A stretch of 62,706 nt of DNA from Candidatus Rokuibacteriota bacterium. GTDB taxonomy: Bacteria > Methylomirabilota > Methylomirabilia > Rokubacteriales > CSP1-6. Both the position numbers and the translations under genes were made by a program. The stretch is taken from assembly GCA_003221455.1 (NCBI GenBank), contig QHRX01000024.1, positions 1-62,706 of the forward strand, given 5' to 3'. Each line of letters starts with the position of its first letter. Positions within the stretch are counted from its first letter, which is position 1. Positions 1 to 62,706 of the stretch are shown one piece after another. Under the pieces are notes generated by a model that was given only the letters and a program-made list of their open reading frames with translations, had not been told where the DNA came from and did not search any database.

Positions 1-2
1 CC

Positions 3-236
3 AACGCGCGCATCGGCATCGGCGCCGTCGTCCTGAACGGCGCCGTCGTGGAAGAGGGCGCCCAGGTCGGCGCGGGCGCGCTCGTGCCGCCGGGCAAGGT
101 GATCCCCGCGGGGTGGCTCGTGATGGGCGTGCCCGCCAAGCCCGTGCGGCAGATGAGCGCCGAGGAGCTGGAGGATATCCGACGCAACGCCCGCGAATAC
201 GTCGATCTCTGGCGCCGCGACTACGGGGCCCGGTAG
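3..236 (+). CDS. Gamma-class carbonic anhydrase family / hexapeptide-repeat protein (5' truncated)
   Basis: Frame is open from the window edge: NARIGIGAVVLNGAVVEEGAQVGAGALVPPGKVIP...GVPAKPVR. Hexapeptide repeats and C-terminal helix typical of the YrdA/PaaY family. Confidence 0.85.
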   Translation, partial: NARIGIGAVVLNGAVVEEGAQVGAGALVPPGKVIPAGWLVMGVPAKPVRQMSAEELEDIRRNAREYVDLWRRDYGAR

Positions 237-570
237 CCCGGTCACGGCGTTCGACGGGTATGACGGAAACGGCTAAGATGGCCGCAGCCAAAGGGGCCGA
301 GCGCGACCATGACCCGTCTCGCGACCCAGAGCCTCTCCGGGGCGCCGGGTGCCGGTGCCGTGTCCGGGCGGCCGCGGAGCCAGCCGCGCGGCGGCCGGGC
401 GTCGACCCCGCGGCGGGGGACCGGATCCTGACGGGCGCTGACCGCCTCCTCTCGGCGCTCGCGCCCAAGCGGTCGGTCCCGTCGACCGGCGCCGGACCGG
501 TGGCGCTGACCCCGCACAGGCCCGCCGGCTCGGGCCTGACCAACCTCCCATCGTCGTCACGGAGACTCGG

Positions 571-2676
571 GTGAGCAACCTGGTGAGCTACGAGCGGGAG
601 CGGACGATCGGCGTCATTACGGTCGACAACCCGCCCCTCAACGCGCTCAGTGTCGGCGTCCGCCAGGGGCTACTGGACGGTCTGGCCCACGGACTCCGGG
701 ACGCCGGCGCGAGGGCGCTCGTCATCATGGGCGCCGGGCGGACCTTCAGCGCCGGCGCCGACATCCGCGAGTTCGACCGGCCGCTGGCGCCTCCCGACCT
801 GAACGACGTGATCGGGCGGATCGAGGCGAGCCCGAAACTCGTGGTCGCGGCGCTCCACGGGACCGCCCTCGGCGGCGGGCTCGAGGTGGCGCTCGGCTGC
901 CATTACCGCTGCGCGCTCCGCTCGACGCGGGTCGGCTTCCCCGAGGTGACGCTCGGCCTCGTGCCCGGCGCCGGCGGCACCCAGCGGCTCCCTCGCCTGG
1001 TCGGCGCCGAGCTGGCGCTCCGGATCATCGCGAGCGGCGAGCCGATGCCGGCCGAGCGGGCGCACAGCCTCGGACGGATCGACGAGCTGATCGACGGCGA
1101 CCTCCGCGGCGGCGCCATCGCGCTTGCCGAGCGGCTCGTGGCCGAGGGCCGGCCGCTCCGCAGGCTCAGCGCGATCGACGACAAGCTCGAGGCCGCGCGG
1201 CGCGACCCCGGGATCTTCGACCGGTTCCGCCAGGAGATCGAGCGCCAGGCGCGCGGCTACCTGGCGCCGTTCAAGTGCATCGAGGCGGTCCGGGCCGCCG
1301 TGACCTTGCCCTTCGCCGAGGGGCTCCGGCGCGAGCGGGAGCTCTTCCTCGAGTGTCTCGCCTCACCCCAGTCGAGGGCCCAGATCCACGCGTTCTTCGC
1401 CGAGCGCGAGGCGACGAAGATCCCGGACGTGCCCCGGGACACGCCCACGCGGCCGATCGGCACCGCCGCGGTGATCGGTGCCGGCACGATGGGCGGCGGG
1501 ATCGCGATGACCTTCGCCAACGCGGGCATCCCGGTCGCCGTCGTCGAGGCCTCCGAGGAGGCGCTCGACCGGGGGCTCGCCGTCGTCCGGAAGAACTACG
1601 CGGCGACGGTCGAGAAAGGGCGCCTCACGCCGGCCGAGATGGAGCGCCGGCTCGCGCTGATCCGCGGCACCCTCGCCTGGGAGACCGTCGCCGACGCCGA
1701 CATCGTCGTCGAGGCGGTGTTCGAGGAGATGGCGGTCAAGCAGGAGGTCTTCGGCCGGCTCGACCGCCTCTGCCAGCCGACGGCGATCCTCGCCACCAAC
1801 ACCTCGACGCTCGACGTCGACCGGATCGCGCAGGCGACCTCGCGGCCGGGCCAGGTCATCGGCACCCACTTCTTCAGCCCGGCCAACGTCATGCGCCTCC
1901 TCGAGCTCGTGCGCGGCGCCCGCACGTCGACGGAGACGATCGCGACCGCCGCCGCGCTGGCGGGCCGGCTCGGCAAGGTCTGGGTCCTCGCCGGCAACTG
2001 CGACGGGTTCATCGGCAACCGAATGCTCGCGGGCTACTTCCGCGAGGCGGCGTTCCTCGTCGAGGAGGGCGCCACGCCCGAGCAGGTCGACCGGGTCCTC
2101 TACGACTTCGGCTTCGCCATGGGCCCGTTCGCCGTGTCCGACCTGGCCGGGCTCGACGTCGGGTGGCGCATTCGGAAGGGCAAGGCGGCCGCGCGCTCGA
2201 CCGACCTCCGCTACTCTCCGGTGGCCGACTGGCTCTGCGAGCGGGGCCGCTTCGGCCAGAAGACCGGCGCCGGCTGGTATCGGTACGAGCCGGGCGGCCG
2301 GACGCCCCGCCCCGACCCCGAGGTGGCGGCGCTGATCGCCGAGAGCGCCCGCGCGCAGGGCATCCGGCGCCGCGAGGTGGGCGACGAGGAGGTCCTGACG
2401 CGCTGCCTCTATCCGCTCGTCAACGAGGGCGCCCGGCTCTTGGCGGAAGGCATCGCGCTCAGGCCGGGCGACATCGACGTCGTGTACCTCCACGGCTACG
2501 GCTTTCCGCGCTACCGGGGCGGCCCCATGCACTGGGCCGACACCCTTGGATTGAAGCGTGTCTCCGACGAGATTGCCCGGTATCATCGCGTTCACGGGCG
2601 GCTCTGGGAGCCGGCGCCACTGCTCCGGCAGCTCGCCGAGCAGGGCAAGGGCTTCCGCGATTTCGGGCGCGCCTGA
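571..2676 (+). CDS. Bifunctional enoyl-CoA hydratase / 3-hydroxyacyl-CoA dehydrogenase (FadB/PimF-like)
   Basis: Crotonase motifs FSAGADI, ALGGGLE and [15 protein letters not shown]; NAD-binding GAGTMG; HADH motifs TNTSTL and GTHFFSPA. Confidence 0.93.
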
Positions 2677-2704
2677 CGGAGGACCCGATGCTCGAGCGCC
2701 GCAC

Positions 2705-3691
2705 GTGATCCGGGCCAGGATCGCCGGTCTGGGTGCTTACGCGCCTACGCGAGTCCTCACCAACCACGAGCTCGAGCAGCGGCTCGGGACCTCGGACGAG
2801 TGGATCACCCAGCGGACGGGGATCCGCGAGCGCCGGATCGCCGACGCGAGCGAGGCCACCTCCGACCTCGCCCTGCCCGCCGCCCGGCAGGCGCTCGAGC
2901 GCGCCGGGGCCACGCCGGCCGAGGTGGAGCTGATCGTCGTCGGCACCTCGACGGCGGACATGGTCTTTCCCTCCACCGCCAACTTCGTCCAGCACAAGCT
3001 CGGGGCGGGGCACGCCGGCTCGGTCGACGTTTCCGCCGCCTGCTCGGGCTCCGTCTACAGCCTCTCGGTCGGCGCCCAGTACATCGAGACCGGCAAGTAC
3101 CGGACCGTGCTCGTGATCGGGGCCGAGACGTACTCGCGGCTCGTCGACTGGGACGACCTCCGCACCTGCGTCCTCTTCGGGGACGGGGCGGGCGCCGCCG
3201 TCCTCCGCCCCGCCGCCGACGGCTCGGGGATCCTCGATACCGACCTCTACTCCGACGGCCAGTACGCGGATCTGCTCTACGTGCCGGGCGGGCGCTCCCG
3301 GCACCCCGCCACGCGCGAGAGCGTCGCGCAGCGGCTCCAGTTCCTGAAGATGCCGAAGGGCGACGAGGTCTTCAAGGTCGCCGTCCGCACCCTCGCCGAG
3401 GCGTCGCTCGCGATCCTCGAGAAGAACGGCTTCGGACCCGACACGGTCGACCTCTTCGTCCCCCACCAGGCCAACATCCGGATCATCGAGGCCGTGGCCA
3501 AGCGGCTCCACCTGCCGATGGGCAAGGTCGTCGTCAACGTGGACCGCTACGGCAATACCGCGGCGGCGTCGGTCTACGTCGCGCTCGCCGAGGCGTGGTC
3601 CGAGGGGCGTGTGAGGCCCGGCGACCTGGTCCTGCTCGCCACCTTCGGGGGCGGCTTCACCTGGGGCACCGCGCTCGTCCGATGGTCCTGA
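2705..3691 (+). CDS. fabH: 3-oxoacyl-ACP synthase III
   Basis: Motifs [20 protein letters not shown] (catalytic Cys), [14 protein letters not shown] and [11 protein letters not shown] start at 2705. Confidence 0.92.
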
Positions 3692-3743
3692 GCCGTGTAT
3701 CATCGCAGAGAGGGGACCGACGCCTGACCCAAGGAGACCGACC

Positions 3744-4928
3744 ATGACCGAGGCCGTCATCGTCTCGACCGCCCGTACCGGGATCGGCAAGGCCTACCGC
3801 GGGGCCCTCAACAACACCCACGGGGCCACGCTCGGCGGCCACGTCATCGCGGAGGCCGTCCGGCGGGCTCGCCTGGAGCCGGGCGAGGTCGAGGACGTCG
3901 TCATGGGCTGCGCGCTCCCGGAGGGCGCGACCGGGCACAACATCGCGCGCCAGGCGGCCCTGCGGGCGGGGCTGCCGGTGACGACCGCGGGAACGACGGT
4001 CAACCGGTTCTGCTCCTCGGGCCTGCAGGCCATCAGCATCGCCGCGGCGCGCGTGCTCGTCGACCGGGTGCCGATCGTCGTGGCGGGCGGGCTCGAGTCG
4101 GTCAGCCTCGTGCAGAACGAGCACATGAACCTGCACCGCTTTCGCGAGCCGTGGCTCGAGGAGCACAAGCCCGAGATCTACATGAGCATGATCGAGACGG
4201 CGGAGGTGGTGGCCACGCGCTACTACATCACGCGGGAGAGGCAGGACGAGTACGCGCTGCTGAGCCAGCAGCGCACGGCCGTCGCGCAGCGCGCCGGCCG
4301 CTTCGACGCCGAGATTGTCCCCATCACGACCCGCAAGCTCGTGCAGGACAAGACGACGGGGGAGACGCGAGAGGAAGAGGTCACCCTCACGAAGGACGAA
4401 GGGAACCGCCCCGACACGACCGCGGAGGGGCTCGCCGCGCTCAAGCCGGTGGCGGGCGAGAAGGGCCACGTCACGGCCGGCAACGCCAGCCAGCTCTCCG
4501 ACGGCGCCGCCGCCTGCGTCCTGATGGACGGCAAGCTCGCCGAGCGACGCGGGCTCGCGCCCCTCGGGATCTACCGGGGCCTCGCCGTCGCGGCCTGCGA
4601 GCCCGACGAGATGGGGATCGGCCCCGTGTTCGCCGTGCCGCGGCTCCTCGAACGCTTCGGCCTCCGTCGGGACCAGATCGACCTCTGGGAGCTGAACGAG
4701 GCCTTCGCCGTCCAGGTCGTCTACTGCCGCGACCGGCTCGGCATCCCGCCGGAGACGCTGAACGTCGACGGGGGCGCCATCTCGATCGGCCACCCGTACG
4801 GCATGAGCGGCGCCCGAATGGTGGGCCACGCGCTGATCGAGGGCAAGCGCCGGCGCGCCCGGTGGGTCGTCTGCACGATGTGTATCGGCGGCGGCATGGG
4901 GGCGGCCGGCCTCTTCGAGATCGCCTGA
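3744..4928 (+). CDS. Acetyl-CoA C-acyltransferase (thiolase, PimB-like)
   Basis: Motifs [20 protein letters not shown] and CIGGGMG; RBS AGGAG upstream. Confidence 0.95.
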
Positions 4929-4937
4929 GGCGGTCGG

Positions 4938-5570
4938 GTGAAGATCGGGACCATCGGCGCTGGCAACATCGGCGGCACGCTCGGGCGCGCGTGGGCGGCG
5001 ACGGGGCACCAGGTCGTCTTCGGCGTGCGGGATCCGCGCGGTCCGAAGGTCCAGGAGCTGGTCACGGCGACCGGGGGCAAGGCCCGGGCGGCCAGCCCGG
5101 CGGAGGCGGCGGCCCACGGCGAGGTCGTCCTGCTCGCCACCCCCTGGGCCGCGGCCCGGGCGGCGCTTGGCGGGGCGGGCGACCTGACCGGCAAGATCCT
5201 CGTCGACGCCACCAACCCGCTCCAGCCGGATCTGTCCGGGCTCGCCCTCGGCCACACCACCTCCGCCGGCGAGGAGGTGGCGCGCTGGGCGCCGGGGGCG
5301 AAGGTCGTCAAGGCGTTCAACACGATCGGCGCCCAGCACATCGCCAATCCCCGCTTCGGCACCCAGAGCGCCTCCATGCTCATCTGTGGCGACGACCTAG
5401 CGGCCAAGAAGACGGTCCTGTTGCTCGCCGAATCCCTGGGCTTCGACCCCGTCGACGCCGGCCCGCTCAGGCAGGCGCGCCTGCTCGAGCCACTCGCGAT
5501 GCTCTGGATCTCGCTCGCCTACGCCTACGGTCACGGCCCCGACATCGCCTTCAAGCTCCTCCGCCGCTGA
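4938..5570 (+). CDS. NADP-dependent F420 oxidoreductase family protein
   Basis: Motifs GAGNIG, LATPW, DATNP, VVKAFNT and ICGDD. Confidence 0.88.
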   Translation: MKIGTIGAGNIGGTLGRAWAATGHQVVFGVRDPRGPKVQELVTATGGKARAASPAEAAAHGEVVLLATPWAAARAALGGAGDLTGKILVDATNPLQPDLSGLALGHTTSAGEEVARWAPGAKVVKAFNTIGAQHIANPRFGTQSASMLICGDDLAAKKTVLLLAESLGFDPVDAGPLRQARLLEPLAMLWISLAYAYGHGPDIAFKLLRR

Positions 5571-5629
5571 GCCCGGGCCCGGGAGCCGCAGGGCCGCCGA
5601 GGGGCAGCGAGATGGCGCGTGGCGCGACG

Positions 5630-6643
5630 ATGCGGGCGGCGTTCTACGAGGGCGCGCGACGCTTCAGGACGGGCACGGCGAGCGTGCCCGCGCCCGGGCC
5701 GGGCGAGGCCCTCCTCCGGGTGCGCCGGGTCGGAATCTGCGGAACCGACCTCCACATCTTCCAGGGGCACCTCGACCACCGCGTGCCGCGGGGCGGCGTG
5801 ATCGGCCACGAGGCGCTGGCCGAGGTGGCGGAGGCTCCCGCAGGGAGTGGATTCACCGCGGGCGACCGGGTCGTCGTCGAGCCGCTCTGGTTCTGCGGCG
5901 CCTGCCGCGCCTGCCGGATGGGCGGCTCGTATCTCTGTTACAACCTCAAGGTGCTGGGGGTCGACCTGCCCGGGGGCATGCGGGAATACTGGCCGGTGCC
6001 GGTCGGGCGGCTCCTCAAGGTGCCGGCCGTGCTGGGCGACGACCACGCCGCGCTGATCGAGCCCCTGAGCGTCGCCACCCACGACGTCCGCCGCGCGCGG
6101 GTCGGGACGGGGGACGCGGTGGTCGTGTTCGGCGGCGGGCCCATCGGCGCGCTGATCGCGATGGTCGCCCGCCAGAAGGGCGCGCGGGTCGTCGTGGCCG
6201 AGGTGAACCCCTTCCGCCTCGACATGCTGGCCACGCTCGGCCTCCAGACCGTGGGGCCCGACCAGGACCTCGTCGGGTTCGTCAACGACTGGACCGGAGG
6301 CGACGGCGCCGACGTCGCCTTCGAGGTCACGGGGAATCCCAAGGCCGTCCGCGCCATGACCGAGGTCGTGCGGGTGTGGGGCACGGTGAGCATCGTCGCC
6401 ATCCACTCCGAGCCGATGCCGGTCAACCTCTACCAGATGTTCGCGCGCGAGCTCAGCATGCACGGCAGCCGGCTCTACGCCCGGGAGGACTGGGAGGAGG
6501 CGATCCGCCTGGCCGCCAGCGGCGCCATCACGCTCGGCCCGCTCGTGAGCCGGACGATCCCGCTCGAGGCGCTCCAGGAGGGCATGGAGCAGGCGCTCGG
6601 CGGCGGCCCCGTCATGAAGCTCCTGGTGGACCTGACGGCGTGA
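5630..6643 (+). CDS. Zinc-dependent medium-chain (sugar/alcohol) dehydrogenase
   Basis: Motifs GICGTD, GHE, CGACRAC...C structural Zn site and GGGPIG. Alternative start at 5612. Confidence 0.9.
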   Translation: MRAAFYEGARRFRTGTASVPAPGPGEALLRVRRVGICGTDLHIFQGHLDHRVPRGGVIGHEALAEVAEAPAGSGFTAGDRVVVEPLWFCGACRACRMGGSYLCYNLKVLGVDLPGGMREYWPVPVGRLLKVPAVLGDDHAALIEPLSVATHDVRRARVGTGDAVVVFGGGPIGALIAMVARQKGARVVVAEVNPFRLDMLATLGLQTVGPDQDLVGFVNDWTGGDGADVAFEVTGNPKAVRAMTEVVRVWGTVSIVAIHSEPMPVNLYQMFARELSMHGSRLYAREDWEEAIRLAASGAITLGPLVSRTIPLEALQEGMEQALGGGPVMKLLVDLTA

Positions 6644-7416
6644 CCGCCGAGGCCGTCTTCGCGCGTGAGGGCGCCGTCGCCGTCCTCACGTTCAACCGGC
6701 CCGAGGCCCGCAACGCGATGACGTGGGCGATGTACGACGCGCTCGCGGCCGCGTGCGACACGGTCGACCGCGACGACGAGCTGCGCGTCCTCATCCTCCG
6801 GGGGGCGGGCGGCCGGGCCTTCGTGGCGGGGACCGACATCAGCCAGTTCCAGGCCTTCGAGACCTCCGCGGACGCCCTCGACTACGAGCGCCGCATGGAC
6901 CGCGTCATCACCCGCCTCGAGGGGGTGGGAAAGCCGACCCTCGCCGCCATCGCGGGCGTGGCCGCGGGCGGCGGCGCCGCGATCGCGCTCGCCTGCGACC
7001 TCCGCTACTGCACGCCCGAGAGCACGATCGGCATCCCGATCGCCCGCACGATCGGCAACTGCCTGTCGATGGCCAACTACGCGCGGCTCGTCGACCTCCT
7101 CGGCCCCGCCCGCACGAAGGAGCTGATCTTCCGCGCGCGCCTCCTCCCCGCCGAGGAGGCGCGCCAGGCCGGCCTCGTGAACGAGGTCGTGGCGGCCGAC
7201 CGGCTCGAGGAGCGCGTGCGCGAGGTCGCCCGCGAGATCGCCGGCCACGCCCCGATCACCCTCCGCGTGACGAAGGAGGCCCTCCGCCGCCTCCAGCTCG
7301 CGCGCCGCCCGCCCGAGTGCGACGACCTGATCGTGCAGGCCTACCTGAGCGAGGACTTCCGGGAGGGCGTGCAGGCCTTCCTCGCCAAGCGCGCGCCCGC
7401 CTTCCGCGGGCGCTGA
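6640..7416 (+). CDS. Enoyl-CoA hydratase/isomerase family protein
   Basis: Motifs NRPEARNAM, AFVAGTDI and AAGGGAAIALACD; GTGA overlap with the upstream gene. Confidence 0.9.
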   Translation: MTAEAVFAREGAVAVLTFNRPEARNAMTWAMYDALAAACDTVDRDDELRVLILRGAGGRAFVAGTDISQFQAFETSADALDYERRMDRVITRLEGVGKPTLAAIAGVAAGGGAAIALACDLRYCTPESTIGIPIARTIGNCLSMANYARLVDLLGPARTKELIFRARLLPAEEARQAGLVNEVVAADRLEERVREVAREIAGHAPITLRVTKEALRRLQLARRPPECDDLIVQAYLSEDFREGVQAFLAKRAPAFRGR

Positions 7417-7514
7417 CTCCCTCCCCGCCCCGTCGCCCGGCTCCCGCTTGTCGAGGGGGGCATTGTCGTCTATCGTGGCGCCGGACCAGTCGACCGGGCC
7501 GAGGAGCGACGCCA

Positions 7515-9371
7515 ATGAAGTCCTTCGTCGTCAACCGCTACGGGCGCCTCGTCTTCCCCTTCAACTTTTTCCCGGAACTCGACTTCTCGATCTTCGAGAG
7601 CCTCGAGCAGTTCGCGGCGGTCATCAGGCGCGACTTCGAGGAGAAGGCGCCGTCCGAGACCGAGATCGTGGCCCGACTCGAGGCCGGCCTCTACCGCCGG
7701 CGCCACGAGCTCTTGCGGGATCTCGCGCTGAACCTGTTCTGGGTCAATCGTTACGCGATGACGATGTACGACAAGCGCCCCACGCGCTGGCGCGACGTGC
7801 CCCGTCACCGCGACGACGTGTTCCTGCCGGTCTTCACGCCGTGGGACGGCGCCGGGCCGGTGGCGCGGATCGAGGCGGGCTACCGAGCGCTCGGACCGAC
7901 CTGGGACGAGGGGACCGAGGACAAGGTCTTCCGCATCCTGTTCGACGTGTTCCGCCACAAGAAGGGCGCGGGGGCGGAGCTGCCCGCCGTCAAGCCGACG
8001 GTGCCGGAGATCCTCGCCGACCCCCGCAGCCTCACCTACCACCTCCTCGCGTACGACCCCGACTACCCGGGCTACAGCTACGCGGACATCGTCGAGTGCT
8101 TCCACCGAGTGCCCGAGCTGGAGGCGCTCTCGCGGCAGGCGATGGTCCTCCACAACCAGTACCGCTGGGACCGCGGGCAGACCCGGCTCACCGAGGTCGG
8201 CCGGCTCGCCCCCGACGACTTCGTGGTCGTCTTCCACCCGCGCACCGAGGAGGTGCTCCAGTTCATCCGGCGTGTGAAGGGCAACCGGCGCCAGCGCGTG
8301 CGCCGGCCGACACCGGTCGAGGCGCGCAAGCCGGCGAGCCCCTACCCGCCCGTGGACGTGCGCGCCCGCTTCAAGGTCCTGCCGCGCGTCGAGGCCCTCG
8401 CCGTGTACCGGGGCGAGCGGGTCTGCACCAACGACGACCTGATCCGCAACGCCGCCTACTGCTGGTCGCCCATGACCGCCGACGAGATCCGCGAGAAGAC
8501 CGGCATCGAGCAACGCCGGTACACGGAGCTCGAGCTCGACCATATGGCGCTCCTGGCCGCGAGGGCGGCGCTCGCCAAGTCCGGTCACGGGCCGGAGGAG
8601 ATCGGCGCCCTGCTCTTCTGCTCGTGCACGAGCGTGAAGATGATGCCGTCGGTCGGCACCTGGCTCTCGGGCCAGCTCGGGATGTTCCAGACGCACGTCT
8701 CGTGCGACCTGGTGGCGGCCTGCGCCGGCCTGCCGTACGGTCTGGCCGAAGCGGTGCGCGTGCTCCAGGAAGTCGAGCGGCCCGTGCTGGTCGTGTGCGG
8801 GGAGAAGTTCTCCGACAAGATCGGGACGGTGCGGACCTCGCGGATGATCTTCGGCGACGCGGCGGCGGCCCTCGTGCTGGCCCCGGCCCCCGCCGGCGCG
8901 CCGCCCGACATCGAGGTGTACCAGACCTACGCGAGCGGCCCCATGAGCGAAGTCGACTCGATCATCTGGCCCAACCCCGAGTTCGACAACAACATCACCG
9001 TCTACGGCCCCGAGGTCCGGGCGCTCGTCCAGCGCTACCTCAGCCAAATGCTGGCCGAGCTGACGGCGCTGCCACACCCCGACGGCGGGCCGGGCTCGAT
9101 GCTGGACGCGATCGACGTGATCGTGCCTCATCAGGCGAACAAGACCATGGTCGTGAGCCTGGCCCGGGCGGCCGGTATCCCGCCCGAGCGGCTCTACTTC
9201 AACATCGAGCGCGTCGGCAACACGTCCTCGGCGTCGATCCCGCTCGCGCTCCACGACGCCGTCCGCGAGGGCGTCATCGCGCGCCCCGTGCGGGTGTTCG
9301 CGCCCGGCTTCGGCGCCGGCGCCGTCGGTGGCTACGTGGTGCTCCGCTTCGATCCGGCGGTCGTCGCCTAG
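7515..9371 (+). CDS. KAS III (FabH-like) condensing enzyme with a large uncharacterised N-terminal domain
   Basis: RBS GAGGAG and ATG at 7515. The C-terminal part has DLVAACAG, IFGDAAAA, VPHQAN, VGNTSSAS and GFGAG; the first ~270 aa are unrecognised. Confidence 0.88.
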   Translation: MKSFVVNRYGRLVFPFNFFPELDFSIFESLEQFAAVIRRDFEEKAPSETEIVARLEAGLYRRRHELLRDLALNLFWVNRYAMTMYDKRPTRWRDVPRHRDDVFLPVFTPWDGAGPVARIEAGYRALGPTWDEGTEDKVFRILFDVFRHKKGAGAELPAVKPTVPEILADPRSLTYHLLAYDPDYPGYSYADIVECFHRVPELEALSRQAMVLHNQYRWDRGQTRLTEVGRLAPDDFVVVFHPRTEEVLQFIRRVKGNRRQRVRRPTPVEARKPASPYPPVDVRARFKVLPRVEALAVYRGERVCTNDDLIRNAAYCWSPMTADEIREKTGIEQRRYTELELDHMALLAARAALAKSGHGPEEIGALLFCSCTSVKMMPSVGTWLSGQLGMFQTHVSCDLVAACAGLPYGLAEAVRVLQEVERPVLVVCGEKFSDKIGTVRTSRMIFGDAAAALVLAPAPAGAPPDIEVYQTYASGPMSEVDSIIWPNPEFDNNITVYGPEVRALVQRYLSQMLAELTALPHPDGGPGSMLDAIDVIVPHQANKTMVVSLARAAGIPPERLYFNIERVGNTSSASIPLALHDAVREGVIARPVRVFAPGFGAGAVGGYVVLRFDPAVVA

Positions 9372-9577
9372 CCGCGCGATCTCACCCTGGGAACGGGTGC
9401 CTCGGTGGCATGGCGCCGAGCTCCGTGGTTCCCGCGCCCGCGGTTGCGGGGATTTCCGCTCGGCCACCCCTGGGTATTTTCTGCTTCGACTTCGACACCT
9501 GTGTGGGAGGCTGGATGGAGTCGCGCGAGGGACGCCATGGATCAAGACCCGGAAGCGCCCGGGGGGAGGACGACGTG

Positions 9578-10012
9578 GTGAGAACGACGACGACGATCAG
9601 AGGCCCTGGATCGGCACTGCTCGGCTCCGCCCTGCTCACGCTCCTCGTCTGCACGGCGTCGGCCGCGAACACCGAGCCCAAACCGCTGCCGTGGAACACG
9701 TTCGCCGAGGCGTCCGCCGAGGCGGTGAGCGTCGAGCAGGTGACGTGCCCGAAGACGCCGGACGAGCCCGTGCTCAAGGCCCGGCTGATCCACGAGCACG
9801 AGCAGTACATCTATCTGGCCAAGGACCGGCGCTGGCTCGTCTGGCGGGTGTCCGGCGGTCGCTCGAGCGAGGACGCGCCAGCCGGCTACGTCTGGTTCGG
9901 CAACCAGGGCCCGGGGGACGACGTGCTGCGGGTCGTCAGCGCGATGCCGTACGACGAGGCCCAGAAGGTCTTCCCCGGGCCCTGCGGCTGGATCGACCCC
10001 GACCGAATCTGA
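9578..10012 (+). CDS. Hypothetical secreted protein
   Basis: RBS GGAGGA 7 nt before GTG; signal-like segment LLGSALLTLLVCTASA; aromatic-rich body with two Cys. Confidence 0.65.
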   Translation: MRTTTTIRGPGSALLGSALLTLLVCTASAANTEPKPLPWNTFAEASAEAVSVEQVTCPKTPDEPVLKARLIHEHEQYIYLAKDRRWLVWRVSGGRSSEDAPAGYVWFGNQGPGDDVLRVVSAMPYDEAQKVFPGPCGWIDPDRI

Positions 10013-10031
10013 TCCCGGGCGGCCTCGCGCC

Positions 10032-11489
10032 TCAGCGCGGGAGCCGCGGTGGCTCCGCGCAGATGCGCTCGACCTCGTCCACGGTCTTCGGGGTCCCCGC
10101 GGTCAGGACCTCCCCGCCGTAGGCCGTGACCAGCACGTCGTCCTCGATGCGGACGCCGATGCCCCGGAACTCCCGCGGGATCGCGTGGACGATCGTCCCG
10201 GCCCGGGCCCGCTCCTCTTCCTCGAGCTGCTTCGCCGCGGTCGCGCCGAGACGATAGCGCCGCTCCCACATCTCGTCCTCGCTGTACTCGCGCAGGGCGA
10301 ACGTCGCCGTCTCCCGCTCGGGGTCGACGTAGAGGCCGGGCTCGACCGTGAGCACCATGCCGGCTTCGAGCGGGCGCGAGACGCGTCGGATCCGGTAGTC
10401 GCCGACGTCGTGCACGTCCATCCCGAGCCAATGGCTCGTGCCGTGCGGATAGAACTCGCGGTAATGGTGCATGGCGAGCGAGTCCGCGACCCCTCGGGGC
10501 AGGAGGCCGAGCTCGACGAGCCCCTCGGTGAGCACGCGCCGCACCGCGTCGTGGACGGCCTCGAGGCGGTGACCAGGCCGGACCGCAACCAGGCCCGCCG
10601 CCTGCGCGCGCAGCACGAGCTCGTAGATCGCGCGCTGCGGCCCGGTGAACCGCCCGTTCACGGGGAAGGTGCGGGTGATGTCGGCGGTGTGGTACTCCCA
10701 CTCGCACCCGGCGTCGATCAGCAGCAGGTCGCCGTCCGCCATCCGCCGGCGGTTCTCGGTGTAGTGCAGGATGCAGGCGTTGGGCCCGGAGGCGACGATC
10801 GAGGGGTAGCCGGTGCGCGGGGAGCCGTGGGCCCGGAACACGAACTCGAGCGCCGCCTGCACCTGGTACTCGTACTGGCCCGGCCGCGCGTAGCGCATGG
10901 CCTCGGCGTGCGCCTCGCGGCTGATCTCGCACGCGCGGCGCTGCCGGGCGAGTTCGCCGGGCGACCGACGCAGGCGCATCTCGTGCACGATGGGTCCCGG
11001 GTCCTCGATCGTCGCGGGCGTGACCTGGCCCCGGCTCCGCGCCGCCCGCCCCTCGGCGAGCAGTCGCGTGATCCGGCCGTCGAAGGCCGGGTTGCCGAGA
11101 CGATACACGAGCGACGGCCGGTCGAGGATGTACTCGCGGAGGCGCCGGTCCAGCTCGTCGATCGGGTAGGCGGCGTCGGCGCCGTAGTCGGCGACGGCGC
11201 CCTCCACCCCCGCCCGTCGCCCGTTCCAGATCTCCCGCTCGCGGTCGCGCGGGCGCACGAACAAGACGTAGCGCTCCTTGGCGTGGGAGGGGTTGATGAC
11301 CGCGACGGCGTCGGGCTCCTCGAAGCCGGTGAGGAAGAAGAAGTCGGAGTCCTGACGGAACTCGTACGAGACGTCGCCGTTGCGGAGCACCTCCCGCGCG
11401 CCCGGGATGACCGCGAGGCCGTCGCCGACGGCGTCGGCGAAGCGCTGGCGGCGTTCCACGAACGGGGCGAGGTCCTGGGCGGGGGTCAC
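10032..11489 (-). CDS. pepP: Xaa-Pro aminopeptidase
   Basis: Motifs FRQDSDFFFLTG, ILHY, IDAG, DITRT, HWLGMDVHD, TVEPGLY and GVRIEDD. Confidence 0.95.
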   Translation of the reverse strand: MTPAQDLAPFVERRQRFADAVGDGLAVIPGAREVLRNGDVSYEFRQDSDFFFLTGFEEPDAVAVINPSHAKERYVLFVRPRDREREIWNGRRAGVEGAVADYGADAAYPIDELDRRLREYILDRPSLVYRLGNPAFDGRITRLLAEGRAARSRGQVTPATIEDPGPIVHEMRLRRSPGELARQRRACEISREAHAEAMRYARPGQYEYQVQAALEFVFRAHGSPRTGYPSIVASGPNACILHYTENRRRMADGDLLLIDAGCEWEYHTADITRTFPVNGRFTGPQRAIYELVLRAQAAGLVAVRPGHRLEAVHDAVRRVLTEGLVELGLLPRGVADSLAMHHYREFYPHGTSHWLGMDVHDVGDYRIRRVSRPLEAGMVLTVEPGLYVDPERETATFALREYSEDEMWERRYRLGATAAKQLEEEERARAGTIVHAIPREFRGIGVRIEDDVLVTAYGGEVLTAGTPKTVDEVERICAEPPRLPR

Positions 11490-11589
11490 GCCGGTGCCCC
11501 GGCCGGCGGCCGGTCGACGGCGCGGGCGACCAGGGCCGTGGCGCGCATCGCCGTCCCGCGTCCGGGACCGGCGCCCGCCGCGCGGCGGG

Positions 11590-11799
11590 TCATGGCGCGA
11601 CCCAGCGCCCGAGGAGGATCACCACCGCCACGTACCCGACGGCCGACGCCGTCAGGACCGCACCGGCCGTAGCCACCACGACGCCCGTGAGGGCCGGGCG
11701 GGAGACCGTCCAGGCGAGGGCCGCGATCCCGACCACCCAGACTTCGACGCCAAGCAGAATCGCCGCCAGCAGGACCGCCGCCAGGGTCGCCGTCGCCAT
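11590..11799 (-). CDS. Small hydrophobic membrane protein (putative)
   Basis: 69 aa, almost entirely hydrophobic with two TM-like segments; located between emrB and pepP on the same strand. Confidence 0.45.
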   Translation of the reverse strand: MATATLAAVLLAAILLGVEVWVVGIAALAWTVSRPALTGVVVATAGAVLTASAVGYVAVVILLGRWVAP

Positions 11800-11882
11800 G
11801 CCCCGTCTCGCGCCTCAGTTGACATCAGCCCGCCACCGTCGTCAACGGCTCCTCCCCGTGCGACCCGGCCCCGCCGACCCGG

Positions 11883-13466
11883 TCAGTGCGCTCCGCCGAT
11901 CCGCCGCGGCATGACCCGCGCGAAGAGTGCGGCCAGGGGCGCGCAGGCCAGGCCGAGGAAGCTCAGCAACCGGAAGTTGTCGGCGAAGGCGAGCAAGGTC
12001 GCCTGCTGCACGACCACGTTGTAGACCACCCCGAGCGCCTGTCGGGAGGCGGTCACGGGGTCCGTCTGGCGCGCGAGCCCGGCCCGGAGCGCCTGGAGCT
12101 TCCGGAGGTACATCGGGTCGTACGGCGTCAGGTGCTGCACGAGGACGTTCTGGTGCACCTGCGCGGCGCGCGCCAGCAGGGTCGTCACCATCGAGATGCC
12201 GACGCTGCCGCCGATGTTTCGCATCAGGTTGTAGATGCCGGTCGCGTTCCCCATCTGCTCGTTGCGCAGCCGGCCGAGCGTGGTGGTCGAGAGGGGGACG
12301 AAGATGAGGCCGGTCGAGATCCCGTTCACGATGCTGACGAACGCGACGCTCCAGAGCGAGATGTCGAGCGTCATCTGGCTGTAGAGGAGGGCGGAGACCC
12401 CGAAGAGCACGAAACCGGCGGCGATCAGCACGCGGCTGTCGATGAACCCGATGAGCCGGCCCACGACGATGGCCGCGCACATGGCGCCGACGCCGCGCGG
12501 GCTCAGCGCGAGCCCGCTCTGCATCGCCGGATAGTTCATGAGCGTCTGCAGGAAGAGGGGGAGCTGCACGGTGGTGCCGTACAGGCCGACCCCCACCGCC
12601 ACGGCCATCAGGGTGCCGACCGCGAAGTTGCGATCCCGCATGATGCGGAGGTCGACGATCGGATGGTCCGCCAGCAGCTCCCGGGCGACGAACGCGAGCA
12701 ACGCGATCACCGAGATCACCGCGACCCACCGGATCCACACCGCGGAGAACCAGTCGTCCTCCTGTCCCTTGTCCAGGATGACCTGCAGCGTGCTGAGCCC
12801 GATGGCCATCAAGCCGAAGCCGACATAGTCGATCCGGCCGCGCTCGACGCGCCGGATGTAGGGCGGGTCCTCGATGAAGGCCTGGGCCATCAGGAGGGCG
12901 AGGAGGCCGACCGGCAGGTTGATGTAGAACACCCAGCGCCAGCTGTAGTTGTCGGTGATCCAGCCGCCGAGCGTCGGTCCGAGGATCGGGGCCACGATGA
13001 CCCCCATCGAGTACGCCGCCATCGCGGCCCCGCGCCGGGCCGGCGGGAAGCTCTCCATCAGGATGGCCTGGGCGATCGGCTGGAGCGCGCCGCCGCCCGC
13101 GCCCTGGACGACCCGCGCCGCGACGAGCATGCCGAGGCTCAACGCCGCTCCGCACGCCGCCGACGCCGTGGTGAAGATCAGGATGCAGGCCATCAGGAAC
13201 CGCTTGCGGCCGAAGAAGCCCGAGAGCCAGGCGGACGCCGGCAGGATGATCGCGTTGGAGACGAGATAGCTCGTGAGCACCCAGGTCGCCTCCGAGGGGG
13301 TGGCGGAGAGGCTCCCGGCGATGTGCGGGAGGGCCACGTTGGCGACGGAGGTGTCCAGGACCTCCATGAAGGTCCCGAGCATCACGGAGACGGCGACGAG
13401 CCAGGCGTTGTATCGGGGCCGCCACTCGCCCGCCCCGGGAGTCGGGCCCGCGCCTCCGTTGCCCAT
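11883..13466 (-). CDS. emrB: DHA2-family (EmrB/QacA) multidrug efflux MFS permease
   Basis: Motifs MEVLDTSVANVALP, APILGPTLGGWITD, WRWVFYIN and RNIGGSVG. Confidence 0.92.
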   Translation of the reverse strand: MGNGGAGPTPGAGEWRPRYNAWLVAVSVMLGTFMEVLDTSVANVALPHIAGSLSATPSEATWVLTSYLVSNAIILPASAWLSGFFGRKRFLMACILIFTTASAACGAALSLGMLVAARVVQGAGGGALQPIAQAILMESFPPARRGAAMAAYSMGVIVAPILGPTLGGWITDNYSWRWVFYINLPVGLLALLMAQAFIEDPPYIRRVERGRIDYVGFGLMAIGLSTLQVILDKGQEDDWFSAVWIRWVAVISVIALLAFVARELLADHPIVDLRIMRDRNFAVGTLMAVAVGVGLYGTTVQLPLFLQTLMNYPAMQSGLALSPRGVGAMCAAIVVGRLIGFIDSRVLIAAGFVLFGVSALLYSQMTLDISLWSVAFVSIVNGISTGLIFVPLSTTTLGRLRNEQMGNATGIYNLMRNIGGSVGISMVTTLLARAAQVHQNVLVQHLTPYDPMYLRKLQALRAGLARQTDPVTASRQALGVVYNVVVQQATLLAFADNFRLLSFLGLACAPLAALFARVMPRRIGGAH

Positions 13467-13618
13467 CGCCGGTCGCTGGTCCTCCTGTGCCTCCAGCCTG
13501 AATTGGCCGGTGCGCGGCGGGAAAAGGTATTATGGCAGCCTGATGGACACAGTATAAGGCCCCCGCGCCGCGCGTCCGGCGGGGGCCCGCCGCGACGGCG
13601 GTAGCCGATCCGGAGACC

Positions 13619-14938
13619 ATGCGACCCGGCGACTTTTTCGCGGACCTCAGGAAGTTCTCGGAGTTCACCGCCCGCGGGCGCTACCCGCGGCGCCGCCTGC
13701 TCGGATTCGGCGCGATCGCCCTCGGCGTGGCGGCCGCGCTCGGCTACGCCGGCTACCTGTACTGGTATGGCCAGACGCACGTGTCCACCGACGACGCGTA
13801 CATCACCGGGCACATCGCGCCCGTGAGCGCCCGCGTCGCGGGGCCGGTGATCGCGGTCCTGGTCGACGACAACCAGGACGTGAAGGCGGGCGCGGTCCTC
13901 GTTCGCCTCGATCCCAAGGACTACGAGGTCGCCCTCGCCCAGGCGCGCGCGGCGGTGGAGACGGCTCGCGGCGACCTCGGCAACGCGAACGCGACCGTGC
14001 CGCTGACCAGCGAGACGACCGCGAGTGGCCTCCGCCAGGCGGAGGCGGCGCTGGCGGCCGCACAGCACGGCAGCCGGGTCGCCGAGCACGACCTCGAGGA
14101 GCGGCGGAGCGCGCTCGCGTCCAAGCAGGCGGCGGTGGCCGCCGCCGACGCCGCGGTGCGGGCGGCGGAGGCGGACTTCGAGCGCGACCGCCTGGACCGT
14201 GAGCGGTCCGCCGAGCTCTACAAGCGGGAGCTCGTCGCCAAGCAGGATCTGGACCACGCGGACGCCGCCTACAACAACGCCCGGGCGACGCTCGACGTGG
14301 TCCGGGAGAAGCTGGCCCAGGCGCGGGCCGACGTCCAGCAGGCGGCGGCGGCGGTCCGGAGTCAGGAGGCGGCGGCGGCCCAGGCCGGGCAGCGGGTGCG
14401 CGAGGCCCAGGCGGCGGCGGCCACCGCGCGGAGCCAGCTGCGCCAGGTGACCTTGAAGGAGTCCGACGTGGACGCCTCCCGCGGACGACTCGCGCAGGCG
14501 CTGGCGAACCTGGAGCAGGCCCAGCTGAACCTCGCCTACACGACCATCCGGGCGCCGCTGGACGGCCGGGTCACGAAGAAGACCGTCGAGGTGGGCCAGG
14601 TCGTTCAGCCGGGGCAGGCGCTGCTCGCGATCGTCGACCTTGACACCCTGTGGGTCGTCGCCAATTACAAGGAGACGGAGCTCACCAACGTCCGGCGGGG
14701 CCAGCGGGCGACGGTCACGGTGGACACCTATCCAGGCGTCGTCTTCCGGGCGCGGGTGGACTCCGTCCAGGCCGGATCGGGCGCCGTCTTCTCGCTGCTG
14801 CCGCCCGAGAACGCCACCGGCAACTTCATCAAGGTGGTGCAGCGGGTGCCGGTGAAGCTCGTCTTCGAGGCCGGCGAGAACTCACGGCATCTGCTGGTCC
14901 CCGGCATGTCCGTGGTCCCCACGATCGCGCTCCGGTGA
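13619..14938 (+). CDS. emrA: EmrA-type HlyD family membrane fusion protein
   Basis: Motifs STDDAY, long coiled coil and FSLLPPENATGNFIKVVQRVPVK. Confidence 0.92.
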   Translation: MRPGDFFADLRKFSEFTARGRYPRRRLLGFGAIALGVAAALGYAGYLYWYGQTHVSTDDAYITGHIAPVSARVAGPVIAVLVDDNQDVKAGAVLVRLDPKDYEVALAQARAAVETARGDLGNANATVPLTSETTASGLRQAEAALAAAQHGSRVAEHDLEERRSALASKQAAVAAADAAVRAAEADFERDRLDRERSAELYKRELVAKQDLDHADAAYNNARATLDVVREKLAQARADVQQAAAAVRSQEAAAAQAGQRVREAQAAAATARSQLRQVTLKESDVDASRGRLAQALANLEQAQLNLAYTTIRAPLDGRVTKKTVEVGQVVQPGQALLAIVDLDTLWVVANYKETELTNVRRGQRATVTVDTYPGVVFRARVDSVQAGSGAVFSLLPPENATGNFIKVVQRVPVKLVFEAGENSRHLLVPGMSVVPTIALR

Positions 14939-15011
14939 CGGACACGGTGAGCGCTCGGCCGGGACGGCGTCACCCCACGCCCGGGCGCCCGAGCACGCGC
15001 GCCCTGCCCGC

Positions 15012-15905
15012 GTGCCGACGGTCGCGGATCCCGAGCCTCGCGTGACGCCGCTGTCGGTCTACCTGCCCTTCAACCGCGAGGCGCTCGGCGGCGCGTTCGC
15101 GCCGGCCAAGCGCGCGACGAAGGCGCCCGAGGGCCGCCAGGGCTACTGGCTCGTCGTCCACGAGCAGAACCTCCTCGTCGCTCGGGAGGGCGATCGCTTC
15201 CGGCTGCCGCAGGGCGACCCCCCGTCCGGGCTCGAAGGCCTGCGGGAGCAGGCGCTCTGGCTCGGGACGTTCGACGGCACGCCGTGCTGGGTGCTGGCGC
15301 TCGCGCGGGGCGCCGCCGTCCCCGCCGGCCTTCACGCCGAGACGCTCGTCCCGATGCGCGGCACGCAGCTCCCCGACGACCTGCTCTCGCTCGGCGGCAT
15401 GGCCATGCAGGCGCTGCACTGGGAGGGCACCAGCGGTCACTGCCCGCGCTGCGGCCAGCCCACCGAGCGGATCGAGGGCGAGTGGGGCAAGCGGTGCCGG
15501 CAGTGCCGCTACGAGCACTATCCCCACCTCCACCCGGCGGTCATCATCTTGATCCGCGACGGCGACCGCTGCCTGCTCGCCCGCAAGCGCGAGTGGGCCC
15601 CCGGTCGCTACGCCCTCGTGGCGGGCTTCGTAGACAACGGGGAGTCGCTCGAGGGCGCCGTCCACCGCGAGGTGAAGGAGGAGGTCGGCGTGGACGTGAC
15701 AGACCTCCGCTACGTCGGGAGTCAGAACTGGCCCTTCCCGAGCCAGCTCATGGTCGGCTTCGTCGCCACCTATGCCGGTGGCGAGGTGCGGATCGAGCCG
15801 AGCGAGCTCGAGGACGCGCGGTGGTTTCCGTGCGACCGGCTCCCCGACGGCCCGTCGCGCCATAGCATCGCCCGGTTCATCATGGACCACTACGCCCGCG
15901 ACTGA
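15012..15905 (+). CDS. nudC: NAD(H) diphosphatase
   Basis: Zn ribbon CPRC..CRQC, Nudix box AGFVDNGESLEGAVHREVKEEVG and SQNWPFPSQLM signature. Confidence 0.93.
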   Translation: MPTVADPEPRVTPLSVYLPFNREALGGAFAPAKRATKAPEGRQGYWLVVHEQNLLVAREGDRFRLPQGDPPSGLEGLREQALWLGTFDGTPCWVLALARGAAVPAGLHAETLVPMRGTQLPDDLLSLGGMAMQALHWEGTSGHCPRCGQPTERIEGEWGKRCRQCRYEHYPHLHPAVIILIRDGDRCLLARKREWAPGRYALVAGFVDNGESLEGAVHREVKEEVGVDVTDLRYVGSQNWPFPSQLMVGFVATYAGGEVRIEPSELEDARWFPCDRLPDGPSRHSIARFIMDHYARD

Positions 15906-16082
15906 TCCACCCACCACGCCGCCGGGGCCCGCCGCACGCTACGGGGCCCCCGCCCTCGGGCGGGCGGCCCCGACCAGCATCACGACGATCGGCATGACGC
16001 ACGGCCGGGCGCGCCCAGGCCCGCCCGGCAGGCCGAGGCACCGACCGTCCCGGCGCACGAGCCCGGGTGACGCCGGGCCGCG

Positions 16083-17141
16083 TCAGCCGGCGCGGGCGGC
16101 GACCTGGGCCCAGCCGAGCGCGGCGAGGAACGGGGCGCGGAGCCCGCGCTCGCGGGCGTTCGGATCGTTCGCGGTGCCGGCCAGCACGCGCCCCATGATG
16201 CCCTGCGAGATCGCGGCGAGCCGAAAGAGCGAGAAGCCCACGTAGAAGTCCCAGTCCTCGATGCCCGCGCGCCCCGTCCGGCGGCAGTAGGCCCCGACGT
16301 ACGCCGGCTCCGACGGGATCCCGAGCGCCGCCAGGTCCTTCCCACCGAGGCCGTCCGCGTCGAAGTAGTACGGCACGCAGGTGTAGGCGAGGTCCGCGAG
16401 CGGGTGGCCGAGCGTCGAGAGCTCCCAGTCGAGCACCGCCAGGATCCGCGGCTCGGTCGGATGGACCACGATGTTGCCGGGCCGGTAGTCGCCGTGCACG
16501 AGCGTCGTCTCGTCGCCGGCCGGGACGTGCGCCGGGAGCCACTCGATGAGCCGCTCCATCTCCGGGATCGGCTCCGTCTGCGAGGCCCGGTACTGCGTCG
16601 TCCAGCGGTGGATCTGCCGGGCGAAGTAGTTGCCGGCCTTCCCGAAGTCGCCGAGCCCGAGCGCCAGCCAGTCGAGTCCGTGCAGGCGCGCCAGCACCCC
16701 GTTCATCGCGTCGTAGAGGGCGCCGCGCTCGGCGGGGCTCACGCCCGGCAGCCGCGGGTCGGCGAAGATCCGCCCGCGCACGCAGTCCATGACGTAGAAC
16801 GGCGTCCCGATCACGGTCGGGTCGTCGCAGTACACGTACGTCCGGGGCACGGGAATGTCGGTCGCCGCCAGCGCGGTCAGCACCCGGTACTCGCGGTCGA
16901 CCGCGTGGGCCGAGGGCAGGAGCCGGCCGGGCGGCTTGCGTCGGAGGACGTACTCCCGGTCGCGGGCGCTCAGCAGGTAGGTCGGGTTGGACTGGCCCCC
17001 CTGGAACTGGCCGACGACGACGGGGCCGGCGAAGCCGCCGACCCGCCGCGCCAGGTATCGCTCGAGCGCGGCGACCTCGAAGCGGTGCGCCTCGCGCACC
17101 TCGCCGACCCGTTGCGTGAGTTCCTCCGGGCCCTCGGCCAC
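16083..17141 (-). CDS. Aminoglycoside-phosphotransferase-like kinase (ACAD10/11 kinase domain, LvaA-like)
   Basis: Motifs [27 protein letters not shown] and [16 protein letters not shown]. Confidence 0.9.
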
Positions 17142-17230
17142 GATGCTGGATTGTACGGCATGGCCAGCGAGCGCGTCTTGACGTAGACTCGCTGGCGGGC
17201 CCCCGCTCGCCGGGCGCCAGGGAGAGCTCG

Positions 17231-18439
<1,209 letters not shown>

Positions 18440-18547
18440 CGCGACGTGCGCCCGGGCGCCGCACCCTGCGGCGTTCCGGCGTGCCGCCGGCTCGACGGCG
18501 AGACCCGGCGGGCGTTGCCCCCTCGGCGGACGCCCAGCTGCGGCCCG

Positions 18548-19018
18548 CTAGCCCCTGAAGCCGCGGTCCCGCATACACACCGCGTAGGCGTCCCGGTACC
18601 GCTGATCGTGCTGCTTGCTCTCGTTGAGGCCGTAGAGCGTGCCGCCGCCGACCCCGACGAGGCCGCCGATCGCCGCGCCCGTACCGGCCCCCTTGCCGCC
18701 GTCGGCGATCGCCCCGCCGGCCGCTCCTATGACGGTGCCGACGACGGCGCCGATCGCGCCATCCTTGACCATCTCCGTTGTCTTGTCCTGTCGCCCGACG
18801 TGCGCGGCCGCGTACTGGTTACAGGCCTCGACCACGGCCGCCGTCGGAACCATCGGCGCGGGGGCGACCGCGCGCGCCGTCGAAGGCGTCGGCCCACTCG
18901 TGACCGCCTTCGGGCCCGACCAGTCCGCCACCACCGCCGCCGTCACCACGGCCGTCAGGGCAACGAGCCCCATCCCGACCGCAAACAGCTTCCACGGATT
19001 CCAGTCGCCGTTGCTCAT
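18548..19018 (-). CDS. Glycine-zipper domain membrane protein
   Basis: N-terminal TM segment; GAIGAVVGTVIGAAGGAIADGGKGAGTGAAIGG zipper flanked by Cys; C-terminal CMRDRGF; RBS GGAGGA. Confidence 0.8.
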   Translation of the reverse strand: MSNGDWNPWKLFAVGMGLVALTAVVTAAVVADWSGPKAVTSGPTPSTARAVAPAPMVPTAAVVEACNQYAAAHVGRQDKTTEMVKDGAIGAVVGTVIGAAGGAIADGGKGAGTGAAIGGLVGVGGGTLYGLNESKQHDQRYRDAYAVCMRDRGFRG

Positions 19019-19112
19019 CGTGTCCTCCACCTCCCGTCGACCAGGGGCGCCGGCCGCCATGACGGCGGCCCCCGCTACCGGCCGCGCGGGCCGGCGCGCG
19101 GCGCCGGGCGGC

Positions 19113-19487
19113 TCACCGGTCGATGGCCCGGACGATCCCCTTGACCTGCCCCGGGGCGATCGGCTTCTCCAGGCACTCGAGGACCTTCAGCTCCTTGGCC
19201 CGCGCCCTCACTTCGGGACCGCCCTCGGCGGTCACCACGATGATCGGCATCGCCGCGTCGAAGGCCCGGCAGATGCGGACGACGTCCCAGCCGCTGATCG
19301 TCACCCCCTTCACGGGCGGCAGGTCGAGGTCGATGATCGCCATGCCGACCTCGCTCTCGATCATCTGCTTGATCGCCTGCGCCCCGTCCTGGGCCGTCGC
19401 GACCAGGAACCCACCGCCCACCAGGGACTGCCTCAATCCCTCGCGGCTGTGGAGGTCGTCGTCCACGAGCAGGATCGTCTTGTTCAC
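19113..19487 (-). CDS. Single-domain response regulator (receiver only)
   Basis: Motifs LLVDDD, IIDLDLP, VVTA and KP; no output domain. Confidence 0.88.
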   Translation of the reverse strand: MNKTILLVDDDLHSREGLRQSLVGGGFLVATAQDGAQAIKQMIESEVGMAIIDLDLPPVKGVTISGWDVVRICRAFDAAMPIIVVTAEGGPEVRARAKELKVLECLEKPIAPGQVKGIVRAIDR

Positions 19488-19508
19488 GGTTCCCCGAAAG
19501 CGGATCAG

Positions 19509-19524
19509 AGCAACGCCGGTGCCA
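19509..19524 (-). promoter_or_regulatory. Sigma-54 (-24/-12) promoter
   Basis: Minus strand reads TGGCACCGGCGTTGCT, matching TGGCAC-N5-TTGCW, about 20 nt upstream of the receiver gene start. Confidence 0.75.
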
Positions 19525-19630
19525 CGCGGGAGGGCCAGGATGCCGGGATCGAAAGTGCTTGATATCGCGCGCGTCGCCGCCGGGGGGAAGGGTGGGGATC
19601 GGCGAGAACCCCTATAGTGGTGTGGCTCGC

Positions 19631-19647
19631 CGTGTAAGCGTTACACG
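19631..19647. promoter_or_regulatory. Palindromic operator or upstream activator site candidate
   Basis: CGTGTAA-GCG-TTACACG with perfect 7-bp arms, about 110 bp upstream of the sigma-54 promoter. Confidence 0.5.
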
Positions 19648-20100
19648 CCGGAGCCTGTAAGATTCTCCCGCCCCGGCCTGACGGCTCTGGGTCAGCAAGC
19701 AGCCTCTCGAGCGGCGAAAGGCTTCCCGGGCACGCGCTTGACTTTGGCGCCTTCAACAAAGTATAAGGATGGCCCACGAGTTTCGGGGCTTAGGGCCTTA
19801 CTTGTCCGCCCCACCGGGCGGCCTCGCGGTACTTGAACGAGGTAGGGTCCGTGCCGCCAACCCAGCTGGACCCCACGGGACGTGCTCTTCCGGTTGCCGA
19901 TCGTTCGACGCGGCGGCAGTCCATTCTTCTGGACGGCACCCGACGATGCGCACACGGCCGAGTCCAGAGCCGCGGCGGACGAGGGCACCCCGATGCCGCC
20001 GTGACGGATCGTGGCACTGCTCGAGGCCGTCGACCGGCTGGTGTGGACACGCCTCCACGACGAAACACGGCGAGGCAGGTGAGGAAGCTGGAGGCACGAC

Positions 20101-20733
20101 GTGCCGACTCGGATCCTGGTCGCTGACGACCACCTGATCGTCCGACAGGCTCTGACGGCACTGCTCGAGGTGGAAGGCTTCTCGGTGGTGGCCGAGGTCG
20201 GAGACGGTGTTGAAGCCGTCCGCGTCGCACGCGAGCGGTGCCCAGACGTCGCCGTCCTGGATTTGTCGATGCCGCTCCTCAACGGGCTCGATGCGGCCCG
20301 GGAGATCCAACAGACGTGCCCGCGCACGAAGGCGATCCTCCTGACCATACACACGGAGGACCACTACGTGCTGGATGCACTCCGGGCCGGTATCAAGGGC
20401 TACGTCGTGAAGACCCAGGCGGCGGCCGACCTGGTCCGGGCGATCAACGAGGTGCAGAAGGGGACGGTCTACCTGAGCCCGGGCGTCTCGCAGACCGTGG
20501 TCCAGGCCTACCTGGCCAAGGCCGAGCTGCCGCCGGACCTGCTCACGCCGCGCGAGCGGCAGGTGCTGCAGCTCGTGGCCGAAGGCAAGACGACCAAGCA
20601 GGTCGCCAAGCTCCTCGGGATCACCCAGAAGACCGCGGAGTCCCACCGGACCCGGATCATGGAGAAGCTCGAGGTCCACGAGACGGCGAGCCTCGTCCGC
20701 TACGCGGTCCGGCGTGGCCTGATCCAGCCCTAG
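20101..20733 (+). CDS. NarL/FixJ-family DNA-binding response regulator
   Basis: Motifs ILVADDH and VLDLSMP; LuxR HTH LTPRERQVLQLVAEG...HRTRIMEKL. Confidence 0.93.
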   Translation: MPTRILVADDHLIVRQALTALLEVEGFSVVAEVGDGVEAVRVARERCPDVAVLDLSMPLLNGLDAAREIQQTCPRTKAILLTIHTEDHYVLDALRAGIKGYVVKTQAAADLVRAINEVQKGTVYLSPGVSQTVVQAYLAKAELPPDLLTPRERQVLQLVAEGKTTKQVAKLLGITQKTAESHRTRIMEKLEVHETASLVRYAVRRGLIQP

Positions 20734-21301
20734 CGCTCGGGCCCCTCCCTCCCTCAGGGATTCCCCGTCCAGCCATTCTGCAACTTCCCGTGTCTCCTCC
20801 GCTACCGGCCGGCTATGGGCTCCGCCCTCGAGGGGTCGTGCGAGGGAGAGATCGGCGACTCCGCACGCTCACGGCGCCATACCGGGGACCATACCCGGGA
20901 GATGAGGGCCGCCGCGAGTCGTGTCGCTCAGCATCAGGACCGGCGAGGCCGTGCAAACCGGAAGACGCCTCAGGTCACGGATCGATTGAGACAATCGGTT
21001 GAGGACTGCCTGACGACCGGCTCCACGGTTGAGACGAGGGTGTGGCCGTGCAGACAGTGGCGCACACTGACCGCTAAGGTCTAGGCCGCCCGTGGCGATC
21101 GTCGCCGACGGCGCCGTCCTCGGGCGTCGCTCAAGGCGCACACCTCTTTTCCTGCGCCATGTTACCTATCGCGGGCCTTCCCCCTCGCCTCGTCTGAGCG
21201 GGGTGTACCCGGGGTCGCCCGTATCCGCCTCCAGTAATTCACCCTACGGTTTAAGGTAAATAGCGGATAGTCAGCCGAGCCGTCGCGCGGTCGTCTTTAC
21301 A

Positions 21302-22051
21302 GTGATGGCCCTCGACTGTCGAAGCACGGAGCAGCTCCAGGTCCTCGTCGTCGAGCCCAAGGACCTCGTCGCCGCTCGCCTGAAGGAGCAGCTCCAGAGC
21401 CTGGGTCACCGCGTCCTCGGACAGGCCCGGAACGGGCCAGAGGCGATCGCGGCTGCCCAGAGACTCCAGCCGAATCTCATCGTCATGGAGGAGAAGCTGC
21501 CCCGGTTCGACGGCATCCACACGGCGCGGGCGATCGTCACCGACCGGCCCGTGCCCGTGATCCTCCTGACCGATTATGCCGGCGCCGATCTTGTGCGACG
21601 GGCAAGGGAGGCGGGGGTCGTCGCATACCTTACGTCCGTCGACCGGAAGCGGCTCCTCTCGGCCATCGAAGTCGCGGTGGAGCGTTTCGGACAACTCCAG
21701 ATCCTCCGGAGGGAAGGGGGTGACCCGAGGGAAGCGTTGGAGACCGGAAGGCTGGTGGAGCGCGCCAAGAAGGTGCTGATCACGCGGCTCGGGTGCTCCG
21801 AGGCCGAGGCTTTCCGGCACATCCTCGAGCGCACGAGGAGCACGGATCGGACCCTTCGAGAGACCGCCTGGACGATCGTCAACGCCGAGGAGGTTCTGTC
21901 CAGGCTCGACTTCCCACGCTCCCTCCAGTTGATCGTAGGGGTTGTCCGCCGGGAGCCGCGGCGGAGCTCGGGACCGACCCCGTTCACAGGCGCCGAACCG
22001 GCGATGGCGCGCGGCGGCGCCCCGCCGAAAGGGGTCGGGCCAGCGCCCTAG
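21302..22051 (+). CDS. ANTAR-domain response regulator (AmiR/NasT/PdtaR-like)
   Basis: Receiver-like N-terminus followed by ANTAR motif LETGRLVERAKKVLITRLGCSEAEAFRHI. Confidence 0.85.
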   Translation: MMALDCRSTEQLQVLVVEPKDLVAARLKEQLQSLGHRVLGQARNGPEAIAAAQRLQPNLIVMEEKLPRFDGIHTARAIVTDRPVPVILLTDYAGADLVRRAREAGVVAYLTSVDRKRLLSAIEVAVERFGQLQILRREGGDPREALETGRLVERAKKVLITRLGCSEAEAFRHILERTRSTDRTLRETAWTIVNAEEVLSRLDFPRSLQLIVGVVRREPRRSSGPTPFTGAEPAMARGGAPPKGVGPAP

Positions 22052-22066
22052 GTCCGAGCCAGGCCG

Positions 22067-22372
22067 ATGGGATTCATCCCCCAATTCGTCTTGAGCATCC
22101 TCGGCGTGACGGAGGGGCGAGGCCCCGGCCCAGCGAGAATCCGCATGATCGTCCGCAGACCGTACGCCTACCTGGAGAGTCGCCTTCGCAGGGCATTTGA
22201 GGGGCGTGACGACGTCGATATCGTCTCCGATCGGCGCCGCGGCGAGCGCCGTGCGGGCGCCCGGCCCGCCCAGAAGGAGCGGCGGCAGGGCGAGCGACGG
22301 ATGACCAAGGGCCAGATGCTCGAGATCGTGATCGAGGGTGATCCGCTCACCATGCTCGTCCCACCTCATTGA
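22067..22372 (+). CDS. Small hypothetical protein with DRR/ERR repeats
   Basis: Contains VSDRRRGERRAGARPAQKERRQGERR; lies 15 nt after the ANTAR gene. Confidence 0.65.
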   Translation: MGFIPQFVLSILGVTEGRGPGPARIRMIVRRPYAYLESRLRRAFEGRDDVDIVSDRRRGERRAGARPAQKERRQGERRMTKGQMLEIVIEGDPLTMLVPPH

Positions 22373-22800
22373 GCGAGCGGCGGATGAGCGCCGCGCCGAG
22401 GCTCGTCGGCTTGGCGCGGCCGGCGCCATCGGATGAGCCCTGGTACGGAGACGAGAGACATCCCTGGCCCTGACCGGGCTGAGCGTCCATTTTCGGACCG
22501 TACCAGTCATTCCGCGAGTCGAGCGCTGTGACGCTGTCATACTCGCTCGAGTGCGTTTCTCCGGGGCGTGGAATGTCTGGCTCGTGTCCTCCCTGAAGCT
22601 CGGTGGTGAGGGCCGGGCCTTGGTCGGGAGCGCAAGGAGGGGCTTCCGTCGCGACCCCTCGGGGCGGCCGCGACGCCGGCGCGATCGAACCTCGACGAAA
22701 CTTGGACGGCGCGGGGCGCGCCCGGGAGGAGGTCGAGCGAGCGCTCGGCGGACAAGGCTTCCCGGTACGGGGCTGTGAGATTCACCGGCCGCCGCGGGTC

Positions 22801-23499
22801 TCAGCGGCGGGGCTGCACGAGCTCTTGGGCGAGGATGTTCGCCTTGTCCGCGAGCGTGGCCGCCCGCTGCAGGTCCTGGCGCTCGAGGGCCTCTCGCGCC
22901 TTCGCGAGGAAGCTCTGAATCGTCGAGTACGTCTCTGCCTGCTCCGGGGGCAAGGCCTTCCCGTCGAGCGGCCGGAGGAGCCCCTCCGTCGCGTCGAGTC
23001 GCGCCCGGGTCTCCCGGCTCAGCCGTTCGGCCGCCTCCGGGCTCACGTCGGGCGACAGGACGGGCGCGACGGGCGGCGCCACGGCCGCCGGGAGCTCGGC
23101 GCAGCACGCCAGGAGGGCGGCCGCGAGCTCGCTGGCCAGGAGGTGGGCCTTCTCCGCGAGCGCGGCCGCCCCCTGGAGGTCCCGGCGCTGGAGGGCATCC
23201 TTCGCCTTCGCGAGAAGGCTCTGGACGGTCGAGTACCTCTCCGCCTGCTCCGCGGGCACGACCTTGCCGTCGAGGGGCCGGAGGAGCCCCTCCGTCGCGT
23301 CGAGCCGCACCCGGGTCTCCCGGCTCAGCCGTTCGGCCGTCTCCGGGCTCGCCTCGGGGGGCCGGGGGGGCGCGACGGGCGCCGCCTTCTCGGCGGCGAG
23401 CTTCGGCGGCGCCACGACCGCCGGGAGCCCGGCGCAGGCGGCGAGGGACAGGGCGAACACCACGCACCAGACCGACCCCCTCAACGGTCCGCTCGGCAT
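22801..23499 (-). CDS. Lipoprotein with two tandem helical repeat units
   Basis: Lipobox LAAC; two copies of ERLSRETR.RLDATEGLLRPLDGK...LA.EL; follows the histidine kinase gene. Confidence 0.75.
   Translation of the reverse strand: MPSGPLRGSVWCVVFALSLAACAGLPAVVAPPKLAAEKAAPVAPPRPPEASPETAERLSRETRVRLDATEGLLRPLDGKVVPAEQAERYSTVQSLLAKAKDALQRRDLQGAAALAEKAHLLASELAAALLACCAELPAAVAPPVAPVLSPDVSPEAAERLSRETRARLDATEGLLRPLDGKALPPEQAETYSTIQSFLAKAREALERQDLQRAATLADKANILAQELVQPRR
22820..23440. repeat. Internal tandem duplication, period about 306 nt
   Basis: CCCCTCCGTCGCGTCGAG...CCGGGTCTCCCGGCTCAGCCGTTCGGCCG occurs at both 22981 and 23287. Confidence 0.9.
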
Positions 23500-23525
23500 T
23501 CCGGCATCGCCCACGGCGCCCTGCC

Positions 23526-25334
23526 CTACCGGACCGGGAGCTGAACGCTCACCGTGGTGCCGCGGCCGACCTCGGACGAGACGCCGATTGCGCCGTCGTG
23601 GAGCTGGACGATCCGGTAGGCGACGGCGAGCCCGATCCCGCTCCCCTCGGGCTTCGTCGTGTAGTAGAGCTTGAAGATCCTGTCGAGATCGGCGGGCGCG
23701 ATCCCGACGCCTTCGTCGGCGACGCGCACGATCACGGATCCGGGAACGGCCCGCTCGGTCGCGATCCGGACGGCGCCGCCGACGGGCATGGCCTGGCAGG
23801 CGTTCAGGACGATGTTCATCAGCGCCTGGTGGAGGAGCTCCTGATCGCCCGCGATGGCGGGGAGCGCCGGCTCGGCTTCGATCGCGAACCGCACGCCCGC
23901 GGGCCCCCACTCGGCCTCGAGGAGCGCGACCATGTCGCGGAGGACCGCGTTCAGGTCGACGGGCTTCAGATTCAGCTCCTGCGGTCGCAGAAACCGGAGG
24001 AAACCCTGGACGACCCGATCCAGTCTCCGGATCTCGCTGGCGATGATCTCGAGGTTCTCCTGCACCTCGCCGGGGGCGCCCCCGAGCCGCTCCCGGAGGA
24101 GCTCGAGATGGATCATCATGGCGTTGAGGGGATTCTTGACCTCGTGGGCAACGCCCGACGTGAGGCGGCCGAGCTCGGTCAGCTTGGCCGAGTAGCTGAT
24201 CAGCGACTGGAGCGTCTTCACCGACTCGAGATCCTTGAAGAGCGCGACGGCGCCGCGCGCCAGCCCGCCGTCCGTCACGAGGAAGCCGGAGGCGAGCAGC
24301 GCCCGGGGTCCACGCTCGGTCGGCACGACGACCGTCGCCTTGCGCACACCGGCCGGTTCGGCGAAGATCCGCTCCACCAGCGCCCGGCACGGGTGTGCCG
24401 GCTCCAGCACCTCGTCCAGGCGCGCGCCCACGGCCTGCTCGAGGGGCCGCCCCACGATCGCCTCGCTCGCCTTGTTGAAGAAGAGGATCCGGCGCTCGTC
24501 ATTGAGGAAGATGATCGCGTCCTCCAGGCCGTCGACGACCTGCTGGAGATGGGCTCGCTCGCTGAGCATCTGCAGGCGCTCGGACTGCAGCTGCTGCCCG
24601 AGGAGTTGGAGGCCCCCGGCCAGGTCGCCGAGCTCGTCGCCCGCCTCGAGGGCGGCGCCGACGTTGAACTCGCCCTGCCGGAGGCGGCTCATCTCGCGGA
24701 CGAGGATCCGGACCGGGCGCAGGAGCACGTTGGCGAGACCGATCGCCACGAGCGATGCCACCGCGAGGGCGAGGCCCGCGAGCGCCAGGCTTCCTTTGAG
24801 GGCGGCGGTGAGCTCTGAGCGGAGCAGGCTCGAGGAGACGCCCAGCCGGATGCTTCCGAACGGCGCCCCGTTCAGCGCGAGGGGGAGGACCGCCTCCCAG
24901 ACGCCGCCCCCGCCGTAGCCGTAGAGGATGCGGAGCCGGCGGACGGGGCCGGCCGAGACCAGGGTGCGAAGGTCCGACCGCTCGGGGGCGACCGACCCCT
25001 CCTTGTCGCGCTCGCTGTGCAGGATCACCCGTCCGGCGCCGTCGGCGATCAGCGCGTAGACGAGGTAGGGCGAGTAGCCGACGCTCGCTTCGAGCAGGCT
25101 CTGGAGCTCCGGCTCCGGCTGGAGCTCCCCGCCGGACGGGCGGCGCCGGGCCCGCGCCAGCGACTGACCGGTCTGGGCGTAGATCTGCTTCGCGATCAGC
25201 TCGGCTTGCTGGGCCGCGTTCTCGACGACCACCCGGGTCAGCTGGGCCAGGTGGACGAGGGTCGCGCTGGTCACCACGACGAACGTCAGCGCGACGATCC
25301 CGACCACCTCTTTGGTCCGCAGGCCCCAGCGCAT
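23526..25334 (-). CDS. Membrane sensor histidine kinase (periplasmic domain, HAMP, PAS; NtrB-like)
   Basis: Two TM segments, H-box GVAHEVKNPLN, N-box NIVLNA, and DEGVGI and GSGIGL motifs. Confidence 0.93.
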   Translation of the reverse strand: MRWGLRTKEVVGIVALTFVVVTSATLVHLAQLTRVVVENAAQQAELIAKQIYAQTGQSLARARRRPSGGELQPEPELQSLLEASVGYSPYLVYALIADGAGRVILHSERDKEGSVAPERSDLRTLVSAGPVRRLRILYGYGGGGVWEAVLPLALNGAPFGSIRLGVSSSLLRSELTAALKGSLALAGLALAVASLVAIGLANVLLRPVRILVREMSRLRQGEFNVGAALEAGDELGDLAGGLQLLGQQLQSERLQMLSERAHLQQVVDGLEDAIIFLNDERRILFFNKASEAIVGRPLEQAVGARLDEVLEPAHPCRALVERIFAEPAGVRKATVVVPTERGPRALLASGFLVTDGGLARGAVALFKDLESVKTLQSLISYSAKLTELGRLTSGVAHEVKNPLNAMMIHLELLRERLGGAPGEVQENLEIIASEIRRLDRVVQGFLRFLRPQELNLKPVDLNAVLRDMVALLEAEWGPAGVRFAIEAEPALPAIAGDQELLHQALMNIVLNACQAMPVGGAVRIATERAVPGSVIVRVADEGVGIAPADLDRIFKLYYTTKPEGSGIGLAVAYRIVQLHDGAIGVSSEVGRGTTVSVQLPVR

Positions 25335-25336
25335 CG

Positions 25337-26692
<1,356 letters not shown>

Positions 26693-26764
26693 CCGCCCAA
26701 CCTTAACCAACGCGCGGGCCCGGGTCCACTACCGAATCGAGGCGACGATTCCTCGGCCGTCCCA

Positions 26765-26793
26765 TTGACAGGGGCGCCCGCGGGTGTGATTCT
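26765..26793 (+). promoter_or_regulatory. Sigma-70 promoter candidate for sixA
   Basis: TTGACA-N17-GATTCT with a TG extension; the GTG start is 9 nt downstream and has no RBS. Confidence 0.5.
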
Positions 26794-26802
26794 CCAAGCC
26801 GC

Positions 26803-27306
26803 GTGAGGCTGATCCTGATCCGCCACGCCGATGCCGGTGACCCCGATCCGCGGCGTTACCCGGATGATCGCTCGCGCCCGCTCACGCCTGACGGGGAACG
26901 CCAGCACCGGCTGATCGCCGACGGCCTCGCCCGCATGGGGCTCACGGCGACCCATGTCCTCACGAGCCCGCTCCGCCGCGCCCGCGAGACCGCCGAGATC
27001 ACCGCGCGGGCGTTGGGTTTCTTGGGCGCGATCGAACCGGTGGCGGCGCTGGGGGACGACGTCGCGGCGCCGGGCCTGCTCGAGAGGTTCGCGCGGTACC
27101 CAGGCGACGCCGTCGTCGTGTGCGTGGGGCACGAGCCGCAGCTCTCGCGGCTCGCCGCCATCCTGCTCCATCCCGACGGGACGATCGGGATCGCGCTCTC
27201 CCGGAGCGGCGTCCTGGCACTCGAGTGCGCGACGACCCCCGCGCCCGGCGCCGCGCGCCTCCTCTACCTCCTCCCGCCGCGGGAGCTCCTCCGGCTCTTG
27301 GGCTAG
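26803..27306 (+). CDS. sixA: Phosphohistidine phosphatase SixA
   Basis: Motifs LIRHADA, RPLTPDG, TSPLRRARETA and VGHEP. Confidence 0.85.
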   Translation: MRLILIRHADAGDPDPRRYPDDRSRPLTPDGERQHRLIADGLARMGLTATHVLTSPLRRARETAEITARALGFLGAIEPVAALGDDVAAPGLLERFARYPGDAVVVCVGHEPQLSRLAAILLHPDGTIGIALSRSGVLALECATTPAPGAARLLYLLPPRELLRLLG

Positions 27307-27810
27307 CCGCTGCGGCCAGGCGCGGCTCGACGCGGAGGGCGCGGCCGCGCCCGGGAGCTACGGCATGAGCGGGGTGCGGGGTCGCGGGTCTGGGCCCCGC
27401 ACGGCGGGTCCGGCCCGAGGCGCGTGTCCACCGCGAGAGGTGAATCGACGATCCCCCCGTCGGGAACCCAGATCTTGACTCGACAGGGCTTGACAACGGC
27501 CCGGCGCGTGGCCCAAAGTCTCCGCTACCGTACGGACCATATTGATCTCGACGGGGTCGACAGTGCCCCTTGCAGGATTCGAGGAGAGGGCTTCCTCGGA
27601 CGGCCACTCGGTTGGTCGCGGGGATTGCCGTGCCCGCGCGGCCGGACGCCGGCGCCCCTCCGCGCGCGCGTCTCGCGGGCCGCCGGCTCGCGCCCGCGCC
27701 CCAGCTCGTCGTGGATCGCTCCCGGCATCTCGCCACGCCCAAAGGGACGCGAGCCATCTCTTTTCTAGCGGGCACTGAGTCGAAGCGGGTCTCGAGGCGA
27801 AGGAGGAACC

Positions 27811-29514
27811 ATGGACCGATTCTGGAGAACGATCGCGATCGCGGGCGTGCTGTTACTGTCCCTCATCAGCGTTGCGGGTCAGGCGCAGGCCGACCAGGCA
27901 AAGGGGAGTGGGGTCACGGACGTCATGCTCGCCGCCGACCCCGGCGAATCCTGGCTGCATACGAACGGCAACTGGGCCGCGCAACGCTTCAGCACGCTGG
28001 CCCAGCTGAACCCGAGCAATGTGAAGAACCTGAAGGTCGCCTGGATCTTCTCCCCCGGGGGGAAGACCGACGCCATGGCCACGCCGCTCTACCACGACGG
28101 GCTCGTCTACTTCCCGCAGGACAACAAGGTCTTTGCGCTCGACGCCAACACCGGGCGAGTGGTGTGGAAGTACGAGCACAAGCTGCCCGACGACTGGGGC
28201 GGCTACAACGTGCCCTTCTTCACCGGCAAGCATCGCGGCGTGGCGATCTACGGCGAGTACATCTACTTCCTGTCGAATGACGCCAAGCTGCACGCGATCC
28301 ACTACAAGACCGGTCAGGCGAAGTTCGTAAAGGCGTACTCCGACTTCCCCTACCCGAAGGACTTCGCCAAGGCCGCGGACGCCAACGGCTATTGCACCAC
28401 CGTCGGTCCGCTCGCGGTACCCGGCACGATCATCGTACCGATGAACGCCACCGACACCGGCGGGCTTCCGGGGTACGTGATCGGCGTGAACCCCGACAAC
28501 GGCGACATCAAGTGGAAGGCCAACATGATCCCGGCGCCGGGCGAGCCGGGCGCCGAGACCTGGCCGGGTGACAGCGCCCAGTGGGGCGGGGCTGGCCCCT
28601 GGATCACCGGCTCCTGGGACCCAGACCTGAGGATGTACTTCACGGGCACCGCCAACGCCTACCCGTGGAATCCCTCGACCCGGGGCGGCGGCAAGGCGGA
28701 CAACGTCGGGGCCGCGAGTGTGGTGGCGGTCGACACCGACGGCGGCAAGGTGGTCTGGCGCTATCAGGCCGTCCCCGGTGACCCCTGGGACTTCGACGTG
28801 CCGCAGACGCCAATTCTCGTGAATATCGACGGCACGACGACGGTCGTGCACCCGAACAAGACCGGCTTCATCCACTATCTGGACGCGAAGAGCGGGAAGT
28901 TTCTGAAGGCGCTCCGCTTCGCGGACAAGATCAACTGGATCAAGGGGTACGACGAGAACGGGCGGCCGGTTGGGCAGCTCGATCTCCCCGCGGTGGCGGG
29001 CCCGACGGTCGAAGTGTGGCCGAGCCTTCTCGGCGGCGTGAACATGTATCCCAACGCCTACAGTCCCAAGACGGGCCTGATTTACCTCGCGGCCCGAAAC
29101 CTGGGGATGAAGTACGGCTTCGAGGAGATCAAGGTCATCAGCAACGTCCGGCACTTCGGCGCCTACCAGGAGTTCATCTGGGGGTACGAGGTGGACGAAG
29201 CCAGAGACGTCCGAACGGGCCGGGAAGTCTGGCGAGATCAGAAGTCGAAGGACGGCTATGCCGGGGGGATGCTCACCACGGCGGGCAACCTGGTCTTCTA
29301 CACGAGCCAGAACGGGGCGTTCCAGGCCATGAACGCCACGACGGGCGAGATTCTCTACTCCCTCAATCTGGGCACGACGCCCAAGGCCGGCCCGATCACC
29401 TTCCTGCATAACGGCAAGCAGATGGTCGTCCAAGCCCTCGGCGGGGTGCCGGGCTTCGGATACGAAGGACACAATCTGGAGTTCGGCAGCGTGGTCGTCG
29501 GGTTCTCCGAGTAA
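27811..29514 (+). CDS. Periplasmic PQQ-dependent dehydrogenase (alcohol dehydrogenase fold, divergent)
   Basis: Signal peptide; QRFSTLAQLNPSNVKNLKVAW; Trp-docking repeats; GAGPW, WDFD and GGMLTTAGNLVF motifs; RBS AGGAGG. Confidence 0.9.
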   Translation: MDRFWRTIAIAGVLLLSLISVAGQAQADQAKGSGVTDVMLAADPGESWLHTNGNWAAQRFSTLAQLNPSNVKNLKVAWIFSPGGKTDAMATPLYHDGLVYFPQDNKVFALDANTGRVVWKYEHKLPDDWGGYNVPFFTGKHRGVAIYGEYIYFLSNDAKLHAIHYKTGQAKFVKAYSDFPYPKDFAKAADANGYCTTVGPLAVPGTIIVPMNATDTGGLPGYVIGVNPDNGDIKWKANMIPAPGEPGAETWPGDSAQWGGAGPWITGSWDPDLRMYFTGTANAYPWNPSTRGGGKADNVGAASVVAVDTDGGKVVWRYQAVPGDPWDFDVPQTPILVNIDGTTTVVHPNKTGFIHYLDAKSGKFLKALRFADKINWIKGYDENGRPVGQLDLPAVAGPTVEVWPSLLGGVNMYPNAYSPKTGLIYLAARNLGMKYGFEEIKVISNVRHFGAYQEFIWGYEVDEARDVRTGREVWRDQKSKDGYAGGMLTTAGNLVFYTSQNGAFQAMNATTGEILYSLNLGTTPKAGPITFLHNGKQMVVQALGGVPGFGYEGHNLEFGSVVVGFSE

Positions 29515-29661
29515 GCGAACTCGTCGCGGGAGCGTGGGCGGGCGGAGGCCGCGCGGATTTCCTCGCGCGGACCTCTTCCCGCCCACGGCGCGACGGCGGA
29601 CGCGGGGGGAGCCTGCCCCCCACGGGCGGGTCAAGCGATGAAACGGGAAAAGGGTCTAGCG

Positions 29662-30084
29662 ATGGGGCGAATCGCTTTGTGGGTTGCGCTGGGAACTGTT
29701 CTGGCGCTGCTCGTCGTGGATGGATCGCTGCCTGGGGTCGGCCACGGCGCGCGCGCCGACTCCGACATACCCGGGACAAACCCGCTCTCGGGCGATCAGA
29801 AGGCGATCGCGGAAGGCCGTTCCTGGTTCCGGGCGACCTGTAGCGTCTGCCACGGGGGGCGGGCGGACGGCGCGGGCGAGCGCGGGCAGGGCGCCGACCT
29901 CAGGGTCTTCAGCAAGGGGTTCCGGAGGTTCGTGGAGACGGTCAAGAACGGCAAGGATACCGGCCGCACGATGAAGATGCCCGCGTGGGGGCGGGTCCTG
30001 TCTGAGCAGCAGATCTACCAGATCGGCGCCTACCTGGAGACGCTGGCCCTCGAAGGGGCGAACTGGAAGGCGCCCGCCCAGTAA
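29662..30084 (+). CDS. Monoheme c-type cytochrome
   Basis: Signal peptide, CSVCH heme motif and KMPAW axial Met. Alternative start at 29638. Confidence 0.9.
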   Translation: MGRIALWVALGTVLALLVVDGSLPGVGHGARADSDIPGTNPLSGDQKAIAEGRSWFRATCSVCHGGRADGAGERGQGADLRVFSKGFRRFVETVKNGKDTGRTMKMPAWGRVLSEQQIYQIGAYLETLALEGANWKAPAQ

Positions 30085-30142
30085 TCCGTGGGCCTGGCGG
30101 CTCGCCGGGCCGGGGACGGCCCGCGCCGCCTGCGCCGCGCCA

Positions 30143-30703
30143 TCACTCCGAGTCGCCCTGGCCCCCCTCGCTCGCGGGCCGCTGTTTTTTCCCGACCCTC
30201 CGCAGCGTCAACGTCCGGTCGGCGTCGTGCCAGCTCTCGGCCTCATCGCTCGCGGCACCGTCGAGCGCGGGCCCGCTGTACTGGATGGCGATTTCGGGCC
30301 GCTCCAAGTCCACCCTCCCCCGCATCGGGCGCGTCCACTCGACTCCGTGCTGGTGGGGGACCCGCCGGTAGAGGGACACCTCGCCGTTCAGGACATCGCC
30401 GTCGATCGTGCCGGAGAACTCGCTCACCCGAGGCGAGTAGCGCTCCGCCAGCCCCCGGGGAGACACGATGACCAGCTCGCCGACCGCGACGACGCGGTTG
30501 CCGGTGAGCGAGATGTCGTACCGCGTGACGTACCGCCATCCGTGGATCGTCGCGTCCAATGCCAGCCAGGTCCCCTCGAGTCGCTGGAGCCCTGCGACGG
30601 CGGACGGCTCAGCCGCGAACCCCGCGAGGGGACTCGGGAGCGCCAGGCCGACGACCCCGAGGAGAAGCCACCCCGCCGCCCGACGCACTCGCCCGCTCAT
30701 CAT
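30143..30703 (-). CDS. Hypothetical secreted beta-rich protein
   Basis: RBS GAGAGG; signal-like RRAAGWLLLGVVGLALP; LEGTW followed by beta-strand patterns. Confidence 0.6.
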   Translation of the reverse strand: MMSGRVRRAAGWLLLGVVGLALPSPLAGFAAEPSAVAGLQRLEGTWLALDATIHGWRYVTRYDISLTGNRVVAVGELVIVSPRGLAERYSPRVSEFSGTIDGDVLNGEVSLYRRVPHQHGVEWTRPMRGRVDLERPEIAIQYSGPALDGAASDEAESWHDADRTLTLRRVGKKQRPASEGGQGDSE

Positions 30704-31031
30704 CGTCCGTACCTCTCGGCGTCCGGAGAAAGGGCGCCACTCACGGCGCCGGCACCGGCTGGCCGCGCTGTCGAATCCGCCGCGCCCGGGGGGGGGCGGC
30801 GGCACCGCGTCGGCCCGCGCCCGGCCCCGATACGCCCGGACCGAATGACCCGGATGGGCGGCACGAAAAATAGCAGCCGGGCTACGGAGAGGCAAGCCAT
30901 GATTTGCCGCAGGCGCCCGCCCGCCGTCGAGATCCTGTGGCCACGCCGGCGGTCAGCGGCAGGTACGACTCGACGCGCTCGGCTCGAACGGACGCGAGGC
31001 TCGGGTGCGGGTCCAGGGCGATCGGCACCCG

Positions 31032-31862
31032 TCAGAGCCGCCAGCCGATCCACTCGGCGGTCGCACGCCCCATGATCCACTCGCGGTCCCCTCGGGAGAG
31101 AAAGTCGAGCGCGTCGGTAAAGAGGCGGATGGCGTCCGCGTAGGGACAGGTGAGGCGGGAGTAATCCGTGCCCCAGAGCATGCGCCGGGAGCCGAAGGCC
31201 TCGTAGATGCGGCGAACGTGCGAGTGGAGCCGCGGGAACGGGTAGGGCTCGCTCGAGTAGCACGGGAGCGCCGAGACTTTGGCCGCGACGGCCGGGTACT
31301 TCGCGAGCGCCAGGACCTGGTCGAGGTCCTCGAACGCGGCATCGTCCTTCAGCGCACCCGGCCGCGCGAGATGATCGAGGATCAGTCGGAGCCGGGGGTG
31401 TCGGGCGGCGATCGGGGCGAGGGCCGGGGCCTGCCCCGGCACGAATACCATCAGCGGGACCCCCGCCTGTTCCGCCGCCGCCCAAAACCAGTCGAGCGAG
31501 CCGTCGCCGAGCCAGGCCTGCCAGAGGGGCAGATGGAAAGTCAAGCGGATGCCGAGCATGCCGGGCTCGGAGAGCCAGTGCCGGAGCCGGCCCTCGGCGC
31601 CCGGCGCCGTCGGGTCGAATCGGCCCATCACGGCGAACCGGTCCGGATGAGCCCTGGCGGCAGTCAGCGCGTCAGAGTTGTCGTCGCCGATCCACGACGG
31701 CGGCACCAGTACGGCCCGTGCGACGCCGGCGCCGTCCATCACGCGAAGGACCTCCTCCGCGCTGAGCGAGCGTCCGTGGGCGTAGGCCGCCCGGCCCGGG
31801 GGCCAGGGACGACTCGGTGTGTCGGGATTCCAGACGTGAATCTGGGCATCAATGATCGTCAT
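31032..31862 (-). CDS. Amidohydrolase_2 family protein (lactonase-like)
   Basis: Motifs IIDAQIHVW, LDHLA and MLWGTDY; RBS GAGGAG. Confidence 0.88.
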   Translation of the reverse strand: MTIIDAQIHVWNPDTPSRPWPPGRAAYAHGRSLSAEEVLRVMDGAGVARAVLVPPSWIGDDNSDALTAARAHPDRFAVMGRFDPTAPGAEGRLRHWLSEPGMLGIRLTFHLPLWQAWLGDGSLDWFWAAAEQAGVPLMVFVPGQAPALAPIAARHPRLRLILDHLARPGALKDDAAFEDLDQVLALAKYPAVAAKVSALPCYSSEPYPFPRLHSHVRRIYEAFGSRRMLWGTDYSRLTCPYADAIRLFTDALDFLSRGDREWIMGRATAEWIGWRL

Positions 31863-32103
31863 GGCGTCGTCTCCTCGGCGCGACGCGCCGTGCCGCCCCT
31901 GTCGAATCGCCAGTCCCCGCGGCGACCCGACCAATCGGCCTCGAACTCGGTCCGGCACGAAACAGCGACGTCTCCTCCGTCCGAGCGCGCGCCGAGCCCG
32001 GCCGCGGCGGGTCCTGGCAATCGACCGACGGGGCCCAGCGTCAGCGTGAATGGCGCGACCGCGTGGGACACCGGTCGTCGAACAGTCTCGTGTCGCCTGC
32101 CGC

Positions 32104-32649
32104 TCACCCGTCGCGGAACCCGGACGCCCGCGCCCGGCGCGCGTTGTCGAGCGCGCGGTCCACGTAGTAGCCGAGCACGGTGCCGTAGAAGACGGCGTGG
32201 GCGGGGAGCTGGTCCAGTGGGTCCCCGTTCGCCCGGATCCACTCCCACCCCGCCAGCGGCGCCACGGCGAGGAAGTTTACGGCCCAGAGCGCCACACCGT
32301 AGAGCCCCCCGGCGCCGACGACGATCGCGGTCGACGGCGACATTTCCGCCGAGGACATCACGAGGCCGAAGAACGCGCCGAATAGGGCGGACAGGAGTAC
32401 GTGCAGGGCCCCGCCCGTGACGACGGCCGAGCCGAGCGGGTAGCCCGGGTCGAGCGCGGCCCCCGCGGTCACGATCCCGGCGGCGATCCGCGCCGACCTG
32501 CCGCCGCCGACCGCCACGATCTCGAACACCGCGAGCGGGACACCCGCCACGATCCCCCCGGCGAGGCCCTGGTCGAGCCACCACCAGAGGGGCGGGCGCG
32601 GCCAGCGCCAGTCCCGCGCGGGGGGCGTCCCCTCCGGTTGATGCGCCAC
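32104..32649 (-). CDS. Hypothetical multi-pass membrane protein
   Basis: About four TM segments (GLAGGIVAG, LHVLLSALFGAFFG, YGVALWAVNF, HAVFYG). Start is 32649 or 32664. Confidence 0.7.
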   Translation of the reverse strand: MAHQPEGTPPARDWRWPRPPLWWWLDQGLAGGIVAGVPLAVFEIVAVGGGRSARIAAGIVTAGAALDPGYPLGSAVVTGGALHVLLSALFGAFFGLVMSSAEMSPSTAIVVGAGGLYGVALWAVNFLAVAPLAGWEWIRANGDPLDQLPAHAVFYGTVLGYYVDRALDNARRARASGFRDG

Positions 32650-32981
32650 GCCGACAGTATGCACTGGCGCGGGCGCGTGAGGGCCGGGGATGGCGGAGGC
32701 TACGCCGAGCGCGGCCAGTCGAGGCCGGGGTCCGAGGCGCTCAGGAACTCAGCGCCCTAGCAGCACGGCGGGCGGCTCAGGACGAGTCGCCCCTGCTCTT
32801 TCGGGCCCAGAAGCGGAGACCACCGCGGAGCCCAGTTCACAGGGCTCCGGAACGGCCGCGATGGAGGGGGCGCTGGCGCAGGCCATCGATTCCCGCAACG
32901 GCCGCGCGCTGTCTAGCTCTCGAAGCCGCAGACGTCCCGGCCGCCCGCGACGGCGGTTTCCGGGGCGGCCCCGGTCGCCGG

Positions 32982-33407
32982 TCACCCCTGCTTTTTCGCG
33001 ACGCCGTGGACGACCGAGGTCGTATCGGTCCCGATCAACTGAACCTCGTTATTCGAGGTGATCACAAAGGCCAGCGTCTCCGTATGCCCGGGGACGAACT
33101 GACAGGTCGCCGTCCCCATCCCTGTCGGGTCGACGGAATACATGCAGGAGAAGGTCTGGTGGATGACCGCCGCGCCGGTGGAGTATCCGACGCTCAGCGT
33201 TCGCAGGCCGTTCAGGATGTTGCCGTGCCCATCCGCATACAACGAGCCGACCGCGGCGACGCGGGTCCCGTCGACGAAGGCCCCGTCGAAGGAGAACCCG
33301 TACGTGCCCTGGACGTTGCCCACCGTGAAGGAGCCGGCGCCGGACCCCGAAGCGGCCAGCGTGACGAGCCCCAACGCCAACACCGGAACCGACAGCCATT
33401 TCGTCAT
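32982..33407 (-). CDS. Hypothetical secreted beta-barrel-like protein
   Basis: RBS GAGGAG; signal peptide; beta-strand pattern GTYGFSFDG...ADGHGNI...YSVDPTGMGT. Confidence 0.75.
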   Translation of the reverse strand: MTKWLSVPVLALGLVTLAASGSGAGSFTVGNVQGTYGFSFDGAFVDGTRVAAVGSLYADGHGNILNGLRTLSVGYSTGAAVIHQTFSCMYSVDPTGMGTATCQFVPGHTETLAFVITSNNEVQLIGTDTTSVVHGVAKKQG

Positions 33408-33639
33408 CGACGATGCTCCTCTGGTCAGGTCGTTCGCGGCCACTCTGGCGGGGGCCACCAACCGCTCCCCGGTGCGTTCGCCGAGGCCTCACGTCACCGC
33501 GGCCGCACCGAGGCAGGTGGTGGGGAGATACAACTTTCGGGCCATCGGCGGTGGCATTGTAAGGACGGGAGTTTACAGCGACGGGTGTCGACCGGAGACT
33601 TCCCGGATGCGACAGTCGACTGTCGCGTCCGTCGCGCGA

Positions 33640-35025
<1,386 letters not shown>

Positions 35026-35307
35026 CACAGTACGCCTCCGGGGAGGACGGCGACCGCCCCCCGCTCGGGTAGAAGGCAACCCGCGTACCAATCGATAACT
35101 GGCTGATCTGCCGGTCGAGTTTGACGCGGGTCGCCTCGTGAGTGTGCCCCCTGGGCATCGACAGGACAGCGTGGCACGGGGAGTCCTGCGGTCTCGCCTC
35201 CCCGCCCCCCGGCCTGGCGGGATGAAGTGTCCGGAGACCCCCATTTGACCAGCGCGCAGAAGTTCGGAGAGACTCGTGCGTGAGGCTCTGACGCCTGAGG
35301 AGGGGCG

Positions 35308-36105
35308 ATGCAAAGAGACGACGTGGAGCGCCGTGTGCTGGACGCCGTAGGGCGCGCGATGGGGCAGTTCTCGATGCTGCGGCCGGGTGACCGGGTCGCC
35401 GTGGGGGTGTCGGGGGGAAAGGACAGCCTCTGCCTGCTCCATGCCCTCGTCCTCCACCAGCGACGCGTGCCGGTCAGCTACGAGCTGATCGTCCTCACCA
35501 TCGAGCAGGGCAAGTTCACGGCCCCGATCACGGCGCTCGCGTCGCAGATCGAGCGCCTGGGGGTCCGATGGGTGGTGCGCGAGGACCCCGCCACGCTCCG
35601 GCTCGTGCGAGCGGGCGCCGCGCACGGCTGCGACGTCTGCAGCCGCCACCGGCGACGCACCCTCTACCAGGTCGCCGCGGAGCTCGGCTGCACGACCTTG
35701 GCGCTCGGTCACACGGCCGACGACTGCGCGGAGGCGCTCCTGCGGAACATCCTGTTCAACGGCCGGATCGCCTCCCTGCCGCCGGTCGCCCAGTCGCGGA
35801 AAGGAACGCTCCGGCTGATCCGCCCGCTCGTCTACGCCACCGAGGAGTTGACGGCCGCGTACGCGACCGCCCAAGGGTTCCGCACCGTCGGCTGCGTCTG
35901 CGGCGAGCGGGCGAGCGTGCGCCGGGAGATCCGCGACTTCCTCGCGGGCCTCCGTCACCGGCACCCGGGCGTGGCGGAATCGATCGGCGCCGCCCTCGCC
36001 AACGTGAGCCCCTACACGCTGTTCGACCGAGCGCTCACCAAGGCGGGCGCTGACGTCTCGCCGGCTCTCGCCGGGGCGCCGGACGAGGACGCGTCGCGCG
36101 CGTGA
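35308..36105 (+). CDS. ttcA: TtcA-family tRNA thiolation PP-loop ATPase
   Basis: Motifs SGGKDS, CDVC, GHTADD and LIRPL; RBS GAGGAGG. Confidence 0.78.
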   Translation: MQRDDVERRVLDAVGRAMGQFSMLRPGDRVAVGVSGGKDSLCLLHALVLHQRRVPVSYELIVLTIEQGKFTAPITALASQIERLGVRWVVREDPATLRLVRAGAAHGCDVCSRHRRRTLYQVAAELGCTTLALGHTADDCAEALLRNILFNGRIASLPPVAQSRKGTLRLIRPLVYATEELTAAYATAQGFRTVGCVCGERASVRREIRDFLAGLRHRHPGVAESIGAALANVSPYTLFDRALTKAGADVSPALAGAPDEDASRA

Positions 36106-36821
36106 CCCGGCCGCCTCTCCAGGCGCTCCTGCTCGATCTCGACGACACCCTCCTCGACTACTCCGGCTCCGCCGCCCGGTGCTGGGAGGAGGCGTGCCGG
36201 GCCGTCGCCGGACCAGCGGGGGTGGACCCGGAGGCGCTCGCCGGAGCCATCGCCCTAGTCGGTCCCTGGTTCTGGTCGGATCCCGCGCGCCACCGCCGCG
36301 AGCGCGTCGACATGCTGCGCGCCTGGGAGCGGATCGGCGCGCGCGCGCTGGCGCGCCTCGGGGTCGCCCCCGACGGCCTCGCGGCCGCCCTGGCCCGGGA
36401 CTTCGCCGCCCGCCGCCGGGAGGCGATCCGCCTCTTCCCCGACGCACGCGGGACCCTCGAGCGGCTCCGGCGTCGGGGCATTCCGCTCGCCCTCGTGACG
36501 AACGGCGACGCGGGCCAGCAGCGCGACAAGATCGAGCAGCACGACCTCGCACGCTATTTCGACGCGATCGTCATTGAGGGGGAGTTCGGCGCCGGCAAGC
36601 CCGACGAGGTGGTCTACCGGCACGCGCTGGCCGCGCTCGGCGTCGCGCCCGCCGAGGCCTGGATGGCGGGCGACCATCTGGAGTTCGACGTGGAAGCGCC
36701 GCAGCGGCTCGGGCTTCGCGGCGTGTGGGTCGATCGCCCCGGACGCGGCCTGCCCGCGGAGAGCACGGTCCGGCCCGACCGGATCATCCGCGCGCTGGGA
36801 GAGCTGACCGACGGGCTCTGA
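36102..36821 (+). CDS. HAD-superfamily hydrolase
   Basis: Motifs DLDDTL, TNG, GKP and GDHLEFD. Confidence 0.9.
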   Translation: MTRPPLQALLLDLDDTLLDYSGSAARCWEEACRAVAGPAGVDPEALAGAIALVGPWFWSDPARHRRERVDMLRAWERIGARALARLGVAPDGLAAALARDFAARRREAIRLFPDARGTLERLRRRGIPLALVTNGDAGQQRDKIEQHDLARYFDAIVIEGEFGAGKPDEVVYRHALAALGVAPAEAWMAGDHLEFDVEAPQRLGLRGVWVDRPGRGLPAESTVRPDRIIRALGELTDGL

Positions 36822-37279
36822 TCTGACGTCAACGGCGCGTCGCTGTCCGCGAGGCGCTCGTCTACCTTCGACGGACGTAACGACGGCGGACTGGCGGGCG
36901 CGATCGCGGAAATGGCCGGCGTCGCCCTGCGATCCGGGGCCGCCGGTCGGAGTAGGAACTATCAGCGGCACTGCGGCCGTGGAATCGACTCGACGCGAGA
37001 CGACTTTCATACGTGGGTTGAGGAGAAACGGCTTTATGTCGTGAAGGTTATCCGTGCCGTCCTTCGATTGGTGGCCCCATATCGGAAGCTGCTGCGCTGG
37101 TCCATCGGGAGTCTTGCTCCTACACCGTCTCTATCGGATTAGCCTCCTCTCTATGTCACTTTGCCGCCTCCAGGGGACACGCTCCTAGAGGGGGTCGCGT
37201 GAGCTGGCTCGTGACCCCACCCGTGAGCGACCGCGGCCGCGTCGTGGCGGCCGACACGAGCGCTCGCCGCGTATGGACC

Positions 37280-37621
37280 TCACAGGCCCAACGCCTTCCG
37301 GAGTCCTTGATCGATCGCCTCCACATCGGGCGTGGCCATCGTGCCCAGCTTTCGATCGATCATGGTTCGCTTGATCGTCCGGAAGATTGCGGTCGCCACG
37401 GAGGGGAAGAGCAAACCGGCCCCCTTCCAGTCTGAGATCAAGTGATCGCAGAAAAGACGACGTCGCGCCACATTGCTGGTAATGGCCGCCACGATTACTT
37501 CCTGCCGCCCCCGGTGGTAGGCGGCAGAGCTGATCACGACGGCGGGGCGAACTTTCTTCCCCGACTCATCGGAAAACACGAACCCTACCAAGACGACGTC
37601 GCCTCGGCTACACGCGGTCAT
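37280..37621 (-). CDS. PemK/MazF-family toxin
   Basis: Motifs RGDVVLV.F, KVRPAVVIS and VAAITS. Confidence 0.9.
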   Translation of the reverse strand: MTACSRGDVVLVGFVFSDESGKKVRPAVVISSAAYHRGRQEVIVAAITSNVARRRLFCDHLISDWKGAGLLFPSVATAIFRTIKRTMIDRKLGTMATPDVEAIDQGLRKALGL

Positions 37622-37868
37622 ATTGCGAATCTCGCGGGTTGTCCCAGAGCCCCGCGAGCACGGGATCCGCCTTTGCGGTCAAGGCGAGCATGCCCTCGCT
37701 CTCATCCCCGAGGTCTTCGCGCAACCGTTCCTCGATCGCCTCCAGGATATACTGCCGGACCGTGAGGTCTCGCTTCGCGGCGGCCAGCCGGAGGCGACGC
37801 CGCACTTCTGGCCGTACGTCGAGGCTGATCCGCGGCCGTTTCGGCGATGACTCCATTGGTCGTGGCAT
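37608..37868 (-). CDS. Ribbon-helix-helix antitoxin
   Basis: RPRISLDVRPEVRRRLRLAAAKRDLTVRQYILEAIE; its C-terminus WDNPRDSQYD overlaps the toxin start. Confidence 0.8.
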   Translation of the reverse strand: MPRPMESSPKRPRISLDVRPEVRRRLRLAAAKRDLTVRQYILEAIEERLREDLGDESEGMLALTAKADPVLAGLWDNPRDSQYDRV

Positions 37869-37892
37869 CTGCGTTCCCCCCCTTCGCGACGA

Positions 37893-37921
37893 AGGGTGAC
37901 ACAGAGTGTCCATGGTGTCAA
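37893..37921 (-). promoter_or_regulatory. Toxin-antitoxin promoter/operator
   Basis: TTGACA-N17-CACCCT, containing GACAC direct repeats and an inverted GTGTC. Confidence 0.55.
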
Positions 37922-38035
37922 TGACGCCAAGGAACATCGATCAGCTGAATGGTAGCCGAGCGCCCGGTACCAGCGGTCAGGCGCGACGGCCCCCCCTCGG
38001 GAGTCGGCTGGGCGGGCCCCGGCCGACCGGCCGCG

Positions 38036-38362
38036 TCAGCGGCTCGCGGGGCGGAAGATCGGACCGCGCAGCTCGTCGATCGAGGCCAGCGTGACGGGCT
38101 GGCCCGCCGAGAGCCCCGCGGGGTCGCCCTCGAGGCGCGCCGTGAGCCGCGGGCCCTCCACCAGCTCGAGGAGGCCGACCGCGTACGGCGCCTCGGCCTC
38201 GTAGCGCGCGGGCGCCACACGGATCACCGTCCACGAGACGAGCCGGCCGCGCCCCGAGAGGGTGACGTCGCTGCCGTCGGCGGCGCCGCAGGCGGGGCAG
38301 GAGCGTCCCCGATCGAGCGAGAGGGTGCCGCAGCCGGCGCAGCGACGGGCCGGGAGCGTCAG
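38036..38362 (-). CDS. DUF35-type Zn-ribbon/OB-fold protein
   Basis: The frame upstream of the listed ORF reads LTLPARRCAGCG...CPACG...GRGRLVSWTVI. Probable CTG start overlapping the thiolase stop. Confidence 0.82.
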   Translation of the reverse strand: MTLPARRCAGCGTLSLDRGRSCPACGAADGSDVTLSGRGRLVSWTVIRVAPARYEAEAPYAVGLLELVEGPRLTARLEGDPAGLSAGQPVTLASIDELRGPIFRPASR

Positions 38363-39516
38363 AGCCTCCCGAGGATCGTCACCGTGCTGACGACGCCGGT
38401 CCCGCCGAGGTTGTGGGCGAGGGCGACCTCGGCGTTCCGCACCTGGTTCGCGGCGTCGCCGCGGAGCTGGCGCACGAGCTCGTAGACCTGGGCACAGCCG
38501 GTCGCGCCGACCGGGTGGCCCTTGGCGATGAGCCCCCCGGAGGGGTTGACGGCGACCTTGCCGTCGAGGCCGGTCCAGCCTTCCTCGACGGCCGGCCCGC
38601 CCTTGCCCTTCGGAAAGAAGCCCAGGTCCTCGGTGGCGACGATCTCGGCGATCGTGAAGCAGTCGTGCACCTCCGCCACCTGGACCTCGGCGGGGGTCAC
38701 CCGCGCCATCGCGTAGGCTTCGCGCGCGGCGCGCACGGTCGCCGGGAACGACGTGAGGTCCGTCGTCTCCCAGAGCGTCGCTGGCCCGGTGGCGTGCCCG
38801 CTGCCGAGCACCCGGACGGGCGTGCGGTGAAAGTCACGGCCGCGGTCGGCGGGGCAGAGCACGAGGGCGGCGGCGCCGTCGGAGATGGGCGGGCAGTCGA
38901 AGAGCCGGAGGGGGTCGGCGATCAGCCGCGAGCCGAGGACCTCGTCGAGGGTGACCCGCCGGCGGAACTGGGCCTTCGGGTTGGCCGCGCCGAGCCCGTG
39001 GTTCTTGACCGAGACGAGCCCGACCTGCTCGCGCGTGGTGCCGTAGCGCGCCATGTGCTCGCGCATGATGATGCCGAACGCGCCCGGAAAGGTGAGCCCC
39101 GTGCGCATCTCGCGCTCCTCGTCGCCCGCGGTGGCGAGGGCGGCGGTCACCTCGGGGGTCGGCGACGCGGTCATCTTCTCGGCGCCCGCCACCAGGACGA
39201 AGTCGTAGAGGCCGAGCGCGATTCCGAGGACGCCGTGGCGGAGCGCGATGCCCCCCGAGGCGCAGGCGCCCTCGACCTTCGTGGCCGGGATGCCCGGGAG
39301 TCCGAGCCGCCCGGCGAGGAGTGCGGCCAGCGAGCCCTGGCTCGCGAGCCGCTCGCCGACGAAGTTACCGACATAGAGGGCCTGGATCTGCCCGCGCGGG
39401 ACGCGCGAGTCGGCCAGCGCCTCGCGGCACGCGGCGACGGCGAGCTCGACGAGGCCCGTGCCCTCCACCCGACCGAACGGGGTGGAGCCGACGCCAACGA
39501 TCGCCACCTCTCGCAT
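38359..39516 (-). CDS. SCP2-type thiolase
   Basis: Motifs VEGACASG, DCPPISDGA, HDCF and GHPVGATG. Confidence 0.92.
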   Translation of the reverse strand: MREVAIVGVGSTPFGRVEGTGLVELAVAACREALADSRVPRGQIQALYVGNFVGERLASQGSLAALLAGRLGLPGIPATKVEGACASGGIALRHGVLGIALGLYDFVLVAGAEKMTASPTPEVTAALATAGDEEREMRTGLTFPGAFGIIMREHMARYGTTREQVGLVSVKNHGLGAANPKAQFRRRVTLDEVLGSRLIADPLRLFDCPPISDGAAALVLCPADRGRDFHRTPVRVLGSGHATGPATLWETTDLTSFPATVRAAREAYAMARVTPAEVQVAEVHDCFTIAEIVATEDLGFFPKGKGGPAVEEGWTGLDGKVAVNPSGGLIAKGHPVGATGCAQVYELVRQLRGDAANQVRNAEVALAHNLGGTGVVSTVTILGRL

Positions 39517-39549
39517 GGACGGCCCCCCTCCCTTTCTACTCTACCCCCG

Positions 39550-40527
39550 TCAGGGCTCGGGGGGGCGCGACCGCCTGGGGCCGGCCCCGGGCGCTTCTCC
39601 CGCGGGCGCGCCGAGTCGTCCGCCGGGCGCGCCGACCCCGGGCCCGGTCAGGAGCCGTCGCACGTCGTCGGCGTAGCGGACCTCCGAGTCGTCCTGGGGC
39701 CGGTAGCCCAGCACGCGGCGGGCGCTCTCGAGCGACCAAAAGGCCCGGGTGTTGTCGCTGACCCCGTAGACCACGAGCCAGGGGACGCCGTGCTCGTTCT
39801 CGATGCGCGGCGTCTCGATGCTCCGGCGGAAGAGCTGACGGAGGTCGCGCTCGCTCACCCACGCCCCGAGGTCGCGCTTGAAGTTGGCGAGGCCCGACCC
39901 GCCGGGCCCCACATGCTGCTCCCGGAGCGGACCCTCGTAGTGCGCGCCCGACACGTCGCGGGGCGCGCCGATCCGCACCTGCACCACTTCGAGCTTCCGG
40001 CCGAAGGCGCCAGAGGCGTAGACGAAGCCCAGGAGCTCGTAGCAGGCCTTCGCCCAGCCGTAGAAGTTGTCGGACAGCGGCGGGTCGTCGGGGGAGACCA
40101 GCTCGCGCCCGCGCGCGTGGACCAGCGCGTGCTCGTACCAGTCGGCCGCGTGATTCGAGCTCGCCGCGACCACCCGTCGCACGCCGGCGTCGTAGGCGGC
40201 GCGGTAGACGTTCTGGGCCATCCGGACGTTGGCGAACTCGGTCTCGAACCGGTCGCCCGGCGGCACGTCCTCGGCCCCGCCCGCGTGTCCGGGGGGCCGG
40301 TAGCCGAGGTGCACGACGGCGTCGACGCCGGCGAAGAGGCTCTGGTAGCGCGTCCGGTCCGGATCGGTCAGGTCCGCCACCACGACCCCGGGCACGCGGC
40401 GGCCGCCGCGGTCGGTCTCCGTCACGTCCACGAGGCGGAGGTCGAACTCGCGCCGGAACTCGTCGAGAAGCTGGCCGGCGATGTAGCCGCTGGCCCCCGT
40501 CATCAGCACCGCTCGCTTGCCCGCCAC
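39550..40527 (-). CDS. NAD-dependent epimerase/dehydrogenase (uronate dehydrogenase-like SDR)
   Basis: Motifs TGASGYIA, ASSNHA, YGWAK, RIG and LGYRPQD. Confidence 0.85.
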   Translation of the reverse strand: MAGKRAVLMTGASGYIAGQLLDEFRREFDLRLVDVTETDRGGRRVPGVVVADLTDPDRTRYQSLFAGVDAVVHLGYRPPGHAGGAEDVPPGDRFETEFANVRMAQNVYRAAYDAGVRRVVAASSNHAADWYEHALVHARGRELVSPDDPPLSDNFYGWAKACYELLGFVYASGAFGRKLEVVQVRIGAPRDVSGAHYEGPLREQHVGPGGSGLANFKRDLGAWVSERDLRQLFRRSIETPRIENEHGVPWLVVYGVSDNTRAFWSLESARRVLGYRPQDDSEVRYADDVRRLLTGPGVGAPGGRLGAPAGEAPGAGPRRSRPPEP

Positions 40528-40555
40528 GTCCCCGCTCGCCCCCGCCGACCTGCGC

Positions 40556-41776
40556 TCAGGCCCGGCCGGCGGCCTGGCGGCCGCGGCGGGAGACCGCATC
40601 GATCGTGACGGCGGCCAAGAGCACGCCGCCCGTGATCATGAACTTGACCGACGACGCGAGCGCCAGCAGGTCCATCCCGTTCGAGATGGAGCCGATCACG
40701 AGCGCGCCGAGCAGCGCCGACCAGATGGTGCCCCGCCCGCCGAAGAGGCTCGTGCCCCCGATCACGGCCGCCGCGATCGCGTTGAGCACGACGTCGCCGC
40801 TGCCCGAGGACTGGTTCACGGCGAGCAGGCGAGAGGCGGCCAGGATCCCGCCGCAGGCGGCGAGGGTCGCGGACAGCGTGAACACGAGGACGCGCACCCG
40901 ATCGACCGCGACGCCGGCGCGCCGGGCCGCCTCCGCGTTGCCGCCGACGGCGAAGACGTGCCGGCCCCAGCCGGTCCGCGTGGTCACCCAGTCGAAGGCG
41001 ACGACGAAGCCCAGGAGGATCAGCATCGCCAGCGGCACGCCGCGGCCGGCGTCGAGGACGGCGATGGCCAGCAGGATCCCGCCGCCGACCAGGACGATCC
41101 GGGCGACGAGCGCGCCCGTCGTGCCGACGCCGAGCCCGGCGGCCACGCGCCGGCGGCGCGCGCGGGAGAGGCTCGCGAGGAAGACCGCGACCGCGGCGAG
41201 CCCGACGAACCAGCCCAGCCGCGGCCCCAGGAAGATTCCGGCCAGGTTCGTGATCGCGGGGTCGGTGAGGTTGACCGTGCCCGTGTCGCCGAGCACCCAG
41301 AGCAGCAGGCCCTGCCAGCCGAGGAGGCCCGCCAGGGTGACCACGAACGAGGGGACGCGGAAGCGCGTGATCCAGACGCCCTGGAGGAGACCGATGCCGG
41401 CGCCGGCGAGGACGCCGACGCCGACGGCCAGGGCGCCGGGCAGGCCCGCCTTGACGTTGAGCACGGCCATGACGGCGGCGCAGAGCCCGCTGACGGCGCC
41501 GACCGACAGGTCGATCTCGCCCAGCAGCAGGACCAGCACCACGCCGACGGAGATCGTGCCCATGGCGGCGATCTGGAGGACCAGGTTCGTGAGGTTGCGC
41601 GGGGTGAGAAAGTTCGGGTTCAGCGACTGGAAGACGATCGCGATCAGGATCAGCGCGGCGACGACCGGCAGCGAGCCGATCTCGCCCTGGGAGACGCGGC
41701 GCCAGACCCCCTCGAGGGTCCCGGCGAGCCCCGGCCGGTCGGCGATCAGCCGGGGGTCGCCGGCGATCGCACTCAC
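40556..41776 (-). CDS. xylH: Sugar ABC transporter permease (XylH-like)
   Basis: Motifs LLLGEIDLSVG, VPSFVVTLAG and AIAAAVIGGTSLFGGRG. Confidence 0.85.
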   Translation of the reverse strand: MSAIAGDPRLIADRPGLAGTLEGVWRRVSQGEIGSLPVVAALILIAIVFQSLNPNFLTPRNLTNLVLQIAAMGTISVGVVLVLLLGEIDLSVGAVSGLCAAVMAVLNVKAGLPGALAVGVGVLAGAGIGLLQGVWITRFRVPSFVVTLAGLLGWQGLLLWVLGDTGTVNLTDPAITNLAGIFLGPRLGWFVGLAAVAVFLASLSRARRRRVAAGLGVGTTGALVARIVLVGGGILLAIAVLDAGRGVPLAMLILLGFVVAFDWVTTRTGWGRHVFAVGGNAEAARRAGVAVDRVRVLVFTLSATLAACGGILAASRLLAVNQSSGSGDVVLNAIAAAVIGGTSLFGGRGTIWSALLGALVIGSISNGMDLLALASSVKFMITGGVLLAAVTIDAVSRRGRQAAGRA

Positions 41777-42561
41777 GCGGCGCCGGCGGGCGCCGGCGTC
41801 CCGAACTCGGCGCCGGTGATCGCGGCCACGATCTGCTCGCGGCTGGCCGCGCGGGCGTCGAAGTTGCCGGCGCGCCGCCCGAGGCGCAGGACCACGATGC
41901 GGTCGCAGACCTCGAAGACGTCGGCCAGGTTGTGGCTGATCACGACCACGCCGAGGCCCTGGGCACGCAGGCGCTTGATCAGGTCCAAGACCTGGCGCGT
42001 CTGCGCGACCCCGAGCGCGGCCGTGGGCTCGTCGAGGAGCACGACCTTGCTGTTCCACATGACGGACCGGGCGACCGCGACCGACTGCCGTTGCCCGCCC
42101 GACAGGGAGGCGATCGGCGTGCGCACGCTCGGGATCTGGACGGAGAGGTCGCGGAGCACCTGGATCGCCCGCTGCTCCATGGTGACCTCGTCGAGCGCCG
42201 CCACCAGGCCGGGGATGACCGGCCGGACCACCTCGCGGCCGAGGAAGAGGTTGGCGACCACGTCCAGGTTGTCGCAGAGGGCGAGGTCTTGGTAGACGGT
42301 CGAGATCCCGAGCCGCGCGGTGTCATTCGGCCCGCCGATCGTCACCTGGCGCCCTTCGAAATGGACCTCCCCCGAATCGGTCGCGTAGATCCCGGCGACG
42401 GCCTTGATCAGGCTCGACTTGCCGGCGCCGTTGTCGCCGACGAGCCCGACCACCTCGCCCGCGTACACCTCGAAATCGACGTCGTAGAGCGCCTGGACGG
42501 CGCCGAATCGCTTGCGGATCCCGCGGAGCTCGAGGAGCGGCGTCCGGTCGGGGCGAGCCAT
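41773..42561 (-). CDS. Sugar ABC transporter ATP-binding protein (single domain)
   Basis: Motifs GDNGAGKS, YQDLAL, LSGGQRQ and LDEPTAALG. Confidence 0.93.
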   Translation of the reverse strand: MARPDRTPLLELRGIRKRFGAVQALYDVDFEVYAGEVVGLVGDNGAGKSSLIKAVAGIYATDSGEVHFEGRQVTIGGPNDTARLGISTVYQDLALCDNLDVVANLFLGREVVRPVIPGLVAALDEVTMEQRAIQVLRDLSVQIPSVRTPIASLSGGQRQSVAVARSVMWNSKVVLLDEPTAALGVAQTRQVLDLIKRLRAQGLGVVVISHNLADVFEVCDRIVVLRLGRRAGNFDARAASREQIVAAITGAEFGTPAPAGAA

Positions 42562-42568
42562 GGGCGCC

Positions 42569-43611
42569 TCAGAGGAGGCCGGCGGCCTTGCAGGCTCCCG
42601 CGTACGCCTGGGTACAGATCTGCTCCGCGGTCCAGAAGCCGTCCTTGATCACGGTGGCCTTGACGTTGGCCGCGGTGACCGCGACGGGATCGAGCAGGAT
42701 CGACGGCACGTCCCGCTTGCCGTTGTTGACGACCTTGCCCCGGGTCATGTCGGCGGGCACCGGCTTGCCCTCGAGCAGGAGGATGGCGAGCTCGGCGGCC
42801 GTCTCGGCCTCGGGCTTGATGGCCTTGTAGACCGTCATGTACTGCTCGCCCGTGAGGATCCGTTGGATGGCTGCCTGCTCGGCGTCCTGGCCGGTCACGG
42901 GCGGGAGCGGCTTGACCCCGGCGCCCTTCATGGCGGCGATGGCGCCGCCGGCCGTGCCGTCGTTGGCCGCGTACACGCCGTCGAGCCGCGTCTTGCCGAG
43001 CGCCGTCAGCGCCTGGGTCATCTCGTCCTGCGCCTTGTCGGGACTCCAGTCCGGCGTGTCGTACTCCTTCGCGATCGTGACCTTGCCCTCGAGGACGCTG
43101 TGGGCGCCGGCCTTGAAGAGCTTGGCGTTGTTGTCGGTCGGCGCCCCGTTGATCATCACGATCGTCGGGTCCTTCTTGCCCCCGAGCGCCGCGAGCAGCG
43201 CCTGCCCCTGCAGGGTGCCGACCCGCTCGTTGTCGAACGAGATGTAGTAGTCGACCGCGTCCGTGCCGAGGATCAGGCGGTCGTAGGAGACCACGGGCAC
43301 CTTCTGGGCCCGCGCCTTGTCGGCGATGGCCGCGGCGGCGGCGCCGTCGACGGCGTCGAGGACGAGCACGCGGGCGCCGTTGGTCAGCGCCGCCTCGGCC
43401 TGCGACTGCTGCTTATGATCTCGCAGCTGGCGCAGAGCTCCTTGATCCTCTTCTCGAAGAGCGGCCGGTCCTGGGTCTCGTAGCGCGCGGTCTTCGACTC
43501 CGGCAAGAGGAGCGCCACGACCTTCTTACCTCCGCCCTGCTGACAGCCGCCTAGGCCCAGCAGGACGACCACCAGCCACTCGATTCCTCGCCTCATGCCG
43601 CGCGTCTTCAC
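42569..43611 (-). pseudogene. xylF: Xylose-type sugar-binding lipoprotein (XylF-like), frameshifted
   Basis: The 5' part (LLLPESKTARYETQDRP...CASCEI) and the 3' part (KQQSQAEAALTNGARVLVLDAVD...) are in different frames with a junction at 43415/43414. RBS AGGAGG. Confidence 0.8.
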
Positions 43612-43796
43612 GGTTTTCCTCCTGTTCGCCGCGGTGCGCTTGGATCCAGACCCCTCGTTTCGACCGGCTGAGCGTAGACAGGGTTGCGCAGGGTCGTCAA
43701 GGCCCTATCTTAGGGATCCTAATCCTGGGGAGGCCCCGACGGGGGATGATGCCGAGGTGGAGCCAGCCCTCGGGGGCTGGCAGAAGGGGGTGTCGC

Positions 43797-44018
43797 ATGG
43801 CGGCGATTTTGAACGCGGGGGCGAGTATCTTCGACAAGGCGCTCGACGACTTCCTGGGGGAGGCGCTCAAGATCTTCGAGGATCGCTTGCGCCACGAGGG
43901 GTCTGCCGACGGCACCGTCGAGGTCCGAGAGCTGGGGGCGCGGCAATTTGTCGACTTTCTGTTCGGGAGGTTTCAGCCGGCGTCGGGAGGGGGCGCGCGG
44001 CGGGGCAAGCGTTCCTGA
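43797..44018 (+). CDS. Small hypothetical protein
   Basis: 73 aa amphipathic helical sequence (IFDKALDDFLGEALKIFEDRL) with a purine-rich RBS. Confidence 0.55.
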   Translation: MAAILNAGASIFDKALDDFLGEALKIFEDRLRHEGSADGTVEVRELGARQFVDFLFGRFQPASGGGARRGKRS

Positions 44019-44025
44019 GCCGCCC

Positions 44026-45330
44026 TCAGGGCGGGCTCGGAGCCCCGGCGTGGCGCGGGTCGCGGACGCGCGCGACCAGGAGTGCGAGCGCGATCAGCCC
44101 GAACAGCGTGGAGACGGCGAAGGTCCAGCCGAAGCCGAGCCGGTCGGCGGCCACCCCGGCCAGGAGGGGCGCCGCGAACGCCGCCGGCGCGAGGAAGGTG
44201 TTGCCCAAGCCGACGTAGGTCGGCCGCAGCTCGACCGTGGGCGCGAACTCGAGCAGCACGGGGAGCCACGAGACGTTGATGGCGGCGACCTGCACCCCGT
44301 AGAGGACGAAGACCGCCAGGAAGGTCCGGAGGGAGGGCGCCAGGAGCGCGAGGACGTTCGCCAGGACTGACGCCGCGACGCCCGCGATGATGACGAGGCG
44401 GTGGCCGGCCCGATCGGCGAGCCACCCGAGGGCGACGTTGCCCGCGGTCTGGCCCAGGAGCAGCACCGTCGTGAATACCCCCACCTCCCACGCCGGCGCC
44501 GCCCACGCGCGGAGCGCGTAGACCGTGTAGAAGCCGCTCGCCATCGCGCCGAACGCGGCCAGGCCGCGGGCGAGCAGGAACCAGGCGAGGTTCGGCTCCG
44601 CCCGCAGGAGGCCGGGGACCTGCCGGAGGTGGGCGGCGAGCGGCACGGCGCCGGCCGGGGGCGCCGCCGGGGGCTCCCGCGTGGCCGCCAGCGCGGCGAA
44701 CGAGAGCGCCATGAAGAGCGCGCCGCCGAGGAAGCAGACGCCGTAGCCGGCCGGCGCCGGGACCGTCGCCAGGATGTACGTCGTCGCCAGGCCGCCGCCG
44801 AGGCCGCCGACGCTCCCGAGCACGCTCGCCGCCGCGAAGAACCGGCCGCGCAGCCGCGTGGGGATGCTGCGGCCGACGACGTCGAGCCAGGCCGGCATCA
44901 GCGCGCCGCCGACGGTGGTCAGCAGGAGCAGCATGAGGAGCACGAGGGCCTGGGCGAGGGCCGGCGCCCGAGCCGCGAGAAAGAAGGCGACGAACGCCAA
45001 CCCGAGCAGCGGGAGGCGCTCCCAGATCGTGTAGCGGAGGACGAACGGGAGCTTCCGCGGCAGCGCCTGCGTGTGGCCCGCCACGAAGAGCGAGGGCAGG
45101 AACCACCCGGCCGTCATGACGGCGGGGATCGCGCCGACGACCACGTTCGGGGCGCCGAGAGAGGCGACGAACGCCGGCAGGACGGTGGACTGCGACCCGA
45201 ACGACAGACCGATCAGAAAGAGCCCGAGGTCTCCGCCGAGCGCCAGGAGGTTCCGGCGGAGGTGCGGCACCTCGAGCGCGTCGTCGTCGCGGGCCGCCGG
45301 CGCCGGCAGGCCGAGTCGGCCGAGCGTCAC
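44026..45330 (-). CDS. MFS transporter
   Basis: About 12 TM segments; motif A variants GWLADRAGHR and GVAADRLG. Confidence 0.88.
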   Translation of the reverse strand: MTLGRLGLPAPAARDDDALEVPHLRRNLLALGGDLGLFLIGLSFGSQSTVLPAFVASLGAPNVVVGAIPAVMTAGWFLPSLFVAGHTQALPRKLPFVLRYTIWERLPLLGLAFVAFFLAARAPALAQALVLLMLLLLTTVGGALMPAWLDVVGRSIPTRLRGRFFAAASVLGSVGGLGGGLATTYILATVPAPAGYGVCFLGGALFMALSFAALAATREPPAAPPAGAVPLAAHLRQVPGLLRAEPNLAWFLLARGLAAFGAMASGFYTVYALRAWAAPAWEVGVFTTVLLLGQTAGNVALGWLADRAGHRLVIIAGVAASVLANVLALLAPSLRTFLAVFVLYGVQVAAINVSWLPVLLEFAPTVELRPTYVGLGNTFLAPAAFAAPLLAGVAADRLGFGWTFAVSTLFGLIALALLVARVRDPRHAGAPSPP

Positions 45331-45773
45331 ACGCTCGGGCCGCGCCCGGTCCGGTAGCGATCCCGCGGCTCGCGCCTCGGAAGCGTGCCGCAGGCCTGCG
45401 TCGGCGGCCCGGGGAGGCGGACGAAGGGCCCGACGGACCGGAAATCGCCGCGGATCGCCGCGAGGTGGGCGCCGAGCTCCCCGCCGTCGATCAGGATCAT
45501 GGCGTCGGCGCTGTCCCGCTCGGGCTCACGCGGGTGCAGCCGCGCGTTCAGCGGCTCCAGGCGAGGCGCCCGGGGGCGGGCCGGGCGGCGCGGGTCAGCC
45601 GGTCGCCGACGTGCACCCGATCTCCCCGGTCTCGCCGCCGGGCGCAGGGCTGTTGACGGATCGGCGCCGTGCCCCCAGAATGGCCGTGCCGTCGCTGACG
45701 GCGATCGAGACGACGGCCGGCTCCATGGTGGTCGAATGCTAGCACAGCGCCGGCGTCGGGAGAGGCGGGCGCA

Positions 45774-47051
45774 ATGAGCGTGCTCCGCATCACGAACGTC
45801 AAGGTCCTCGACGGCAGCGGCGGGCTGCCGTTTCTGGGCGAGGTGCTGGTCGAGGGCAACCGGATCGCCGCCGTCGCTCCTCCCGGGGGGACCCCGCCCC
45901 GTGACGGCGTCGACGTGATCGACGGCGGCGGCGCGACGCTGATGCCGGGCCTGACCGAGCCCCACGCCCACGCGACCTTCCCGGACGCCGCGTCGATCGC
46001 CGACTTCACGAGCCTTCCCCCCGAGGAACACACGCTCGTGTCCATGCACAATGCGCGGACGTTCCTCGAGTGCGGCTACACGAGCTGCGTCTCGGCGGCC
46101 TCGGCCAAGCCGCGGCTCGACGTCGCGATTCGCAACGAGATCGAGGCGGGCCGGATTCCCGGGCCCCGGTACCTCGCCAACAGCCCGGAGATCACCGTGA
46201 CCGGGGGACTCGGCGACACGAACCAGCTGCACCTGCCCTACCATCCGAACCCGACGTTCAGCTGCGTGGTGAACGGTCCGGACGAAGTGCGCCGGCTCTG
46301 CCGCCTGCTCGTCCGGGAGGGCGTCGACCTCTTGAAGCTCAACATCTCAGGCGACGAGTTCTCGCCCTCCGCCCGGGCCGAGGCGACCGTGATGACCGAC
46401 GCCGAGGTGGCGGCCTGCGTCGAGGTCGCCGCCTCCCGCGGGCTCCGTGTCTGCGCCCACGCCCGGAGCGCGGAATCGGTCAAGATGTGCGTGCGGCACG
46501 GGATCGAGATCGTCTACCACGCGAACTACGCGGACGAAGAGGCGCTCGACCTCCTCGAAGCCGGCCGCGACCGCTTCTTCGTCGTCCCCGCGATCGGGCC
46601 CACCTGGAACCTCTGCCACGGCACCGGCAGCCCCTGGGGCCTCACGCCGGAGGTGGTGAGGGCGCGCGGACTCGAGCGCGAGCTCGAGGTGTCCGTCGAT
46701 ACCATCGGCCGGATGCGTAAGCGCGGGATCCGCGTGCTGCCGGGCGGAGACTACGGCTTCGCCTGGAACCCGCACGGCACCTACGCGCGGGACCTCGGGC
46801 ACTTCGTCGACTTCCTCGGCTTCTCGCCGATGGAGACGCTCGTGGCGGCGACCCGGTTCGGCGCCGAGATCATGCGGCGGGCCGACGACCTTGGCCAGGT
46901 CAAGCCGGGTTACTGCGCGGACCTCCTCCTCGTCCAGGGCGACCCCCTCGACGACATCCGGATCCTGGAGGACCGGGCGCGGATCCTCATGATCATGAAG
47001 GACGGCCGGCTCCACAAGGCGCCGGGCCGGGCCCTCTCGAGTCGTCAGTAG
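45774..47051 (+). CDS. Metal-dependent amidohydrolase (prolidase/imidazolonepropionase-like)
   Basis: Motifs LMPGLTEPHAH, CAHA, YHA, GGDYG and ADLLLVQGDP. Confidence 0.9.
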   Translation: MSVLRITNVKVLDGSGGLPFLGEVLVEGNRIAAVAPPGGTPPRDGVDVIDGGGATLMPGLTEPHAHATFPDAASIADFTSLPPEEHTLVSMHNARTFLECGYTSCVSAASAKPRLDVAIRNEIEAGRIPGPRYLANSPEITVTGGLGDTNQLHLPYHPNPTFSCVVNGPDEVRRLCRLLVREGVDLLKLNISGDEFSPSARAEATVMTDAEVAACVEVAASRGLRVCAHARSAESVKMCVRHGIEIVYHANYADEEALDLLEAGRDRFFVVPAIGPTWNLCHGTGSPWGLTPEVVRARGLERELEVSVDTIGRMRKRGIRVLPGGDYGFAWNPHGTYARDLGHFVDFLGFSPMETLVAATRFGAEIMRRADDLGQVKPGYCADLLLVQGDPLDDIRILEDRARILMIMKDGRLHKAPGRALSSRQ

Positions 47052-47082
47052 CGCTTCGGGCCCGCCCGCCGAGCTCGATCCG

Positions 47083-47334
47083 TCAGTCGCCCGCGCGACC
47101 GCCCCCCGACCGCGCGGCGCCGGCGGCCAGGTCGGGCTCGTCCGCCCCCGGCGGCTCGGACGTACCGAAGTAGTCGATGGTGCGGTCGATGGCCCGCGAA
47201 TGGTCCGTCTTGAACAGGTCACGGCAGGCCGCGCGGTCGCGGATCCGGCGGCGGCCCAGACCGCCACGGCCCGGGCCGGGTCCGGCGACCAGGCTCGTGC
47301 CGCCTGTGGGCCACTCCCCGAGTGCCTTCGTCAC
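47083..47334 (-). CDS. Possible small hypothetical protein
   Basis: GGAGG before the GTG; contains ACRDLFKTDHSRAIDRTIDYF but is otherwise low complexity. Confidence 0.25.
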   Translation of the reverse strand: MTKALGEWPTGGTSLVAGPGPGRGGLGRRRIRDRAACRDLFKTDHSRAIDRTIDYFGTSEPPGADEPDLAAGAARSGGGRAGD

Positions 47335-47706
47335 AGCCTCCCTCCCCGCTCGCGGCGGTCCAGCAGGAGCGCTCTCGTCGCCGCGCTCACTGGTCGTGCC
47401 CACGGCGTCCCTCGGCCTACACGCTAGCTTTCGACCCAGACGGAAAGAATCAGGTGAAGAGCCTGATCGGCGCGGGGAAAGTCCCTGAACGGCGCTACGG
47501 CGGGTCCGGCACTCCCGGTCTCCGGCAGAGGGACCGATCGCTTCCGGGTCCGGGATGGGGAGCCTCTCACGCGGACCGCCCCGCCGGCCGATCCGCGCGG
47601 ACTGCCGGAGGGCGGTCGCGGCGTGGCGACGGGGCGCCGGATCGCCGCGGGCGGCTCCCTCAGTACGGCAGAGACGCCCCGGGCGACCGTCGCCCAGGAC
47701 CGGCCG

Positions 47707-48120
47707 TCAGGCGACGCCCAAGAGCTTGCCGGCGCGGACGAAGTTGCGCGGCTCGACCCAGAGGATCACCCCGTAGCGGCCGGCGCCGGCGCAGACGGCG
47801 TCGAGGGCGACGATGTTGATCTTCGCATCGCCCAATTGCCGCACCACCTCGGCGACAGCGCCGACGCGGTCCTGGCCCTGGAGCAGGAACGCTCGCTTGG
47901 GCCCGACGAGCTTCCAGCCGGCCTTGTGGGCGACCCGCCGGAAGGTCCCCGGGTCCTCGGGGACGAAGTCGAGCTGGGTCCGCCGCCCCTGGGGGAAGCC
48001 CGAGAAGGCTAGGAGATTCACCCCCTCCTGCTGGAGCGTCGCCAGCGCCCGCGCCCCCTCCCCTGGCCGATTGGCCACCTGGATGTAGAAGTAGTCGACG
48101 CGGCGAATCGTGTCGGCCAT
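47707..48120 (-). CDS. ACT-domain (tandem ACT) protein
   Basis: NRPGEGARAL...GVNLLAF and DRVGAVAEV...KINI; RBS GGAGG. Confidence 0.8.
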   Translation of the reverse strand: MADTIRRVDYFYIQVANRPGEGARALATLQQEGVNLLAFSGFPQGRRTQLDFVPEDPGTFRRVAHKAGWKLVGPKRAFLLQGQDRVGAVAEVVRQLGDAKINIVALDAVCAGAGRYGVILWVEPRNFVRAGKLLGVA

Positions 48121-48169
48121 GCTCTGCCTCCTCGACGGAGCCAGCCCCGGGCGGTATGCTCGTCCCGCC

Positions 48170-49087
48170 ATGCGCATCTGCTCGCTCCTGCCGAGCGCGA
48201 CCGAGATCGTGTTCGCGCTCGGCCTGGGCGACCGGCTGGTGGCGGTCACCCACGAATGCGACTTCCCCGAGGCGGCGCGCGGGCTCCCCGTCGTTACGCG
48301 CAGCATTATGCCCCACCGAGACGGGGCGAGTCGGGAGATCCACACCCACATCGCCCGCGCCCTCCACGCGGGCAGCAGCATCTATGCCCTCGATGAGGCG
48401 ACCCTCGAGCGGCTCGACCCCGACCTGATCCTGACGCAGGAGCTGTGCGAGGTCTGCGCGGTCTCCTCCCGCGAGGTGCGGAAGGCCGCCGGTCGGCTGG
48501 CCGGCCGGCCGACGATCCTCTCGCTCGAGCCCACGAGCCTCGGCGGTGTCCTGGAGACGATCGAGCAGGTGGGCGGGGCGGCCGGCGTGGACGAGCGCGC
48601 CCGGGCGGTCGTCGCCGGGCTCCGCTCCCGCTTGGAGAGGGTGGCGGCCCGGGCGCGCGCGGCGACCGCGCGGCCGCGCGTGTTCGCGATGGAATGGCTC
48701 GACCCGCCCTTCAGCGCGGGCCACTGGGTGCCCGAGATGGTGCGGCTCGCCGGCGGCGTGGAGGGCCTCGGCCGCGAGGCGCGGCCGTCGACGGTCGTCG
48801 GCTGGGACGAGGTCGCCCACTGGGATCCCGAGATCATCGTCCTCATGCCGTGCGGCATGAGCCTCGACCGGACGCTCGCCGAGCTTCCGCGGGTGAGCCT
48901 GCCCGACGCGTGGCGCCGCCTGGCGGCGGTCCGCGCGGGCCACCTCTACGCGGTCGACGGCGCCGCCTACTTCAACCGGCCGGGGCCGCGCGTCGTCGAC
49001 GGCCTCGAGATCCTGGCGGAGATCATCCATCCGGAGGTCTTCCCCCGCCTGGCCCGCGGCGGCTGGCAGCGCCTCCCCGCCTCGTGA
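48170..49087 (+). CDS. Cobalamin/Fe-siderophore-binding protein family (BtuF-like)
   Basis: Motifs MRICSLLPSATEI, VTHECDFP, EWLDPPF..GHW and YFNRPGPR; no obvious signal peptide. Confidence 0.85.
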   Translation: MRICSLLPSATEIVFALGLGDRLVAVTHECDFPEAARGLPVVTRSIMPHRDGASREIHTHIARALHAGSSIYALDEATLERLDPDLILTQELCEVCAVSSREVRKAAGRLAGRPTILSLEPTSLGGVLETIEQVGGAAGVDERARAVVAGLRSRLERVAARARAATARPRVFAMEWLDPPFSAGHWVPEMVRLAGGVEGLGREARPSTVVGWDEVAHWDPEIIVLMPCGMSLDRTLAELPRVSLPDAWRRLAAVRAGHLYAVDGAAYFNRPGPRVVDGLEILAEIIHPEVFPRLARGGWQRLPAS

Positions 49088-49185
49088 CCTCGGCGGGGGC
49101 CCGCGCGGCGGCCCGGCCGGGGCCGGGCCGATGACCGCCCGCGCTCGGTCCCGATCGCCGCGCGCGAGCGGCCGGACAGAGACCC

Positions 49186-49920
49186 TCAGCGCCAGCGGTT
49201 GAGGCGCTCGCCGAGCCCGTCGAGGACGAGCCCGATGGCGATCGCCACCGCCGACACGAGCAAGGTCAAGGCGAACAGCTCGGGCGCCTGGAAGGCGTTG
49301 GCGAAGGCCGAAAGCTCAAAGCCCATGCCCCGCACGCCGGCGAACATCTCGACGACCAGGACGCCGAGGAGGGCGAAGACGATCCCCAGGCGCATCGCGG
49401 CGAGGACGGCGGGGACGATCGCGGGCAGGATCACCCGCGAGTAGAGCTGCCACGGCCGGGCGCCGAAGGCGCGCGCGGTGGTGATGAGGCTCCGGTCCAC
49501 GTCGCGCACGCCCCCGATGACCAGGAGCAGGACGGGGAAGAGCCCGTGGAGGGTCCCGTACACGACCGCCGGCGTCGCGCCCGTGCCGAGGATCAGGACG
49601 ATCCAGGGCAGCACCAGGATCTTCGGCAGCCCGTAGGCGGCGAGCAGGAACGGGCTCAGCACGTCGCCGAGGAAGCGCCGCGCGCCGATGACGAGCCCGA
49701 GGCCGACGCCGAGGCCGACGGACAGCGCGTAGGCGACAAAGGCCGTCGCCACCGTCCGACCCAGCGCCGGCAGCGCCTCGCCGAGGACCTGGCCGAGGGC
49801 CGCGGCGACCGCGGTCGGCGCCGGGACGAAGAGCGGATCGACGAGCCGCGCGCGGGCGGCCCCTTCCCAGAGGAGGAGCGCCGCCCCCACGCTCGCCGCC
49901 TGGAGGGCGCGGATCGTCAC
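49186..49920 (-). CDS. NitT/TauT-family ABC permease
   Basis: Motifs LPKILVLP, TARAFGA and VEMF. Confidence 0.88.
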   Translation of the reverse strand: MTIRALQAASVGAALLLWEGAARARLVDPLFVPAPTAVAAALGQVLGEALPALGRTVATAFVAYALSVGLGVGLGLVIGARRFLGDVLSPFLLAAYGLPKILVLPWIVLILGTGATPAVVYGTLHGLFPVLLLVIGGVRDVDRSLITTARAFGARPWQLYSRVILPAIVPAVLAAMRLGIVFALLGVLVVEMFAGVRGMGFELSAFANAFQAPELFALTLLVSAVAIAIGLVLDGLGERLNRWR

Positions 49921-50665
49921 GCCCAGCGCCGCCGCGCGCGCCGCTCGGCGAGCCCCGCGGCCGCGTCGATCGCGAGGACGATCGCGAGCGTCACGAGCAC
50001 GAGGGCGACGTAATCGGCGGTGCGCAGGAGGCCGTAGGCGTAGGTGATCAGGTAGCCGAGCCCAGCCGTGGAGCCGAGCACCTCGCCCACGATGACGCCG
50101 ACGACCGTGAGCGCGAGCCCGGCGCGGAGCCCGCCCGTCAGGGTCGAGAGCATTGAGGGCAGCATCACCGTCCGAAACACCCGGCCGGGCCCGGCGCCGA
50201 AGGCCCGGGCCACCGTCACGAGCTCGCGGCTCACCTGGCGGACTCCGGCGAGCACGGCCAGCACGACCGGATAGACGCCGAGCAGGAACCCGAAGGCGAT
50301 CTTCGAGGCCGCGCCGAGGCCGAAGAGCAGCATGAGCGAGGGATACCAGACGACGCTCGGCACCGCGTAGAGCGCGCCGAGCAACGGGGCGTAGACCCGC
50401 CCGAGCGTCGGCCGAAGACCGAGGACCGCGCCCACGGCGAGGCCCACGCCGACCGCCAGCGCGTACGCCACGAGGATCTCTCGGAGCGTCAGCCAGACGT
50501 GCTCGGGCAGGAGGGGAAAGGACCGGAGCAGGAGGAGCCGGGCGAGCGCCGGCAGCACGCGCGAGGGCGGAATGTAGAGGAGCGGGTCCCGCGCGCGGGC
50601 CGCGACCTCCCAGGCCAGCACGACGCCGAGCCCGAGGGCGGCCCGCGCCGCGAGCACCCGGCCGA

Positions 50666-50669
<4 letters not shown>
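49917..50669 (-). CDS. NitT/TauT-family ABC permease
   Basis: Motifs VARAFGA and VGEVLGSTAGLGY. Confidence 0.88.
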
Positions 50670-51442
<773 letters not shown>

Positions 51443-52381
51443 TTAGGGAGCGAGCACGATCGTCCGGAGCGGCGAGCCGGTCGCCCCCTGGATCTTGAGC
51501 GGCGTCATGACCAGGACCGCGACGTACACCCGCGCGTCCGACAGCGGCTCGAGGTTCGCCGTCTCGACGATGTAGATGCCGCTGTCGGCGAGGAGCATCA
51601 TGTGGACGCTGAACAGTTCCTTGCCGTAGGCGGCCGGCCGCCGCTCGAAGGTCGCGGTGTCGTCGCCGGCCAGCCGCACGCCCTTGGCGATGATCCAGCG
51701 GGCGCCGTCGGGGCCGGGGCCCGGCGACTGCGCGCCGAGGTACTTGTCGCGCTGGGTGAAGAACTGGCCAAAGCCGGTCCGGATCAAGAGGGAATCGCCG
51801 CGCCGCACCTCGACCCCCTGCGCGCGCATGGTCGCCTCGAGGTGCTCGCCCTTGATCTCGAAGTCTCCCGGGAGCGGATCGGGGCGGCCGCCGGCCACGT
51901 GGCGGGCGACGTCGAGGAAGACGACGCGGTTGACCAGGAGGTCCGCGGGGAAGGCCTCGATGCCGAGATCGGCGCCGATGCCGCCCGGCGTGGAGGTCGC
52001 CGCCAGCGCGTCGACGCCGCCGTGGAGCCGGAGGTTCCGCCCGATGTGCCCGATCGCGTCGATCGTCGGCGAGCCGTGCTGGCCGCTGAAGTACATGATG
52101 TCCGACGCCCAGGAGAGCTGGCTGCCCGGCGCCTGGCCGAAGAACTCGTGGGTCATCTTGTGCGTGCGGTTGAGGGCAAAGGCGTAGGGCGGGTTGAGCC
52201 CGAGCACGGGCGACTGCTCGGTCCAGACGAAGGAGAGGTCGAAGACGCGCGCGCCCTTGACCGTGTGCACGAAGTCGTCGACGCCCGCTGCCCCCTCCGC
52301 GCGCGCCGGGCTCGAGAGCGCGGCGGCGGCCGCCAGGGTGCCCGCGGCCGTGAGCCACTGCCGACGTGAGTGGTCGCTCAT
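51443..52381 (-). CDS. Cyclase (kynurenine formamidase-like) family protein with a Tat signal
   Basis: SRRQWL twin-arginine signal; motifs QHGSPTIDAIGH, GDSLLIRTG, VH..LL, YIVE and PLKIQGATGSP. Confidence 0.85.
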   Translation of the reverse strand: MSDHSRRQWLTAAGTLAAAAALSSPARAEGAAGVDDFVHTVKGARVFDLSFVWTEQSPVLGLNPPYAFALNRTHKMTHEFFGQAPGSQLSWASDIMYFSGQHGSPTIDAIGHIGRNLRLHGGVDALAATSTPGGIGADLGIEAFPADLLVNRVVFLDVARHVAGGRPDPLPGDFEIKGEHLEATMRAQGVEVRRGDSLLIRTGFGQFFTQRDKYLGAQSPGPGPDGARWIIAKGVRLAGDDTATFERRPAAYGKELFSVHMMLLADSGIYIVETANLEPLSDARVYVAVLVMTPLKIQGATGSPLRTIVLAP

Positions 52382-52399
52382 AGATGCCTCCTGGGTGGA

Positions 52400-53545
52400 C
52401 TACTTGAGCTGCAGGATCTCCCGCGCGATCACGAGCCGCTGGACCTCAGAGGTGCCTTCGCCGATCTCCGTCAGCTTGGCGTCCCGGAAGATGCGCTCCA
52501 CCGGGAAGTCGGTGACGTAGCCGGCCCCGCCGTGGATCTGCACGGCCTTCGAGGCCGCCTTCATCGCGACCTCCGACGCGAACACCTTCGCCATCGCCGC
52601 CGTGTGCCGGACCGGCTGCCCCGCGTCCTTGAGCCAGGCGGCGCGGTGGGTCAGGAGCCGCGCCGCCTCGATCTCGGTCGCGAGCTCGGCGACCATCCCC
52701 TGGAGCCCGTTGAACTCGGCGAGCGTCTGGCCGAACGCGGTCCGCTGCTTCATGTACGTCACGGCCGCGTCGAGCGCGCCCTGGGCGATGCCGACCGCCA
52801 TCGCCGCCATCGCGATGCGGCCGCCCTCGAGCACCTGCATGGCCTGCACGAAGCCCAGGTGGAGCTCGCCGACCAGGTTGGCGGCGGGAACGCGGGCCCC
52901 GTCGAGGACCAGCTCGGCCGTGTCCGACGCCCGCAGGCCGAGCTTCCGGTAGCGCTGGCCCGCGGTGAAGCCCGGCGTCCCCTTCTCCAGGATGAAGGCC
53001 GAGATGCCCCGCTGGCGCTTCGGCGGGTCGGTGATCGCCATGACGACCGCGACCTGGCCGACGCTCGCATTCGTGATGAAGGCCTTGGTTCCGGTGAGCA
53101 CCCATTCGCCCTCGTCCCGGACGGCGCGCGTCCGCATCGCGGCCGCGTCCGACCCGGAGCCGGGCTCGGTCAGGCCCCAGGCGCCGAGCGCCTGGCCGCT
53201 GGCGAGCCGGGGCAGATACGTCTCCTTCTGCTCCCGTGAGCCGAACAGCAGGATGTGGCCCGTGCAGAGCGAGTTGTGGGCCCACATCGTCATGCCGACG
53301 GAGGCGTCACCCCGGCAGAGCTCTTCCACGATGAGCGCGTAGGAGACGTGGTCGAGCCCGGCGCCGCCGTACTCGGGCGGCACGAGCGCGCCGAGGAAGC
53401 CCTGGTCGCCGAGCCTGCCGACGATCGCGTGGGGGAACTCGTGGCGCTCGTCCCAGGGGGCGATCTTTTGGCCGAGCTCCGCCGTGGCGAACTCGCGGGC
53501 GACGGCGCGGATCCGGGCCTGGTCCGGGGTGGGGTCGAGGTTCAC
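52400..53545 (-). CDS. Acyl-CoA dehydrogenase
   Basis: Motifs LTEPGSGSDA, GTKAFITN, QIHGGAGY and IGEGTSEVQR. Confidence 0.93.
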   Translation of the reverse strand: MNLDPTPDQARIRAVAREFATAELGQKIAPWDERHEFPHAIVGRLGDQGFLGALVPPEYGGAGLDHVSYALIVEELCRGDASVGMTMWAHNSLCTGHILLFGSREQKETYLPRLASGQALGAWGLTEPGSGSDAAAMRTRAVRDEGEWVLTGTKAFITNASVGQVAVVMAITDPPKRQRGISAFILEKGTPGFTAGQRYRKLGLRASDTAELVLDGARVPAANLVGELHLGFVQAMQVLEGGRIAMAAMAVGIAQGALDAAVTYMKQRTAFGQTLAEFNGLQGMVAELATEIEAARLLTHRAAWLKDAGQPVRHTAAMAKVFASEVAMKAASKAVQIHGGAGYVTDFPVERIFRDAKLTEIGEGTSEVQRLVIAREILQLK

Positions 53546-55122
53546 CGCAGGAGCCCCTTCACGACCTTCCCGTTCGGGTTCCGGGGGAGCGTCTCGAGCA
53601 CCGCGACGTCGCGCGGCACCTTGAACTTCGCGAGCCGCTCCCGCACCCAGGCGCGGATCTCCTCCGCCTCGACGCGGGCGCCGGGCCGCGCCACGACGCA
53701 GGCCTTGACCGCCTCGCCGTAGACGGGGTCGGGCACGCCCACCACGGCCGCCTCTAGCACGCCCGGGTGGGAGCAGAGCACCTCCTCCACCTCGACGCAG
53801 AAGATCTTCTCCCCGCCCCGGTTGATCATGTCCTTGATGCGGTCCATGATCGTCACGTATCCCTCCCCGTCGATCGTCGCGAGGTCTCCGGTCCGGAGCC
53901 ATCCGTCGCCCATCGTGGCCGCCGTCGCCTGCGGGTTGGCCCAGTACCCCGGCACCACCATCGGCCCCCTGATCAGGAGCTCGCCGACCTCGCCCGGCGC
54001 GCACTCCCGCGCGGTGCCGGGCTCGACCGTGCGCGCGTCGGCCGTCGGGATCGGCCAGCCGACCGAGGAGATGCGGCGGAGGGCGTCGGCGTCGGGCAGG
54101 CAGGTCGCCGGCGACGACGTCTCGGTGAGCCCGTACGTGTTGTGGAGGCGGCACCGGGGGAGCCACTCGCGGAGCTGCCGGACGGTCTCGGACGCGATCG
54201 GCGCGCCGCCGTAGCCGAGCGCACGGAGGGTCCGGCCCGCGGCCCGGTAGCCCGGCTGGAGCAGCATCATCACGAAGACGGTCGGCGCGGCGATCATGTG
54301 GGTGACCCGCTCGACGTCGATCAGGCGCAGGGCCTCGGCCGGGTTGAACGTCGGCATCACGACGACCGTGCCGCCGAGGTGGGCGAGCGTGAGGAACTGG
54401 GCGATCAGGCCCGTGACGTGGAAGAGCGGGACCGCCACGAGGGTGCGCTCGGCGTCGCCGAGACCGTAGCAGCGTTCGTAGGTGATCGCCGAGTTGATGA
54501 TGCCGAGGTGCGTGCCCATCGCTCCCTTGGGGCGTCCCGTGGTGCCGGAAGTGTACATGATGAACGCCGTGTCCTCCTCGTGGACCAGGACGGGGGGCGG
54601 CGACGGGCGCTCGGCGAACAGCTCGGGGTAGGGCGTCCGGTAGTACGCCTCGCAGGGCAGGCGCTCGCGGATCGCGTCGATCTCGGGCCACTCCTCGGGG
54701 GTCGTGAGGAGGACGCGGGCGCCCGCGTTCTGGAGCATGAACTCGAGCTCCCGCGACCGGAGTTTGGTGTTGAGCGTCACCGTGATCGCGCCGAGCTGGG
54801 CGCAGGCGAAGACGGCCACGCAGAACGGCGAGCCGTTCCGGAGCAGCACGGCGACCCGGTCGCCGGGCTTGATGCCGTGGCGGCGGTGGAGGGCGGTGGC
54901 GAGCCGGCGCGCGCGCTCGGCCAGCTCGCGCCACGTGAGCCGCTCGGTCAGGTCGACGACCGCGTCGCGGTCCGGAAAGCGCTCGGCGGCACGGGCGAGG
55001 AGCCCGCCGAGCGTGCGCGGCCGGTCGGGCGGGTAACACCGCATCCGCCACCCGAGGTGCGTCTCCTCGACGAGGTCCCGCGTGAGCGCCCCCGGCCAGA
55101 GATCGGCCCCCCTCGCGTGCAT
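53542..55122 (-). CDS. Acyl-CoA synthetase (long-chain fatty acid-CoA ligase family)
   Basis: Motifs YTSGTTGRPKG, YGLTE, TGD and NGKV. Confidence 0.93.
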   Translation of the reverse strand: MHARGADLWPGALTRDLVEETHLGWRMRCYPPDRPRTLGGLLARAAERFPDRDAVVDLTERLTWRELAERARRLATALHRRHGIKPGDRVAVLLRNGSPFCVAVFACAQLGAITVTLNTKLRSRELEFMLQNAGARVLLTTPEEWPEIDAIRERLPCEAYYRTPYPELFAERPSPPPVLVHEEDTAFIMYTSGTTGRPKGAMGTHLGIINSAITYERCYGLGDAERTLVAVPLFHVTGLIAQFLTLAHLGGTVVVMPTFNPAEALRLIDVERVTHMIAAPTVFVMMLLQPGYRAAGRTLRALGYGGAPIASETVRQLREWLPRCRLHNTYGLTETSSPATCLPDADALRRISSVGWPIPTADARTVEPGTARECAPGEVGELLIRGPMVVPGYWANPQATAATMGDGWLRTGDLATIDGEGYVTIMDRIKDMINRGGEKIFCVEVEEVLCSHPGVLEAAVVGVPDPVYGEAVKACVVARPGARVEAEEIRAWVRERLAKFKVPRDVAVLETLPRNPNGKVVKGLLR

Positions 55123-55132
55123 AGGGTCTGCG

Positions 55133-55537
55133 TCAGACCGCCGCGCGGATGTGCGCTCGGACGAACCGGACGATGTCCTGGGTCGACGTCCCCGGCGCGA
55201 ACAGCTCCTTCACCCCCGCCGCCTTCAGGGCGGCCACGTCCTCGGGCGGGATGATCCCGCCCCCGAAGACCACGACGTCGGCGGCCCCCTGCTCGCGGAG
55301 CAGGTCGAGCACTCGCGTGAACAGGTAGTTGTGCGCGCCCGACAGGACGGAGAGCCCGATCGCGTCGGCGTCCTCCTGGATCGCGGTCTCGACGATCTGC
55401 TCGGGCGTCTGATGGAGGCCGGTATAGATCACCTCGAACCCCGCGTCCCTGAGCGCCCGGGCGACGATCTTCGCCCCCCGGTCATGCCCGTCCAGGCCCG
55501 GCTTCGCCACGACCACGCGGACCTTGCGTTCGCTCAC
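55133..55537 (-). CDS. icmB: Acyl-CoA mutase small (B12-binding) subunit
   Basis: Motifs [10 protein letters not shown] (DxHxxG), SVLSGAH and GGIIP. Confidence 0.85.
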
Positions 55538-55558
55538 TGGCCCGAGGCCCCCTCGGGC

Positions 55559-55975
55559 CTACTTGGCGATCAACATGCGGATGCGTTCACCCGCCTTCAT
55601 GATCTGGTCCCGATTGCCGTGAACGACCTTCCAGTCGAACCCCTTGCCGTCGTTGTTCCAGCGGGGGATCAGGTGGATGTGGAAGTGGGCGACGGACTGG
55701 AAGGCGGCCGCGCCGTTGGCCTGGAGCAGGTTGAGGCCGTCGGGCTTCAGCGCCTGCCGCAGCGCGGACGCCACCTTCTTGGTGGCCGCGATCGCGGCCG
55801 CGAGGTCTTCGGCGTCGACGTCCCAGATCGTCGCCGCGTGCGGCTTGGTCAGCACGAGGCAGTGCCCGGTGTTGAGCGGGTTGATGTCCATGATGACCAT
55901 CGTCCGCGCGTCCTCGTAGATCTTCATCGAGGGCAACTCGCCGTCCCGAATCTTGCAGAAGACACAGTCCGTCAC
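55559..55975 (-). CDS. HIT family protein
   Basis: Motifs CVFC and HFHIH. Confidence 0.92.
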   Translation of the reverse strand: MTDCVFCKIRDGELPSMKIYEDARTMVIMDINPLNTGHCLVLTKPHAATIWDVDAEDLAAAIAATKKVASALRQALKPDGLNLLQANGAAAFQSVAHFHIHLIPRWNNDGKGFDWKVVHGNRDQIMKAGERIRMLIAK

Positions 55976-55987
55976 GCGCGTCTCCCC

Positions 55988-57055
55988 TCAGACGGTGACC
56001 AGCCAGCCGTGCGTGTCGGAGGCCTCGCCGTACTGGATGGCGACGATCGCGTCGTAGAGCTTCTGGGTCAGCTCGCCGATGCGGCCGCCATTGATCACGA
56101 TCCGCTCACCCTTGTGCGACAGCTCGCCGACCGGCGAGATGACCGCCGCCGTCCCCGTGCCCCACACCTCCCGGAGCGTGCCCTGCTTCGATGCCGCCCA
56201 GACCTCGTCGATCGAGACCTGGCGCTCGCGCACGCGGAGGCCCCACTCCCGCAAGAGCGTCAGCACCGAGTCGCGCGTGACCCCGGGCAGGATCGCGCCC
56301 GTCAGCGGCGGCGTGGCGACCTCGTCGCCGATCTTCACCATGATGTTCATGGTGCCGACCTCGTCGAGGTACCGGCGGTGGACGCCGTCGAGCCACAGCA
56401 CCTGGGTGTAGCCCTGGTGCTTGGCCTCCTCGGCCGCGTAGAGACTCGCCGCGTAGTTGCCCGACGTCTTCGCCGCCCCCACCCCGCCCTCGACCGCCCG
56501 CACGTACTGATCGACCACGAGGATCTTGACCGGGTTCATCCCCTCCGGGTAGTACGCGCCCACCGGCGAGAGGATCACGAAGTACAGGTAGGCGTGGGCG
56601 GGCCGGACGCCCAGGAACGGCTCGGTGGCGATGATGGTCGGCCGCACGTAGAGGGCGTGGCCGCGCGACGACGGCACCCAGTCGCGGTCGAGGCCGACGA
56701 GCGCGACCAGCGACCGGAGGGCCAACTCCGGGTCGAGCGGTGGGATGCACATCCGCTTCGCCGAGTTGTTCATCCGCTCGATGTGCTTTTGCGGGCGGAA
56801 CAGCCGCACCTGCCCGTCGCGGCCGCGAAACGCCTTGAGCCCGTCGAAGACCGACTGCGCGTAGTGCAGCACGGCCGCGGCCGGGTCCAGGCCGAACGGC
56901 CCGTACGGCTCGACGCGCGGGTCGTACCACCCCTTCCCCTCGCGATAGTCCATCACGAAGACGTGGTCGGTGAACACCGTCCCGAACCCGAGCTCCGAAT
57001 CCTTGGGGTGTGTCTTGAGCGTCGCTGCCCGCGTGATCCTGATCGGCTCCGCCAT
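55988..57055 (-). CDS. ilvE: Branched-chain amino acid aminotransferase
   Basis: Motifs LHYAQ, KTSGNYA, ILPGVTR and GTAAVISPVG. Confidence 0.95.
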   Translation of the reverse strand: MAEPIRITRAATLKTHPKDSELGFGTVFTDHVFVMDYREGKGWYDPRVEPYGPFGLDPAAAVLHYAQSVFDGLKAFRGRDGQVRLFRPQKHIERMNNSAKRMCIPPLDPELALRSLVALVGLDRDWVPSSRGHALYVRPTIIATEPFLGVRPAHAYLYFVILSPVGAYYPEGMNPVKILVVDQYVRAVEGGVGAAKTSGNYAASLYAAEEAKHQGYTQVLWLDGVHRRYLDEVGTMNIMVKIGDEVATPPLTGAILPGVTRDSVLTLLREWGLRVRERQVSIDEVWAASKQGTLREVWGTGTAAVISPVGELSHKGERIVINGGRIGELTQKLYDAIVAIQYGEASDTHGWLVTV

Positions 57056-57165
57056 GGGTGTCCCCTCGTCCGCGGGGCCCCGAAATGGCCCCGCCCTCCC
57101 TCACCGCTGCTCGTGCGCCGTGCTCGGCCTCGAGGTCGACCAGGCCGGCGCGCTGAGCGCCGGCG

Positions 57166-58757
<1,592 letters not shown>

Positions 58758-58758
<1 letters not shown>

Positions 58759-59903
58759 CACGCCTCCCCGAGCACGGCGCGGGCGATCACGAGCTTCTGG
58801 ATCTGCGAGGTGCCCTCGTAGATCTGGGTGATCTTGGCGTCGCGGAAGTACCGCTCGACCGGGTAGTCCGTGATGTAGCCGTAGCCGCCGTGCACCTGGA
58901 CCGCGTCCGTCGCCACCTTCATGGCCGTCTCCGCCGCGAACAGCTTGGCCATCGCGGCGACGGTCCCGAAGGGCTGGCCGGCGTCCTTGAGCCACGCCGC
59001 CTTGAGCGTGAGGAGTCGCGCGGCGTCGATCGCGGTCGCCATGTCGGCCAGCATCCACTGCACCATCTGGTGCTGGCCGATCGGGACGCCGAAGGACTTG
59101 CGCTCTCGGGCGTACGCCAGGGCCAGCTCCCACGCGCCGGCAGCGATCCCGACCGCCTGGGCGGCGATCCCGATTCGTCCGCCGTCGAGCGCGCCCATGG
59201 CGATCTTGAAGCCCATGCCCTCGCCGGCGAGCCGGTTCCCCACGGGCACCCGGCAGTCCTCGAAGACGAACTCCGCGGTGTCCGACGCCCGCAGGCCGAG
59301 CTTGTCCTCGACCCGTGGCACGCCGAACCCCGGCGTGCCCTTCTCGATCAGGAGGGCGGAGATGCCGTGGTGACCCAGGGCCCGGTCGGTCTGGCAGAAG
59401 ACGAGGGCCGCCGCCGCCTCGCGGCCGTTCGTCACGAAGAGCTTCCGCCCGTTGACGACGTAGTGGTCGCCGTCGCGCACGGCGAGGGTCGCCTGATTGG
59501 TCGCGTCCGAGCCCGCCTGGGGCTCGGTGAGGGCGAAGCAGCCGATCCGCGCGCCGCTCGCGAACGGGACGAGGAAGCGCTTCTTCTGCTCCTCCGTGCC
59601 GTGCTTGTGCACGGGCTCGCAGAAGAGCGAGTTGTTGACGGACATGACCACCGCGTGGGAGGCGCAGGCCTTGGCGATCTCCTCCACCGCCACCGCGTAG
59701 GAGACGGCGTCGGCGCCGCTGCCGCCCCAGACGGGCGGGATCGTCATGCCGAGCAGCCCGAGCGCGCCCATGCGCCGGACCGTCTCCTGGGGGAAGCGAG
59801 CCCCGCGGTCGATGTCGGCGGCGATCGGCCGGATCTCCTTGTCGGCAAACTCGCGCGCCATCGCGCGGATCATCTCCTGCTCCTCGGTGAGCTCGACGCG
59901 CAT
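58758..59903 (-). CDS. Short/branched-chain (butyryl-type) acyl-CoA dehydrogenase
   Basis: Motifs [22 protein letters not shown] and [10 protein letters not shown]. Confidence 0.93.
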
Positions 59904-59911
59904 CCTGGCTC

Positions 59912-60892
59912 CTACTTCCCCAACAGCTTCTTGAACTCCTCGGTGAGCGCCGGCACCACCTCGAAGAGGTCGCCGACGATCCCGTAGTCCGCGATCTTGA
60001 AGATGGGCGCCTCCGGATCCTTGTTCACGGCCACGATGAGCTTGGACGTCCGCATCCCGGCCAGATGCTGAATCGCGCCCGAGATGCCGAAGCCCAGGTA
60101 GAGCTTCGGCGAGATCGTCCGCCCGGTCTGACCGATCTGGAAGCGGTGGGGCCGCCATCCGGCGTCGACCGCCGCGCGCGATGCCCCGACCGCCGCCCCG
60201 ATCACCGCGGCCAACCGTTCGAGGATGACGAAGTTCTCCGGCCCCTTCAGGCCGCGCCCGCCCGAGACGACCAGCTCCGCCTCGCTCAGCTCGGGGAGCC
60301 CGGTCGAGACCTCCTCGCGCCGCTCGGCGAGCCGGAGGGCGCCGTCGGGCACCGTCACCGTCGGCCGCTCGATCTGGGGCTCGCGCCCGGCGACCGGGTC
60401 GGCCGGCTTGAACACGTTGGGGCGGAGCGTCGCGATCCACGGCGGCCGGGCCCACGCGACCCTCGCCAGGAGCTTGCCGGCGTACACGGGCCGCGTGGCG
60501 ACGAGGCGGTCGCCGTCCATCGCGAGCCCGACGACGTCGGCCGCAAAGCCGACGCCGAGCCGCGCCGCCAGCCGCGCGAGGAATTCGCGCTGGCGGCTCG
60601 TCACCGCGCCGAGGATCGCCCGCGGCGCCTGGGCGGCGACGAGTCCCGCCACGACCGGCGCCCAGACCTCGCCGCGGTAGGGCGCGAGCCCGGGGTGCTC
60701 GACGAGCCAGATCTTCCCGGCTCCCCACTCGGCCAGCCGCCGGAGCCCGTCGGGCTCCGCCCGGTCGGTGAGCCAGACCGCCTCCGCTCTCCCGCCCGAC
60801 AGGCGCGCCGCTTCCGCCAGCACCTCCGCCATCACCTTCTTGGGGTGGCCCGCCCGATCGTCTTCGACGACGCACCAGAACGCGTTCGGCAT
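59912..60892 (-). CDS. etfA: Electron transfer flavoprotein alpha subunit
   Basis: Motifs [21 protein letters not shown] and [12 protein letters not shown]. Confidence 0.95.
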
Positions 60893-60893
60893 G

Positions 60894-61673
60894 TCAGATC
60901 GCCTTGGCCTCTTCGCGGAGCGCCCGCACGAGCTCGTGGGCCGCCTCCCGGACGTCGCCGCCGATGATGCGCCCGGGCGGACGTGGGGGCAGCGTCTCGA
61001 GCCGGACGATCGAGAGCTGCGCCGACTCGGGCGCCACGCCGAGGTCATCCGCCCTGAGATCCTTGATCTCCTTCTTCTTGGCCCCCATGATCCCCTTGAG
61101 CGTCGGGTACCGCGGCTCGTTGAGCCCCTTCTGGGCCGTGAGCACGCACGGCAGGGGCGCCTCGAAGACCTCGAGCCCGCCCTCCACCTGGCGTCCGGCG
61201 CGGATCGTCCGGCCGCCCGCGTCGATCGCCGCCTCCATGACCCAGTAGAGCGAGGGCCAGCCCAGCAGTTCGGCCAGCTGGGCGGGGACGGCGCCCATGT
61301 CATCGTCGATCGCCTGCCGGCCGACGATCACGAGCGCCGGCGCCTCCTGCTTGATCACCGCCGCCAGCACGCGCGCGGTCAGGAGGGTGTCGGCCTCGTT
61401 GAAGGCCGGATCGTTCACGTGGATCGCTCGGTCGGCGCCCATCGCCAGCGCCGAGCGGAGCGCCTCCTTGACGCGATCGGGGCCGAGCGAGACCACGACG
61501 ACCTCGCCCTCGCCGCGCTTTTCCTTGATCCGGAGCGCCTCCTCCACCGCGAACTCGTCGTAGGGCGAGATGATCCAGGTGATCCCCCCGGTCTCGATCT
61601 GGCGCGCGTCCTGCCCGACCTTCACCTGCGTCGCCGTGTCGGGGACCTGCTTGACGGGGACGAGAATCTTCAT
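60894..61673 (-). CDS. etfB: Electron transfer flavoprotein beta subunit
   Basis: Motifs MKILVPVKQVPD, ALAMGAD, GRQAIDDD and NEPRYP. Confidence 0.95.
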   Translation of the reverse strand: MKILVPVKQVPDTATQVKVGQDARQIETGGITWIISPYDEFAVEEALRIKEKRGEGEVVVVSLGPDRVKEALRSALAMGADRAIHVNDPAFNEADTLLTARVLAAVIKQEAPALVIVGRQAIDDDMGAVPAQLAELLGWPSLYWVMEAAIDAGGRTIRAGRQVEGGLEVFEAPLPCVLTAQKGLNEPRYPTLKGIMGAKKKEIKDLRADDLGVAPESAQLSIVRLETLPPRPPGRIIGGDVREAAHELVRALREEAKAI

Positions 61674-62437
61674 CGGCGGGTGATCCCCTCCAGCTCCTCG
61701 GCCCCCCCGCCCGGCCCCTCCCACCTGAGCTCCCGGGTGATCCGGAACCGGTCGCCGGGGATGAACACGCGGTCGAAGACGACCGGCGTGCGGTCGGCCG
61801 CGTAGGAGGTCCGTTCCGAAAAGAACGCGGGCAGCCCGCTCCGGCACCCGAGCTCGCGCGCCTCCCGCCGCCCGAGCCGGATGGTCGAGATGGTCTCGTG
61901 GGCGTGGGCGATCTGGACGCCGAGCTTGAACTCCAGGATTTCGTGGAGCGGCGTGACGGTGAGATCTGCCTTCGCGACCTCCTCCCCGAGGGTCGCCGGA
62001 AGGAAGGAGCGCTGGAGGCCGATCGGGTGCTGGTCGAGGAGCCGGAGCCGCTCGAGCACGAAGACGCGCCCCCGCCCGTCGAGCGAGAGCGCGTCCGCCA
62101 CGCGGCGGTCCGCCCGGGCAAAGCGACTCGACACGAAGCGCGTCGCCACCGGCTCGCCGAGCGCGCTGAGGTCCTGGGCCAGGCGGCGGAGCTGGAGGAT
62201 GTCGTAGTCGATCGACGGCGCCGCCACGAAGGTGCCGAGCCCGTGCCGCCGGGCGATCAGCTTCTGCCGCTCGAGCACCGCGAGCGCCTGGCGGAGCGTC
62301 ATGAGCGTCACGCCGAACCGGCGGGCGAGCCGACGCTGGTTGTCGAGCCGGCTCCCGGGCGCGAGTCGGTCGTCGACGATCTGCTGGCGGAGCGCCTCGG
62401 CGATCTGGGAATAGCGGGGAACGCGCGTTGTCGCCAA
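61670..62437 (-). CDS. GntR-family (HutC/UTRA) transcriptional regulator
   Basis: wHTH PRYSQIAEALR...RRHGLGTFV with a UTRA C-terminus; TTG start with RBS AAGGAG. Confidence 0.92.
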   Translation of the reverse strand: MATTRVPRYSQIAEALRQQIVDDRLAPGSRLDNQRRLARRFGVTLMTLRQALAVLERQKLIARRHGLGTFVAAPSIDYDILQLRRLAQDLSALGEPVATRFVSSRFARADRRVADALSLDGRGRVFVLERLRLLDQHPIGLQRSFLPATLGEEVAKADLTVTPLHEILEFKLGVQIAHAHETISTIRLGRREARELGCRSGLPAFFSERTSYAADRTPVVFDRVFIPGDRFRITRELRWEGPGGGAEELEGITRR

Positions 62438-62439
62438 CT

Positions 62440-62449
62440 GTTCTAGAAC
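62440..62449. promoter_or_regulatory. Candidate GntR/HutC operator
   Basis: Perfect palindrome GTTCTAGAAC between the RBS and the start codon. Confidence 0.55.
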
Positions 62450-62525
62450 TCCTTGGCGCAGGCCGCGCCCCCCCAGAGGCCCACGTGGGGCAAACGCAAC
62501 TCTGACAGGAACTTACGCCGTTCTT

Positions 62526-62555
62526 ATTGTAGTCGCAGCCGGCCACGCATGGCAA
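62526..62555 (-). promoter_or_regulatory. Sigma-70 promoter of the GntR-etf operon
   Basis: TTGCCA-N18-TACAAT on the minus strand. Confidence 0.6.
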
Positions 62556-62635
62556 GGGAATGTCGCACTGGGCGTCCGGTGCGAGTGTCGCGGCTGTACT
62601 CCGATCCCGTATCCGAGTCGGCGGGACGGTGGGAC

Positions 62636-62704
62636 CTAGCCGGCCTGGGCGAGCTGCCGGCTCAGCGCCGTCAGCCGCCCGAGCGTCGCGAGGGCCCGGC
62701 CCGA
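62636..62704 (-). CDS. C-terminal fragment of an upstream gene (possibly anthranilate phosphoribosyltransferase-like)
   Basis: Reads SGRALATLGRLTALSRQLAQAG*, resembling TrpD C-termini; only 22 aa are visible. Confidence 0.3.
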   Translation of the reverse strand, partial: SGRALATLGRLTALSRQLAQAG

Positions 62705-62706
62705 GT

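What the first reader, a model, noticed from the sequence alone, without database searches (positions are those of the whole stretch)
7515..9371. KAS III fused to a ~270-aa N-terminal domain of unknown function
Seen: a 618-aa ORF whose C-terminal part keeps the Cys-His-Asn triad (DLVAAC, PHQAN, GNTSSAS). It is preceded by a long, aromatic-rich, well-structured domain (NRYGRLVFPFNFFPELDF...LNLFWVNRYAMTMY...MVLHNQYRWD) and a basic linker. Established: FabH/KAS III enzymes are about 320-350 aa single-domain proteins. The KAS part is also atypical (GEKFSDKIGTVRTSRMIFGD, IIWPNPEFDNNITVYGPEV), and a canonical fabH lies 4 kb upstream, so this is not the housekeeping copy. Inference: a specialised condensing enzyme whose extra domain supplies substrate, acts as a carrier or performs a second reaction. 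No ACP gene is in the window, so it may use CoA substrates.
Basis: partly seen in the sequence, partly recalled or inferred. Interest (0 to 1): 0.75.

Follow-up and report, generated by a model that had tools for sequence, protein, structure and literature searches.

The report
Capped KAS III feeding PHA storage
This real and widely conserved two-domain enzyme probably makes the starter molecule of the bacterial storage plastic PHB from malonyl-CoA in place of the textbook thiolase, and its extra domain, which matches no known fold, is predicted to clamp onto the loops around the enzyme's CoA entrance; none of this has been tested at the bench.

Summary
The 618-aa ORF is real: an unclassified N-terminal domain ('X', aa 1-258), a basic linker and a KAS III with intact Cys403-His539-Asn569. 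X is followed by this KAS clade in 185 of 193 fetched loci; the other 8 are cut by a locus end. The family spans Rokubacteria, Acidobacteriota, Actinomycetota and others. Outside Rokubacteria it sits in PHA clusters beside carboxylases, and in Acidobacteria it is fused to a PhaB-type reductase. In one actinobacterial family 33 of 34 X genomes carry PhaC and 33 of 34 a multidomain ACC. Swap test: 5 of 5 acidobacterial pha clusters without X have a thiolase in front of the same reductase, against 0 of 47 with X. Best reading (0.65): an NphT7-like acetoacetyl-CoA synthase replacing PhaA, though not an NphT7 member. A complex model (0.81, best control 0.01) docks X's most conserved residues on the KAS CoA-entry loops, so X looks like a cap rather than a carrier. 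Caveats: here the gene lies apart from the genome's pha cluster, and no activity is shown. The scan reached the PHA reading before on other DNA (six notes); the swap test and docking site are not in those note excerpts.

The parts
7501..7506 (+). Shine-Dalgarno-like GAGGAG, 8 nt before the start codon
   Evidence: sequence; homologues begin at the same MKxFxxN
7515..9371 (+). Gene for the 618-aa X-KAS III protein, putative acetoacetyl-CoA synthase for PHA synthesis
   Evidence: full-length AlphaFold2 model pLDDT 89.3, pTM 0.88
7515..8288 (+). Domain X (aa 1-258): mixed alpha/beta domain with no family or fold match; predicted cap on the KAS CoA-entry loops (interface aa 3-44, 68-82, 200-211)
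   Evidence: model pLDDT 89.0; no match; complex model; conservation
7761..7829 (+). Second conserved patch of X (aa 83-105, rich in Arg, Lys and aromatic residues) not listed in the predicted KAS interface; candidate ligand or partner site, or simply core
   Evidence: conserved at 90% or more, not among the listed contacts; function inferred only
8289..8354 (+). Basic, proline-rich, poorly conserved linker (aa 259-280)
   Evidence: mean conservation 0.47 over aa 256-280; no secondary structure in the model
8355..9368 (+). KAS III domain (aa 281-618), FabH fold, catalytic C403 (8721-8723), H539 (9129-9131), N569 (9219-9221)
   Evidence: triad invariant in 71 of 71
8448..8474 (+). Family-specific segment N312-M320 (NAAYCWSPM), about 6 residues longer than in Aquifex and the window's FabH, centre of the predicted X interface, with invariant N312, W317, S318
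   Evidence: alignments; contacts; conservation

Best explanation
The protein is an ACP-independent, decarboxylative acetoacetyl-CoA synthase that replaces beta-ketothiolase (PhaA) in PHA synthesis. Step 1 (inferred from the intact triad and FabH chemistry): acetyl-CoA acetylates Cys403. Step 2 (inferred): malonyl-CoA, made by an ATP-dependent ACC or a transcarboxylase, is decarboxylated at His539/Asn569 and attacks the acetyl-enzyme, giving acetoacetyl-CoA irreversibly. Step 3 (inferred from context): a PhaB-type reductase, fused in Acidobacteria and on contig C123 in this genome, makes 3-hydroxybutyryl-CoA for PhaC/PhaE. Domain X is an integral cap packed on one KAS protomer, against the loops that in FabH hold the CoA adenine and against the flap insert (predicted); it most likely shapes the site for a second CoA thioester or gates this irreversible step (inferred, weaker). 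Shown here: the fusion, its conservation, the gene context and the swap with thiolase. Not shown: any activity, the substrates, expression, or what X does.
For: (1) Fusion: about 890-aa acidobacterial forms add a C-terminal FabG/PhaB-type SDR. In a quick tree it groups (SH-aLRT 99) with the SDRs that follow thiolase in thiolase-type pha clusters, and apart from this genome's FabG on C255. (2) Swap: in one acidobacterial family 6 of 141 genomes have X and 11 of 141 have PhaC; all 6 X genomes have PhaC. The 5 PhaC loci of the X-less genomes all have a thiolase about 70 nt before an SDR 59-68% identical to the fused one, and no X or KAS; 0 of 47 acidobacterial X loci that contain phaC have a thiolase in the fetched flanks (68 such loci examined, a few are duplicates). 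(3) Co-occurrence in one actinobacterial family of 111 genomes: X 34, PhaC_N 34, overlap 33; multidomain ACC 37, overlap with X 33. In 21 of 21 fetched loci of that family the ACC is next to the gene and 20 of 21 hold a phaC. (4) Different carboxyl systems are recruited: a single-chain ACC of about 1835 aa, of the type shown to make malonyl-CoA in S. erythraea (PMC6491548), or CT + BCCP with or without a 5S-like subunit. (5) The link also occurs in the window's own class: L008 (maoC, X-KAS, phaC, phaE; 78% identical) and L087 (phaC, X-KAS, ACC; 73%); the window protein lies in one clade (100) with both. This genome has a thiolase-free pha cluster on C123 and accA/accD/accC. 42 of 44 X-positive relatives have PhaC against 38 of 57 X-negative. 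(6) The Arg after PHQAN in FabH is T52/N14/other 5 and never R in 71; NphT7 is described as lacking an Arg needed for ACP binding (PMC5432608; that it is this Arg is my recall). (7) Complex of X with a KAS dimer: 0.81, best of 3 controls 0.01 (mark reached by 116 of 157 solved and 2 of 215 mismatched pairs; runs agree in at least 75% of contacts, partner pLDDT at least 82). X interface conservation 0.83 against 0.68 elsewhere, reached by 1 of 10000 random draws.
Against: No biochemical or genetic test exists. In Rokubacteria the gene is nearly always unlinked: only 1 of 45 loci holds phaC, and the window's neighbours are beta-oxidation-type genes. Rokubacterial pha clusters lack a thiolase whether X is present (0 of 6, plus own genome) or absent (0 of 8), so the swap is not seen in this lineage; 38 X-negative relatives have PhaC and this genome has at least three thiolases. 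Thiolases do lie within 5 of 21 actinobacterial-family loci and in L087 (6 of 21 at the looser count). The acidobacterial carboxyltransferase does not track X: its close class (70% identity or more) is in 4 of 6 X genomes and 11 X-less genomes, two of them thiolase-type, methylmalonyl-CoA mutase is adjacent in 7 of 68 loci, and no close 5S homologue was found in 5 genomes with CT + BCCP loci (best 27% identity). The NphT7 AGGSR motif is absent, and K/R543 keeps a positive charge beside the lost Arg in 69 of 71. The SDR is ambiguous by profile: above the FabG cut-off, just below the PhaB ones. The complex job paired two halves of one gene, which tend to pass; KAS-side interface conservation is barely above background (516 of 10000). 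Genomes of one family are not independent, and many are incomplete MAGs.
Confidence: 0.65

Rival explanations
1. Same pathway, other substrates: the enzyme mainly takes propionyl-CoA as primer or methylmalonyl-CoA as extender, giving 3-hydroxyvalerate or 2-methyl-branched PHA monomers.
For: The acidobacterial CT is of the PccB/12S kind, with 5S-like subunits in 16 of 68 loci and mutase in 7 of 68. The S. erythraea multidomain ACC carboxylates both acetyl- and propionyl-CoA (PMC6491548 abstract). Position 377, at the FabH acyl pocket by my recall, is I/M/L rather than Phe.
Against: It takes the exact place of a thiolase before a PhaB-type SDR, and clusters carry short-chain-type PhaC/PhaE. Substrate range cannot be read from sequence here.
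Confidence: 0.12
2. It is an ACP-dependent FabH-like enzyme (acetyl-CoA plus malonyl-ACP) that drains fatty-acid synthesis towards PHA through a later ACP-to-CoA transfer.
For: FabH fold and triad; K/R543 next to the lost Arg; the fused SDR passes the FabG cut-off; acpP exists in the genome.
Against: No ACP, FabD or PhaG cluster appeared among conserved neighbours (ORFs under 90-100 aa were not clustered, so ACP was not properly tested). The canonical Arg is absent in 71 of 71. The SDR groups with thiolase-linked reductases.
Confidence: 0.08
3. It is a non-decarboxylative Claisen enzyme (thiolase- or OleA-like) joining two acyl-CoAs, with X supplying what is needed to activate the second substrate.
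For: It replaces a thiolase positionally; in Rokubacteria no carboxylase is adjacent.
Against: A biotin carboxylase system is adjacent in 21 of 21 actinobacterial-family loci, 10 of 10 long actinobacterial metagenome loci and 39 of 45 long acidobacterial loci. Sequence and fold rank FabH far above OleA-type entries.
Confidence: 0.07
4. In Rokubacteria the gene has left the PHA pathway and supplies acetoacetyl-CoA or another beta-ketoacyl unit to a different sink.
For: Unlinked to phaC in 44 of 45 loci; present in only 44 of 101 relatives while PhaC is in 80; neighbours vary between genera.
Against: 78% identity to L008, where it lies between maoC and phaC; 42 of 44 carriers have PhaC; no alternative conserved pathway neighbour was found.
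Confidence: 0.08

Closest known systems
NphT7 acetoacetyl-CoA synthase, Streptomyces sp. CL190 (Okamura et al. 2010, seen only as cited in PMC5432608 and PMC11539682)
   Same: KAS III fold, Cys-His-Asn triad, loss of an ACP-binding Arg, proposed reaction acetyl-CoA + malonyl-CoA to acetoacetyl-CoA. The engineered NphT7-PhaB-PhaC route to PHB (PMC11539682) is the pathway proposed here.
   Different: NphT7 is single-domain, carries an AGGSR motif and serves the mevalonate pathway. This family has the 258-aa X cap, a WPNPEFDNN insert in that region, a natural PHA context and a PhaB fusion in Acidobacteria. No NphT7 sequence was available, so orthology was not tested by tree.
FabH / beta-ketoacyl-ACP synthase III (TIGR00747, PRK09352)
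   Same: Fold (Foldseek TM to target 0.75-0.87), triad, Arg151-equivalent R440 invariant.
   Different: Below the family cut-offs (133.6 of 292.1; 167.7 of 249 bits), 26-29% identity, Trp32 position is E/D, Arg after PHQAN lost, extra domain. In 401 Actinomycetota genomes the KAS profile gave 2 hits near 1e-180 (both with X), then ordinary FabH at 1e-44 or weaker, with nothing between.
PhaA beta-ketothiolase of the PhaA-PhaB-PhaC pathway
   Same: Same position in the gene cluster and same proposed product.
   Different: Different catalytic class (decarboxylative, irreversible, costs a carboxylation); not a thiolase by Pfam.
Multidomain ACC SACE_4237 of Saccharopolyspora erythraea (PMC6491548)
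   Same: The about 1835-aa neighbour has the same BC-BCCP-ACC central-CT layout.
   Different: Described as essential for fatty-acid synthesis; the paper's main text has no mention of FabH, ketoacyl or polyhydroxy terms. Here it tracks X-KAS and PhaC as an accessory module.
Archaeal thiolase-HMG-CoA synthase-DUF35 complex (recalled, from no call)
   Same: An accessory domain that helps build a CoA site on a thiolase-fold enzyme.
   Different: No DUF35 or OB-fold match appeared for X; the analogy is functional only.

Membership tests
KAS III / thiolase-fold condensing enzymes | Thiolase fold with Cys-His-Asn triad | tested here: met
   Pfam PF08545 and PF08541 above cut-off; Foldseek E 1e-23 to FabH; C403, H539, N569 invariant in 71 of 71
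FabH (housekeeping KAS III) | Score above the curated family cut-off | tested here: not met
   TIGR00747 133.6 against 292.1; PRK09352 167.7 against 249
FabH (housekeeping KAS III) | Trp32/Arg151 adenine sandwich | tested here: inconclusive
   Role from PMC4606726 passages. R440 aligns to Arg151 and is invariant; the Trp32 position is E/D, but invariant W317 lies in the adjacent insertion and could stand in
FabH (housekeeping KAS III) | Arg after PHQAN for ACP docking (role recalled) | tested here: not met
   T52, N14, other 5, R 0 of 71; FabH structures show PHQANxR
FabH (housekeeping KAS III) | Uses malonyl-ACP | not testable with these tools
   needs an enzyme assay
NphT7 acetoacetyl-CoA synthase | AGGSR motif | tested here: not met
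   Motif from PMC5432608; absent from the protein and the family consensus, which has IIWPNPEFDNN in that region
NphT7 acetoacetyl-CoA synthase | Lacks the ACP-binding Arg of FabH | tested here: met
   assuming (recall) that the Arg meant in PMC5432608 is the one after PHQAN
NphT7 acetoacetyl-CoA synthase | Mevalonate gene-cluster context | tested here: not met
   No mevalonate genes among the annotated recurrent neighbour clusters; PHA genes instead
NphT7 acetoacetyl-CoA synthase | Condenses acetyl-CoA with malonyl-CoA without ACP | not testable with these tools
   inferred from context only
NphT7 acetoacetyl-CoA synthase | Orthology to NphT7 by phylogeny | not tested
   no NphT7 sequence was returned by any tool
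PhaA-type thiolase | Thiolase_N and Thiolase_C domains | tested here: not met
   no thiolase Pfam hit at E up to 1
Acyl carrier domain (for X) | Invariant Ser in a DS(L/I) motif on a small helical bundle (recalled) | tested here: not met
   no PP-binding hit; no invariant Ser; S25 varies in divergent members; 258-aa alpha/beta model
Any solved fold (for X) | Structural match covering most of the domain | tested here: inconclusive
   Foldseek best E 0.47; VIA-align best Z 4.6, rmsd 3.1, 79 aligned, none at Z 5 or more among 48161 chains; a weak or missing match does not show a new fold

The most novel reading that the evidence does not exclude
A natural, irreversible, carboxylation-driven route to PHA exists in at least four phyla of mostly uncultured soil bacteria, and X is a new-fold allosteric cap that sits on the CoA entrance and uses its second Arg/aromatic patch (aa 83-105) to sense a CoA ester or nucleotide, so deciding whether malonyl-CoA goes to membranes or to storage polymer.
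Probability: 0.25. Interest if true: 0.82.

Novelty: new variant of a known kind. Interest (0 to 1): 0.62.

Why it matters
Textbook PHB synthesis starts with a reversible thiolase, and the malonyl-CoA route is known to me and in the papers found only as an engineered pathway using NphT7 borrowed from a mevalonate cluster (PMC11539682). A natural version would explain pha clusters that lack phaA, change how carbon storage is annotated in abundant soil lineages (thousands of proteins now labelled FabH), and give engineers alternatives to NphT7, whose efficiency was limiting in yeast (PMC5432608), including a ready KAS-PhaB fusion. X would add a domain without a known fold and a possible way to regulate a condensing enzyme.

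Tried and rejected
Identity of X: no hit in Pfam or NCBIfam, PDB sequences with a 41-sequence profile (best E 0.57), ESM Atlas by features (structure search not possible), Foldseek on PDB and BFVD, VIA-align wide and second look, or plasmids. A profile search of 1.84 billion representatives gave 422 hits, of which only the best 150 were listed and 14 read; these were members, fragments or frameshifted forms of the same family, so the 272 weakest hits were not seen. Sequencing-error fusion: rejected. Stand-alone X: the best 120 of 790 short hits start like the fusion and look truncated or frameshifted, but P0202 has 5 members of exactly 271 aa on contigs up to 6.5 Mb, and P0272, P0318, P0386 are divergent 252-278-aa proteins; their DNA context could not be fetched, so a split or free X is not excluded. 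Link to the window's own neighbours (FadB-like, fabH, thiolase, ECH): only two upstream genes are shared with the same-genus locus L001 and none recur widely, so treated as incidental. Dedicated carboxyltransferase in Acidobacteria: tested, does not track X. CO2 recapture by X onto biotin: considered and dropped, as it would give no thermodynamic gain over thiolase and partners differ by lineage. Expression: no RNA holder listed; three soil metatranscriptome contig sets hold only short pieces mostly under 90% alike, which says nothing about this gene. The SDR tree is the quick version; the careful search did not finish. The X-KAS tree is FastTree, midpoint-rooted, and was not used for direction of transfer. 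Where CoA sits in the complex model was not reported. Literature: nine searches listed no paper whose title or abstract start describes this fusion or a natural KAS III in pha clusters; subscription papers are mostly not covered and no supplements were read. Okamura 2010 was not held. A term search in PMC12625853 found nothing.
Full report
Observation. window:7515-9371 encodes 618 aa behind a GAGGAG. Family and PDB matches cover only aa ~290-612. The KAS part scores below the FabH cut-offs and is 29% identical to the window's canonical FabH. The 120 best of 4118 database hits are full-length at 78-98% identity, many labelled Rokubacteria or Methylomirabilota. The fusion is therefore real.

Distribution. 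X occurs in 44 of 101 relatives of the window genome, 2 of 401 sampled Actinomycetota, 34 of 111 genomes of one actinobacterial family and 6 of 141 of one acidobacterial family. Among 193 fetched loci with X (a few duplicates) it is followed by this KAS clade in 185 and cut by the locus end in 8; no locus had the KAS clade without X. A KAS-only profile on 401 Actinomycetota gave two hits near 1e-180, both with X, then nothing until ordinary FabH at 1e-44. Possible free X proteins (P0202 and three divergent ones) could not be checked.

Gene context. Acidobacterial members are about 890 aa, with a C-terminal FabG/PhaB-type SDR. Their neighbours are a carboxyltransferase, a biotin carrier, in part a 5S-like subunit, the PhaR regulator, a phasin-like and a PhaE-like protein, and PhaC (the phasin and PhaE labels rest on position and weak or no Pfam support). 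Actinobacterial members adjoin a single-chain ACC of about 1835 aa (BC, BCCP, ACC central, CT), the type shown to supply malonyl-CoA in S. erythraea (PMC6491548; I read part 1 of 5 of the text and term passages), together with class I PhaC and an SDR or hydroxyacyl-CoA dehydrogenase. In the family of 111 genomes X, PhaC_N and this ACC nearly coincide: 34, 34 and 37 genomes, overlaps 33 and 33 (one PhaC match, G570, is only a weak partial hit). Kin are not independent, so I give no p-value.

Swap test. Eleven of the 141 acidobacterial genomes have PhaC; six have X, all among the eleven. I fetched the pha loci of the other five. All five carry a thiolase about 70 nt upstream of an SDR 59-68% identical to the fused one, and no X, KAS or CT; none of 47 acidobacterial X loci containing phaC has a thiolase in its flanks of up to 8 kb. 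In a quick tree the fused and thiolase-linked SDRs form one group (99), joined more weakly (89) by the pha-cluster SDRs of Actinobacteria and Rokubacteria, including this genome's C123 gene, and apart from its FabG. This is the pattern of one enzyme displacing another at the acetoacetyl-CoA step.

The window's own lineage is the weak point. Only 1 of 45 rokubacterial loci holds phaC (L008: maoC, X-KAS, phaC, phaE); L087 from the same class has phaC, X-KAS and the single-chain ACC but also thiolases. G000 keeps phaC, phaE, maoC, phaB, phaR and a phasin-like gene on C123 with no thiolase. Such clusters lack thiolase in 6 of 6 X-positive and 8 of 8 X-negative relatives alike. 42 of 44 X carriers have PhaC, but so do 38 of 57 non-carriers. 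Function here is transferred by orthology: 78% to L008, 73% to L087, 65-69% to acidobacterial fusions, one clade. Also against a neat picture: the acidobacterial CT is not X-specific, and no close 5S homologue was found in five genomes with CT + BCCP loci, so their carboxyl donor is unexplained and methylmalonyl-CoA chemistry is possible.

Active site. C403, H539, N569 and R440 are invariant in 71 full-length members. R440 aligns with FabH Arg151, which with Trp32 sandwiches the CoA adenine (PMC4606726, passages; alignment). The Trp32 position is acidic here, next to a longer segment, N312-M320, with an invariant Trp. The Arg after PHQAN is never Arg. NphT7 is reported to lack an ACP-binding Arg and to carry an AGGSR motif (PMC5432608, passages; the original paper was not held); the first feature is shared if my recall of that Arg is right, the second is not.

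Domain X. It folds confidently alone (pLDDT 89.0) and matches nothing by sequence, features or structure. The full-length model has pTM 0.88, which implies a fixed position on the KAS. Folded as a separate chain with a KAS dimer and CoA, X scored 0.81 against a best control of 0.01 (mark reached by 116 of 157 solved and 2 of 215 mismatched pairs; runs agree in at least 75% of contacts; partner pLDDT at least 82). These are halves of one gene, which tend to pass, though X has no solved look-alike. It touches one protomer at aa 302-322, 336, 433-438, 443 and 488-492: the insertion beside the Trp32 position, the loop before R440, and the family's WPNPEFDNN flap. The X side (aa 3-44, 68-82, 200-211) is its best conserved part: 19 of 31 residues at 90% or more against 54 of 227 elsewhere. 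X has no invariant Ser, Cys or His. I read it as a cap on the CoA entrance, not a carrier or second enzyme. A second conserved patch (aa 83-105) is not among the listed contacts and could bind a ligand or be core.

Mechanism and rivals. Most likely (0.65) acetyl-CoA plus malonyl-CoA gives acetoacetyl-CoA, then PhaB and PhaC; this is the route that has been engineered with NphT7 (PMC11539682, passages). Rivals are other primers or extenders (0.12), ACP dependence (0.08), non-decarboxylative condensation (0.07) and a changed role in Rokubacteria (0.08). It works like NphT7 but fails the motif and context tests, so it is not filed as a member.

Novelty. Nine searches listed no description of this protein or of a natural KAS III in pha clusters; coverage is limited to open papers and no supplements were read. 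Passages of PMC8100337 and PMC3473371 note incomplete PHA pathways in Acidobacteriota MAGs and Microlunatus, but those concern other missing genes and were not linked to this family. I formed the PHA reading before consulting the scan's notes; six of them, on other genomes, say the same. They are repeats, not independent support. The excerpts shown do not mention the swap test or the docking site. Verdict: new variant of a known kind, interest 0.62.

Noticed in passing
P0202 (271 aa; 5 cluster members of equal length on contigs up to 6.5 Mb); P0272, P0318, P0386: Possible stand-alone or split X proteins; DNA context could not be fetched.
   Followed up: partly
P0251 (622 aa): An X-KAS whose catalytic Cys and Asn positions and R440 are replaced (A, D, A): a likely pseudo-enzyme that keeps X.
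   Followed up: partly
L193:2348-4195 (-) and L193:15075-16922 (-), genome G560: Two X-KAS copies flank one PHA cluster; one is strongly diverged (53% to the window protein, long branch).
   Followed up: no
L087 (G501:C20), 11862-17438: A eukaryote-like single-chain ACC of about 1858 aa in a Methylomirabilota genome, directly after X-KAS and phaC, outside the Actinobacteria where it was described.
   Followed up: partly
L046:5382-7959 and similar loci L042-L080: Carboxyltransferase, a 130-150-aa ORF with an N-terminal hydrophobic stretch and no Pfam hit, and a biotin carrier, with no biotin carboxylase or 5S subunit beside them; no close 5S homologue found in 5 genomes.
   Followed up: partly
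L084:12292-12606 (-) and 19 other loci: A conserved protein of about 104 aa without Pfam hit, between an XRE-type HTH gene and class I phaC in actinobacterial clusters; phasin-like by position.
   Followed up: no
G000:C123:3338-8582 (L083): The genome's PHA cluster: SDR, SCP2-like ORF, phaC, phaE, maoC, phaB, phaR, phasin-like gene, without a thiolase; this layout recurs in 14 relatives.
   Followed up: yes
window:571-7416: Upstream run of FadB-like fusion, a second canonical fabH, thiolase, two oxidoreductases and an enoyl-CoA hydratase; fabH, thiolase and hydratase confirmed by Pfam, the others named from sequence only.
   Followed up: partly
L072:8184-9605 (-), also L043, L071, L073: MaoC-phosphate acyltransferase fusion inside acidobacterial PHA clusters.
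   Followed up: no
L144, L164, L167, L172: Methylmalonyl-CoA mutase large subunit next to the transcarboxylase-like genes or between phaC and X-KAS, hinting at propionyl- or methylmalonyl-CoA flux into PHA.
   Followed up: partly
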